Made by a program: the position numbers and the translations under genes | Part shown: positions 1 through 27,752 of the stretch, piece by piece | Layout: every line of letters begins with the position of its first letter | How positions within the stretch are numbered: the first letter of the stretch is position 1 | The notes under the pieces: generated by a model | What the model was told of the DNA's origin: nothing | Database searches by the model: none | The model's input: only the letters and a program-made list of their open reading frames with translations | Origin: a virus | Taxonomy: Duplodnaviria; Caudoviricetes | Virus record (IMG/VR): IMGVR_UViG_3300025099_000107 | Location: 1-27,752 of that record | Length of the DNA stretch: 27,752 bases | Direction: 5' to 3' (one strand)

Positions 1-1
1 A

Positions 2-43
2 TGTACTTTAGGTGCAAACAACTTCTTCTTATTCCAAGACTAA
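2..43 (+). CDS. 3' end of a gene cut by the window edge, probably the major capsid protein (...CTLGANNFFLFQD*)
   Basis: Frame starting at nt 2 reads CTLGANNFFLFQD-TAA. It is followed by a strong hairpin and sits at the head of the virion module. The GANNF-type ending resembles capsid C-termini I recall from this phage group. Confidence 0.55.
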   Translation, partial: CTLGANNFFLFQD

Positions 44-59
44 ATTGTTACATAAATTT

Positions 60-90
60 TACCCTCGTTTCGGCGGGGGTAATATTTATT
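60..90 (+). terminator. Probable intrinsic terminator or stabilising hairpin after the capsid gene
   Basis: TACCCTCGT-TTCG-GCGGGGGTA (60-81): 9-bp stem with two G-U pairs and a UUCG tetraloop, followed by an AT-rich, imperfect U tract. Confidence 0.65.
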
Positions 91-119
91 ATTATTAAAT
101 CAAATTAAATTATATTATA

Positions 120-875
120 ATGAAAAATACTACACCCCTTAAAACTAAAGCGTATAAACTAAAAAGATCAGAGAGACCTTTAGCTTATATGCTATCCTCA
201 AGACATTCAAACAGATCACCTTTACTATACTTTGACGAAGAACAAGGTATCAATAGACCTTTAAGATATGCAAGAAACCAAAAAAGCCCATTTGAAGATG
301 AGCAAGATGGTAATGCTATTTTAGAGCCTATTGTATTTGAAGACGGTATGTTGGTTGTACAAAGAGAAAATCAAGTGCTACAAAAATTCTTACATTATCA
401 TCCGGGTAACGGAATGGTATTCGAAGAAATAGACAATGCAAAAGATGCATCAGAAGAATTAGCTTCAGTAGAGTTAACTATAGATGCACAAGTCTTGGCT
501 AAAAATTTATCAACAGACAAATTACTTTCAGTAAGCAGAATTTTAATGGGAGCATCTGTAAACTCCATGACTATACCAGAATTAAAAAGAGATATTTTAG
601 TTTATGCTAAAAATAATCCTGAAGAATTAATTGATATTGTAAACGATCCGTTATTAGAATTACAAAACGAAGTTCATTTGTTTGTTGACAATAACTGGCT
701 GTCGTTTAGAAATAACAGAAGAGATGTTTATTATAATCTGCCTGGTAACAAAAAGAAAATGATGAGTGTTCCTTTTAATGAAGATCCATACGATGCTATA
801 AGTGCTTTCCTACAAAGTAACGATGGCTTAGAAGCTTATAAGTATCTCAAGAAACGCTTAAAAAAAGATAAATAG
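120..875 (+). CDS. Conserved phage protein downstream of the capsid gene (putative virion or assembly protein), 251 aa
   Basis: Clean ORF with an A-rich leader and phage-like codon usage. The LRYARNQKSPFEDEQ...IVFEDG block is typical of the gene after the capsid gene in Bacteroidota podophages (recalled, not searched). Confidence 0.7.
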   Translation: MKNTTPLKTKAYKLKRSERPLAYMLSSRHSNRSPLLYFDEEQGINRPLRYARNQKSPFEDEQDGNAILEPIVFEDGMLVVQRENQVLQKFLHYHPGNGMVFEEIDNAKDASEELASVELTIDAQVLAKNLSTDKLLSVSRILMGASVNSMTIPELKRDILVYAKNNPEELIDIVNDPLLELQNEVHLFVDNNWLSFRNNRRDVYYNLPGNKKKMMSVPFNEDPYDAISAFLQSNDGLEAYKYLKKRLKKDK

Positions 876-881
876 AAAGCG

Positions 882-889
882 TATCTTTG
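882..889 (+). promoter_or_regulatory. Bacteroidota-type -7 promoter element (TAnnTTTG)
   Basis: TATCTTTG in the intergenic gap, about 30 nt upstream of ATG 921. Confidence 0.6.
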
Positions 890-920
890 TGCTTTATTAA
901 CCCCATTAACATTATTACTT

Positions 921-1343
921 ATGGAAAAGTTTATCAAATTATTTAAGTCTGGATCCGGACAAAACAAGGGCGACATTTTAATTCCTATAAAAGGAATTAT
1001 GGAAATTAAGCAAGAAAGCGACACTGTAGTCAATATTTTTTACAATAGTATTTCTTCTGCACAAGCAGGATACTCTATTGCTAATGATGGTTCAGCTACA
1101 GTTCCTGCTGGAACTAACGTTGTACAATCGTACAAAATTACACACGATGCAATTGTAGCAAACTCTTCTTCGTTTAAAGATTTCTTAAACGAATCAGTAG
1201 AGCACGCTTTACAATTATCTTGGCAACACCCAGTTTATTCACCTAATGGAAGTGCATACCCAGCATCTGCGGCTAGCGCATCTGTACCAGTTACTGTAAC
1301 TGCTATAGAATTAGGAGTTAAAGCGGCTGGCGTAATATCGTAA
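921..1343 (+). CDS. Hypothetical protein, 140 aa, Ala/Ser/Val-rich (possible minor virion or decoration protein)
   Basis: ORF with its own upstream promoter-like box and downstream terminator. No recognisable catalytic motif. Confidence 0.6.
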   Translation: MEKFIKLFKSGSGQNKGDILIPIKGIMEIKQESDTVVNIFYNSISSAQAGYSIANDGSATVPAGTNVVQSYKITHDAIVANSSSFKDFLNESVEHALQLSWQHPVYSPNGSAYPASAASASVPVTVTAIELGVKAAGVIS

Positions 1344-1367
1344 GTTTTATTTTCTTTTAAAAAAATC

Positions 1368-1400
1368 AGAGGTTACAAAAAAAGTGACCTCTTTTTTTTT
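1368..1400 (+). terminator. Rho-independent terminator
   Basis: AGAGGTTAC-AAAAAAA-GTGACCTCT stem-loop (1368-1392) followed by T8 (1393-1400). Confidence 0.8.
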
Positions 1401-1403
1401 GAC

Positions 1404-1411
1404 TATATTTG
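1404..1411 (+). promoter_or_regulatory. Bacteroidota-type -7 promoter element (TAnnTTTG)
   Basis: TATATTTG immediately after the terminator and 15 nt before ATG 1427. Confidence 0.6.
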
Positions 1412-1426
1412 TAAAAAGAATTTAAC

Positions 1427-2422
1427 ATGATAAACTCTGTTAGAAATACCGTCCTTGCTATAGCTAATAAAAATAATTACGGATATATATCTCCGCAAGA
1501 TTTTAATTTGTATGCTCAACAAGCACAAATGGATTTGTTTGAAGATTATTTTTATCAATACAATGCCTGGACTAATAAAGAAAATCAAAGAATATCTGGA
1601 ACAGGATATGCTGATATAGTAAAAGGTTTGGTAGAAGTAATGGACAGTTTTTCTGTTACAAGAAGTTTAGCTCAAAAAGGAAACAATTTGTTTAATTTAC
1701 CAAGCGATTATTATTTAATCAATAAAGTAAATTACTACCCTACTCAAATAACGTCTGGAGTAAGCACCGCAGCTGGATTGAATACTTTAACTAATGCGAA
1801 CGCTACGTTCGTAACAAGCGGTGTTCAAGTAGGTCAACAAGTAGTTAACACATCAGGGGCATCAAGTTATTCTGGTTTCAGTGGGTTTGTAGTTAGTGTA
1901 GATAGCCAAACACAACTCACTTTATCATATTCACCATTTGGTGTTGCAGGAACTATTGGAGATAGTTACGGTATATTTTCAACAAGTGGAATAGTAGAAG
2001 TAGAAAGAGTAAATCAAAACAAAATATTTTATCTAAACAACTCTCCGTTAACAGCTCCCTCAACAGGTTTTCCTGCTTATGTGTTAGGAGGAGCCACATC
2101 ATCTGTAATAGGTGATGCTAATACAGGACAACTAGGAAATACTATAACGGTATATCCTACAAGCATAACAACTAATGGTAGTGTAACGGCAGAATATGTG
2201 CGTTATCCATTACCCCCTAAATGGACGTATCAAACACTTGCATCAGGCGAGCCTTTATTTGATATTAACCAAGCAGATTATCAAGACTTTGAATTACCTT
2301 TGTCTGACGAACCTGGTATTGTAGCTAAGATATGTCAGTATGTAGGTATAGAAATTAGAGAAGGCGATTTATATCAATTTGGACAACAAGAAGAAGTAGA
2401 AAATAACCAAATACAAACGTAA
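1427..2422 (+). CDS. Putative head-tail ring/adaptor (tail tubular-like) protein, 331 aa
   Basis: N-terminal helical block NKNNYGYISPQDFN...AQ and C-terminal Y-VRYP..PKW...DFELP motifs, as in ring proteins of crAss-like and Cellulophaga podophages. It lies between the capsid and nozzle genes. Confidence 0.65.
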   Translation: MINSVRNTVLAIANKNNYGYISPQDFNLYAQQAQMDLFEDYFYQYNAWTNKENQRISGTGYADIVKGLVEVMDSFSVTRSLAQKGNNLFNLPSDYYLINKVNYYPTQITSGVSTAAGLNTLTNANATFVTSGVQVGQQVVNTSGASSYSGFSGFVVSVDSQTQLTLSYSPFGVAGTIGDSYGIFSTSGIVEVERVNQNKIFYLNNSPLTAPSTGFPAYVLGGATSSVIGDANTGQLGNTITVYPTSITTNGSVTAEYVRYPLPPKWTYQTLASGEPLFDINQADYQDFELPLSDEPGIVAKICQYVGIEIREGDLYQFGQQEEVENNQIQT

Positions 2423-2425
2423 GAT

Positions 2426-3346
2426 ATGGCTTATATAAATGATTACGCATATTACGCAAATTCAGGAGGTATACCCGAAGATAAGAATTGGGGATCATAT
2501 CAATATGTTTCTTTAAATGATATTGTAAATAACTTTATGTTAATGTATCAAGGAAACCATGAGTTACTTAACAACTTAAATAGGTATCAAGTTTTATTTC
2601 ACGCAAAAAGAGGTATTCAAGAATTGAATTATGATGCGATGAAAGAGGTTAAAATTTTACAATTAGATTTGGATGATAATTTAAGGTTTATACTACCCTC
2701 TGACTATGTAAATTGGGTAAGAATATCTCAATATCTAAATGGAGTGTTATATCCTTTAACAGAAAATATACAGACAGGATGGGCTAACACTTATTTGCAA
2801 GACAATAATGCAAAGATATTATACGATCAAAATGGTAATGTCCTAAAACCTCAGTTTTCGCAACTAGACAATTCATTTGCAAGTGGCGCTAAAACTATTT
2901 ATTTAAATGACAATAGCCCTTATGATGGACAAGAAGGTTGGTGTGTAGATGGATGTTGGTATTTTGATTTTGGTATAGGATCTCGTTTTGGATTAAATAC
3001 CGAAACAGCTAACTCAAACCCTACATTTAGTATTAACAAACAAAGCGGAGTGATTAATTTTAGCTCAATAGGTTCTGGAGCTTCAGTTGTATTAGAATAT
3101 GTATCTGACGGAATGGAGAATGGTGATGACGCAAATATAAGTGTTAATAAATTATTTGAAGAATATTTATACGCATACATAAGGTATTCTATTTTAAATG
3201 GTAGATTAGGAGTACAAGAATATATTGTAAACAGAGCACGAAAAGACAAGTCATCATTGTTAAGAAATGCAAAAATTAGATTAAGTAATATTCACCCTGG
3301 TCGTCTTTTAATGAATTTAAGAGGCCAGGATAAATGGTTGAAATAA
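2426..3346 (+). CDS. Second putative ring/adaptor virion protein, 306 aa
   Basis: AKRGIQELNYD...LPSDYVNWVRIS...VLEYVSDG motifs. The LPSDY motif is shared with the preceding gene, and the two are 3 nt apart. Confidence 0.65.
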   Translation: MAYINDYAYYANSGGIPEDKNWGSYQYVSLNDIVNNFMLMYQGNHELLNNLNRYQVLFHAKRGIQELNYDAMKEVKILQLDLDDNLRFILPSDYVNWVRISQYLNGVLYPLTENIQTGWANTYLQDNNAKILYDQNGNVLKPQFSQLDNSFASGAKTIYLNDNSPYDGQEGWCVDGCWYFDFGIGSRFGLNTETANSNPTFSINKQSGVINFSSIGSGASVVLEYVSDGMENGDDANISVNKLFEEYLYAYIRYSILNGRLGVQEYIVNRARKDKSSLLRNAKIRLSNIHPGRLLMNLRGQDKWLK

Positions 3347-3347
3347 A

Positions 3348-6300
3348 ATGCCAATAGTAAATACAAATTTTATTGCAGGTAAAATGAATAAGAGCGTTGA
3401 TGAACGCCTTGTTCCAAAAGGTCAATACATAAACGCTATTAATGTAAGATTAGGAGCAACAGAAACTACAGAAATAGGTGCTGTTGAAAACTCTAAAGGT
3501 AACTCACAGCTTACGACATTAGCTTATGGCGGCCAAAACCTTTCTAATTCTGCGCAATGTATAGGAGCTTATGAAGATGGATCTAAAGAAACTATATATT
3601 GGTTTGTTCATGATTCAAATAATCCAGTGGTTGGTGGTAAGTTAGACTTAATTGTATCTTTTAATATACAAACCGAAGCTATTACTTATCATGTTATAAC
3701 TAAAACGGTACTAAATTTTGATCCAAAATTTTTAATAACAGGTGTAGATAAGATAGAAGACTTATTGTTTTTTACTGATGATAAAAATCCTCCAAGAAAA
3801 ATAAACGTAACACAAAATTATCCGGATCCAGCAGGAATTGCAGATGGTATAACGGAAAGTGATATAAGTGTTGTTTTGAAACCACCAGGTTTTTCTTCGT
3901 TAGAAACATTGTCAGCCCCTAAAGTGACAATGATTGATGTGCCTGGTGAAGAAAACTACATGGACACAAGGTTCATAACTTTTGCATATAGATATAGGTA
4001 TATAAATAATGAGTATAGTGCAACCTCTTTATTTTCAAAAGCTGCATTTCAACCAGGGCCATTTGAATTTGATGTGAATAACTTCAATAATGGTTCGATG
4101 AAAAATATATATAACTCAGCTGAGGTTGAGTTTGAAACAGGTACTGATAAGGTTATTGAGGTAGATTTATTGTTTAAACCTAGTAATAGTAATTCTATTT
4201 ACGTTATAGAAAGGTTTAAAAAGTCAGATTACGGATGGGCTAGTAACACAAAACAAACATACACATTTACTAACAGTAAAATATATACAGTTTTAGGTGC
4301 AGATGAATTATTAAGACTATATGACAATGTCCCTAAGGTGGCTAAAGCACAAACTATACAAGGCAATAGATTAATATATGGAAACTATACTGATGGATAT
4401 GACATAGTAAATGCAGCTGGTCAAGATATAGCTGTTAATTTTACAACATCATTGTTTACCAACGACATATTATTTGAAGAATTAGATGAAGGGACAATGT
4501 CTACTGGCGTTGTTTATACTATAAATCCTAATACAACAACTACAGTACAAAATTCTAAAATTAGTTTTGACTTATCTAGCCAAGCTAATAAATTAAAGGC
4601 AGGAACGACTATTTCTTTTTTACTTACTATTGAGCATGGTGCTTTAAATGGTGACACTGGAGACACATGTTATGATGCGTCATTTAAAAACACTCCATTT
4701 GATTTAGAGGTTATATTCCCTATAAACCAAGATTACAGCTCGGTTTATGAAATGGTAAATTCAGCAGCTTTTGCAGAACGTATTGGAACAATATTGAATA
4801 CAAACTTTCAACCTTTAGCAACTTCAGCGAACGGAAATTCTTTAACTGATTTATTTAATACATTTACTACAGTACCAGTAAATTGTTCTTTTACAAAAAC
4901 AAATAGTAGTATTGATTCTCAAACACAACAAGGTTTTAGAATAGGTTCTACGGTAGGTTCCAATGTTTTCTCGCTTCAGGTAATAGCTATGAAATACACC
5001 TCAGGGACTACAAATGTTTATGAATACTTTAAATTTTCTAGAGGTACTGGAACTTTTTCTTCAAGTCAAGATACATCTTCATTGCATAGTAACAGAGATT
5101 ACGAAACAGGAATTGTATATATGGATGAGTATGGTAGGGCATCAACAGTATTAGTGTCGGAATTCAATACAACTTTTGTACCTCCATCTGCTTCAGTAGA
5201 TCAAAATAAAATAAAAGTTAATATAGAAAGTTTACCGCCAGCATGGGCAACAAAGTATAAATTTGTTTTGAAGCCTAGTGAAGGTGGATATGAAACAATC
5301 TATTCTAATTTTTATTATCAAAGTCAAAGCACTAGGGTTTTATATTTTAAACTAGAAGGTGATAATCAAAACAAAGTAGAAAAGGGAGATATATTGATTG
5401 TAAAAAGAGATGCTAACGGCCCACTCACAAGAGAGGTTACATGTCAGGTATTAGATGTTACAGCTGAATCATCAAACTTTTTAGAGGTAGAAGGTGAGGC
5501 TCCAGCACAATCAAATCAATTAGCTGGATTATATATGCAAATACGAGCGCAGAACTTTAGTATTAATCTTGATGAAGATGCTGTAATTGACGCTGGCGAG
5601 CTTACTTATTCTAGTAGAACAAGAAGCCAATGTGTTCCATATTTAGAGTATCCTGCTTTCACTACAGATTCAAACGGAAACACAACTAATTATTCAATAC
5701 CAGCGCAAACTAACATAAGAATAAAATGGAGGTTGCAAAGATTTGGTGGTGGCGGTTGTGATGGCGCTGAATATATATGGGATACTGATTATGTAGCTTC
5801 AAATGATTATGATGACTTACATGCGTGGTTTGTTGGTGATTTTATAAGCCCTGGAGCTGGAAAGATAATTGATGAAGGCCCTGGGCTACAAGAACCAACT
5901 TTTACTGGAACTATTGCTACAAGCGCATCAGGCATACCTTGCCCTGCTCCTTTTGAGCCAGTGTTTCAATTTGTTCAAGCTGTTCCAGGTGACGTAACTT
6001 CCCCCTTATATTTGGCTTGTAAAAGTGGAATGTATGCATGTGTTAGTCATAGCACCAATATGGAAGCTGAAATTATTGTAACTAGAGCTAATAATTTAAT
6101 TGTTTGGGAAACAGAACCAGCTGATGCAGATCCTAATTTATTTTATGACTCTTCTGAATCTTATGATATTACAGGAGGTTTTCATATGCGTGGAAATGGA
6201 GATGGAGATCAAAACCAAACAGCAAGTCAAGACGCTATTGTAACACTGCCATTTTTTAATTGTTACACATTTGGGAATGGTGTAGAAAGTTATAAGATAC

Positions 6301-8492
6301 TTGATGCATTGGATGGTCAGGCGGTAAATTTAGGAGAAAGAGTATTAGCTGTATCAACACAGGATTTCAAAGAAGCAGATAGGTTTGCTGAATTAACGTA
6401 TAGTGGTATATACAGCAGTAACTCTAACTTAAATAATCTTAATGAATTTAACTTAGGTTTAGTAAACTTTAAAGATTTAGAAACAAGCTTTGGCCCTGTA
6501 ATGAAACTTCATTCTAGAGAGACAGATATACTTGTTTTTCAAGAAGATAAAATAAGTTATGTTTTAACTGGTAAAAACTTAATAAGCGATTCAACTGGTG
6601 GAGGTGTTGTTGCATCTGTGCCTGAAGTATTAGGAACACAAATAGCCAGAATAGAAGAGTATGGTATTAGTTATAATCCAGAAAGTTTTGTGTCTTGGGG
6701 TTATGACATGTATTTCACAGACACTAAAAGAACAGCAGTATTAAAATTAAAAGGAACATCAAGAAATAATGATGCGCTAGAGGTTATCTCTGATACAGGA
6801 ATGAGGTCTTATTTTAGAGATCAGTTTAATGTACAATTGAATACACAAAAACTAGGCGGGTATGATCCTTATATGGATGAATATGTTTTAAGTACAAATG
6901 GAACAAGCGTACCTTTACCTCCAGTTATTATACCATGTGGTACACAAAAGTCTTTAGTAGACTCTACAACTCAACATCAGTACACCATTGAGCTTGGAAA
7001 TGTTATAGGTAATGTAGTTATTAACTATACAATTAATAGCGGGACTATGAGCGTTGGTGTTTCATGGGATGGTAGTACAGTAGCGTCTATAACTGATGCT
7101 ACTACCAGTGGCACTTTAAATTTTGATAAAACTAAAAACTCTCCAACAACAGCTATAATCACTATTACACCTAACGCAACTGTTAGTTATGATTTAGTGT
7201 GTGACTGTCCTGCTCAGCAAGGATTAACAATAATTCAAATTGGATTAAACTCAGCTGAAGATAGTGGTAAGTTCATACATAATGAATTTAAATGGAACGA
7301 TACATTAGTAACAAGCCCTGTGTCATCTAACATGATGACATTTGGTTCTGATTCACAGGTAGCATCTCAGTATGTAGTACAACAAGGTATTAGATCTACA
7401 GGTGTATTTCCGTATAGCGGTTCAGATGTTACTTTAAGATCAAACAAAATTAATTTTGACGATTACAATTGGGTTGTAAATAAAGATAATTTTGCATGGT
7501 TATCCTCAAACACATTATACAATAATACAGCTAGCGAAATTACAGCGTTACTAACTGCATCAGCTACTATACCAAATGCAGACGTTAACAGTCCTTCTTC
7601 TGGATTATATCAAGCTACAGTATCTAATATTACCTTACCTACGGCTAATCAATACTTGTATTTAATATACGATTACAGAACTACTAACTCAGCTTCATTC
7701 TGTTACGATGCAAGCACTGAGTCTGACGCATGTTGTGGTTGTGGTGATTACTGTACACCTTATGCATCTAGCACAGGGCAAAGCTCTATAAGTATTGCGT
7801 GTATACAATCGGCTAGTCAAACGTATTATCATGATGGCTTTGATCCTTTACCAGCAATTGGAGACACAGTATATTCATCTTCTATTTGTGATGGCCCGTC
7901 AGCTACTAAGCTAACATCTGGATTCTATCAAATAGGGGTAAGTAACCAGTGGATACAAGTAAATAGTAATGGTATTGTTTCTAGTACAGGAAGTTGTGCT
8001 ATTAAGTCATTTAGTTCAAGTGTAGTAGATCCACAAATTTCTACAATTTGTACACAAACAATTAATCAAACATATTACCATACAGGAGCTAATACAGCGC
8101 CACAAGCAGGAGACTTTGCATATTCCGATCAAGGGGTAACAATACTACCTAACGGATACTATAGAATATCTTCTACAGAATACTTAAATTTAAACCAAGG
8201 AACAGGTCAGATTGCAGCAGTTGTAACATGTACACCACCAACGTACTATCCGTTTAACTGTAAACAACAACCTAATCCTTCTTCAGCATGTATATATTCT
8301 GGAGCGTTAGACGAGGTTTATTATACAACAACACCTACAGGCCCAGGTGATGGTGCAGGCACTAAAATCTATAGTGATAATCAAGGAACGTTAGTTTCAT
8401 CAATCATATTAGTTTATGCTACCGGTTCACCAACAGTATGGTTTGCAACACAAAATGGAGAGATAGACGGAAATGGATTACAATATTGTTAA
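3348..8492 (+). CDS. Tail nozzle/stabilisation protein (P22 gp10 / crAss muzzle-like), N-terminal part, fused to accessory domains and 3 Cys-rich repeats; 1714 aa
   Basis: Motifs GKMNKSVDERLVPKGQY..A.N, LFFTDDKNPPRKIN, GNRLIYGNY, GIVYMDEYGR, FGNGVES, EYGISYNPESF, YFTDTKR and GGYDPYMDEYVLS (ends ~6893). C-terminal QTYYHDG-type repeats start at ~7690. Confidence 0.75.
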   Translation: MPIVNTNFIAGKMNKSVDERLVPKGQYINAINVRLGATETTEIGAVENSKGNSQLTTLAYGGQNLSNSAQCIGAYEDGSKETIYWFVHDSNNPVVGGKLDLIVSFNIQTEAITYHVITKTVLNFDPKFLITGVDKIEDLLFFTDDKNPPRKINVTQNYPDPAGIADGITESDISVVLKPPGFSSLETLSAPKVTMIDVPGEENYMDTRFITFAYRYRYINNEYSATSLFSKAAFQPGPFEFDVNNFNNGSMKNIYNSAEVEFETGTDKVIEVDLLFKPSNSNSIYVIERFKKSDYGWASNTKQTYTFTNSKIYTVLGADELLRLYDNVPKVAKAQTIQGNRLIYGNYTDGYDIVNAAGQDIAVNFTTSLFTNDILFEELDEGTMSTGVVYTINPNTTTTVQNSKISFDLSSQANKLKAGTTISFLLTIEHGALNGDTGDTCYDASFKNTPFDLEVIFPINQDYSSVYEMVNSAAFAERIGTILNTNFQPLATSANGNSLTDLFNTFTTVPVNCSFTKTNSSIDSQTQQGFRIGSTVGSNVFSLQVIAMKYTSGTTNVYEYFKFSRGTGTFSSSQDTSSLHSNRDYETGIVYMDEYGRASTVLVSEFNTTFVPPSASVDQNKIKVNIESLPPAWATKYKFVLKPSEGGYETIYSNFYYQSQSTRVLYFKLEGDNQNKVEKGDILIVKRDANGPLTREVTCQVLDVTAESSNFLEVEGEAPAQSNQLAGLYMQIRAQNFSINLDEDAVIDAGELTYSSRTRSQCVPYLEYPAFTTDSNGNTTNYSIPAQTNIRIKWRLQRFGGGGCDGAEYIWDTDYVASNDYDDLHAWFVGDFISPGAGKIIDEGPGLQEPTFTGTIATSASGIPCPAPFEPVFQFVQAVPGDVTSPLYLACKSGMYACVSHSTNMEAEIIVTRANNLIVWETEPADADPNLFYDSSESYDITGGFHMRGNGDGDQNQTASQDAIVTLPFFNCYTFGNGVESYKILDALDGQAVNLGERVLAVSTQDFKEADRFAELTYSGIYSSNSNLNNLNEFNLGLVNFKDLETSFGPVMKLHSRETDILVFQEDKISYVLTGKNLISDSTGGGVVASVPEVLGTQIARIEEYGISYNPESFVSWGYDMYFTDTKRTAVLKLKGTSRNNDALEVISDTGMRSYFRDQFNVQLNTQKLGGYDPYMDEYVLSTNGTSVPLPPVIIPCGTQKSLVDSTTQHQYTIELGNVIGNVVINYTINSGTMSVGVSWDGSTVASITDATTSGTLNFDKTKNSPTTAIITITPNATVSYDLVCDCPAQQGLTIIQIGLNSAEDSGKFIHNEFKWNDTLVTSPVSSNMMTFGSDSQVASQYVVQQGIRSTGVFPYSGSDVTLRSNKINFDDYNWVVNKDNFAWLSSNTLYNNTASEITALLTASATIPNADVNSPSSGLYQATVSNITLPTANQYLYLIYDYRTTNSASFCYDASTESDACCGCGDYCTPYASSTGQSSISIACIQSASQTYYHDGFDPLPAIGDTVYSSSICDGPSATKLTSGFYQIGVSNQWIQVNSNGIVSSTGSCAIKSFSSSVVDPQISTICTQTINQTYYHTGANTAPQAGDFAYSDQGVTILPNGYYRISSTEYLNLNQGTGQIAAVVTCTPPTYYPFNCKQQPNPSSACIYSGALDEVYYTTTPTGPGDGAGTKIYSDNQGTLVSSIILVYATGSPTVWFATQNGEIDGNGLQYC

Positions 8493-8499
8493 ATAAATT

Positions 8500-9000
8500 A
8501 TGGCAACAAGAGCAACATATTACTTTGATGGATTCAGTTTTGCAACTGCAATAGCTTTGTTTACCGACCAGGCTTTAACAACTAAAGCTGCGGATGGGTA
8601 CTATTCTTTAGGTTCAATATCAAGAAGACAAGTAAATGGTTTTCTTCAAGGAGCAGCGAATTGTCCTTCGTGTGGAGACGCAATCTCATTGTGTTATGAT
8701 GTAACATCAGCAAGTGAAGTGTGTTGTGTGGGTTGTGGAACTACTTATACAAGTTTTACATCTACAATTATGGGAACTTTTGGAAGCGTTTGTGGTAACA
8801 CTACATTTGATCAAACCTTTTACCATAACGGCTCAGGAACAATACCAGCGATGGGTGAGCTAGTGTATCAAGATCAAGCTGGGACTACTCCATTACAAAA
8901 CGGATGGTATCACACTAATGCATCAGGCACAAGCACCAGATATAGAATAACTAATAATACTGGTTTTGTTGCAAGCATAGAACCTTGTGGAACTCCTTAA
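8500..9000 (+). CDS. Cys/Thr/Gly-rich repeat protein (2 modules), putative tail appendage or receptor-binding subunit, 166 aa
   Basis: Contains TYYFDG..F.TA..LFTD..LTT.A.DGYY and QTFYHNGSG..P..G modules and a LCYD...VCC.GC linker, all shared with neighbouring genes. Confidence 0.65.
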   Translation: MATRATYYFDGFSFATAIALFTDQALTTKAADGYYSLGSISRRQVNGFLQGAANCPSCGDAISLCYDVTSASEVCCVGCGTTYTSFTSTIMGTFGSVCGNTTFDQTFYHNGSGTIPAMGELVYQDQAGTTPLQNGWYHTNASGTSTRYRITNNTGFVASIEPCGTP

Positions 9001-9021
9001 TGATATAATAAATTTTTTTTG

Positions 9022-9029
9022 TAAATTTA
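9022..9029 (+). promoter_or_regulatory. Possible variant -7 promoter element (TAAATTTA)
   Basis: One mismatch to TAnnTTTG, preceded by a T run like the 1404 site, in the 50-nt gap before ATG 9051. Confidence 0.35.
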
Positions 9030-9050
9030 CAAGAATAAAATCAATACTTT

Positions 9051-10049
9051 ATGCCAACGCAAGGAACCTATTTTTTAAATAATACAGTTTGGGCTTCAGG
9101 AAACGCCAACTCTGCTACAAATATATATACAGAAGCAACGTTAACAACGGCTGCCCCAAATGGATGGTATAAAGACAATAACAATGTTTATAGAGAGGTA
9201 ACTGGAGGAAATGGTGCGCTAGGAACTTCATACTCATGTACTACATGTGGAGTTGAATTGAATTTAGGTTACGGAGCGTCAGCATTTGCAGCGTGTTGTT
9301 CTGGTACAACTGCCGATTTTTATGTACAAACTTCTTTTACGGCAACAACAAGTATTTATACAAATCCATTATTGAGTAGTTTTGCAGCTAATCAATTTTA
9401 TTCATATAGTTCTCAAAGTAGAGAAAAAACAAGTGATGCAACCGATGGTTCAGGATTAAGTTCAGCAGTATCATGTGCTACTTGTTTCCCAGCAGTAGGA
9501 TTAACATTTGGTAGTTCATCAGCAATAGCTTGTTGTACAGGTGCATCTGGTACATATTACATGAACCAAACAACTTTTGCAACTTCAACTATATTATATA
9601 GTACAGCTGACGGAACTACAGTGGCAAGTAATGGATTCTATTCATTTAACCCTGGTAACGGAGGAGCTATTGTTTATAGAGAAGTAACGGGAGGAACAGG
9701 AACTTTAGGAACACAAACTACATGTTCAGATTGTGCAACTTCAATTAGCTTATGTAAAGGAACAAGTGCAGATGATGTGTGTTGTACTGGATGTACAAGT
9801 TTAACATCGTTTACAGCTACAATAGGTGGTAACTTCCTTGGAGTATGTTCATTAACGCCAGGAACAACTTACTATCATAACGGAAGCGGAACTTATCCAG
9901 CAGCAGGTGATACGATGTTTACAAACTCAGCAGGTACAGCAGTAGCTGATCCAAAACATTATCACTATGTAGATGGAACAACAAATAAAAAGATTCATAT
10001 TACTGGAACTAACGGGTATGTAGCGGGAATAAGCAATTGTGCCCCATAA
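9051..10049 (+). CDS. Cys-rich repeat protein (4 modules), putative tail appendage, 332 aa
   Basis: Repeated ...ACC.G..TYY...F...T.IY....G.Y...RE.....CxxC units, ending in a YYHNGSGTYPAAGD module. Confidence 0.65.
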   Translation: MPTQGTYFLNNTVWASGNANSATNIYTEATLTTAAPNGWYKDNNNVYREVTGGNGALGTSYSCTTCGVELNLGYGASAFAACCSGTTADFYVQTSFTATTSIYTNPLLSSFAANQFYSYSSQSREKTSDATDGSGLSSAVSCATCFPAVGLTFGSSSAIACCTGASGTYYMNQTTFATSTILYSTADGTTVASNGFYSFNPGNGGAIVYREVTGGTGTLGTQTTCSDCATSISLCKGTSADDVCCTGCTSLTSFTATIGGNFLGVCSLTPGTTYYHNGSGTYPAAGDTMFTNSAGTAVADPKHYHYVDGTTNKKIHITGTNGYVAGISNCAP

Positions 10050-10063
10050 ATAAAATAAAATAA

Positions 10064-11029
10064 ATGCCCACGCAAGGAACCTACTTTTTAGATTCAACGT
10101 CCTTTGCAACCGCCACAGCCATATATACAGATGCGGCACTAACAACGGCGGCTACAAATGGCTGGTATAAAACATCTTCTAATACATTTAGACAGCAGAC
10201 AGGTGCACCTAACAATCCTGTATTAAGCTCTACGTTTACATGCGAGTGTACAACATTTAGTGCTTCTACCGCATACAGTTCAGCTCCGTCAGCTTGTTAT
10301 AATGGTGTGGTAAACCAGACTTATTTTCATAATGGTTCTGGTAGTACACCAGTGGCTACAGATGTATGTTATTCAGATGCAGGACAAACATTTTTAGGAA
10401 ATGGATTTTATAAAATATCAGCGACTCAATATATTTCAATTACTGGTGGCGCTGGTGTAGTGGCAAGTGTAGGAACGTTTGTTACAGGAACATCGTTTAG
10501 TAGTAGCACAGTTCAAACTAACTCTACTAACGCTTGTTCTGCTACTATAAACCAAACGTATTATCACGATGGCTCAAGCTCATTGCCAGTTGTAAACGAT
10601 GTGTGTTATGACAACTCATGTATGGCAACTGGAGGTGAAGGATCGCCACCAAATCTTTTAGCAAATGGATATTATAAAATATCCTCAACTGGCACAGGAA
10701 CTTATATGCAGATTTCAAGCAATACAGGTACGGTATCAGCTGTTACAAGTTGCCCATCTTCAACAACATCTTATAGTTCATCAATTGTAGGTGTATTCAA
10801 TTCAGTTTGTCCTTTTGACGGCTCGAACCCACCAGCTAATCAAACATATTATCATGACGGATCCGGAACACTTCCGTCCGCAGGTGACACATGTTATAGT
10901 GATTCAGCGGGAACTACAACTCTAGCTTCAGGTTATTATTATTTAACTGGAACTGGAAACAATAATAGAGAATACATTCAATTAGATAACAACGGTGAGG
11001 TATTATTTAGTTATCCGCAATTATGTTAA
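10064..11029 (+). CDS. Cys-rich repeat protein (4 modules), paralog of the preceding gene, 321 aa
   Basis: Starts with the identical MPTQGTYFL and has three NQTY[YF]H[DN]GS..P...D.CY.D...G[FY]Y modules. Confidence 0.65.
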   Translation: MPTQGTYFLDSTSFATATAIYTDAALTTAATNGWYKTSSNTFRQQTGAPNNPVLSSTFTCECTTFSASTAYSSAPSACYNGVVNQTYFHNGSGSTPVATDVCYSDAGQTFLGNGFYKISATQYISITGGAGVVASVGTFVTGTSFSSSTVQTNSTNACSATINQTYYHDGSSSLPVVNDVCYDNSCMATGGEGSPPNLLANGYYKISSTGTGTYMQISSNTGTVSAVTSCPSSTTSYSSSIVGVFNSVCPFDGSNPPANQTYYHDGSGTLPSAGDTCYSDSAGTTTLASGYYYLTGTGNNNREYIQLDNNGEVLFSYPQLC

Positions 11030-11040
11030 AATAAAAAGAT

Positions 11041-11796
11041 ATGGCTATAGAAACATTACAGACATTATCGTATAACAATGACAGCCAAGGCTGGCCGTCT
11101 TTCTATACTTACTATCCTGATTACATGATAGGAATGAACAGTTTCTTCTATTCTTTTAAAGGTGGTAATTTATATAGACACAATACAAACACCCTAAGAA
11201 ATAATTATTATGGTGTTCAAGGATCCTCTTCAATTACAGGAGTATTTAATCCTAAGCCAACTTTAGATATAAAGTTATTTAAGACGATGTCTTTAGAAAG
11301 TGACGCAAGCTGGACGGCTACAAATATTAAAACAGATCTTAATTCTGGATCTATGCTTAATACTTATTTTGAGCAAAAAGAAGGAGAGTGGTTTACATTT
11401 ATTAGAAGCAAGTCTGATACAGTAAACTGGAAGTTAAGATCAGCAAACGGACTAGGCTCGGCTACAATAGTTGCTGGCCCAGCAAACGCAACAGTTATAA
11501 CATTTACAGAACCTTTTGGAAGTATACTTAGTATAGGAGATGCGATCTATGCAAAGACCACGCCAGAGTTGGTAGGGTATGTTACAGCAATGAGTGGCAC
11601 TACGATCACTGTAGACGCATCCGCACAAGGGGCGTATATCCCTGTACAGGGTGACTTTATTTTATCTTATAAAAACAGCGTTGCTGAATCGCATGGTGTG
11701 CTAGGTTATTACATGGAGTTTACGTTAACTAACGACAATACAACGCCAGTTGAACTCTTCTCTGTAGGTAGTGACATCATGAAAAGTTATCCTTAG
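11041..11796 (+). CDS. Probable C-terminal part of the tail nozzle/stabilisation protein, encoded separately; 251 aa
   Basis: TLSY....GWPSFYTYYPDYMIGMNSFFYSFKGGNLYRHN...KLFKTMSLES...FEQKEGEWF...GYYMEFTLTN...ELFSV resembles the block that normally follows GGYDP..DEY within nozzle proteins. Confidence 0.6.
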   Translation: MAIETLQTLSYNNDSQGWPSFYTYYPDYMIGMNSFFYSFKGGNLYRHNTNTLRNNYYGVQGSSSITGVFNPKPTLDIKLFKTMSLESDASWTATNIKTDLNSGSMLNTYFEQKEGEWFTFIRSKSDTVNWKLRSANGLGSATIVAGPANATVITFTEPFGSILSIGDAIYAKTTPELVGYVTAMSGTTITVDASAQGAYIPVQGDFILSYKNSVAESHGVLGYYMEFTLTNDNTTPVELFSVGSDIMKSYP

Positions 11797-11803
11797 AATT
11801 TAG

Positions 11804-11811
11804 TATCTTTG
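11804..11811 (+). promoter_or_regulatory. Bacteroidota-type -7 promoter element (TAnnTTTG)
   Basis: TATCTTTG between stop 11796 and ATG 11821. The 14-mer AATTTAGTATCTTT recurs on the minus strand at 23461-23474. Confidence 0.55.
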
Positions 11812-11820
11812 TTTATATTT

Positions 11821-12360
11821 ATGCAATTAAAAGAAACTAATATTGCTGAACAAGTTTTAGGATCCATTCCTGCGATAAGAGGAATGATGTGGGAGAAAAT
11901 AAAAGAGTTTCAATATAAATTGAATGAATTAGAAGGAGTGTTAAACCACGAGCCTGGAGAACAAAGAGAAGAAGGTTGGGATAAGTATTTCCCTTTAAAG
12001 CAACATCTAGAAGGAGGTTTGTATACAAGAGAATTGTTTATGCCTAAAGGGAGCGTTGTTGTTAGTATGATTCACAAACAAAATCATCCTTCTTTTTTAT
12101 TAAAAGGGGAGTTGTCTTATTTGACAGATGATGGTGAAGTGGTAACAATAAAAGCTCCGCACAAAATATTTACAAAAATAGGTACTCAAAGAGTATTTTA
12201 TATGCATGAAGATTGTACTTGGTGTTGTGTTTATAAGACGGACGCTAAGACATTTGAAGAAGCTGAAGCAGATGTATATACAAATGACTATAAAGATTTA
12301 CCTAATGAATTAATCTTAAAAAATAAATTATTATGGCAGGCCCAGCAACAGCAGCATTAG
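11821..12360 (+). CDS. Cupin-fold (double-stranded beta-helix) protein preceding the ejection proteins, ~179 aa
   Basis: PLKQHLEGGLYTRELFMPKG.VVVSMIHKQNHPSFLLKGEL...KAP...GTQRVFYMHED pattern. ATG 11821 is preferred over TTG 11809, which overlaps the promoter box. Confidence 0.7.
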   Translation: MQLKETNIAEQVLGSIPAIRGMMWEKIKEFQYKLNELEGVLNHEPGEQREEGWDKYFPLKQHLEGGLYTRELFMPKGSVVVSMIHKQNHPSFLLKGELSYLTDDGEVVTIKAPHKIFTKIGTQRVFYMHEDCTWCCVYKTDAKTFEEAEADVYTNDYKDLPNELILKNKLLWQAQQQQH

Positions 12361-13271
12361 TTTTAGGAGGACTTTCAGCAGCAACAGGATTAGCTAGTTT
12401 CGGTATGGGATTAGGTAACGCCGCTAAAGCCCGAAGAGCTGAACAAAAAGCTGCAAGAGAATCAGAAAAATTAATGGAAGAAGCTGAAAGAAAAGCTGAA
12501 AAAAACTTTTATGAAGGATTAAATGTTCCTTTAGATGCCTTTAACAGACAATATGAGCAGCAATTGCAACAGCAACAACAGGGACTTCAAGCTTTACAAG
12601 AAGGAGATGCAAGAGCAGTTGCTTCTGGTGTAGGAAGAGTAGGAGCGTTAGCTGGAGCTCAAGGAGAAAAAACTAGAATAGCAATGGGTGAAGCTTTGTA
12701 TGCAAATAATAAAATGAAAGCTGATGCAAACCAACAGGTAAATCAGCAGTTAATAGATTTTAAATTAGCTGGTGCTGCCGATCAATCATTAAGAGCAAGA
12801 GAACAGCAACGTATGAGAAAGCAAGGAATGAATCAAGCTTTGTCTGGATTGGGTTCTGCTATTAGTGCTGGTAAAGATATGATTAATTTATATGAAGGAG
12901 ATGAAAGCACTAGAGCTTTTGGGAAATTAACAGATGCTCAAAAAGCAAAATTTAAAGACGGAAGCGGAAACCAAATGACTTCAGATAAAATATTAGAACA
13001 GATACGTCAAATGACACCAGAACAAAGACAACAATTAAGACAAGGAGATGGATCGGAAAATGATATATTTGATTACTCTCAAGTTCAGGTTGGAGAAGGA
13101 ACAGGAACAGGTTTAGGAATGTACAGTCCACAAGGACAAGCTTTCATGGCAGGATCCGCTATAGATCCTGCATTAGGTCAATTAGAACTTCCTCCTATAT
13201 TTGGTGTTTCAAACCCTTATAGCATAGGGCAAAACAACTATGGATTTAATTCTATTTTTAACAACAATTAA
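12333..13271 (+). CDS. Putative internal virion / DNA-ejection (pilot) protein, 312 aa
   Basis: Gly/Ala-rich hydrophobic N-terminus followed by a Gln/Ala-rich coiled coil, at the canonical position after the tail genes in podoviruses. Confidence 0.6.
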   Translation: MAGPATAALVLGGLSAATGLASFGMGLGNAAKARRAEQKAARESEKLMEEAERKAEKNFYEGLNVPLDAFNRQYEQQLQQQQQGLQALQEGDARAVASGVGRVGALAGAQGEKTRIAMGEALYANNKMKADANQQVNQQLIDFKLAGAADQSLRAREQQRMRKQGMNQALSGLGSAISAGKDMINLYEGDESTRAFGKLTDAQKAKFKDGSGNQMTSDKILEQIRQMTPEQRQQLRQGDGSENDIFDYSQVQVGEGTGTGLGMYSPQGQAFMAGSAIDPALGQLELPPIFGVSNPYSIGQNNYGFNSIFNNN

Positions 13272-13273
13272 AC

Positions 13274-15211
13274 ATGGCTGATAGTAAAAATAAATACAGA
13301 GTATATGCAGGGATGGACGATTCCCCTCCAATTAATTGGGGAACAATTGCTAATACTATTAGTGGTCAATTACAAACTATAAAAAAAGAAAGGCAGGACG
13401 CTAGAGATGCTATAGATAAAGCAACATCTGATCAAATGGCTGAACTTAATAAGTTGCCAGATGTAAATAATAGATCTTTATCTAGAATATTAATTGAAGG
13501 AAGTGATCGTTCAAAAAAAGAATTGCAAATGCGTATGCAGTTATTAAAATCTGGAGCCATAAAACCAAAGGATTATGCTTTGTTTATGAACGAACAAAAA
13601 AATGGTTATGCTGAATTTTCTACAACAGTAAAGAATTACGATAAGTGGTATCAAAAAAAAATGGATGAGATTAAAGCAGGTGACGTATCCGCACTAGATG
13701 AAGCTAATGCTCTTTCAATCGAAGGTTTCGGTAATTTAAATGATAAAGTAATTATGACAAACCCTGCTAATGGACAACTACAGGTTGTTACAATGGGTTA
13801 TAATGAAAAAACAAAAAAGTACGATATAATGCCAAATGCAGAAGCTTCACCAGGAAGTTTTGCTGTCCCTGGATCACTGAATGCTCGTATGTCTTTTGAT
13901 GAAAAAAAGAAAAAAACTTCTGAACTTGTAAATAATGAAGTAAAATTTATAGGCGACGAAATTCTTGCTAGAAGCCGAGGCAATGGTGTTGTAGAAACAA
14001 TTGATGATTTCACACAATCTGATGCGTTTGAGCCTTGGAAAAACGCAACTATTGAGAAACTTACGAGTAACGACTATGATTCTACTCAAATATTAATGGA
14101 AGATTCAAGGTATGTAATAGCTTCAAGTATTGAAGAGGCTAGGAAAAAAACTGGTGACGACACCTTAAGTGAAGATTCACCGTTTTTTATTAAGATGGAT
14201 CAGTCGGGAGACAGACCGGTTCCTAAATTAACAGACGATCAACGAAAAGCTGCTAAAGAAATGGTAGATGTATCGATTGAATCACAAATAGGAAGAAAAG
14301 AAGAAAGAACAAGAGAGTTTGATAATCAAGACAGGATTGATAAAAATAAGAAAGAAACAGCTTCTAAGTCAGGAAGGGTTGATGCATTCAACAAAATATT
14401 TAATCCTGAAAGAAGTCAAGATGCTTTAAATACTATTGACACAGACAGCACTTATGACAATATTCAATCTATACAGATGGTAGATAAGGAGGGTAACAAT
14501 GTTGAAAAGGCTGATTATACAAAAGCAGAAAGTATAATGATACAATATTACGACCCTAAGAAAAAAGAAATGGTTGACGGAAAAATTAGAGTTAAAGATG
14601 AAAACGGAAAGGTAAAATCAGGTGAAGAGATTGTTATGGAGATGGTAATAAAATCTGGTATTGATGCTCAAGATTTAACAGCATACAAAGAGGCGTTTAA
14701 AAAGAAAGGTAATAAATTCAATGAATTTAAAGGTATAGAAAACTATCAAAGAAAAGCTAGTGTATTAAAAGAATCAGGGAATATTGAAGTGCCATTAGGT
14801 AAAAGTAGTTATCCTGCATCACAAGCAATAAGTAATGTGCTAAAAGAAGATTTCAAAGACGATGAAGGAGGGCTGGTTGCATTGCAAGAATTAACAAAAG
14901 CTAAGGAAGAAGAAAATGAAGCAAAAGAAAGTGAAGCTGATAAAAAGCTTGATCAATACAAATGGTCTCAAATTACTAACATGATAAACTCAGCGTTTAA
15001 ACCTAGGTTAAGAGGGAAAGCATTTGAATTTAATGTTGGATCAGACGGTAAGTTACAAGTTATATATCAATCAAAAGCAATTGATTTAGGAATTACCAAA
15101 GATGGAATAGGAAATGACGGAGCCAGATTAATTAATGTAATTGAAGCTAAAATTAATAATGCTAACAATCCCTCAAGCAATGATTCAGGTGGTATTAGTG
15201 GAATGGGTTAA
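13274..15211 (+). CDS. Putative internal virion (ejection) protein, 645 aa
   Basis: Charged, helical, Cys-free protein lying between the pilot-like gene and the giant gene. Confidence 0.55.
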   Translation: MADSKNKYRVYAGMDDSPPINWGTIANTISGQLQTIKKERQDARDAIDKATSDQMAELNKLPDVNNRSLSRILIEGSDRSKKELQMRMQLLKSGAIKPKDYALFMNEQKNGYAEFSTTVKNYDKWYQKKMDEIKAGDVSALDEANALSIEGFGNLNDKVIMTNPANGQLQVVTMGYNEKTKKYDIMPNAEASPGSFAVPGSLNARMSFDEKKKKTSELVNNEVKFIGDEILARSRGNGVVETIDDFTQSDAFEPWKNATIEKLTSNDYDSTQILMEDSRYVIASSIEEARKKTGDDTLSEDSPFFIKMDQSGDRPVPKLTDDQRKAAKEMVDVSIESQIGRKEERTREFDNQDRIDKNKKETASKSGRVDAFNKIFNPERSQDALNTIDTDSTYDNIQSIQMVDKEGNNVEKADYTKAESIMIQYYDPKKKEMVDGKIRVKDENGKVKSGEEIVMEMVIKSGIDAQDLTAYKEAFKKKGNKFNEFKGIENYQRKASVLKESGNIEVPLGKSSYPASQAISNVLKEDFKDDEGGLVALQELTKAKEEENEAKESEADKKLDQYKWSQITNMINSAFKPRLRGKAFEFNVGSDGKLQVIYQSKAIDLGITKDGIGNDGARLINVIEAKINNANNPSSNDSGGISGMG

Positions 15212-15221
15212 AAAATAAATA

Positions 15222-18200
15222 ATGAACGACGAAATATTACAAAATATTTGGAATCAACTTACGGCAGATGGAATGACCAATAGTGATTTTGAAACTTGGA
15301 AATCCAATTTTGCAGGGAGTGAAGATATACAAAAAAATGTTCATGGATATTTGCTTGAAAATAATCACACTGATAGTGATATTGATACTTGGAGCTCTAA
15401 TGTAGGGTTAAAAAAAAAAGACGAATCCGACTTATCTGTTCTGGAAAAGGATTTGGTGTTCGGTACGAACGAGGACGAACAAGATGGTTCTTCGGATGGT
15501 TCAGAAGTAACAGATGAAGAAATACCAGAAGTAGTACCTGAAGTTTTAGAGACTGAAATAGAGACTGAAACAGAGACTGAAACAGAGACTGAAACAGAAA
15601 CTGGAACCGAAAATGTAGTTGTAACAGAAGAAGAGAAAAAAACTACTGACGATAAAAAACAATTTTTAATTTCTCAAAACATAAATATCGATGCTTTGTT
15701 TAGACAGGCTCGATTTGGAAACCCTTCTACTGGACAAGGCGGTGATTTTACAGGCACTGAAGAAGAGTTTGTAGACAGATATTACGCTACTTACTTAGTA
15801 GATAAAGGTATTACTAAAACTCAAATAGATTTTGATTCTGCTATTTTAAAACCAAAAGAGGATAGAGAAGCAACAGAAGGATACGAAACTGATGTAGCTG
15901 AAACATTACTAGATAGAGTAAAGATAGATCCGACTGATTATAAAGCATGGGAAGAAGAGACTACGAGAGAAGAAAGTAAAGCTTTTAAGTGGGTAAAAAA
16001 TCTTTTGACTACAGATAAAACTGAAGCTTTCAATAAAGAGCAAAGAGATTTTGAAAAGATCGCTAGTTATAAAGCTTCAGTATTAGGTAAATTAAATGAT
16101 GATATTAATTTGCTCAACACCAAATTAGAACTAGCTAAAGATCCTACAGATATATTACAGCTACAAAACATAAAAGGCCAACTAGAAGCTAAGTACATAG
16201 AAGAACTACAACAGTTAAATGGATTAGCAAATTTATTTCCAACTTTAAAAAAGTATACTATAGATAGAGATCTAGAACGAAGAAAAAATATTTATGACGC
16301 TGCACATTCAGATGACAATGTTGGAGAAGTTACAAGTGAGGTAGGTAATGTATTAAAAACTATACCTGTGGCCTTAGGAGATTTTACAATGGGTAGTTTA
16401 GCGTTTATTACTTCAGGAGCTGATCAGGCTTTATCTGCTGTAGGGTTTGATCAAAAAGGTTTACTAGCTGGTTTAACAGAAAGGTTTTTGGATGGACAAG
16501 AAAGTTTTGAACAGTTTATAGATCCTGTACAGCGTAGTGGAATTATAGATGGTAAAGAGGTAACGGTAAATGGAAAAGAATACATAGTTACATACGATGG
16601 TTCAGTGTTAGACAGAAAGTCTCATGTTAAAATGAACGGAATCATATCTGATGATTTGATAAAAGAAGTGCAAGAGCGTTCAAAAAAAGTTTTAAATTCA
16701 GACACATTTTTTGATGGAGGGGGCGTAGTGTCTTCTGGTTTTACAACTATGGCTAATTTAATTGCACTAATTAGAGGGGGTAGAGGCTTGAGTAAAGTGT
16801 TGAAAGTTTCTCCAGGAGTTGGTATGGGGTTAGCATCTTACGGAAGTTCTATGGCTAGTGAAGTTGAAAGTATGAGAGCTGACTTGATGGCTGCGGGATT
16901 AACAGAGAAAGAAGCTATGGATAAAGCCATAATAGCTGGTAACGCGATTGCATCTTTAGACGGATTGTTTTCAGGTTTAGCTGGCGGGAATCAAAAAGTA
17001 TTATCAAATTTGGCAGGGTTTAAACAGCAGGTAATTAACATAGTAAAAAAAGATGGAGCTAAATTTAGTAAAGATGAGTTAAAAAGAAAGCTTAAAGATT
17101 TAGGAATAGAAATGGGTAGGGAAACTGTTATAGAAGAGCTTCCTGTTTTGTTTTCAACTAAAGCCGTAAACGCAGCTGTAAATTATAGTGTTGGCAGAGA
17201 AGTAAGAAGCGCAGAAGTGTCTCAGGCAGAAATTTTAGAAACAGTGATACTAACATTAGGTGCTACGGGTACATTAGGAGGTAAAACGTTAATAAATAAA
17301 AACACAAGACTTGATGCTTTAAGATACGTTGGTATGAATATAAACGATCTTCAAGGTACTATAGATCAGCTTGTAAAAAACGGAGAGATTACAGCACAAG
17401 AAGGACAAAATGTTTATCAAGAAGTTTATGATATGCAAGCGGCTGAATTAAAAACTAAAGGAACTATTACTAATAGTAATAACATGTTAGAGACCTCTGA
17501 TTTGTTACAACAAAGACAGCAATTAATATCTCAAAGAGAAGGTTTAGAGGGCCCTCTCAAAGAAGATTTAGATAAAAAAATAGAAGACGTTGATCAGCAA
17601 ATAAACGAAGTAGTTAACAGAGATAAAAAAGAAACTGAAGATAAACTTAAAACAGAAAAAGATTCTATTCAAGAAGAAATTACTGTAGCGGAAGCAGGTA
17701 AGAATGAAAAGGCAGATGGTTTTGATAAAGCTCCAGTTTATAAAACAGGAGGTAAACCTGTGTTATTTCATGGTTCAACTAAGAAGTTTACTGAATTTGA
17801 TATTGAAAAAATTGGATCTGGGGCTGATGCAGGGACAGCCAGAGGTATATTTTTTACTAGCGATCCTGAAGTAGCTTCATTTTTTTCTAAAGAAACAGGT
17901 AGTTTTAAAGGTAATGTAATACAAAGTATTAAATCATTAACAGGAAGGTCAGAATCTACTATATATTCAGGTGCGTTAAACACTGATAACATTAAGACTG
18001 TAGATTTTAATGGTCAGCGAACTAGCCCTGAGTTTGATAAAAACAAAACTATTCAAGAAGCTTTTGATCAAGGATTTGATGCGGTAATTTTAAAAAATAT
18101 TGTAGATGGTAATAATAAAGTTCAAGATGTTACTGTTGTAAAAGATATGAGTGTTATTGAAGAGTTCAAAGACACTCAATTGTCAGGAGATAAATTAATT

Positions 18201-21200
18201 AAAAAATATAACCAAGATGCCATTCAAAAGTCAAGCGCAAAGGCGGTGGATGATAAAAAATCTACCAGCCGTAGCAAAAAGGTGGAGTCGCCTGTACTCG
18301 ACTCCAAACTTACCGGAAAGAGTAAAGCCAAAACCGAAAACAAAACTAAAACGAAGACCCAAGAGGAAATAGATTCTTTAAATAAAAAGATAGAAGAAGT
18401 AAAAGTTGATTCTAAAATAAACAGACCAACAAAAGCTGCTCGAATAAAAGAATTAAACGATAAAATTTCTAAACTAAAGGCTCAAGCAGAAACAGAAACA
18501 AACATTGAAGAGGAAGTAGAGTTAACTGAAAACCAAGATTTAGATAGAGACAGTAGGTTAAAGGAGCAAGAAGTAAAAGAGGCGCAAAAGGAAGAAGGTT
18601 ATACTGTGGAAAAAGAAGGCTCTAGTATTGATATTGATATAGCCGGCAAAAAACGAACAATTCCGTTGCCATTTTCTAAAACAATTAACAATGCAAAAAG
18701 AACCTTAAAAAGATTATTTCAGTCAGCTGGTAATTTACCAAAAACTTTATTTAAAGCACAAGAATCTAAAAGAGGAGAATATAATCAAATAGTAGCTAGA
18801 GCTGAAAGAAAAGCTTCTGAATATAACAGGTTGTTTGATAAACTTAGAAAACAAAAAAATTTAGATGAAAACACTTTGATTAAATTGAATGAAGATTTAG
18901 GTAAAGTTTTAAAAGGAGAGTTGAAAATACAAGATATTAATTTTAAAAATAATAAAGGAGAAACAAAAGCTATTAGTTCTAGACTTGCTAAGTTGGTTAC
19001 AGAAATGAGATCTGATATTGATGCAATGTCACAACAAATATTAGAATCTCCAAACATAGCAAAAAAAGACGCTAAAAAAACAATAAAAAGTCAAATAGGT
19101 AAATACATAACCAGGTCTTATAGGTTGTTTGAAGGTAAAGTTAAAGGTAAAAAATTTAAAGAAACTTTAAGTGAAGATGTTTTAAATGAAGCTAGAGAAT
19201 TTTTTAAAAAAGATGAAGGTTTTATAAAAGAAGTTAAAACAGAATCTAAAAAAACTAATGAAAAATTTGAAGATGCCTTAAAGAGGATGACGGAAACAAA
19301 AATTAACGACTTATTAAATCAAAAAATTTCAAATACTGATTTTTTAAATAGGTATGTGGGGGACGGTAAAAACTTGAATATATTAAAAGAGAAAAAAGAA
19401 GTTCCGCCCGCTATAAGAAAATTATACGGAGAAATAACTGATCCAGTAGCTAATTATATTAACACTATGATTAAGACAGGTACTTTACTAACTCAGGCTA
19501 ACTTTGTTCAATCTGTATATGAAAATGGTATAGGTAAATATATATTTACAAAAAATGACCCAAATAGACCAAGTGATTCTGTAGAAATAGCTTCTCCAAA
19601 TAATGAGAATTATAAACCCCTAGATGGTTTGTATACATATCCTGACATAAGAGATGGTTTATTTCCAAGAAAAGGATTTTTATTTCAAAGGCCAGAAGGT
19701 AAAGCAGGTTATCTTTATGATTTGTATTTAAAAGTAATGATGGCGTACCCTAGAGCTGCTAAAACAATTCTTTCTCCTTCTACGCAAATTATAAACTTTG
19801 TTTCAAATGTTAATTTTGCTATTGTTAATGGTCATTTACCTGTATCAATTGTTAATGGAAGAGTAAATTTTGATGCATACAAAAAAGCTGTTCAAGGAAC
19901 TTCGGCTATTATAACAAGTAAAAGTAATAAAGAAATAGCAGATAAAATAGAAACTTATAATAAATTAGGGATTATAGATCAAAGTGTTGATGTTAATGAA
20001 TTAAAAGATTTACTAAATCAAAAAGACGGGGAAAAAGATTTATTGGAAAGGTTTTCTCAAGATCCTACTTACAGATCAAGATGGACTAAAAGTAAATTTA
20101 ATCCAAAAAATTGGTACAAGTTTGCAGAAAAATCGTATAGAGTTGGTGATGATTTCTGGAAAATAATGGGTTATGAAATGGAGTCACAAAACTTAGCTAA
20201 AGTTTATTTTAATAAAGACTTTGATGCTATGGTCAAAGAAAGTAATGTGCTAAAAGAAAAAGGAAAAAATGAGGATTCTAAGAAAAGACTTAAAGATTTA
20301 AATGAAGAAATAAAGCAAATACAAGAAGAGGCTGCCGAAATGGTAAAAAACCAATATCCTAATTATTCTCGTATTCCAAAACTAGCAAGATTTTTTAAAG
20401 GTTCACCGTTTTTAGGAAACTTTATATCTTTTCAAGCAGAATCATACAGAACCGCTTACAATACAGTTGCTAATTCTTTTAACATGCTAGCAAAGGGTAA
20501 TAAATTAATTAATGATAAAACTAATGTAGATAAAGGTAAAAGACTAAGAAAAGAAGGTCTTAGAAAAATTGCTAATACAATGTCATATATTGCTTTTAGA
20601 GACGGAGCTTTCTACGCTTTAGCTACTAAAGTAGGTGGAAAAGTTTTGGGAGGGTTCTTACCTTTATTTGGGTTAGGATTTGATGATGATGAACCTGAAG
20701 AAGAAGCGCAAACTTTTGGTCAGCTAACAGCTAAAGAACTCGCGATTAGAAATTTTGTTTATAAATGGCAAAAAAATCAAAAATTAATTATAACTAAGGC
20801 TGAAGATGGTCAATTAAATTTTGTAGATGCATCTACATTTGATCCTCATCAATTATTAGAAGCTAATATTAGCGCTTTAATGCAGTCTAAAAATTTTACT
20901 GATGCTTTGAAAGGCGTTACTGTTGAACAATTAGAAACCTTTGCTGGTATAGATTTTGTTTTACAAGCTGCATTAGATGCTAAAGCTAATTATGATCGAC
21001 AAGGAAAAAATAGAAGCATTATAAAAGACGCTTTGCAGCCATTTTTTAGAAGAGCTTTTTTACCAGGAGCCATCTTACAATTAGAAGACGCATTTGGAAA
21101 AGGTATATTGTCTGGTAGAGATTTAACAAAATCTAAAATTGCAAAATTGGTAGGTTATAGGGATTATGAGATTGATGTTTCTAGGCAGTTGTACTTCAAT

Positions 21201-21566
21201 CTACAGCCTGAAAGAGAAGCTCAAATGTTGTCAGAACAAAAATATTATAATGATGTAAGAAGTTTTATAAGAAAAAATCAGATTACGGAGGAGGGAGTTG
21301 CTGATCTAATTAAGTTGTATGAAAAAACAAACCAACAAAGAAAAGAAAGTTTTCTGTATACATACGAACAAATTAGAGCCGCTTTGCTTTTAGGAGTAGA
21401 ACCTGAAAAAATAGAAAGAACACTTAGGGGAAGAAAAATTAATTTTAGTAAAAAAGAAATTAATGCTATAGTCCAAGCGGCATATATTCCTTTAAAAGAA
21501 ATGCCGAGTGAATTTAGACCTGATAAAAAGAAAAAATCTCAAACTGAAAAAGATCTAGGCTTATGA
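15222..21566 (+). CDS. Giant internal virion / ejection polyvalent protein with an ADP-ribosyltransferase-like (ART-PolyVal-like) domain, 2114 aa
   Basis: Acidic N-terminal linker and a Gly/Ala-rich membrane-tropic segment (~16340-17300). ART-like block LFHGS..FTEFD...GIFFTSDPEVA..F...GFDAVILKNIVD at ~17750-18170. Long helical C-terminal region with a P.Y..IP..RFFKGSPFLGNFISFQAE motif. Confidence 0.75.
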   Translation: MNDEILQNIWNQLTADGMTNSDFETWKSNFAGSEDIQKNVHGYLLENNHTDSDIDTWSSNVGLKKKDESDLSVLEKDLVFGTNEDEQDGSSDGSEVTDEEIPEVVPEVLETEIETETETETETETETGTENVVVTEEEKKTTDDKKQFLISQNINIDALFRQARFGNPSTGQGGDFTGTEEEFVDRYYATYLVDKGITKTQIDFDSAILKPKEDREATEGYETDVAETLLDRVKIDPTDYKAWEEETTREESKAFKWVKNLLTTDKTEAFNKEQRDFEKIASYKASVLGKLNDDINLLNTKLELAKDPTDILQLQNIKGQLEAKYIEELQQLNGLANLFPTLKKYTIDRDLERRKNIYDAAHSDDNVGEVTSEVGNVLKTIPVALGDFTMGSLAFITSGADQALSAVGFDQKGLLAGLTERFLDGQESFEQFIDPVQRSGIIDGKEVTVNGKEYIVTYDGSVLDRKSHVKMNGIISDDLIKEVQERSKKVLNSDTFFDGGGVVSSGFTTMANLIALIRGGRGLSKVLKVSPGVGMGLASYGSSMASEVESMRADLMAAGLTEKEAMDKAIIAGNAIASLDGLFSGLAGGNQKVLSNLAGFKQQVINIVKKDGAKFSKDELKRKLKDLGIEMGRETVIEELPVLFSTKAVNAAVNYSVGREVRSAEVSQAEILETVILTLGATGTLGGKTLINKNTRLDALRYVGMNINDLQGTIDQLVKNGEITAQEGQNVYQEVYDMQAAELKTKGTITNSNNMLETSDLLQQRQQLISQREGLEGPLKEDLDKKIEDVDQQINEVVNRDKKETEDKLKTEKDSIQEEITVAEAGKNEKADGFDKAPVYKTGGKPVLFHGSTKKFTEFDIEKIGSGADAGTARGIFFTSDPEVASFFSKETGSFKGNVIQSIKSLTGRSESTIYSGALNTDNIKTVDFNGQRTSPEFDKNKTIQEAFDQGFDAVILKNIVDGNNKVQDVTVVKDMSVIEEFKDTQLSGDKLIKKYNQDAIQKSSAKAVDDKKSTSRSKKVESPVLDSKLTGKSKAKTENKTKTKTQEEIDSLNKKIEEVKVDSKINRPTKAARIKELNDKISKLKAQAETETNIEEEVELTENQDLDRDSRLKEQEVKEAQKEEGYTVEKEGSSIDIDIAGKKRTIPLPFSKTINNAKRTLKRLFQSAGNLPKTLFKAQESKRGEYNQIVARAERKASEYNRLFDKLRKQKNLDENTLIKLNEDLGKVLKGELKIQDINFKNNKGETKAISSRLAKLVTEMRSDIDAMSQQILESPNIAKKDAKKTIKSQIGKYITRSYRLFEGKVKGKKFKETLSEDVLNEAREFFKKDEGFIKEVKTESKKTNEKFEDALKRMTETKINDLLNQKISNTDFLNRYVGDGKNLNILKEKKEVPPAIRKLYGEITDPVANYINTMIKTGTLLTQANFVQSVYENGIGKYIFTKNDPNRPSDSVEIASPNNENYKPLDGLYTYPDIRDGLFPRKGFLFQRPEGKAGYLYDLYLKVMMAYPRAAKTILSPSTQIINFVSNVNFAIVNGHLPVSIVNGRVNFDAYKKAVQGTSAIITSKSNKEIADKIETYNKLGIIDQSVDVNELKDLLNQKDGEKDLLERFSQDPTYRSRWTKSKFNPKNWYKFAEKSYRVGDDFWKIMGYEMESQNLAKVYFNKDFDAMVKESNVLKEKGKNEDSKKRLKDLNEEIKQIQEEAAEMVKNQYPNYSRIPKLARFFKGSPFLGNFISFQAESYRTAYNTVANSFNMLAKGNKLINDKTNVDKGKRLRKEGLRKIANTMSYIAFRDGAFYALATKVGGKVLGGFLPLFGLGFDDDEPEEEAQTFGQLTAKELAIRNFVYKWQKNQKLIITKAEDGQLNFVDASTFDPHQLLEANISALMQSKNFTDALKGVTVEQLETFAGIDFVLQAALDAKANYDRQGKNRSIIKDALQPFFRRAFLPGAILQLEDAFGKGILSGRDLTKSKIAKLVGYRDYEIDVSRQLYFNLQPEREAQMLSEQKYYNDVRSFIRKNQITEEGVADLIKLYEKTNQQRKESFLYTYEQIRAALLLGVEPEKIERTLRGRKINFSKKEINAIVQAAYIPLKEMPSEFRPDKKKKSQTEKDLGL
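15549..15608 (+). repeat. 12-bp tandem repeat encoding (ET)n
   Basis: GAGACTGAAATA, 3x GAGACTGAAACA, then a degenerate GAAACTGGAACC. Confidence 0.9.
18217..18372 (+). CDS. Nested +1-frame small basic protein, 51 aa (MPFKSQAQRRWMIKNLPAVAKRWSRLYSTPNLPERVKPKPKTKLKRRPKRK)
   Basis: Runs ATG 18217 to TAG 18372 inside the giant gene. Leader TAAATTAATTAAAAAATATAACCAAG resembles other starts in the window. Host-frame third positions become anomalously GC-rich over this span. It resembles small MPFKS.AQRRW phage peptides I recall. Confidence 0.7.
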   Translation: MPFKSQAQRRWMIKNLPAVAKRWSRLYSTPNLPERVKPKPKTKLKRRPKRK

Positions 21567-21835
21567 AACATTTCGATGAACATACTTTTATGCTACAAAG
21601 TTATTATGTAATAACCAACAAAGTGGGTTACGAACAATTACTAAATCGCGACATGAAAGTTACATTGATATTTGACCCTACTAAAGACGTTATAGATGAT
21701 TATGAAGAGGTGTTTGATGAATTAATTGAATACTTTGAAGACCTAGAAGAGTATGAGAAATGTGCAGATCTATTGCATTCTAAAAAATTAATGAGAAGAT
21801 TAGAAAAAATGAGTGAGTCTCGCCACTTGGCCTAG
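21563..21835 (+). CDS. Small acidic protein with a UVR-like (UvrB/UvrC motif-like) hairpin, 90 aa
   Basis: LIEYFEDLEEYEKCADL motif. ATGA overlap with the giant gene stop indicates translational coupling. Confidence 0.6.
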   Translation: MKHFDEHTFMLQSYYVITNKVGYEQLLNRDMKVTLIFDPTKDVIDDYEEVFDELIEYFEDLEEYEKCADLLHSKKLMRRLEKMSESRHLA

Positions 21836-22900
21836 TTCTTTATGATGTATAAAGCCCTCACAGGCCTTAGGAGCTCCTGTATAGCCCTTTCTTGCATGCC
21901 AGCTGTCAGTCCCTGAGGGAGACCTCATGTACTCTACAGTGACTCCTATGAAGTCTTTAGCGTCTCTCCATTTATATTTGACTTTATGATGTAGATGATG
22001 TAAATACCAATATCTAGTTTTAGTGTTTGCCCACATAGCCGGTTGCTCTTGAGCCATAAGCAAAGGTAAGTTATCCATCTTAGCGCCATCACCATGCTCT
22101 ATACCTATAAGTGAGGTTCCATACTGATAATATTTTCTATGCGCTACAGTTACATCAAACGTAACATCATTAGTTTTTCTGAACCAAGCTTGTAGTGTGT
22201 GAGCTAAATGAAATCCTGATTGATAATCATGATTACTCATACTATGAACTACATCAACAGGCGCAATTTGTCTGAGTATCTCTATACATTCTACATATAA
22301 AGCCAGGGCGAGCTCGTAGTGTTCCCACCACTTTCCATCTGTATCCTGATGAGTCCCTTTAGTTGTAGTAGCGTAGACATTATCTATATGTAACACATCA
22401 TTACCTATACAAAATAAAACTCTATCAATTTCAAAACCTTGTGACTTTTCAATTAAACCATACAGCCCGTCCATTACACGCTTAACTGCAATTTCGGAAT
22501 CATAATCTTCACCAGTTTCTACCGACTTAGCGTACTTACCAATGTGAATGTCAGCAGGATTGATAACAAGCAGATGAGGATCTGATTGTCTTTTTCTTTT
22601 TATAGGCTTATAATCAGGTGAATAGTTTTCTACAAACTTGTTGACCTTATCAAATATATCTTTCTCTTTTATACCTAAATTCTCTTTAGTTACAATTGAA
22701 AAACGATATTCACCACTTGCGCTTTGCCAATGCTTTACACTGATGACATCATCCTTATCTATACCTCTTTCGTTTAAGTGGTCAGTAAGGGCAGAGTTTT
22801 CATTAAGGTTATCTATCTTGTTAGCTCTCAACTCCCTTATCATATCTACTTCTTCCATAGATAATCTAAGGCGTGGGCCTTCATCTTTTCTAGACTTCAT
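21800..22900 (-). CDS. Calcineurin-like metallophosphoesterase / nuclease, 366 aa
   Basis: Motifs in canonical order: ADIHIGK, GNDVLHID, SNHD, EHGD, HHLHH. Confidence 0.85.
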   Translation of the reverse strand: MKSRKDEGPRLRLSMEEVDMIRELRANKIDNLNENSALTDHLNERGIDKDDVISVKHWQSASGEYRFSIVTKENLGIKEKDIFDKVNKFVENYSPDYKPIKRKRQSDPHLLVINPADIHIGKYAKSVETGEDYDSEIAVKRVMDGLYGLIEKSQGFEIDRVLFCIGNDVLHIDNVYATTTKGTHQDTDGKWWEHYELALALYVECIEILRQIAPVDVVHSMSNHDYQSGFHLAHTLQAWFRKTNDVTFDVTVAHRKYYQYGTSLIGIEHGDGAKMDNLPLLMAQEQPAMWANTKTRYWYLHHLHHKVKYKWRDAKDFIGVTVEYMRSPSGTDSWHARKGYTGAPKACEGFIHHKELGQVARLTHFF

Positions 22901-23084
22901 CTGATAAAGAGTGAATTAACTCTGTCATTATTTGACAGATGTTCTGGGCTTTGATCTTTGCTTGATTGTGATCGCGTTCCATAAGGTCTTCATAGAGTTC
23001 AGTTACGAGGTCGTGAGAGTTGTTAGTCACATAATTAATGTGCTTGATTGCATTCACATCATCAACTGAAATCTTATGAGCCAT
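22890..23084 (-). CDS. Hypothetical protein, 64 aa
   Basis: Helical small ORF that overlaps the phosphoesterase start and fits the tightly packed minus-strand operon. Confidence 0.65.
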   Translation of the reverse strand: MAHKISVDDVNAIKHINYVTNNSHDLVTELYEDLMERDHNQAKIKAQNICQIMTELIHSLSDEV

Positions 23085-23087
23085 TGG

Positions 23088-23210
23088 CTATATCTTCTTT
23101 TTTATTGTAATATAACCTTTTTCTTTGAGAAGTTTCTTCGCATCAACAACTTTTTTTTCTTCAAGTCTAAAATGTTCAAAAATTTCGTTTTCAATTACAC
23201 CTTGTGCCAT
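23088..23210 (-). CDS. Small hypothetical protein, 40 aa, absent from the ORF track (MAQGVIENEIFEHFRLEEKKVVDAKKLLKEKGYITIKKKI)
   Basis: ATG at 23210 with A-rich leader (TAAATAAAAAACT) and TAG at 23088-23090. It fills the gap between two minus-strand genes, leaving spacers of 10 and 3 nt. Confidence 0.7.
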   Translation of the reverse strand: MAQGVIENEIFEHFRLEEKKVVDAKKLLKEKGYITIKKKI

Positions 23211-23220
23211 AGTTTTTTAT

Positions 23221-23454
23221 TTAATTATCCATTGATTGTAAAAACAATTTACCTAACCTCGGGTTTACTTTACTTATGGTTTTGTAAATGTTTTTAGATT
23301 TAATTTTAGTTTGTTTGATTTCCTTTGGAGTAGACTCCAAACCTAGTTGAGTGTACATGTCTGAATCAATAGAAAGCAATGCATCAACTATCTTCCTGCG
23401 AGACCAGGATTTGTATTTACTTATCTTTTCAATGTCCTTATAATCATATTGCAT
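23221..23454 (-). CDS. Hypothetical protein, 77 aa
   Basis: Basic helical ORF in the minus-strand operon, preceded by a promoter-like box. Confidence 0.65.
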   Translation of the reverse strand: MQYDYKDIEKISKYKSWSRRKIVDALLSIDSDMYTQLGLESTPKEIKQTKIKSKNIYKTISKVNPRLGKLFLQSMDN

Positions 23455-23459
23455 GATTA

Positions 23460-23467
23460 TAAAGATA
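23460..23467 (-). promoter_or_regulatory. Possible -7 promoter element variant (TATCTTTA)
   Basis: Minus strand reads AATTTAGTATCTTTAtaatcATG, sharing 14 nt with the 11804 site. Confidence 0.4.
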
Positions 23468-23734
23468 CTAAATTTTATTTAAATGTTTATTATTTAAATA
23501 ATTAAGTACAGAAATGTCAGGATTTTTAATCAATTTAAGATCATAAATAAACAAATCTATCCTACTTATTTCTTTTTGAATGTCTAATATTTCGTTAGCG
23601 TTTAAACGGACTCTACCCCATGTTTTTTTAGTTGTTCCGTAAGCACAACTGTGAATTAAAAACTGAACAAGGTTCTTTTTGTAATTATTAAAATACTCTA
23701 CAGCCTCTTCTAACTCTTGTTTTTTATTTTCCAT
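23468..23734 (-). CDS. Hypothetical protein, ~88 aa (start at MENKKQ preferred)
   Basis: ATG at 23734 gives an 11-nt overlap with the nuclease stop, more plausible than the 35-nt overlap from 23758. Confidence 0.5.
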   Translation of the reverse strand: MENKKQELEEAVEYFNNYKKNLVQFLIHSCAYGTTKKTWGRVRLNANEILDIQKEISRIDLFIYDLKLIKNPDISVLNYLNNKHLNKI

Positions 23735-23966
23735 TATATATTTCTGTTTTAAACCCATAACTTTCTAATTCTTTTAATCTATATTCTTGTAGCTTAGAAA
23801 CTTTACCCGTTGGTTTTTTAATTTCTGAAAATAAAACATTGCAGTTTTTTGGAAAAGCAACAAGATCCGGGATCCCATTCTTATTTGTTTTAATTAACTT
23901 AATAACATAGTAGCCCTCAGCCTCTAACTCTTTTATTCTTTTGGTTTGTATTTGTTGTTCTGTCAT
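23724..23966 (-). CDS. VRR-NUC / PD-(D/E)XK Holliday-junction-resolvase-like nuclease, 80 aa
   Basis: E..IQ...GIPDL......FSEIKKPTGKVSKLQ motif, adjacent to an SF2 helicase as is usual in phages. Confidence 0.85.
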   Translation of the reverse strand: MTEQQIQTKRIKELEAEGYYVIKLIKTNKNGIPDLVAFPKNCNVLFSEIKKPTGKVSKLQEYRLKELESYGFKTEIYNGK

Positions 23967-25201
23967 TATCTAAGTGTAAGTAAATCTCTTTTAAAATGAT
24001 TCAAAGTATAGTCTTTTTTCTTAATGACTGTTTTATATATTTGATGCTCAATACCATTCTCAGCAAACACCCAATATATTTTATTATATTTTCTATCTTT
24101 AGTAGTCATCCTATCCCTTGACTGCCAGTAACTTGTCGCACTGAAATCAATATTGTAATACACTAAAGCTTCAGCTTCTTTTAAACTTATACCTTCTCTA
24201 CCTGAAACAATCTGTAATGCTATTGACTTATCTGTTTCTTTAAACTCTTTTAGATCCGTAGTAATCTTATCTTTATATATGTCTGTTATTGCTTCTAATT
24301 CTTTTTTGAACTTATAGAATATTGCAATTTTTTTACCACTAAAAAATGCATCTATAAATTTTGCCTTTGCCCAATCAGTCACACCTGATCTACCACTTTC
24401 AAACTTAACAGTTCCTGAATATAGCTGATGGATTTTAGACATAAGCTTTACAGCTGTGTCAGCTAACACAACTTCTATTTGTCCTTGCAGAACTCTTTCT
24501 TTTTTTAACTTCTTTACCATGTTGTGAGTAGACTCATGCATAGCAACTGTGAGTATTTCTTCAGTAATTTCAGTTTTGAAGCCCGCTTCTTTTTGTGTGA
24601 ACGACACCATGTAGGGTTTCATTTCATGAAGGATAGACTCTTTGCCATCACTATAATCATTAATACTTGTAGGCCCTATCTTTTTTTGCGTAATATTTAC
24701 ATATTGATGAGCGAACTTGTAAAAGTTTTTATACTGTTTAAACGGGTTTGTTTCAATAGCATACACCTGATGATACATTTGAGAATAAGATTCAGGAGTT
24801 GGAGTTCCTGACAACAAAATAACATAAGGGTTGTTGTTTAAGTTTATTATAGACTTGACAAGCTTTGCCCTCCTACTAGGTTTTGGATAAGCACCCATGC
24901 CATGAGCTTCATCACAAATTATAACATCGTAAGGACAACATTCTATTTTATGTAAAGATTCGTAATTGATAATTGTAATATCAAAATCAGGATTTAAAAG
25001 ATTGTAATCATCCTGAATACTGGATATTGCTTTTTTCTTTGTAATAAACAATACGTTAGAAACAGCAAGAGTCTTACTTATACTCAAACTCGTAAGTGTC
25101 TTGCCAGTTCTAACTTCCATAGCAAGATAAACAAATTTGTGTTCTTTTAAAACATTTACACTCAATCTAACAATTTCTTTTTGATAATCTCTTAGTTCCA
25201 T
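23966..25201 (-). CDS. Superfamily 2 (SNF2-like) phage helicase, 411 aa
   Basis: LRDYQ Q-motif, Walker A MEVRTGKT, DEAH, LSGTP, SGREGISL, QSRDR. Confidence 0.9.
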   Translation of the reverse strand: MELRDYQKEIVRLSVNVLKEHKFVYLAMEVRTGKTLTSLSISKTLAVSNVLFITKKKAISSIQDDYNLLNPDFDITIINYESLHKIECCPYDVIICDEAHGMGAYPKPSRRAKLVKSIINLNNNPYVILLSGTPTPESYSQMYHQVYAIETNPFKQYKNFYKFAHQYVNITQKKIGPTSINDYSDGKESILHEMKPYMVSFTQKEAGFKTEITEEILTVAMHESTHNMVKKLKKERVLQGQIEVVLADTAVKLMSKIHQLYSGTVKFESGRSGVTDWAKAKFIDAFFSGKKIAIFYKFKKELEAITDIYKDKITTDLKEFKETDKSIALQIVSGREGISLKEAEALVYYNIDFSATSYWQSRDRMTTKDRKYNKIYWVFAENGIEHQIYKTVIKKKDYTLNHFKRDLLTLR

Positions 25202-25202
25202 A

Positions 25203-27611
25203 TTAAAATTCTATTTCTCCGTTAACTTCTAATTCTTGTTTATGTCTAAATCTAATCCATCTTGAAGTGTCTCTACCTTCCTCTGGATCACAATCATATT
25301 TAAATTGGTTATAAGCTATAAGCCATTTGTTAAACTTGATTCTAGATACTGTCATTTTTGCCTTCGGGGCAAAGTCAGGATTGTCTTCTATAAAATCCAT
25401 ATATAATTCTTGTTTATATACTCTTTTATTTACTTCAAGTTTATCATTAGGTGGCATACCCTTAACTAATCCGCACCACTCAATAAATTCATGACAAGTT
25501 TCAGCTGACAACCTTCTAATCTTTAAATTAACAAACTGACTTTTGATTAAACCATGGTCAAGATATATCTGTAAGCATTCAATCATAAAGTTATCAAAGC
25601 TACACCACTCATCTTCATTCCATTCTCCAAACATTAATTTACCAAACTCTTTTAGTGGCGTAAACTCCTTGGTATAATGTTGCGCTAATTCAAGCTCCCA
25701 CTTTCTTCTTTCAAATGAGCTTCCTTTTCCTTTTATTGCATAATTAGTTGTAATACAAACTTTTGGAGATTTACTAAAAGGTATTTTAATAGCATCTTTA
25801 TTTTTCTTTTCCAAAGTCAAACCTTCTGTAACGACAGAAAATAATCTTTCGAAATTAAAATGCTTGCTTACATCATCAAAACAAAGTATTTGTGTGTCAG
25901 CACTTACGAGTTGATAAGCAAAACTTTTTTCAAAATTAAAAGACTTACCATCGATTACTACTAATTTTTTCATGTGTGACAAAGCGTTCATAAACAATCC
26001 TTTACCTGTTCCTCCTTCAGGATTATCTGAAATTACTTCATCGTTAAGTATGGTAGCGGGGCAGTAAGATAAATTTTTCCATGCATGTAGTAAATATCCA
26101 ATCGTAGACTTCATGGATTTAATTCTACTTTCCTCATTACCGCAGATGTTGTTTATAAATGTTTTGTAATCACAATCTGTTGAATCACACTTAATGTATG
26201 GTCTATCAATCACATGATCTTTCCATACATAACCTCCTAAATCTAAATAATCAATAGCTGTTATTGAATCGTATGTAATTTTTACAGCAGAATTATTAAA
26301 GTAAAGATATGCTGTTGTCTTTGTGTCCTCAATAAAATACACATCTATAGAAGACAATAGAGTTAAAAACTCTTCTCTAAAATACCTAGTGTTTTCGGCA
26401 AAGTAATTGTATGCCTGAAACTCATCCAATTGAATAAGATAATTGAGTATAAAATCTTTTATTTCTTTTTCTGACGTATGATCAATTAAATTGTTAGTCA
26501 CTTTAACAAAAACATAATTCTTACTGCCTTGCGGATTAAACTTATAAAAGCCATGTTCTTCTAAAAAATTTTTAAAATAAATGTGTACTATTTTTATAAC
26601 ACCTTTATCAGATTGAGTCCAAAACTTAGAGTTTAATTGTTCTTCTTCGATTCGAGTAATTACATTATCAATAACTCCGATCTCAATTTTCGAATCTTCT
26701 AATTCAGATCGGATCTCTTTTTTTGATACTCCTCTTTTCAATTTAGCCCTTACTCGATCTACTTTTTCTTGATCTTCATAATATTTTGTTCCAAAATTCT
26801 GAACCTGTTGATAAGCGGAAGATATAGTTCTTTTAATTTCAGTTTTATTGAAATCTTTGCTAGCATAACTATTCAAGACATACTCCGCTAAAGTTTTAGA
26901 AACACCAAAATCATTAAATGCAGAAGCTAACACATAAACATTATGGTTTCTTTGTCCCTCTATCATTGGGTATTTTTTTTCCCACCATTTTATGAGTATA
27001 TCTACAATTTTATTTTCATCTGTAATAGGTATTGTAGGAAGGTCTACATTTTTTTCTACCTCTGTGTATTGTTCTTCATAAATTTGATCCCAAGTGTTTG
27101 AATTGTGATTTACATGAATTAACGGATCATAAGATTCGTAACATACCCTTGATATATTTTTAGATGTTTTGTCAAAATATTCTGAATTAAAATATTCTTC
27201 GAGACTATTAAAATAATTTTTATGGTTTTCTACATCAGTAGGTATTTTAACTAAAGCTTTTAATCCTTTGCCACTAGGAGATATGAAAACGCAATAAACA
27301 TATTTATCTTTACTCAGCTTTTCTTTTTCCATTAACATAGTTTTGTTAGATGGATAACCGTCAAAGTCTAAACAAATTAAACCGCTGTGTTCTTGTAAAG
27401 AGTTGTCGTTTCTTTTATTAAAAGTTCCACTAAAACATATAGCGGGAAGTTTTTGTTTTAATCTATTTTTGTTGTCTTTGTTTTTTTCAGCTCTAATTTT
27501 TTTTACTAAATCTTTGGATGAGCCTTCTCGAATTCTTTTTATTATAACCTCTACGTTTCTATAAAACGGCTGAGAGGTATCTTTAATATCTTTAAATATA
27601 GTTATTTGCAT
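25203..27611 (-). CDS. Primase-helicase: VirE-N/BT4734-type AEP primase domain, primase C-terminal helical domain and P-loop NTPase; 802 aa
   Basis: Primase motifs LKQKLPAICFSGTF, HSGLICLDFD, FISPSGKGLK and RVCYESYDP; PriCT-like GQRNH; Walker A GGTGKG; Walker B ILCFDD; ITTN. Confidence 0.85.
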   Translation of the reverse strand: MQITIFKDIKDTSQPFYRNVEVIIKRIREGSSKDLVKKIRAEKNKDNKNRLKQKLPAICFSGTFNKRNDNSLQEHSGLICLDFDGYPSNKTMLMEKEKLSKDKYVYCVFISPSGKGLKALVKIPTDVENHKNYFNSLEEYFNSEYFDKTSKNISRVCYESYDPLIHVNHNSNTWDQIYEEQYTEVEKNVDLPTIPITDENKIVDILIKWWEKKYPMIEGQRNHNVYVLASAFNDFGVSKTLAEYVLNSYASKDFNKTEIKRTISSAYQQVQNFGTKYYEDQEKVDRVRAKLKRGVSKKEIRSELEDSKIEIGVIDNVITRIEEEQLNSKFWTQSDKGVIKIVHIYFKNFLEEHGFYKFNPQGSKNYVFVKVTNNLIDHTSEKEIKDFILNYLIQLDEFQAYNYFAENTRYFREEFLTLLSSIDVYFIEDTKTTAYLYFNNSAVKITYDSITAIDYLDLGGYVWKDHVIDRPYIKCDSTDCDYKTFINNICGNEESRIKSMKSTIGYLLHAWKNLSYCPATILNDEVISDNPEGGTGKGLFMNALSHMKKLVVIDGKSFNFEKSFAYQLVSADTQILCFDDVSKHFNFERLFSVVTEGLTLEKKNKDAIKIPFSKSPKVCITTNYAIKGKGSSFERRKWELELAQHYTKEFTPLKEFGKLMFGEWNEDEWCSFDNFMIECLQIYLDHGLIKSQFVNLKIRRLSAETCHEFIEWCGLVKGMPPNDKLEVNKRVYKQELYMDFIEDNPDFAPKAKMTVSRIKFNKWLIAYNQFKYDCDPEEGRDTSRWIRFRHKQELEVNGEIEF

Positions 27612-27625
27612 GCTTGTTTTAAATT

Positions 27626-27673
27626 AAAAAAAAAAAAAGAGGGATGGAAGTGCAATCTTAAACTTTCCCTCTT
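27626..27673 (-). terminator. Rho-independent terminator upstream of the primase gene
   Basis: Minus strand reads AAGAGGGA-AAGT-ttaagattgc-ACTT-cca-TCCCTCTT and runs into a T13 tract. Confidence 0.65.
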
Positions 27674-27691
27674 CCTTTTTAAAGTGTTAGA

Positions 27692-27751
27692 TTAAAAATC
27701 TAGTCCGTCATCTACCTGTGGTGTATTGACAGTTGCTTCTGAATTTTCAGG
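27692..27751 (-). CDS. 3' end of a gene cut by the window edge, with an SSB-like acidic tail (...PENSEATVNTPQVDDGLDF*)
   Basis: Disordered linker ending DDGLDF, like SSB C-terminal tips (DDDLPF type). It is followed by a terminator and lies next to the primase. Confidence 0.55.
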   Translation of the reverse strand, partial: PENSEATVNTPQVDDGLDF

Positions 27752-27752
27752 T

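Follow-up and report, generated by a model that had tools for sequence, protein, structure and literature searches.

Comparative support for a family-wide recoding site at an A10 run in a giant gene of Bacteroidota phages

Does an uninterrupted run of ten adenines near the start of a giant phage gene divert part of its expression into another reading frame, and if so, by what mechanism and to what end? We investigated this question in a 27,752-nucleotide stretch of DNA (hereafter, the window) from IMG/VR virus record IMGVR_UViG_3300025099_000107, a record estimated to be 46% complete. A sequence-only reading of the window had proposed a programmed frameshift at the run, giving a product of about 98 aa that shares a 66-residue N-terminal domain with the giant protein. 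The features concerned are as follows.

15222..21566, + strand: giant gene, an ORF of 2114 aa; follows the ring and muzzle genes as the last and largest in a trio of putative cargo/ejection genes
15222..15419, + strand: shared N-terminal domain, 66 codons, ending in GLKKK; predicted four helices (two helix-pair repeats), AlphaFold2 pLDDT 79.6
15410..15419, + strand: candidate A10 slip site at codons 63–66, TTA AAA AAA AAA followed by GAC
15419..15517, + strand: −1-frame tail, 32 aa plus TGA, basic/aromatic; predicted three-stranded beta-meander in the 98-aa product
15452..15496, + strand: −1-frame motif, from alignment, F-G-V-R-Y ... W-F-F-G in the window; family form [YF]-G-[IFV]-x(n)-W-[FI]-[FIL]-G
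15421..15510, + strand: +1-frame tail, 29 aa plus TAA, basic/aliphatic; stop-free in A-run relatives up to the WFFG position, with residues not conserved

The phage is a podovirus-like phage of Bacteroidota. Three putative cargo genes (312, 645 and 2114 aa) lie on the + strand of the window, behind genes resembling those for ring, muzzle and fibre proteins. Pfam crAss_MUZ_C was found in the window gene at 11041–11796, and 86 of the 87 phage records matching the muzzle-like gene belong to Flavobacterium, Cellulophaga, Tenacibaculum or Maribacter phages. The giant protein matches phrog_22602 (virion structural protein) at aa 1285–1656, and its aa 1287–1749 align at 25% identity with gp123 of Cellulophaga phage phi18:3, which is annotated as a virion protein by MS/MS. 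By analogy with the gene order described for crAss001 (PMC10172136), we infer that the giant protein may be ejected cargo. Neither Pfam nor PHROGs gave a match to an RNA polymerase family in the giant protein (from a 46% complete record) or to a tape-measure or chaperone family in the window. A promoter/terminator scan stayed at chance level (33 vs. 39.9 and 3 vs. 4.4), and prophage relatives amounted to one fragment among the genome contigs searched. Two further features lie downstream in the giant gene.

17754..18137, + strand: ART-PolyVal domain (ADP-ribosyltransferase of polyvalent proteins), giant protein aa 845–972; Pfam PF18760, E 4.8e-09, 37.5 bits vs. a cut-off of 31.2
18217..18372, + strand: 51-codon gene nested within the giant gene (+1 frame), with its own ATG; begins MPFKSQAQRRW, with 18 K/R and 1 D/E

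Within the window, the position and codons of the run were confirmed, as was a local shift in codon usage: 12 of the 19 codons after the run end in G or C, vs. a gene-wide GC3 of 0.185, and the only other stretch of the giant gene reaching 12/19 lies at codon 1015, within the nested gene. AAA is the preferred Lys codon. The 20 window ORFs counted contain 10 KKK triplets, of which the one in the A10 run alone is pure AAA. The run exceeds the nine consecutive A/T of programmed transcriptional slippage of the Thermus dnaX type and also holds an in-frame heptamer of the form X_XXY_YYZ, namely A_AAA_AAA. The −1 frame behind it is open for 32 residues (10 K/R, 7 F/W/Y) up to the TGA at 15515–15517, the +1 frame for 29 residues up to the TAA at 15508–15510, and the zero frame across the same 32 codons is acidic (12 D/E), in agreement with the first description. 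With the zero-frame protein held fixed, none of 500 synonymous resamples of the window kept the −1 frame open for 32 codons.

We then asked whether relatives retain the run, gathering loci irrespective of run or tail by three routes: the window N-domain (30 loci), the phi18:3 N-domain (12 loci after removal of L125–L127, duplicates of cultured phages) and the nested gene (62 loci), an anchor lying 3 kb downstream of the run. Starts were recovered for 62 of the 80 nested-gene loci; the 18 dropped comprised 15 short host or stand-alone loci and 3 starting outside the locus. A run of at least nine adenines was present within codons 30–110 in 97 of these 104 unselected loci. After clustering at 60% identity, 62 of the 68 clusters carried it (54 A10, five A11, two A9 and one A13), and the remaining six comprised two with G_GGA_AAG and four with neither signal. 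The N-domains ahead of the run are highly divergent, and the run, at a length of about 10, occupies three codon phases (e.g., L-K-K-K-D and E-K-K-N). Interruption by AAG codons, which would have counted against a slippery site, was not seen in the runs. An in-frame A10 is also found in the cultured phages phi38:1, Calle_1, elemoA_7-9A and Gundel_1; run and motif are both absent in four loci (L073, L131, L135 and L138) and in phage BKO1-TP3. Elsewhere in the same ORFs, none of 58 KKK triplets is pure AAA, although AAA makes up 75% of Lys codons, and a run of nine or more adenines occurs once in 257,619 nt, so such runs are avoided except at the site. Because the loci are akin to one another, the significance of these comparative counts is overstated. 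Only the 104-locus/68-cluster count is wholly free of selection by a tail pattern; loci picked with such a pattern, in which some codons are fixed and one position-2 base is free, enter the codon-phase, pure-KKK and elsewhere-in-ORF run counts, the +1 stop counts, the dual-synonymous-codon ratios and the substitution-position counts.

The −1 tail is conserved along with the run, as the sequence-only reading had suggested should be checked. Among the 62 run-bearing clusters, the −1 frame is open for at least 15 codons in 61 (12.7 expected from synonymous resampling), and a [YF]G..W[FI][FI]G-type motif is kept in 39 (0.2 expected); the motif occurs in none of 68 +1 frames. The spacing between its two halves is variable. 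Between close pairs, substitutions in the tail region fall on zero-frame codon positions 1/2/3 in a ratio of 28/54/52, vs. 26/10/93 in the N-domain; the loci are partly tail-selected, to which at most 27 of the position-2 changes are attributable. Recurrent ACG/ATG and TCG/TTG changes alter the zero-frame residue and keep the −1 residue. A DNA pattern for the tail only retrieved 74 loci; those listed sit 49–124 codons into a long ORF, at least 49 of them with A9–10 upstream. Exceptions are L086–L088, which carry A10 yet have a −1 frame of just seven residues. These patterns indicate that the run, with its length and position, and the −1 tail are under selection across distant Bacteroidota phages, and recoding very probably occurs at the run, judged from the comparative counts. 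The site thus has strong comparative support as a real, family-wide recoding site, including the proposed product with its shared 66-residue domain.

AlphaFold2 predicted four helices and a beta-meander for the 98-aa product (pLDDT 77, pTM 0.48), with strands at residues 67–74, 77–84 and 87–95. A profile of the tail found eight proteins of 78–106 aa that end in it (P0047–P0054), all singleton clusters; P0047 is exactly the predicted 98-aa product and was called as a gene on two ENA contigs. These proteins were used for folding alone, because they may be assembly errors. No PHROGs family matched the 98-aa product or the N-domain at E < 0.1; the best E value of the product was 0.12 against PDB sequences and 0.83 against the ESM Atlas, the latter hit without a Pfam assignment, and Foldseek of the N-domain against the PDB returned no fold match. 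BFVD gave one match, with 55% identity across 74 columns of a 686-aa protein.

The +1 frame behaves differently. Upstream of WFFG and leaving out the motif cores, A-run sites have no +1 stop in 590 codons (36.9 expected when the −1 frame is open), vs. 20 in 358 codons at sites where a heptamer replaces the run (29.2 expected). Past WFFG, stops at A-run sites return to the chance rate (12 vs. 12.6), and past the −1 stop, the +1 frame of the unselected clusters terminates as chance predicts (10.5 vs. 11.7 extra codons). In V/I/L codons before GA or GG, a third base of A or C is silent in both the 0 and −1 frames, while A creates a +1 TAG. The ratio of A (stop-making) to C in such codons was 0:9 at A-runs, 493:58 in the background and 6:0 at heptamer sites. 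These stop and dual-synonymous counts omit 11 of the 68 A-run sites, in which the motif could not be located. Exceptions are L035, with a stop after one codon, and L021, L089 and L182, with frames of 13–15 codons. Conservation of the +1 residues found no support (18 of 134 substitutions are synonymous). Most simply read, the stop counts mean that entry of ribosomes into the +1 frame is confined to A-run sites, as would be expected with both gain and loss of adenines.

A stimulatory RNA structure had also been proposed, and this part of the earlier proposal found no support. Its two pairings can indeed be drawn (7/7 and 9/9 pairs), but the window folds no better than shuffled sequences (z = +0.28, −0.31 and −0.27, by folding that is not pseudoknot-aware), and the second pairing is broken once in L085 and mostly lost in L089.

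15422..15455, + strand: proposed stem; can pair, no better than chance, not a family feature of A-run sites

Across 68 A-run sites, no 3′ hairpin was found (mean z −0.3 to −0.5, like controls), whereas the folding signal is clear at 13 heptamer-type sites (mean z −1.5 to −2.6 over four folding windows), with a hairpin from about 6 nt downstream. Upstream structure was absent in either class (mean z −0.2 and −0.3).

These heptamer sites form a second class of relatives. Among 51 tail-selected clusters, 32 have A9 or longer, 10 G_GGA_AAG, 4 A_AAA_AAG, 3 G_GGA_AAC/T, one A7 and one none of these by that rule; G_GGA_AAN or A_AAA_AAG thus replaces the run in 17, typically with a 3′ hairpin. G_GGA_AAG does not occur in 7123 downstream codons. 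A_AAG with a hairpin behind it is found in the cluster without a signal by that rule, as well as in two metagenome loci. A second search pattern gave 21 loci: 11 with A9–10, at least two of them from contigs already in the first set, six with G_GGA_AA[GC], and four chance matches that were dropped. The +1 frame is open through the motif in 11/11 of the A9–10 loci, and the G_GGA_AA[GC] loci have hairpins (z −1.3 to −3.3) and +1 stops in 4/6. G_GGA_AAG, A_AAA_AAG and A_AAG are listed as known bacterial −1 shift sites (PMC5009743), and these relatives likely reach the −1 tail by ribosomal −1 frameshifting, to judge from their sequences. If so, the same tail is reached by a different route, which suggests that the product matters and the mechanism is exchangeable. 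Three loci (L112–L114) have N-domains 55–60% identical to that of the window yet use G_GGA_AAG, so the signal has been exchanged within one lineage.

For the A-run sites, the mechanism had been left open between ribosomal frameshifting and polymerase slippage. The comparative data favour slippage reaching both alternative frames, and we regard programmed recoding by RNA polymerase slippage on A10 as the probable explanation, with moderate confidence; the slipping enzyme is most likely the host RNA polymerase. Polymerase slippage has a threshold of nine adenines and is efficient from there (PMC5009743); it needs no stimulator and reaches both frames, and lengths of A7–8 are nearly absent (A7 suffices in only 1/51 tail-selected clusters). 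The missing hairpin together with the avoidance of +1 stops at A-runs argues that the slippage is two-directional. According to PMC5335546, an RNA polymerase gene is absent from phi38:1, a phage with the A10 site (in its gene 101). Under this model, the 9–10 bp RNA:DNA hybrid would realign on the A10 run. One extra A would give the 98-aa product with its basic-aromatic beta-meander tail, and one A lost or two gained would give a product of about 95 aa with a basic-aliphatic tail. One gene would thereby yield the 2114-aa giant protein and short proteins sharing its first 66 residues; other lineages would obtain the same −1 tail by a ribosomal shift on G_GGA_AAN, A_AAA_AAG or A_AAG, with the hairpin about 6 nt downstream.

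Alternatively, the mRNA may be faithful and the ribosome may shift on A10, either slipping in tandem on A_AAA_AAA or sliding along the three AAA codons. We consider this a serious but less probable explanation. Relatives that reach the same tail, including L112–L114, do so with unmistakably ribosomal signals, every A-run phase observed contains an in-frame A_AAA_AAN, and ribosomes slide into several frames on iterated AAA codons (PMC4363877), which predicts the same sequence signatures. On the other hand, A_AAA_AAA shifts more weakly than A_AAA_AAG in E. coli (PMC5009743), such sliding is slow relative to elongation (PMC4363877), and the A-run sites lack a stimulator. Moreover, A7 or A8 would suffice for the heptamer, yet these lengths account for 1/51 clusters.

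The run might instead be a DNA contingency tract, in which replication slippage creates A9 or A11 genomes with the giant protein switched off or the short forms switched on, in the manner of phase variation. This is improbable, although several observations fit it: a near-identical metagenome contig (L226) has A9, P0047 was called as a gene, and in four records of Cellulophaga Pachyviridae the run is A9 and the gene is broken into two. Were the A9 of phi18:3, phi19:3, phi46:3 and phi13:2 real, the giant protein itself would depend on recoding. The Cellulophaga genomes of 2013 are said to come from a homopolymer-prone sequencing platform. The A9 of these four records may itself be a sequencing error, because Gundel_1, also of Pachyviridae and sequenced by Illumina (PMC8776804), has its A10 in frame. 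Viral contigs keep the giant frame intact at run lengths of 9–13, P0047–P0054 are singletons as homopolymer assembly errors would be, the A9 of the L226 contig may likewise be such an error, and heptamer-plus-hairpin sites cannot act at the DNA level. For the window itself, DNA contigs from runs X5 and X8 cross the A10 without an indel at the run. One RNA run, X20, contained a small share of the window, with none of its contigs over the site.

Least probable, and very unlikely in our view, is that no recoding occurs and the open frames are by-products of a KKK kept as protein or of a DNA or RNA element: G[LI]KKK[DE] is invariant in 45/45 close protein homologues and AAA is the preferred Lys codon, but the E-K-K-N and G-K variants preserve the nucleotide signal and not the peptide, and the 0/58 count of pure-AAA KKK, the ACG/ATG and TCG/TTG changes and the variable motif spacing also stand against it.

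What decides between a run and a heptamer in a given lineage may lie in the host. PMC5009743 carries the suggestion that Thermus uses slippage because of a second lysine tRNA. A tRNA-Lys(CTT) pattern was found in 27 of 61 genomes of one Bacteroidota order, and ARAGORN confirmed two of three loci, the third being at a contig end; the corresponding TTT pattern matched 2/61 genomes, i.e., it is an insensitive pattern. With CTT in 27/61 genomes, a second-tRNA-Lys explanation of the choice is possible. Going further, and only speculatively, the locus may form a three-way switch, in which A10 slippage gives two short isoforms (with beta-meander and basic amphipathic tails) beside the giant protein, the nested gene brings the total to four proteins per CDS, and host tRNA-Lys(CUU) sets slippage vs. 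frameshifting. The nested gene has homologues at 80 loci, 69 of which are nested in an ORF of more than 300 codons; most others stand alone, and the homologue in phage 023Pt_psg01 is annotated as a stand-alone gene.

As to function, we tentatively propose, by analogy with lambda gpG/gpGT, that the 98-aa protein could be an adaptor whose amount is fixed relative to that of the giant protein. The domain common to both would target them to one and the same site, and the cationic aromatic sheet of the adaptor would attach to a membrane or a component of the virion when cargo is loaded or ejected. An observation in phi18:3 hints that the short product is not in the virion: gp122, holding the N-domain, has no MS note, whereas gp123 has one. 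We also considered gp122 as a stand-alone −1 product and rejected this, as it reads a +1-type tail because its record has A9.

We found no description of the site in a literature search centred on openly accessible papers. The word "frameshift" does not occur in the accessible parts of PMC8776804, PMC10172136, PMC13288928 and PMC5335546, PMC8008677 applies it to a reverse transcriptase in the part available, and the first 300,000 of the 449,034 characters of PMC5009743 make no mention of Flavobacter-, Cellulophaga or podovir-. If our interpretation is correct, annotation has overlooked a small conserved protein in a broad range of aquatic Bacteroidota phages, among them cultured members of Pervagoviridae, Pachyviridae and Elemovirus, and the splitting of the giant gene in several GenBank records may be an error. 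The family would then be a natural experiment for recoding, with one product and two exchangeable mechanisms in many independent lineages, and would make the tRNA-Lys explanation proposed for dnaX testable at a large scale. A stop-free third frame is a signature that may separate two-directional slippage from one-directional ribosomal shifting. For phi38:1, public infection RNA-seq data (SRP066570, named in PMC5335546; SOLiD reads, which may be too short) and virocell and virion spectra (PXD066074, named in PMC13288928) exist and could serve a direct test.

Among known systems, dnaX (tau/gamma) is similar in that one gene gives a long zero-frame and a short recoded product, and in that either a homopolymer run or a heptamer is used within the family, as here: in Thermus thermophilus the RNA polymerase slips at a 9-base run, and in E. 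coli the ribosome shifts by −1 at A_AAA_AAG (PMC5009743). However, nearby stops in both other frames truncate the Thermus product (PMC5009743), whereas both frames here are open for about 30 codons. Here, in addition, the −1 frame encodes a conserved tail predicted to fold, the gene concerned codes for a putative phage virion protein, and the recoded product has less than 5% of the length of the long one. The −1 shift of the E. coli dnaX type has an internal Shine-Dalgarno stimulator upstream.

Lambda gpG/gpGT, a tail assembly chaperone for a tape-measure protein in which the shift extends the short form into the long one, shifts at G_GGA_AAG, the heptamer found in non-A-run relatives here. 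It is likewise a phage morphogenesis gene with a shared N-terminal part and a second, trans-frame binding part (PMC5009743). Our site, in contrast, does not lie between the major tail and tape-measure genes; short-tailed phages have it in their final putative cargo gene, and in the window it falls at codon 66 of a zero-frame ORF of 2114 codons that follows ring/muzzle-like genes. The long product here is the unshifted one, and the window site is an A10 without a hairpin.

The Shigella genes spa13, spa33, mxiA and mxiE resemble the locus in that slippage close to the gene start (58 codons in, for spa13) determines the proportion of two forms of a secretion-machine component; they belong to bacterial type III secretion, however, and a conserved tail open in three frames is not described for them in the accessible part of PMC5009743. 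The order of ring, muzzle and cargo genes is shared with crAss001 cargo and the T7/P22 ejection proteins (PMC10172136), whereas crassvirus cargo includes a virion RNA polymerase, a domain not found in the giant protein here. Finally, P/V/W editing in paramyxoviruses is similar in that a slipping polymerase gives access to all three frames downstream of a common N-terminus (PMC5009743), but these are animal RNA viruses in which the viral polymerase inserts Gs, whereas here a DNA phage probably relies on the polymerase of its host.

In the window, the N-domain is the first 66 codons of the giant gene, with the A-run at its end. The N-domain of Cellulophaga phage phi13:2 (L119:4119-4280) is unlike that of phi18:3 and instead resembles that of Gundel_1 (L140:6975-7135), while the run and the bases 3' of it are common to phi13:2 and phi18:3, suggesting from sequence comparison that N-domains may have been swapped at the run. 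The N-regions of other relatives are unrelated, e.g., the acidic-aromatic short repeats of phi38:1, L190, and L205.

The length of the run also varied. Four Cellulophaga phage records carry A9, with the N-domain and the giant gene annotated separately:

L115:13310-19440, giant-gene region of phi18:3
L117:12056-17991, giant-gene region of phi19:3
L118:4116-8758, giant-gene region of phi46:3
L119:4119-10366, giant-gene region of phi13:2

The A9 in these records may be a homopolymer error; if it is real, the giant protein would depend on recoding. A metagenome contig near-identical to the window (L226) likewise has A9, which places its giant gene out of frame. At three further homologous loci (L086-L088, about 5190-5340), A10 is present with a −1 frame of just 7 residues and a +1 frame of 46 codons. 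Elsewhere in the window, A9 occurs at 13653-13661, inside the 645-aa gene upstream of the giant gene, and A13 at 27626-27638, near the window end and outside the listed ORFs. The acidic linker of the giant protein contains a short E-T repeat (window about 15550-15600), a region with a 12-base length variant in sequencing run X5.

Two further features were found in the window:

8500-11029, three neighboring genes rich in Ser/Thr/Cys, with internal repeats (QTYYHxG-like)
18217-18372, + strand, MPFKS-family gene (51 aa, basic) nested inside the giant gene and read in its +1 frame

The Ser/Thr/Cys-rich genes resemble the C-terminus of the muzzle-like gene, and two of the three matched phrog_21885 (unknown function). 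Where the MPFKS gene begins, the giant gene reads DAIQ in the zero frame. MPFKS homologs were nested at 69 of 80 loci and free-standing at about ten; 13 of the 30 N-domain loci had one within 5 kb. The host ORF was different and shorter at L017, L065, and L070, with nesting ~45 codons past its start. The giant gene of Flavobacterium phage elemoA_7-9A (L121) contains two nested MPFKS starts (25108 and 25504), one copy being intact and the other truncated after 10 codons. In the ESM Atlas, the MPFKS product was most similar to unnamed viral clusters (0.95), with DUF3008 reaching just 0.84.

Follow-up and report, generated by a model that had tools for sequence, protein, structure and literature searches.

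Results

A small open reading frame nested in the giant virion gene

The window, that is, the whole 27,752-nucleotide stretch analysed here, is a 27.8-kb fragment of a phage record found in marine metagenomes, with an estimated completeness of 46%. Besides the giant gene considered below, its genes show matches to virion structural PHROGs, a crassvirus muzzle domain, a helicase, and a primase; the muzzle match concerns the C-terminal domain (PF25729, E 5e-12) of a 251-aa gene at 11041–11796. In G044, a close relative that is complete, the capsid protein matches those of Elemovirus, Maribacter phage Panino, and Cellulophaga phages at 24–53%, so the host of the phage is likely a flavobacterium. 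The features at the locus are as follows.

15222..21566, plus strand: host gene for a giant protein of 2114 aa, predicted to belong to the virion (as a cargo or ejection protein); it closes the structural module.
17754..18137, plus strand: ART-PolyVal domain (aa 845–972) of the host protein, inside an insertion of ca. 160 aa just 5′ of the nested gene.
18196..18198, plus strand: in-frame TAA of the nested frame, six codons 5′ of the ATG; boundary of the ORF, which restricts frameshift models.
18201..18216, plus strand: leader and putative initiation site; A-rich, unstructured, and without a Shine-Dalgarno (SD) sequence.
18216..18374, plus strand: host-frame linker (aa 999–1051), the putative shadow of the nested gene; basic here, acidic in relatives.
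18217..18372, plus strand: nested gene of the MPFKS family (PHROG 1375-like), +1 frame, 51 aa; predicted helices at residues 6–15 and 17–26, conserved W23 and LP32–33, then a K/R-rich tail.

The nested ORF (18217–18372) runs from ATG to TAG in the +1 register of host codons 999–1051, so that its own start and stop lie wholly within another ORF. Its product is identical in sequence to the 51-codon peptide of the original prediction, with the same 18 basic residues (10 K and 8 R), one E, and no D. The increase in G/C-ending host codons, from which dual coding had been suspected, was confirmed: 25 of the 53 host codons over the nested span end in G or C, compared with 17.8% elsewhere in the gene (binomial 8e-7), and the highest count in any other 53-codon window of the gene was 18. 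The linker lies just after an ART-like domain, as had been noted, and this domain matches ART-PolyVal. Because aa 1285–1656 of the host protein match the virion structural protein phrog_22602 (E 6e-19), the label "ejection protein" appears reasonable from this match and the position of the gene.

When the host gene was shuffled synonymously 1000 times, 41.6% of the shuffles yielded a +1 ATG ORF of at least 51 aa somewhere in the gene, and 1.1% yielded one at exactly this site. ORF length by itself is therefore weak evidence for a nested gene, and the former figure speaks for a chance ORF or an untranslated DNA or RNA element; the evidence that counts for a gene comes from conservation and selection, as judged from comparisons of the sequences. 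A second +1 ORF (17704–17874, 56 aa) was rejected as a gene because a stop interrupts it in the close relative L212.

Around this junction, the giant gene has a mosaic structure. The insertion carrying ART-PolyVal (ca. 17679–18167) is also found in L212 and is missing in the close relatives L083 and L084, and L003–L008 share the same N-terminal half with different C-terminal halves that begin just past the nested stop.

Selection on the two reading frames

We compared the window with its closest relative (L001). Over the nested span, the nested frame contained 13 synonymous and 4 non-synonymous changes, and the host frame 1 synonymous and 17 non-synonymous changes. Substitutions at nested codon positions 1/2/3 numbered 3/1/13, while the host codons 3′ of the span showed the usual third-position excess (284/192/483). 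The same pattern was obtained over 28 disjoint same-length pairs, which had been selected for low divergence over the span and some of which have recombined flanks: pN/pS was 0.17 in the nested frame, 1.33 in the host span, and 0.44 in the host flanks, and substitutions at nested positions 1/2/3 numbered 95/90/236. Host pS was 7.5% over the nested span and 46% in the flanks. Thus, the nested frame is under purifying selection, and synonymous change in the host frame is suppressed. Suppressed synonymous change and a conserved ATG were among the signs that the original prediction had said should be looked for in relatives.

A chance ORF or untranslated element accounts for neither the bias of nested-frame substitutions to third positions, nor the existence of a conserved protein family, nor the fact that copies vary in length yet keep the frame. 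The selection pattern in practice already excludes a chance ORF, and we regard the probability of this reading as negligible. The ORF at 18217–18372 is almost certainly a real gene judging from this pattern, and very likely one that has been overlooked by annotation, as had been proposed for a dual-coding gene that gene callers miss.

The host linker showed no conservation of its own. Its residues follow the nested codons, and the DAIQ motif of the host is the shadow of MPFK. The suggestion that DAIQK-like motifs of giant phage proteins result from such an overlap was thus borne out, the same motif being found in unrelated hosts. The host frame also appears constrained, mostly being kept acidic. 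The net charge of the host span had a median of −11 compared with +7.6 expected from codon usage, and the span was more acidic than expected in 103 of 105 copies, which are related to one another and hence not independent. The host span of the window is an exception (+7 compared with +8.4 expected).

The window is one of only two of the 105 copies without a significantly acidic host span. Its linker (18216–18374) has become basic instead of acidic by substitutions that are synonymous for the nested peptide (+7 compared with −8 in L001 and −9 in L083).

Start signals of the nested gene

The leader in the window has A at positions −3, −6, and −11 to −16, no SD sequence, and no predicted structure, in agreement with the original description of an A-rich, SD-less leader like those of genuine starts. 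Its start score exceeded that of 98.8% of control +1 ATGs. We examined 102 nested starts, which had no SD sequence and almost no predicted structure, against 8138 other +1 ATGs. A was present at −13/−12/−11 in 88/88/84% of the nested starts compared with 35/40/40% of the controls, at −6 in 80% compared with 38%, and at −3 in 57% compared with 33%. The median minimum free energy of the leader was −0.5 at nested starts and −4.5 at control +1 ATGs. In Flavobacterium johnsoniae, A at the same leader positions raises initiation (PMC6847099). On this comparison, the nested starts bear the Bacteroidota-type A-rich leader of efficient F. johnsoniae starts.

Among 107 nested copies, a stop directly precedes the ATG in 10, leaving little room for a frameshift fusion. 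A programmed +1 frameshift would give a truncated host protein with a basic C-terminal tail and no separate protein. Frameshifts are frequent in phage capsid genes, and +1 was the only nested frame found (0 in +2 among 120 loci), both of which count for this reading. Against it, besides these stops, Met1 is invariant, as in the free-standing copies; initiation-type leader signals are present; and the upstream regions share no 7-mer other than A-rich words. We consider a frameshift product very improbable, and the nested gene very probably has its own initiation, judging from the leader and the start codon.

The motif TAnnTTTG, which we take to be the Bacteroidota-type promoter motif, was found in 6 of 97 upstream regions and in 15 of 194 control windows. 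Since an internal promoter of this type was not enriched, internal initiation on the late mRNA is the presumed route of expression. An RNA run (X20, share 0.15) contained two partial contigs, one of them from a relative.

Occurrence in related phages

A peptide-based scan of IMG/VR gave 599 matched stretches, 458 of which were confirmed, and the best 80 of the 458 were kept. A long host frame covered the peptide in the same +1 register in 70 of these 80 loci. Of the other 10, 8 were free-standing copies belonging to that phage group, one formed the N-terminal part of a 425-aa protein, and one was a GC-rich stand-alone gene. Every start was ATG, and the nested or stand-alone peptides were 39–62 aa long.

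Because loci picked with the peptide are biased by the query, we added retrievals that were blind to it. The N-terminus of the host protein retrieved four loci: the nested gene was present at the corresponding junction in all three complete host genes, and the remaining contig stops short of it. A query with short patterns from the host C-terminus found no relatives. Among 80 loci picked by the helicase, the gene was present within the locus itself in 43, of which 37 copies were nested and 6 stood alone. Of the 37 loci without it, 14 were short contigs left out of the whole-record search; the 23 whole records gave two more positives, both nested, bringing the total to 45 of 80 loci or records (39 nested and 6 stand-alone). 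The 21 records without a match were mostly fragments, but G066 (100%) and G053 (94%) are near-complete, and a wider profile also found no match in eight of these records that are whole or nearly whole. No copy was found in 50-kb stretches of Panino and phi38:1. The gene is therefore conserved in relatives retrieved without the peptide; it appears common but not universal, and dispensable in some relatives.

In 45 of the 46 positive records, there was one match per record. A 105-kb record, G016, has two giant genes, each with a nested copy (L098 and L099); it possibly represents two joined genomes.

Copies were also found in cultured phages. In elemoE_6-9C, a 42-aa nested copy lies inside KNV12_gp18 (NC_055854.1, 52512–52640), and MW202828.1 carries one inside its 3859-aa gene; both are unannotated. 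All 68 records of cultured Flavobacterium elemo phages match residues 1–29 at 99% or more, and among the matches listed the annotation at that site is the host gene only. The elemoE giant gene (L286) contains a further basic +1 ORF of 40 aa at about host codon 891 of KNV12_gp18; its leader is likewise A-rich, and the ORF had no match to the family profile.

Three placements of one gene

The gene occurs in three placements: nested in the giant gene, nested in a gene located between the portal and capsid protein genes, and stand-alone. The second nesting site is near codons 26–70 of this gene between portal and capsid, which would be a scaffold gene from its position. Where the stand-alone form was checked next to a giant gene (L048 and L065), it begins 1–2 bases past the stop of that gene. 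Unranked sampling of 120 loci that carry a variant motif, scored by mechanical thresholds, gave 62 copies nested in +1, 58 alone, and none in +2; two of the nested copies look like GC-rich chance frames, and several "alone" copies are cut loci. Of the 62 nested hosts, 41 match the scaffold-position gene and 8 match giant genes, and a few long hosts in higher-GC phages match neither.

In a helicase tree of 62 rows, which left out four labelled loci without a recovered helicase, nested copies were spread throughout, and 10 of the 11 stand-alone copies fell in one 12-row group. Stand-alone copies thus form mostly one clade within the nested ones, and in this tree nesting looks ancestral locally. 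Of 26 alignment starts, 14 fell between −150 and +450 relative to the ATG, and of 34 alignment ends, 10 fell between −150 and +300 relative to the stop; since the pairs are not independent, this hints weakly that the nested gene may be a recombination hotspot.

In L286 (27513–27641), L284, L161, L176, L182, L183, L328, L354, L358, and L359, a subtype was found whose two helices each bear one conserved Cys. Giant-nested as well as scaffold-nested copies belong to it, which points to movement from one host gene to another. The Cys pair is possibly a disulfide staple or a metal site.

The MPFKS family and the origin of the overlap

Searches of Pfam, PHROG, and NCBIfam with the window peptide gave nothing significant. 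It belongs to the MPFKS family by profile and by the pattern M-P-F-K-S-x-A-Q ... P-x-x-A-x-x-W ... L-P. The family profile matched 4233 clusters at E ≤ 0.001; in the best 150 of the 4233, 134 begin with the motif at residue 1 and 63 are at least 100 aa long. About 820 and about 2200 IMG/VR stretches were estimated for two motif patterns. Of 82 aligned members, 48 match PHROG 1375 (function unknown; best E 4.8e-6), while the window peptide alone had no match to it at E ≤ 0.01. The nearest named ESM Atlas cluster, DUF3008 (PF11450), scored 0.84 against the tool's mark of 0.9, with 160 of 256 features and the family on 37% of members. The DUF3008 model had no match in Pfam searches of members, in one of which the control was also silent.

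Domains found in some long members are InPase, cupin, ParB-like, AAA, and DUF5661; for most of the long members, Pfam gave no match. N-terminal fusions of the motif to varied domains are common among the representatives; in L071 (4001–5278), from a 198-kb record, the motif is the N-terminus of the 425-aa protein, which has an HExxH-like motif.

Stand-alone homologues in phages, which the original prediction had mentioned, do exist. Free-standing annotated copies were found in Streptomyces phage FlowerPower and phage 023Pt, and Synechococcus and Prochlorococcus phages also carry free-standing copies. Unannotated ones lie in gaps of the cultured cyanophages S-CBS2 and P-RSP2 and of phage C75C1 (L409:5001, L410:5001, and L411:5001). 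A distinct stand-alone subfamily with a six-residue insertion (L206–L283) is located on chromosomes of Acidobacteria, Chloroflexi, Gemmatimonadetes, and Betaproteobacteria. No conserved neighbours were found for the chromosomal stand-alone homologues of soil Acidobacteria and others.

By the phylogenetic-distribution (Keese-Gibbs) criterion, as given in PMC8227390, the new, overprinted frame is the more narrowly distributed one. The nested frame is not more restricted than the host frame here. Since the peptide is free-standing in unrelated phages and soil bacteria, the frame of the peptide predates, on that criterion (PMC8227390), the frame of the host linker. The term "overprinted" in the original prediction is thus probably reversed: the peptide would be the wider-spread frame and the host linker its shadow. 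Other parts of that interpretation held, namely a real dual-coded gene with stand-alone homologues and an overlap that explains the host motif.

We suggest that the small gene existed first and that flexible linkers of virion genes acquired it on more than one occasion; the overlap would then reflect capture of an existing gene with later local escapes, a direction that the tree does not establish. Read in the −1 frame, a K/R-rich gene with third-position G would give an acidic low-complexity linker, which the host proteins may tolerate.

Alternatively, as the original prediction implied, the peptide arose de novo by overprinting in an ancestral giant virion gene and escaped later to become a free gene. 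In line with this order of events, nested copies are spread over the helicase tree and are also present in Elemovirus, which is more distant, and stand-alone copies are confined mostly to one inner clade; the stand-alone copy L056, with 1 stop in the old host frame compared with 4.4 expected (P 0.02), fits as well. However, such a relic of nesting (a stop deficit in the old host frame at P ≤ 0.05) was found in this one of 14 stand-alone copies and was absent in the other 13. The family is far wider than any host gene, extending to Streptomyces, Synechococcus, and Prochlorococcus phages and to soil bacteria; the hosts of nested copies are non-homologous; and the linker lacks conservation of its own. 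A peptide tree of 215 rows and 43 columns, unrooted and with too few columns to count captures, requires 21 placement changes. We therefore view de novo origin as rather unlikely and favour capture of an existing gene.

Structure and function of the product

The structure model has short helices at residues 6–15 and 17–26 (pLDDT 77, pTM 0.40) and an unstructured basic tail. In the family, the median net charge is +15, and 55% of the tail is K/R. Foldseek of the model against BFVD and PDB gave no match at E ≤ 0.001, the family profile against PDB sequences gave a best E of 0.3, and a complex prediction of the G044 major capsid protein with residues 1–40 of the peptide scored 0.00, a value that counts in neither direction.

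A portal, terminase, capsid, head protease, or minor head gene lies within two genes of the stand-alone phage copy in 18 of 47 loci, or in 18 of the 25 with a named neighbour; these are raw counts, and head genes are the best-annotated phage genes. In L207, L357, L307, and L312, the stand-alone copy is directly between portal-like and scaffold-position genes. Some stand-alone phage copies adjoin DNA-metabolism genes or lie near a holin.

Because of the nesting in head and cargo genes, the head neighbours, and a charge near +15, a DNA-binding head protein is our best guess for the product, to which we give an even chance on this indirect evidence. The nested ATG would be used on the late structural mRNA to give a 6-kDa basic protein, a predicted two-helix module with a K/R tail that likely binds DNA in or for the phage head. 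The tail would bind DNA or neutralise charge, the N-terminal module would serve as a docking element, and the peptide may be packaged into the head. The chromosomal copies without shared neighbours seem to fit a general nucleic-acid binder better than a capsid-specific part, and together with the patchy absence of the gene they would count against a capsid-specific, essential role.

These chromosomal homologues, in bacteria without capsid genes, and the small size and pI of 12 of the product would also suit a real gene whose protein acts on RNA or ribosomes in the cytoplasm of the infected cell (host takeover, or ArfA-like rescue or rRNA binding), with the late operon serving expression only. 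Opposed to this are the head-module neighbours and the results of searches for the ribosome-rescue factor ArfA. The ArfA model PF03889 was found in 0 of 5 phage records at E ≤ 10 with a positive E. coli control, there was no ArfA match for 44 and 30 members against Pfam or 82 against NCBIfam, and the family profile did not match ArfA, including solved ArfA chains, among PDB sequences. ArfA was accordingly rejected as a candidate, and a cytoplasmic role of the product seems unlikely.

The product could instead be a transient helper of head assembly or cargo loading that binds the acidic scaffold or the linker of the giant protein, perhaps the same linker in which it is encoded, and then leaves or is degraded before head maturation. 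The identified nested hosts are only scaffold-position and giant virion genes, the acidic bias of the host span accompanies constraint on both frames, and the motif is an N-terminal tag on varied domains, all in line with such a helper. On the other hand, the linker of the window has lost its acidity while the peptide is still conserved, and the acidity may merely serve the solubility of the linker. We hold a transient helper to be fairly improbable and retain the DNA-binding head protein as the preferred reading.

A broader proposal treats the MPFKS module as both a DNA clamp and a portable tag that addresses proteins to the head. Its gene would have been captured repeatedly by acidic linkers in virion genes that are unrelated to one another ("reverse overprinting"), with the −1 frame doubling as the acidic linker, and in other phages the tag would be fused to enzymes for capsid loading. 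We put this forward tentatively, as a speculative possibility.

Discussion

Nested genes are established in few dsDNA phage systems, with spanins as the main case considered here. Like the embedded spanin gene pair Rz/Rz1 of lambda, the gene described here is a small gene of dsDNA phages that lies wholly inside another in a shifted frame and is missed by automated annotation, and spanins likewise exist in embedded and separated architectures (PMC6139136). In that survey, no spanin family was found to mix the embedded form with others (PMC6139136); in contrast, the MPFKS family mixes embedded and free forms, with two non-homologous hosts. The nested peptide also has no lipobox or transmembrane segment and is not part of a lysis pair, and its host is a 2100-aa virion gene or a scaffold-position gene. 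An o-spanin (Rz1) was rejected as a candidate: the peptide has no Cys or hydrophobic signal, and its host in the window is the 2114-aa virion gene.

Gene D of phiX174 encodes a scaffold. Gene E within it is, like the present case, a same-strand internal overlap in a phage gene, but in classic overprinting the nested frame is new and narrowly distributed (PMC8227390), whereas here it is the wider and more constrained one. The host gene with its ART-PolyVal domain recalls the polyvalent proteins, and one fusion of the motif carries InPase, a polyvalent-protein domain predicted to be packaged in virions (PMC5512222). The passages of that work on these proteins describe no nested gene, and the word "overlapping" is absent from its main text (PMC5512222). 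Nested copies are missing from the annotations checked. In the published literature, covering main texts and few subscription journals, we found no description of the MPFKS family or of the overlap.

T4 internal proteins carry an N-terminal capsid-targeting sequence, and the P22 scaffold has a coat-binding helix-turn-helix. They resemble the present family in being small basic head-associated proteins or modules and in the use of a short N-terminal tag on varied cargo; since no sequence or fold similarity was found, the analogy is functional only.

One family thus combines free-standing copies with nesting in two virion genes that are unrelated, and about half of the unranked sample is nested. 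The recurrent DAIQ/NAVQ linker motif of giant and scaffold proteins is explained as a reading-frame shadow, and the family may offer many natural replicates of an overlap that originates by capture of an old gene instead of invention. Its product is a small phage protein, abundant and uncharacterised, and the copies in cultured Flavobacterium elemo phages make it immediately accessible to testing; existing virion proteomics may bear on the nested gene. If the proposal of a portable head-addressing tag were true, thousands of aquatic phages would hide this module inside their scaffold or giant cargo genes.
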